From positions 1 to 6,296 of the forward strand of contig CAMTVK010000010.1 of the NCBI GenBank assembly GCA_947085185.1: a stretch of DNA of 6,296 nucleotides, read 5' to 3'. Positions 1 through 6,296 of the stretch are shown here, in pieces. Origin of the DNA: Candidatus Fraserbacteria bacterium (GTDB lineage Bacteria > Bipolaricaulota > Bipolaricaulia > RBG-16-55-9 > DRXL01). Position numbers and translations under genes: made by a program. Every line of letters begins with the position of its first letter. The stretch's first letter is position 1. Below the pieces are notes generated by a model. That model made no database searches, was not told where the DNA came from, and saw only the letters and a list, made by a program, of their open reading frames with translations.

Positions 1-16
1 AAGGATGTAGAGCTTT

Positions 17-1054
17 ATGGTCAAGTATGCACTCTTATCGTTGGGTGTAGTAGGGCTGCTGGTGCTGGGGGAGGGGCTCGTGCCGCAGCACCCTGGGGCT
101 AGAGGCCAGCAAGAGCGGTTTGTTGTGCGCGTGCCTGAGGACTTTTCTACTATCCAAGCAGCCATTGACGCAGTGGCCGAAGGGGGCACGGTGCTCATCG
201 GGCCAGGCTTATATAAAGAGAGCTTAGTTATCACGAAAAGCCTGCGCCTGATGGGCTCAAGCCGAGAGCAAGTCCGCATCTACAGCATAGATGACCAAAA
301 ACCAGTCGTCTATGCGAGCTCTCGATCTCTCCTGCAGCTCTTTCTCCAAGGGCTCACCATCACGAGAGAACAGCTCCCGAACCCAAACCTTCCTCCTTCT
401 TTCATCCCTCCAGGAACTGGCATCTTCCTTGGGGGTCCCATCCAGGCCACCTTGCGGCAACTCACCGTGACAAACCAGATTGGCGGAGTGGTCGTCTTCC
501 CCTTGATAGAATACAACGAAGAGCTTTTGTACTTCCGATCTCAAGCCGTCCTAGAAGAGGTATTCTTGGCTCACAATGCGGGAGCAGTGGTTGCTCACTC
601 CGCACACGTGATCATCGTGCGCTCCACTATCACTGATAACGAAGCTGGCCTTATGGTGGATAGCGTATATCTCACCCACAGCACGGTGTGCAAGAATCGT
701 TTCTGGGGGATCGAGCTGAGACTGCCGTCGTCGGCGTTTGGCCCTCAGTATATGGGGGCTTTGCAGAGCAACGAGATCTCCGAGAACGGCGTGGGCGTGA
801 TCCTCGGCGTGATGTCCGAGGAGGCAGCGGGGAGCTGGCTGCTGATGAATGAGAACAAGATCTTCCGCAACCAAGAGTATGGGGTTATGATCCTGAAGAG
901 GGCATGTCCCACGTCTTTTCCGGATCCTGAGCTGGCCCTTGGGAGGGAGAGCGCCCTCATCAGGATCTTTGGCGGGAATAATGAGCTGTATGGCAACTTC
1001 AAAGCCGACCTCTGCCCACCCGACCATCCCTGGCCGCCGGGGTTCCGAAAGTAG
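17..1054 (+). CDS. Secreted right-handed parallel beta-helix (pectin lyase-like/NosD-like) repeat protein
   Basis: 345-aa ORF with an N-terminal signal-like segment (MVKYALLSLGVVGLLVLG). It has the typical beta-helix N-cap VRVPEDFSTIQAAIDA...GGTVLIGPGLYKESLVITKSLRLMG. Asn-ladder coils follow (STITDNEAGL, STVCKNRFWGI, NEISENGVGV, NKIFRNQEYGV, NELYGN). The stop is tandem TAG TGA. Confidence 0.8.
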   Translation: MVKYALLSLGVVGLLVLGEGLVPQHPGARGQQERFVVRVPEDFSTIQAAIDAVAEGGTVLIGPGLYKESLVITKSLRLMGSSREQVRIYSIDDQKPVVYASSRSLLQLFLQGLTITREQLPNPNLPPSFIPPGTGIFLGGPIQATLRQLTVTNQIGGVVVFPLIEYNEELLYFRSQAVLEEVFLAHNAGAVVAHSAHVIIVRSTITDNEAGLMVDSVYLTHSTVCKNRFWGIELRLPSSAFGPQYMGALQSNEISENGVGVILGVMSEEAAGSWLLMNENKIFRNQEYGVMILKRACPTSFPDPELALGRESALIRIFGGNNELYGNFKADLCPPDHPWPPGFRK

Positions 1055-1076
1055 TGAGGGAGAGCTATAAAAATTT

Positions 1077-1150
1077 TGGCTGGGAGAGGAGGATTCGAAC
1101 CCCCACAAGCAGGTCCAGAGCCTGCTGTCCTACCGTTAGACGATCTCCCA
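1077..1150 (-). tRNA. tRNA-Gln, anticodon CUG
   Basis: The reverse complement folds as a cloverleaf: TGGGAGA-TC-GTCTAACGGTAGGAC-A-GCAGG-CT CTG GA-CCTGC-TTGT-GGGGG-TTCGAAT-CCTCC-TCTCCCA-G-CCA. It is 74 nt with a U1-A72 pair, a G discriminator and encoded CCA. The anticodon is at 1116-1118. Confidence 0.97.
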
Positions 1151-1160
1151 GAGCGCTTTT

Positions 1161-1189
1161 ATCATAGCGGAGAGCGCCCGCCTTGTCAA
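1161..1189 (-). promoter_or_regulatory. sigma70-type promoter of tRNA-Gln
   Basis: On the minus strand, TTGACA (1189-1184), a 17-bp spacer and TATGAT (1166-1161), ending 10 nt upstream of the tRNA 5' end. Confidence 0.85.
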
Positions 1190-1198
1190 GCGCAGGAC

Positions 1199-1228
1199 TT
1201 GACAGCGCTCCCTCTCTGAGAGTACGCT
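1199..1228 (+). promoter_or_regulatory. sigma70-type promoter of yicC-gmk, probably giving a leaderless transcript
   Basis: TTGACA (1199-1204), an 18-bp spacer and TACGCT (1223-1228). The ATG at 1234 follows after only 5 nt and there is no Shine-Dalgarno. Confidence 0.7.
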
Positions 1229-1233
1229 ACAGT

Positions 1234-2103
1234 ATGATTTGCAGCATGACCGGCTACGGCCACGCCCAATCCCAAAGCGCTGCGGAGACGATCACCGTCT
1301 CCATCAAGACGCTCAATCATAAATATCTTGACGTCAAAATTTTCGGGCTGGAAGCCCACCCCGCCCTCGAACTCCAAGTCCAAGATCTGCTCGGAAAAGC
1401 CTTCTCCCGCGGACGCGTCGAAGCCCACATCGAGATCACACGATGCGGGCTCGCTCCCTTGGCTATCAATACGGAGATCGCTCGTGCTTACGTAGAAGCC
1501 TTGCGCCAGCTCAGTCGGGAGCTTCAGCTCCCTGACAATCTTTCTCTCGATACGCTCTTGAAGCTTGAGGGCGTCTTGCAGCGTTCCGAAGAGCCCGAGA
1601 CAGCGCTCTGGGAGCGCCTTGAGCCCGTCTTCCAAGAAGCGATTGCCCAAGTGCGCGCAAGCCGCCAGCGCGAGGGCCAGCTTTTGGCTGATGAGCTTGA
1701 GCAAATTCTCGCGCTTCTTGCGGAGAAGCTCGCCCAGGTCGAGCGCAGTGCGCTCACCGTGAAGGAGCTCTACAGAGAGCGCCTCTGGGAGCGCATCCGC
1801 GAGCTGATCCAAAACACAGGGGAGCTGGACGAGGGGCGCCTCGAGATGGAAGTGGCGCTCTTGGCGGAGCGCTCAGATATTACGGAAGAGATCGCACGTC
1901 TGAAGATGCACCTCCAAGCTGCCCGGAACGCTATAGTGGGGCCAGAGCCCGCCGGACGGCTCCTAGATTTCTTAGCCCAAGAGCTCGCTCGCGAGGCCAA
2001 TACGATCTCTGCGAAAGCTAAAGATGCCCACATCGTCACGAGTGTTTTGGAGATGAAGGCTCTGATCGAGAAATTTCGCGAGCAAGCCCGCAACGTCGAG
2101 TGA
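1234..2103 (+). CDS. yicC: YicC/YloC family endoribonuclease
   Basis: Family N-terminus MICSMTGYG, plus IKTLNHKYLD and FSRGRVE. C-terminal motifs LAERSDITEEIARLKMHL, GRLLDFLAQELAREANTISAK and EKFREQARNVE. The 289 aa from ATG 1234 matches the family length; the listed TTG at 1183 lies inside the promoters. Confidence 0.95.
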   Translation: MICSMTGYGHAQSQSAAETITVSIKTLNHKYLDVKIFGLEAHPALELQVQDLLGKAFSRGRVEAHIEITRCGLAPLAINTEIARAYVEALRQLSRELQLPDNLSLDTLLKLEGVLQRSEEPETALWERLEPVFQEAIAQVRASRQREGQLLADELEQILALLAEKLAQVERSALTVKELYRERLWERIRELIQNTGELDEGRLEMEVALLAERSDITEEIARLKMHLQAARNAIVGPEPAGRLLDFLAQELAREANTISAKAKDAHIVTSVLEMKALIEKFREQARNVE

Positions 2104-2675
2104 AGAGTATGGGCGTCTTTTTCGTGATCTGCGGCCCATCGGGAGCTGGCAAGACAACCGTACTCTCTCGCGTGCGCAAGAGATTTCCCGATTTGGTCTA
2201 TGTCCCGTCGTACACGAGCCGCCCCCCACGAAGCTCAAGAGAACTGAAAGCCGGGCGCTATCGCTTTATCTCTAAAGAAGAGTTTGAGCGCTGCATTCGT
2301 CGGGGGGATCTTCTCGAATATGCTCTTTACGCGGGAAACTATTACGGCACTCCACGATCTGAAGTGCAGCACTTACTCAAGTCTGGGTGCGACGTGCTTA
2401 AGGAAGCTGACGTGCAGGGGGTGCGCCAGTTACGTCGGCGTCGCTTGGGCGGGCGGCTCGTGGCGATCTTTATCGTGCCGCCTTCTTTGGAAGAGCTTGA
2501 AGTTCGACTGGACAAGCGCGGCACCGAAAGCCCCGCAGCGCGGCGCCGTCGCTTAGAGAGGGCTCTCGATGAGCTGGGCGCGCTCGATCTGTTCGATTAT
2601 ATCGTGATCAATCGTCGGATTGCTCAGAGCGTTGAGAGACTGAGCGCGATCATCCGGGCTGAACGCTCCCTCTAG
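2100..2675 (+). CDS. gmk: Guanylate kinase
   Basis: P-loop GPSGAGKT, GMP-binding motifs SYTSRPPR, YRFIS and LEY...GNYYGT, then ADVQG, IFIVPPSLEELEVRLDKRG and FDYIVIN. The GTG start overlaps the yicC TGA (GTGA); an alternative in-frame ATG is at 2109. The yicC-gmk order is conserved in bacteria. Confidence 0.95.
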   Translation: MKSMGVFFVICGPSGAGKTTVLSRVRKRFPDLVYVPSYTSRPPRSSRELKAGRYRFISKEEFERCIRRGDLLEYALYAGNYYGTPRSEVQHLLKSGCDVLKEADVQGVRQLRRRRLGGRLVAIFIVPPSLEELEVRLDKRGTESPAARRRRLERALDELGALDLFDYIVINRRIAQSVERLSAIIRAERSL

Positions 2676-2869
2676 CAGCTTGCGCTGCTTTTAGGGCCGA
2701 CGCTCACGGAGCCCGTTCGACAAGCTTAGCTTCTAGGGCCGGCAGTATTTATCAGCGATCTGATAGGCGTCCATGGCGCTTGCGACCGCAGCCGCGCCCA
2801 GGCAAATCGGTGCCAACTCTTCCACCCGTTTTTCACCCCGCCGGTACAGACTTGCCACGCTCGAACTCT

Positions 2870-2907
2870 TATAATCGCTCATGCCAAGACCAAAGAGACC
2901 AAGGAGG
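2870..2907 (+). promoter_or_regulatory. -10 box and ribosome-binding site for the beta-propeller gene
   Basis: Perfect TATAAT at 2870-2875 and AAGGAGG at 2901-2907, 5 nt before ATG 2913. The best -35-like hexamer (TTGCCA, 2852-2857) is only 12 bp from the -10. Confidence 0.55.
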
Positions 2908-2912
2908 TTTCT

Positions 2913-4055
2913 ATGGCAAGGAAAGCTGTTCTGGCATTGGTCTTCTTGTTCGCCCTCACGGGGATCTTCTCGTACGGACAGCAAGGGCTCAAGCCCAGTG
3001 CTACTCTGACCCTCTCCGGTGATCTTATCGCTTTGGCCTCGTGCGCCGGGGGGAGCGGGCTTGTGGCTGCCAGCAAGTCCGGAGGAAACACCGCTATTCA
3101 GATCATCAACACGTTCTCCAAAGAGCTTGTCAGCAGCGTCAGCGTCGCTGTGGCCAATCCCAGCGCGCTAGCCGTCAATCGCGATTGCAGCGCAGCGTTC
3201 ATCGCCGACGCTTCAGCCAATAGAGTCTTCTTTGTAGCTCTGCCCAATGGGCAAATCCGCGCTGAGATCGCTGTAGGCACCAAGCCCATCGCGCTCGCGC
3301 GCGCGACCCACAACCCCGATCTCTATGTCGTGAACGCCGACGATGGTTCTGTCTCCGTTATTAACACTCAGACAAATACCGTCAAAGCGACGGTCAAAGT
3401 GGGCAACCAGCCCAGCGCCATCGCGCTCTATAGTCTCGGCGCGTACAATCGTGCGTTCGTCACAAACAAGGGCAGCAACACCATCAGCGTCATTGATATT
3501 AACGACGATCCGGCCAACGAGAATCGCTACACAGTGATCGCGACGGTCCAGACGGGTCCACAGCCCAGCGCCATCGCTACGACGGTCGGCTCATGGCTCG
3601 GCGATATGTACGCATACTTCATCAATCAAGGAGACAATACGCTCAGCCGCGTGATGATCACCCCGCCCCATAGTATAGACTCAGCTGTGCCTGCTGGGGG
3701 CAAGCCCGTAGCGGTCTTCTTAGACTCGGTGCGCTTCTGCGCCTATACAGTCAATTCGGGGGATGGGCAGAGCGCGATCTCTGTAGCCGTAGCGCAGTTT
3801 ATCAGCAGCCCCAACCCGACCGTTCCTACGGGCAAGGACCCGTTCCATGCTGTGACGTCGTACTCGGTTAGTGAGCGCTTGGGAGCGGTGGCGCTCTTTG
3901 TGCCGTTGACGATTCAAGAGCGGGTTCCGGGAAATCCAGAGCTCGTGAGCCGTATTCAGAGACAGCTTTGGGCGGCCAACGCTGCCAAGCCCGGTGAGCT
4001 CAATCTCTATATCTTAGACGGGCTATGTCCGCAACTGAGAGGGGACGAGCCGTAA
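2913..4055 (+). CDS. Secreted YVTN/YncE-family beta-propeller repeat protein
   Basis: Signal peptide MARKAVLALVFLFALTGIFSYG, then ~40-aa repeats: VGTKPIALA...LYVVNADDGSVSVINTQTNTVKATVKVGNQPSAIAL...AFVTNKGSNTISVID...TVIATVQTGPQPSAIA...AYFINQGDNTLS. It has a strong RBS. Confidence 0.85.
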   Translation: MARKAVLALVFLFALTGIFSYGQQGLKPSATLTLSGDLIALASCAGGSGLVAASKSGGNTAIQIINTFSKELVSSVSVAVANPSALAVNRDCSAAFIADASANRVFFVALPNGQIRAEIAVGTKPIALARATHNPDLYVVNADDGSVSVINTQTNTVKATVKVGNQPSAIALYSLGAYNRAFVTNKGSNTISVIDINDDPANENRYTVIATVQTGPQPSAIATTVGSWLGDMYAYFINQGDNTLSRVMITPPHSIDSAVPAGGKPVAVFLDSVRFCAYTVNSGDGQSAISVAVAQFISSPNPTVPTGKDPFHAVTSYSVSERLGAVALFVPLTIQERVPGNPELVSRIQRQLWAANAAKPGELNLYILDGLCPQLRGDEP

Positions 4056-4072
4056 GATTGGGAGAGAGCCAG

Positions 4073-4115
4073 AAAGTCAGGGAGAGGGCACGAGCGCCCT
4101 CTCCCTGACTTTTTT
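4073..4115. terminator. Bidirectional intrinsic terminator between convergent genes
   Basis: Perfect 17-bp inverted repeat AAAGTCAGGGAGAGGGC (4073-4089) / GCCCTCTCCCTGACTTT (4096-4112) with a 6-nt loop. The + strand has a T6 tail (4110-4115) and the - strand a TTTCT tail. Confidence 0.9.
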
Positions 4116-4219
4116 CTATGGACATCAGAAGCGCAGGCTCCAGAGAGTGAAGCTCATACTCGGCACTGAGGATGTTTGCTGGTGAGAGACAGGAGGCTTT
4201 GATCGGCTCCATCTATAGC

Positions 4220-4735
4220 TTACCAGATCAAATTGAACCCCAGCGCCGCTCCCAAGCCGGTGCCAATCACCGCGATGCCTATAATTTTATCCTCTTTTAG
4301 GAGCTGGGGCTGACCACAAAGCCAATGGACAGCTATACGGACCCCTGTGGCTCCACCAACATAAGTGAAGATAGCCCGAACGATTCCTTGGATAAGACCA
4401 TCACTCTTTCCCAACATCTCTGATCTCGCTCCATTCCAGACTGCCAGCCCTATAGTGGCGGAGACCGCTAACAGGCGCTGAGTCTCAATTCGCTGTAAGT
4501 TCCTGCACGTATCGATCTCTCGCTTTGAGCGCAGGATTATTGCGAAGAGCTCTGGGAGCCCGTAACCCCCAAATGCTCCAAATGAGCCAAGTAAGATTGA
4601 GCCGGAGACAAAGCCGATTTTATCCACTATATCCGGCTCTTCTTTTGAAGGAACTGCGCGAACTTCAAGAGAGGAAAAGATGATGAGCAGCAAACCTAAC
4701 ACTCCTCCGAGTAGCTTTCTCAAATGCTTAGTCAT
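4220..4735 (-). CDS. Hypothetical exported or membrane protein with Gly-rich hydrophobic helices; candidate immunity protein
   Basis: 171 aa from ATG 4735. Its RBS AGGAGG (4747-4742) overlaps the upstream TAG. It has a signal-like N-terminus (MTKHLRKLLGGVLGLLLIIFSSLEVRA) and about four hydrophobic GxxxG-type segments ending IIGIAVIGTGLGAALGFNLIW. Immunity is inferred from position only. Confidence 0.7.
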   Translation of the reverse strand: MTKHLRKLLGGVLGLLLIIFSSLEVRAVPSKEEPDIVDKIGFVSGSILLGSFGAFGGYGLPELFAIILRSKREIDTCRNLQRIETQRLLAVSATIGLAVWNGARSEMLGKSDGLIQGIVRAIFTYVGGATGVRIAVHWLCGQPQLLKEDKIIGIAVIGTGLGAALGFNLIW

Positions 4736-4745
4736 ATCGCCCCTC

Positions 4746-5499
4746 CTACCCAAGGCATCCAAGAGCAGCGCCAATACAGACCCCCACGGCTACTGCCCAA
4801 GCCCAGCCACAAAGGTCATCATCAGCTGCACACACAAGAGCAGCTGCAGAAGCAGCCGCAGCGCAAATCGCTATAAAACACCAATGCCAAGCAATAAGTG
4901 GACTCGCCTTGAGATTCGCAGTCGGTTCAACTTTTAACTCAGCCAGCTTCTTCCGCAGGTAAGGACTGATGCCACCTTCACGGAGCACGCGCTGGGCAGG
5001 CTCATTCGTGCCGGGTCGAGCCAGATACCCCTCAAGCTGCTGGTATTGATCGGAAGTCAGCACGCCACGGAACTCCTCGCGATAGTACCGCTTCACCGCT
5101 CCAGGATACTCGAACTGCTCCGGCAGTGCCTGCAACTGCGCATCAACCTGAGCTGTAACGCCCTGCGCGTCCAACTCCTCAATCAAGTCCAACATGGTTC
5201 GCTTTGCGTGTTTGAAGCGCTGTTCCAACTCTGCGGAACTGACGTGTTCGATCTTGTTCTGTGCTCGCAGCACTCCCTTCCATGCTTCTTTGGCTTTACG
5301 AGCCAGTTGAGCTAATCTCTTGCGAGCGGCCTCCCCTCCGGTTCCAGCAGGAGCTAACGGAACGCTTGACTCCGAGCGCCATAAGAATTGCGTACACCCA
5401 CTCAATCCACTAACCATGACTAATCCTACACCCAATGCCCAGACCTTGCAACAACACCCGCCGCGAGAGCCGCTTTGTACCAGATCCTTGCATGAACAT
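4746..5499 (-). CDS. Tat-lipoprotein precursor with a C-terminal six-Cys hydrophobic peptide (halocin C8-like architecture); apparent 1-bp frameshift near 5438-5440
   Basis: RBS AAGGAGG (5512-5506) precedes ATG 5499, giving MFMQGSGTKRLSRRVLLQGL, but this frame stops at 5412-5410. Removing one base (e.g. a G of GGG at 5440-5438) joins it to ORF 4746..5435. The result is ...SRRVLLQGLALGVGLVMVSGLSGC (twin-Arg, h-region, lipobox), a charged helical pro-region and a Cys/Ala/Trp-rich tail, 250 aa in total. Confidence 0.75.
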
Positions 5500-5533
5500 A
5501 CTATGCCTCCTTCTTAAGGTTATTATCAAATAA

Positions 5534-5558
5534 AGTGTAGCAAAAAAAAATTTGTCAA
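5534..5558 (-). promoter_or_regulatory. Putative promoter of the two-gene cassette, with a homopolymer in the spacer
   Basis: The minus strand reads TTGACA (5558-5553), AA, T9 (5550-5542), GC, TACACT (5539-5534). This includes an extended -10 (TGcTACACT) in an AT-rich intergenic region. The -35/-10 spacer is only 13 bp. Confidence 0.55.
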
Positions 5559-5579
5559 GTCACTTAAAAAGACTGGCTC

Positions 5580-6296
5580 TTAATCTTGTCTCTTCTTCCG
5601 TCTTGGTGACGGTAGGCTCTGGGTCTCTACCACCGGTTGGTAGGAGGCTATGAGCAAGACCTGCGAGCCCGCAGCTTCCATAGCCGATAGATCAATATAG
5701 TAGCCGAACATCACAGGAACTGCTGGAGCTGGCAGCTGCGGCTGCAAGGCTTGCAGCATCTTTTGAAACTGGCTCACCTCACGTGCATAGACGCGCGATT
5801 TCACTTCGCCCACCACCACGATGTTTCGTCGCCCTTGTTTGCCTTCGGCATAGAGGTCCACATCCACCACTTGGCCATCGAGCTGGAAGAGTCGCCGTTC
5901 TAGGCGTTCGACTGCGATCCTATAGCGATAGCGCAGATACCCTGGCAGCACCAGCCGCGCGATGTCTTCCAAACCGTAGCCGATGTTCTCACTAAGAGCA
6001 CCTACTTGAGTAGCGAGCTGTTGCATCGCCTCGGAGAGTTTCGCCATAGAGGCTTCTAGCACTCCTACGCGCTCTTCGGTGCGCGCTTGGGCCTCGGCGA
6101 GTTTGGTGACGGCGACTTCGAGCTGGCTCACGCGCTCTTCGGTGCGCGCTTGAGCCTCGGCGAGTTTGGTGACGGCGACTTCGAGCTGGCTCACGCGCTC
6201 TTCGGTGCGCGCTTGGGCCTCGGCGAGTTTGGTGACGGCGACTTCGAGCTGGCTCACGCGCTCTTCGGTGCGCGCTTGAGCCTCGGCGAGTTTGGT
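5580..6296 (-). CDS. Coiled-coil tandem-repeat protein with a C-terminal PD-(D/E)XK nuclease-like domain (5' end outside the window)
   Basis: The frame is open to the window edge. Repeats of 21 aa (VSQLEVAVTKLAEAQARTEER) are followed by IGYGLED...VDVDLYAEG...VVVGEVKSR, an E...D...ExK arrangement of restriction-endonuclease-like folds. It ends in a basic tail, RRKKR. Confidence 0.75.
   Translation of the reverse strand, partial: TKLAEAQARTEERVSQLEVAVTKLAEAQARTEERVSQLEVAVTKLAEAQARTEERVSQLEVAVTKLAEAQARTEERVGVLEASMAKLSEAMQQLATQVGALSENIGYGLEDIARLVLPGYLRYRYRIAVERLERRLFQLDGQVVDVDLYAEGKQGRRNIVVVGEVKSRVYAREVSQFQKMLQALQPQLPAPAVPVMFGYYIDLSAMEAAGSQVLLIASYQPVVETQSLPSPRRKKRQD
6067..6296. repeat. 63-bp coding tandem repeat, at least 3.65 copies
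   Basis: Units start at 6067, 6130, 6193 and 6256 (partial). They are identical except for one synonymous site (6090 G, 6153 A, 6216 G, 6279 A). Confidence 0.97.

Follow-up and report, generated by a model that had tools for sequence, protein, structure and literature searches.

The question raised by this locus is whether the two-gene unit on the minus strand at positions 4220..5558 of the window, meaning the whole 6,296-nucleotide stretch of Candidatus Fraserbacteria DNA under analysis, codes for a bacteriocin-like toxin and its immunity protein, as proposed in the initial annotation. That interpretation was partly supported, and the reading tentatively preferred here on comparative sequence grounds is that of a phase-variable polymorphic lipoprotein toxin partnered by a membrane immunity protein, with the immunity gene alone surviving in this genome. 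The unit itself is best explained as an allele of a rapidly evolving envelope cassette of two genes from one order of Bipolaricaulota/Fraserbacteria, lineages that to our knowledge are represented solely by metagenome-assembled genomes. Sequence comparisons and structure models show the intact product of gene 1 as a predicted Tat-targeted lipoprotein, whose helical N-domain, conserved and about 140 aa long, is followed by a putative hydrophobic, non-cationic alpha-hairpin of 40–60 aa with cysteines in mirror register, while that of gene 2 is best explained as a small, signal-peptide-bearing membrane protein specific to the type of cassette.

The elements previously taken to define a self-contained minus-strand unit, namely a promoter element, strong ribosome-binding sites, a stop codon overlapping the second of these, and a downstream 17-bp hairpin, were all located, in the order promoter, RBS, gene 1, gene 2 and hairpin. 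A −35-like TTGACA (5553..5558, minus strand), also found in alleles L075, L074 and G012, is followed by an A2T9 tract of allele-dependent length (5542..5552, minus strand), the sole homopolymer of at least seven nucleotides in the window, and then, 13 nt past the −35 in the window allele, by the hexamer TACACT (5534..5539, minus strand), a candidate −10 that reads TATACT or TATAAT in other alleles. When the 1.72-Mb genome was searched for TTGACA plus up to 6 nt and then T7 or more, the single match was the cassette promoter. Gene 1 is preceded by AAGGAGG (5506..5512, minus strand), 6 nt ahead of its ATG (5499–5497), and gene 2 by GGAGG (4742..4746, minus strand), which overlaps the gene 1 stop codon TAG (4748–4746). 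The perfect 17-bp hairpin (4073..4112) lies between the convergent gene 2 and a beta-propeller gene, within a 164-nt intergenic fold with a z of −3.9, and is probably a two-way terminator, its T-run being strong on the plus strand and just TTTCT on the minus strand. A consensus scanner passed over the TTGACA promoter for want of a −10 hexamer at a distance of 16–18 nt, the candidate TACACT likewise went uncalled, and the hairpin was missed because its T-run is short on the minus strand; the scanner's own calls were at chance (one promoter-like site against 0.9 expected, and one terminator-like site against 1.8).

Gene 1 is divided between two reading frames on the minus strand. Frame A (5410..5499), which begins MFMQGSGTKRLSRRVLLQGLGIG and stops after 29 codons, carries a Tat n-region with an SRR motif and aligns to the intact N-termini of the homologues P0013, L075 and G012. 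Frame B (4746..5435; 229 codons plus stop), 82% identical to the intact P0013/L075, supplies the h-region and reads on through VGLVMVSGLSGC, which holds the lipobox, into a charged helical region and then the tail. The Tat motif, lipobox, charged helical region and Cys-rich hydrophobic tail ascribed earlier to gene 1 were therefore all found in the sequence. The lipobox Cys codon (LSGC; 5394..5396, minus strand) specifies a residue invariant in 35/35 aligned members; the helical N-domain spans 4926..5336 (minus strand; frame B residues 34–170, about 140 aa), and the linker and C-terminal tail occupy 4749..4925 (minus strand), where two predicted hydrophobic helices flank an acidic turn (DDD). 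The tail itself is a hydrophobic stretch of 42 aa with six cysteines, in the arrangement WCFIAIC...C...C...C...GC and at spacings of 4-10-6-10-6.

DNA alignment against three intact alleles placed a 1-nt insertion, an extra T, at about 5434–5435 (minus strand), where it splits the Tat motif from the lipobox; the repair assumed in the initial annotation thus corresponds to a genuine lesion. The insertion was unchanged in Logan contigs from two samples of one study: run X1, probably the source of the genome (depth 558), and run X2 (depth 241). A programmed frameshift at this site was rejected because the extra base is absent from the three intact alleles and no slippery motif is present. Gene 1 in the window is a pseudogene, and hence the whole cassette cannot work in this genome.

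Assignment of the family to the Tat and lipoprotein routes was based on motifs, intact homologues and matches to TIGR01409. An RR motif occurs in every member with a complete N-terminus, along with the lipobox, the helical domain and the Cys-rich tail, and TIGR01409 matched 15/35 members at E ≤ 10, exceeding its cut-off of 16.7 in P0012 (17.8) and in a member from genome G022 (20.4). The genome encodes TatC, Lgt, LspA and Omp85, with Lgt and LspA scoring over their respective cut-offs, and these two enzymes together with an invariant Cys after the h-region are consistent with lipoprotein processing of a signal that, in the window, is split by the frameshift.

The gene 1 family is rare: among 1.84 billion representatives it comprised 41 clusters confined to one order of Bipolaricaulota/Fraserbacteria, with members in 8/26 genomes of its two families and in 0/157 elsewhere in the phylum; some genomes hold several copies (four places in G019, three in G025 and two in G000). 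It is nameless in Pfam, NCBIfam, PADLOC and the source databases: neither Pfam nor NCBIfam gave a match, PADLOC returned just coiled-coil noise on a neighbouring gene, and all source names looked up for cluster members were 'hypothetical protein'. Profile, fold and PADLOC searches recognised no toxin/immunity, redox or non-toxin family, fold or motif, and the match to a known non-toxin family that would have told against a toxin was accordingly not encountered. Two query sequences found no relative on viral contigs, a scan of the genome collection with the window protein gave no match and one with a narrower alignment gave two loci, and a literature search, in large part of listings, found no description of such a family.

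The expectation that tails would vary among homologues was borne out, since they fall into many unrelated types and are swapped between closely related N-domains: domain pairs 82%, 76% and 73% identical carry tails at background identity (27–32%), and the discordance between domain and tail is evident in individual pairs (82% versus 29%, 76% versus 32% and, conversely, 41% versus 57%). The domains of P0006, P0007 and P0009, for instance, are 68–82% identical to that of P0004, with tails unrelated to its own. Six close domains that form a clade with full support carry four tail types among them, and the approximately unbiased (AU) test rejected a common origin of the rows with tail type T02 (p = 0.0045) and of those with T03 (p = 0.0064), in groups chosen after a first view of the tree and including one row on a long branch. 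Tails have been exchanged between near-identical domains, the family combining a conserved N-terminal part with an exchangeable C-terminal module. Mean pairwise identity was likewise uneven along the protein, at 55% for the signal-peptide end versus 24% for the mature protein.

What is kept across members is the design of the tail, not its sequence. The number of cysteines is even in 34/35 members (4, 6 or 8), and their spacings are mirror-symmetric about the turn in 28/35, whereas 1000 shuffles gave 2.0 on average and 7 at most; among the 18 members with six cysteines, C-x10-C is the commonest spacing on the two helices (in 13 and 9 of them, respectively), and the tail core contains only 0–3 Lys plus Arg. 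The N-domain is 0.2% Cys, with no conserved His or Cys. Twin-CX9C (CHCH) hairpins and plant alpha-hairpinins are likewise built of two antiparallel helices whose cysteines lie in register; the family tail, with its putative disulfides, differs from them in being bacterial, in being appended to a lipoprotein, and in the marked hydrophobicity of its helices, which are long enough to cross a membrane. As a simple, predictable structural motif, the mirror-spaced Cys hairpin could be searched for elsewhere.

An AlphaFold model based on 13 sequences gave the N-domain a pLDDT of 71–91 per ten-residue block, and one of P0013 based on 35 sequences a value of about 94, with low confidence (about 55) for the 15-residue linker ahead of the tail. 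In both models the first tail helix appears to pack in a four-helix bundle with the N-domain, and the two helices of the tail have the length and hydrophobicity needed to cross a membrane. Foldseek gave no match in the PDB at E ≤ 0.001 for either model, and a wide VIA structure search retrieved generic four-helix bundles alone, with best Z values of 9.2 and 8.4, which fall within the range that the tool deems uninformative for helical bundles. PDB sequence profiles gave nothing below E = 0.025, the component Hbl L1 constituting a weak lead at E = 0.085.

Gene 2 (4220..4735, minus strand) codes for 171 aa with a cleavable-type signal peptide (…EVRA/VPS) and four hydrophobic Gly-rich segments. 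Among 5.8 billion proteins, BLASTP found one other 90% cluster, P0049, at 79% identity; it occurs on 84 contigs and adjoins the intact gene 1 in L075, so that the tail type and gene 2 type of the window are found together again. The anticipated co-occurrence of gene 1 with a downstream membrane-protein gene was confirmed, a small one following directly on the same strand at 16/17 loci; the exception is the second of the tandem copies in G019, downstream of which no partner of at least 60 aa was found. These partners belong to several unrelated sequence groups, and the correlation between partner and tail identity was driven by two close pairs and was not separable from domain identity. Four loci (the window, G005, G004 and G025:C31) carry a dead gene 1, with seven lesions in total, and the partner is intact in 4/4. 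Similarly, the window-type allele (90% cluster) is full-length on 9 contigs and starts at an internal Met on 73, the partner being intact on 84; judging from the ORF starts, the internal-Met forms probably mark broken genes. Recurrent truncation at 'M[AG][AV]GLV' was considered and rejected: the P0004 locus (L074) is intact, and that start is therefore a gene-caller choice.

The initial annotation had missed that the cassette promoter bears a repeat. The A/T tract reads A2T9 in the window, A4T13 in L075, A5T16 in L074 and A1T9 in G012, and a contig from run X4 is identical to the window over 5513–5700 except for four more T (T13). Tract length thus varies among five alleles of the genus, as is characteristic of phase-variable loci governed by simple repeats, the homopolymer lengths being those of short-read assemblies. 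A second repeat, (CTTAC)n with 3 to 11 units, lies upstream of family genes in G025 (3/3 tracts), G019 (3/5) and G034 (1/2), and the reversed control pattern gave 0 matches; these tracts belong to the sister family and the A/T tracts to the genus of the window.

Such a repeat-bearing promoter opens a rival reading, possible though rather unlikely in our estimation, of a phase-variable surface lipoprotein with a membrane partner and no toxin, selected against by phages or predators or else engaged in adhesion or kin recognition, in which the hairpin would be a second membrane anchor or a contact for gene 2, and slippage and gene loss would switch it off. Length-variable tracts between −35 and −10 and pentanucleotide repeats ahead of paralogues are what it would predict, as are a signal end more conserved than the mature part, multi-copy paralogues with frequent inactivation of the exported protein, and tail helices that could span a membrane by length and hydrophobicity; indeed, promoters driven by repeats and an exported protein that is often lost would suit a variable surface protein just as well. 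A poly-A tract occupies the promoter spacer of Mycoplasma Vlp lipoprotein genes, and Neisseria Opa genes carry pentanucleotide repeats. The genus of the window resembles Vlp in its variable homopolymer between −35 and −10, and the sister family resembles Opa in its pentanucleotide repeats upstream of paralogues; a conserved signal with a variable mature part, and the several copies, are further points of likeness of the gene 1 family to these systems. Both differ from the cassette, which has no in-protein repeats, possesses a linked membrane-protein gene and recombined tails, and comes from an environmental candidate phylum in which alleles, rather than switching within a population, were compared. 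Tail swaps onto conserved domains and a cassette-specific membrane partner that outlives gene 1 are not known to be typical of such surface lipoproteins, internal tandem repeats are absent from the window protein, and a spanning hairpin would presumably put the turn-flanking Cys pairs on the reducing side of the membrane. Even if this rival were correct, surface lipoproteins switched by repeats would be a novelty for an environmental candidate phylum.

A plain housekeeping envelope pair, consisting of a hairpin-anchored lipoprotein and a small membrane protein with a structural or transport role under weak constraint, seems very unlikely. The cassette does occupy a fixed chromosomal position in the genus with conserved synteny, no conflict-system family was recognised, and dN/dS is below 1 in all parts. 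Between genus-mates, the cassette is far more diverged than its flanks (gene 1 is 40% identical to its counterpart in G012; the beta-propeller protein of the window is 85% identical to that of L075). Against L075, dN/dS in the cassette (0.28–0.50) is higher than in a flanking gene (0.12), with values of 0.31 for frame B, 0.28 for the N-domain, and 0.50 for both the linker/tail and mature gene 2; since all lie below 1, diversifying selection was not demonstrated. The corresponding dS is lower in the cassette (0.22–0.36) than in the flanking gene (0.73), which argues against a housekeeping role, as do the presence of the family in just 8 of the 26 genomes and nowhere else in the phylum, the four loci with a dead gene 1, the recombined tails, and the repeat tracts in promoters.

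A cofactor-binding redox or metal protein is a further reading, in which Tat would be used because the paired cysteines hold a metal centre inserted in the cytoplasm, and gene 2 would be the membrane anchor or electron partner. It would accord with the Tat signal, with cysteines paired in register on two helices and with the C-terminal anchors of Tat substrates such as hydrogenases and formate dehydrogenases, but is most improbable given a variable number of cysteines in hypervariable surroundings, an N-domain nearly devoid of Cys and lacking conserved His or Cys, the failure to match a redox family, the commonness of pseudogenes, and the absence of maturation genes nearby.

The closest architectural parallel for the toxin–immunity reading is halocin C8, the peptide of which is Cys-rich and hydrophobic. 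The accessible text of a preprint describes its haloarchaeal precursor, ProC8 (UniProt P83716), as a 283-aa Tat-exported protein made up of an N-terminal domain and, at the C-terminus, a peptide of 76 aa, with a cleavage mechanism that is unknown and a mode of action not fully elucidated. The claimed likeness held for this overall architecture, insofar as that text describes it (the HalI immunity domain plus the HalC8 peptide in ProC8, against family proteins of 245–305 aa with a Tat signal, a helical N-domain and a 40–60-aa Cys-rich hydrophobic tail), and failed at the level of sequence profiles: TIGR04449 (halocin_C8_dom) matched 0/40 members at E ≤ 0.05, PF22862 (HalC8_like_N) matched none of 11 proteins at E ≤ 0.1, and neither figured in the corresponding list of 25 families for 35 members at E ≤ 10. 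By these HMMs, the gene 1 family is not a member of the halocin C8 family. In a protein-language-model search, a halocin C8 cluster ranked fifth (score 0.77), a lead only. Unlike ProC8, the gene 1 family has a lipobox and the cassette a separate downstream membrane-protein gene, and unlike halC8, the window has no ABC-transporter or regulator genes of halC8 type.

Two further comparisons involve toxins of other designs. Pore-forming colicins have small inner-membrane immunity proteins, and ClyA/Hbl-type toxins are alpha-pore-formers; the cassette resembles these in that a helical bundle appears to shield a hydrophobic hairpin and in having a small polytopic membrane protein for a partner, and differs in that its proteins are far smaller, lipid-anchored and Cys-stapled, with no fold or sequence match. 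In the SitA/SitI systems of myxobacteria, the gene directly downstream of SitA is the immunity gene, the SitA C-termini are recognisable enzymes acting intracellularly, and delivery needs TraAB. The available portions of the reports on SitA/SitI (PMC5562445, PMC8546572) describe, as in the present family, a lipoprotein signal, a modular variable C-terminus and several copies per genome. No sequence relation to SitA/SitI was found for the gene 1 family, and the cassette stands apart in having a short hydrophobic hairpin with putative disulfides as its variable part, a Tat export route, and a membrane protein as partner.

The proposal of a bacteriocin or toxin–immunity cassette was therefore favoured by the checks of tail, partner and family, and did not hold for the copy in hand, in which gene 1 is a pseudogene. 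Were the preferred lipoprotein-toxin reading correct, the intact gene 1 protein would fold in the cytoplasm with its greasy hairpin packed against amphipathic N-domain helices, Tat rather than Sec being used presumably because a pre-folded state is needed; it would then be exported, lipid-anchored and disulfide-stapled, and the hairpin would act on a neighbour's membrane by contact or once released. No cleavage site, protease or transporter was found alongside the cassette genes, and the sole hint of proteolytic release of the tail is the low-confidence linker ahead of it. The gene 2 protein would shield the producer in its own membrane, and slippage in the A/T tract between −35 and −10 would switch expression. 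With gene 1 dead, a 13-nt spacer and gene 2 intact, the cell in question would therefore be an immune non-producer.

A bolder version of the toxin–immunity reading, which we consider decidedly unlikely, is that of a new class of weapon: a Tat-exported, lipid-anchored protein whose toxic head is a hydrophobic hairpin laddered by disulfides and chaperoned by the N-domain, which would be the bacterial counterpart of the halocin C8 precursor and might be very distantly related to it, acting by contact or lipoprotein exchange between diderm cells, countered by membrane immunity and switched by slippage in populations consisting mostly of immune non-producers. If true, the toxin–immunity reading would represent a new membrane-active toxin design, a first handle on conflict and phase variation in Bipolaricaulota/Fraserbacteria, and a bacterial parallel to halocin C8 that is testable in a laboratory host.

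Three further observations concern the C-terminal region, the last of them counting in favour of the preferred reading. Membership of NF058595 ('invert_tail', the lipo-invert putative C-terminal anchoring domain) was rejected: the highest score among members, 18.4 bits in P0026, fell short of the curated cut-off of 37, and sub-cut-off matches were recorded in 33/41 related genomes and 10/14 control genomes, so that the match is non-specific. Both Cys-codon changes recorded in the tail of strain X6 were synonymous. Finally, one member has a C-terminal domain of Hint/intein type (TIGR01443; 21.6 bits against a cut-off of 15.6).

The minus-strand two-gene unit described in the initial annotation was confirmed, each of its listed elements being found in the window, which is the entire contig C10 (57.3% G+C) of a 1.72 Mb genome in 32 contigs. 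A TTGACA hexamer (5558-5553) followed by an A2T9 tract precedes an AAGGAGG ribosome-binding site (5512-5506) and the ATG of gene 1 (5499), from which frame A, reading MFMQGSGTKRLSRRVLLQGLGIG, extends for 29 codons before a stop, while frame B (5435-4746, 229 aa), the main open frame, comprises VGLVMVSGLSGC, a charged helical region and a six-Cys tail. The TAG stop of gene 1 overlaps the GGAGG 5' of gene 2 (4735-4220, 171 aa), and a perfect 17 bp hairpin (4112-4073) lies between gene 2 and a convergent beta-propeller gene, the features together spanning 5558-4073. A consensus scanner, whose own matches in the window were at chance level, called neither the TTGACA promoter nor the hairpin. The remaining genes are ordinary, encoding a beta-helix protein, tRNA-Gln, YicC, guanylate kinase, the beta-propeller protein and a coiled-coil protein. 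The tRNA-Gln (CTG) gene (1077-1150, minus strand) is situated between the beta-helix gene and yicC. The coiled-coil protein (5580-6296), which returned nothing but coiled-coil noise in Pfam and PADLOC, contains 63-nt tandem repeats (3.7 copies, 98% matches) running off the contig end, and lies on the upstream side of the cassette; its homologue in genome G005 (L012:5383-6062) lies on the downstream side.

Comparison of the DNA with three intact alleles (loci L075 and L074, genome G012) showed an additional T in the window at about 5434-5435, after the twin-arginine motif and ahead of the lipobox. This frameshift is real: the window sequence was unchanged over 4000-5700 in Logan contigs of the probable source run (depth 558), and over 5362-5700, insertion site included, in a Logan contig from a second sample (depth 241), the support being assembled contigs rather than raw reads, from two samples of one study. 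Given this frameshift, and as no ribosome-binding site was found 5' of the TTG at 5435, the window organism most likely produces no exported gene 1 protein. Gene 1 is dead in four loci, with the partner gene intact in all four: the window (1-nt insertion), G005 (deletion with frameshift in the signal, plus TAG before the tail), G004 (large deletion, frameshift, and TGA at the tail start) and G025:C31 (TAA mid-domain). Gene 1 of this genome is evidently a pseudogene behind a 13-nt promoter spacer, gene 2 alone being still intact. Within the window-type 90% cluster, full-length forms (249-250 aa) occurred on 9 contigs and 145-148-aa forms from an internal Met on 73, some of up to 244 kb, while the partner P0049 was intact on 84; judged by ORF starts, the 5' half of gene 1 would be disrupted in most sampled populations. 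In the heavily decayed G005 (L012:4500-4510) and G004 (L019) copies an in-frame stop (TAG and TGA respectively) falls at the domain-tail junction with the tail frame open beyond it, which may reflect either coincidence or selection against the tail.

Apart from Tat-signal models, neither cassette gene matched Pfam, NCBIfam or PADLOC families. A 13-member profile of gene 1 searched against 1.84 billion representative proteins recovered 41 clusters at E ≤ 0.001, of which 26 reached E ≤ 1e-10, and among 183 other genomes of the phylum matched in 8 of the 26 from two families of one order and in none of the 157 elsewhere. Members with a complete N-terminus have in common an RR motif, a lipobox (Cys invariant in 35/35), a helical domain with few conserved positions (W, R, N, AK, D..G, GG.S) and a Cys-rich hydrophobic tail. 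TatC, Lgt, LspA and an Omp85 protein are encoded in the genome, each above its curated cut-off; it is therefore plausible that the product of intact alleles is a Tat-exported lipoprotein of a diderm envelope. The intact form of the window allele is represented by the protein P0013 and by L075 (a 394,918-base metagenome contig), with gene 1 82% identical. A second, intact paralogue of 270 aa is present in the window's genome (G000:C3:630-1442; L024), with 99-aa and 78-aa membrane ORFs 3' and a Crp-like regulator gene 5' of it; the 3' end of the latter contains a C10 tract both here and in G003 (L020), and a similar C10 context occurs at G000:C17:48914.

In 16 of the 17 loci with downstream DNA, gene 1 was followed on the same strand by a gene encoding a small membrane protein, as expected from the initial annotation; the exception is the second member of a tandem pair in G019. 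These partners (99-237 aa, 2-7 hydrophobic segments) fall into several groups without BLAST connection; gene 2 itself had no relatives by sequence in 40 related genomes, and the only further 90% cluster among 5.8 billion proteins was P0049. The cassette has a single chromosomal site throughout the genus, adjoined in every locus by the convergent beta-propeller gene and downstream of an M16 peptidase gene wherever the contig extends there, the window contig ending short of it. The variable tails on a conserved domain named beforehand as support were also found. Domain and tail-core identities were 82 and 29% for P0004/P0006, 76 and 32% for P0004/P0009, and 73 and 27% for G012/P0006, as against 41 and 57% for window/P0017 and 48 and 63% for G019a/P0016, the mean tail identity over all pairs being 28%. 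The domain tree placed four tail types inside one fully supported clade of six close sequences, and approximately unbiased (AU) tests rejected trees uniting rows of the same tail type (T02, p 0.0045; T03, p 0.0064), the groups having been defined once the tree had first been inspected, and P0019 lying on a long branch. The tails have thus, by these comparisons, been exchanged between domain lineages. Tail and partner types recur as pairs at the genus's cassette site (window/L075; G012/L074), a linkage that may be to the tail or to gene 1 as a whole.

The evolutionary pattern predicted for a polymorphic conflict cassette of two genes was found, and the earlier interpretation is partly supported; cleavage, release, killing, protection and binding remain proposals. 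A toxin plus immunity pair is our tentative reading, put at somewhat under an even chance, whereby the tail of the exported gene 1 protein would kill, perhaps after cleavage and release, and the gene 2 partner would bind it and protect the producer.

Relative to L075, dN/dS was 0.28 for the gene 1 domain (dS 0.25), 0.50 for the tail (dS 0.33) and 0.50 for mature gene 2 (dS 0.21), compared with 0.12 (dS 0.73) for the flanking beta-propeller gene; the evolution of both cassette genes has been that of coding sequence, less constrained than their neighbour. Cassette dS values of 0.22-0.36 (4220-5435) are half or less of the 0.73 of the beta-propeller gene (2913-4055), and this younger age at silent sites than in the surroundings suggests that strains have recently exchanged the cassette. 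The more closely related strain of run X6, whose contig covers frame B codons 56-229, differed in the domain by 5 synonymous and no non-synonymous changes; for the tail the counts were 7 and 3, and the two changes in Cys codons were silent. In the single X6 contig (depth 3.6) 5 bases are missing at 4744 and two changes occur at 4737-4738; these differences, at 4737-4748, fall where the stop codon of gene 1 meets the ribosome-binding site of gene 2.

In the SitA/SitI systems of myxobacteria the immunity gene lies downstream of the lipoprotein toxin gene. SitA proteins are reported to be lipoprotein toxins with a modular toxic end (PMC5562445, PMC8546572). The logic of lipoprotein, modular end and downstream gene is common to the cassette, but the toxic ends of SitA differ. 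The halocin C8 precursor is reported to be a Tat-exported protein of 283 aa, defined by TIGR04449 and PF22862, whose cleavage, by a mechanism not yet known, yields an immunity protein from the N-terminal part and a C-terminal peptide of 76 aa (bioRxiv 10.64898/2026.07.27.741052). Its architecture is strikingly parallel to that of the gene 1 family, and an Atlas feature search placed a halocin C8 cluster at rank 5 (0.77, a lead only by the tool's rating). However, the halocin C8 HMMs matched no family members (TIGR04449, 40 members at E ≤ 0.05; PF22862, 11 proteins at E ≤ 0.1), and the family, unlike halocin C8, has a lipobox and a separate membrane partner gene and lacks the halC8 neighbourhood; by the tests made, it therefore lies outside the halocin C8 family, though the gene 1 product may work like the halocin C8 precursor.

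Functional parallels to the cassette are provided by colicin-type and ClyA-type pore formers and by the phase variation of Mycoplasma Vlp and Neisseria Opa, homology to any of which received no support in the analysis. A phase-variable surface lipoprotein with a partner, a reading opened by the repeat-bearing promoters, is somewhat less likely than the toxin pair. In alleles of the genus, TTGACA is separated from a TA[CT]ACT or TATAAT hexamer by an A/T tract whose length varies: A2T9 in the window (spacer 13 nt), A4T13 in L075 (19 nt), A5T16 in L074 (23 nt) and A1T9 in G012 (14 nt), these spacers being hand-counted to inferred -10 hexamers, and homopolymer lengths from short-read assemblies being liable to error. 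Over 5513-5700 a contig from a different study matched the window exactly apart from four additional T (spacer 17 nt). A genome-wide search for TTGACA followed, no more than 6 nt on, by a run of at least seven T gave a single match, that at the cassette locus. In the sister family, paralogues with a leader MCCG[KR]E.YE.. ahead of the Tat motif are each preceded by TTGACA, 16-17 nt and (CTTAC)n. All three such tracts in G025 (3, 7 and 10 units) lie upstream of family genes; in G019 (11 units, plus tracts of 5 or more) three of five precede MCCG-type leaders, the others being one at a contig end after TTGACA and one unrelated; and in G034 (6 units) one of two precedes a family gene, the other sharing that promoter context. 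None of the five genomes searched contained the reversed pattern used as a control. The full module before every sister-family paralogue reads TTGACA, 16-17 nt, (CTTAC)n with n=3 to 11, then CGGTGGACTTGA[AC]GT...AGGAGGT (L005, L007, L023, L025, L026, L027, L058, L059 and L061, from G019, G025 and G034), and several contigs break within the repeat. Many sister-family members also begin with a conserved MCCG[KRQ][ED].Y[ED]E before the twin-arginine motif (P0012, P0015, P0018, P0022, P0023, P0035, P0043; L021, L023, L025-L027, L058), which places a Cys-Cys pair at the very start of a Tat signal.

The tail was modelled by AlphaFold as two helices with a tight turn both in window frame B (13 sequences in the alignment; mean pLDDT 72, tail 64-78 per ten-residue block) and in P0013 (35 sequences; mean 81, N-domain about 94, linker before the tail about 55, tail about 86). 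In an alignment of 35 members the mean length of the tail core is 50 residues; Ala makes up 20% and Cys 11% of it, Lys+Arg number 0-3, and there are 4 cysteines in 12 members, 6 in 18, 8 in 4 and 9 in 1 (even in 34/35). Cys spacings are mirror-imaged about the turn (4-10-6-10-6 in the window; elsewhere 7-10-5-10-8, 17-2-8-2-17 and 6-33-7), to within 2 residues in 28/35 members compared with a mean of 2.0 and a maximum of 7 in 1000 shuffles. Such spacing is the signature of an antiparallel helical hairpin with its cysteines in register, across which a disulfide ladder may be inferred. Structural searches returned generic four-helix bundles only, over model ranges (27..208 and 49..229) that take in the first tail helix; in our reading of these matches the hairpin would pack against the two long N-domain helices. 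That the genes encode a plain envelope pair is improbable, and a cofactor protein is very improbable.

In several members the tail continues into a poly-Gly or acidic stretch with the C-terminal end [LIV][TIE]P (P0009, P0019, P0023, P0026, P0035; L023:1465-1746), which may be a sorting or processing signal. P0040 (383 aa) keeps the first hydrophobic helix alone, then GGGGG-C and a Hint/intein-like domain (TIGR01443 intein_Cterm; score 21.6 bits, cut-off 15.6), which suggests C-terminal self-cleavage or ligation. A further protein type, in or beside some cassettes (L026:115-585; L023:137-679; a 263-aa ORF in L058), lacks a signal peptide and combines a Cys-rich hydrophobic hairpin with a Pro-rich C-terminus that contains additional cysteines; its G019:C47 copy comes after a 73-aa stump bearing the MCCG/Tat/lipobox leader.
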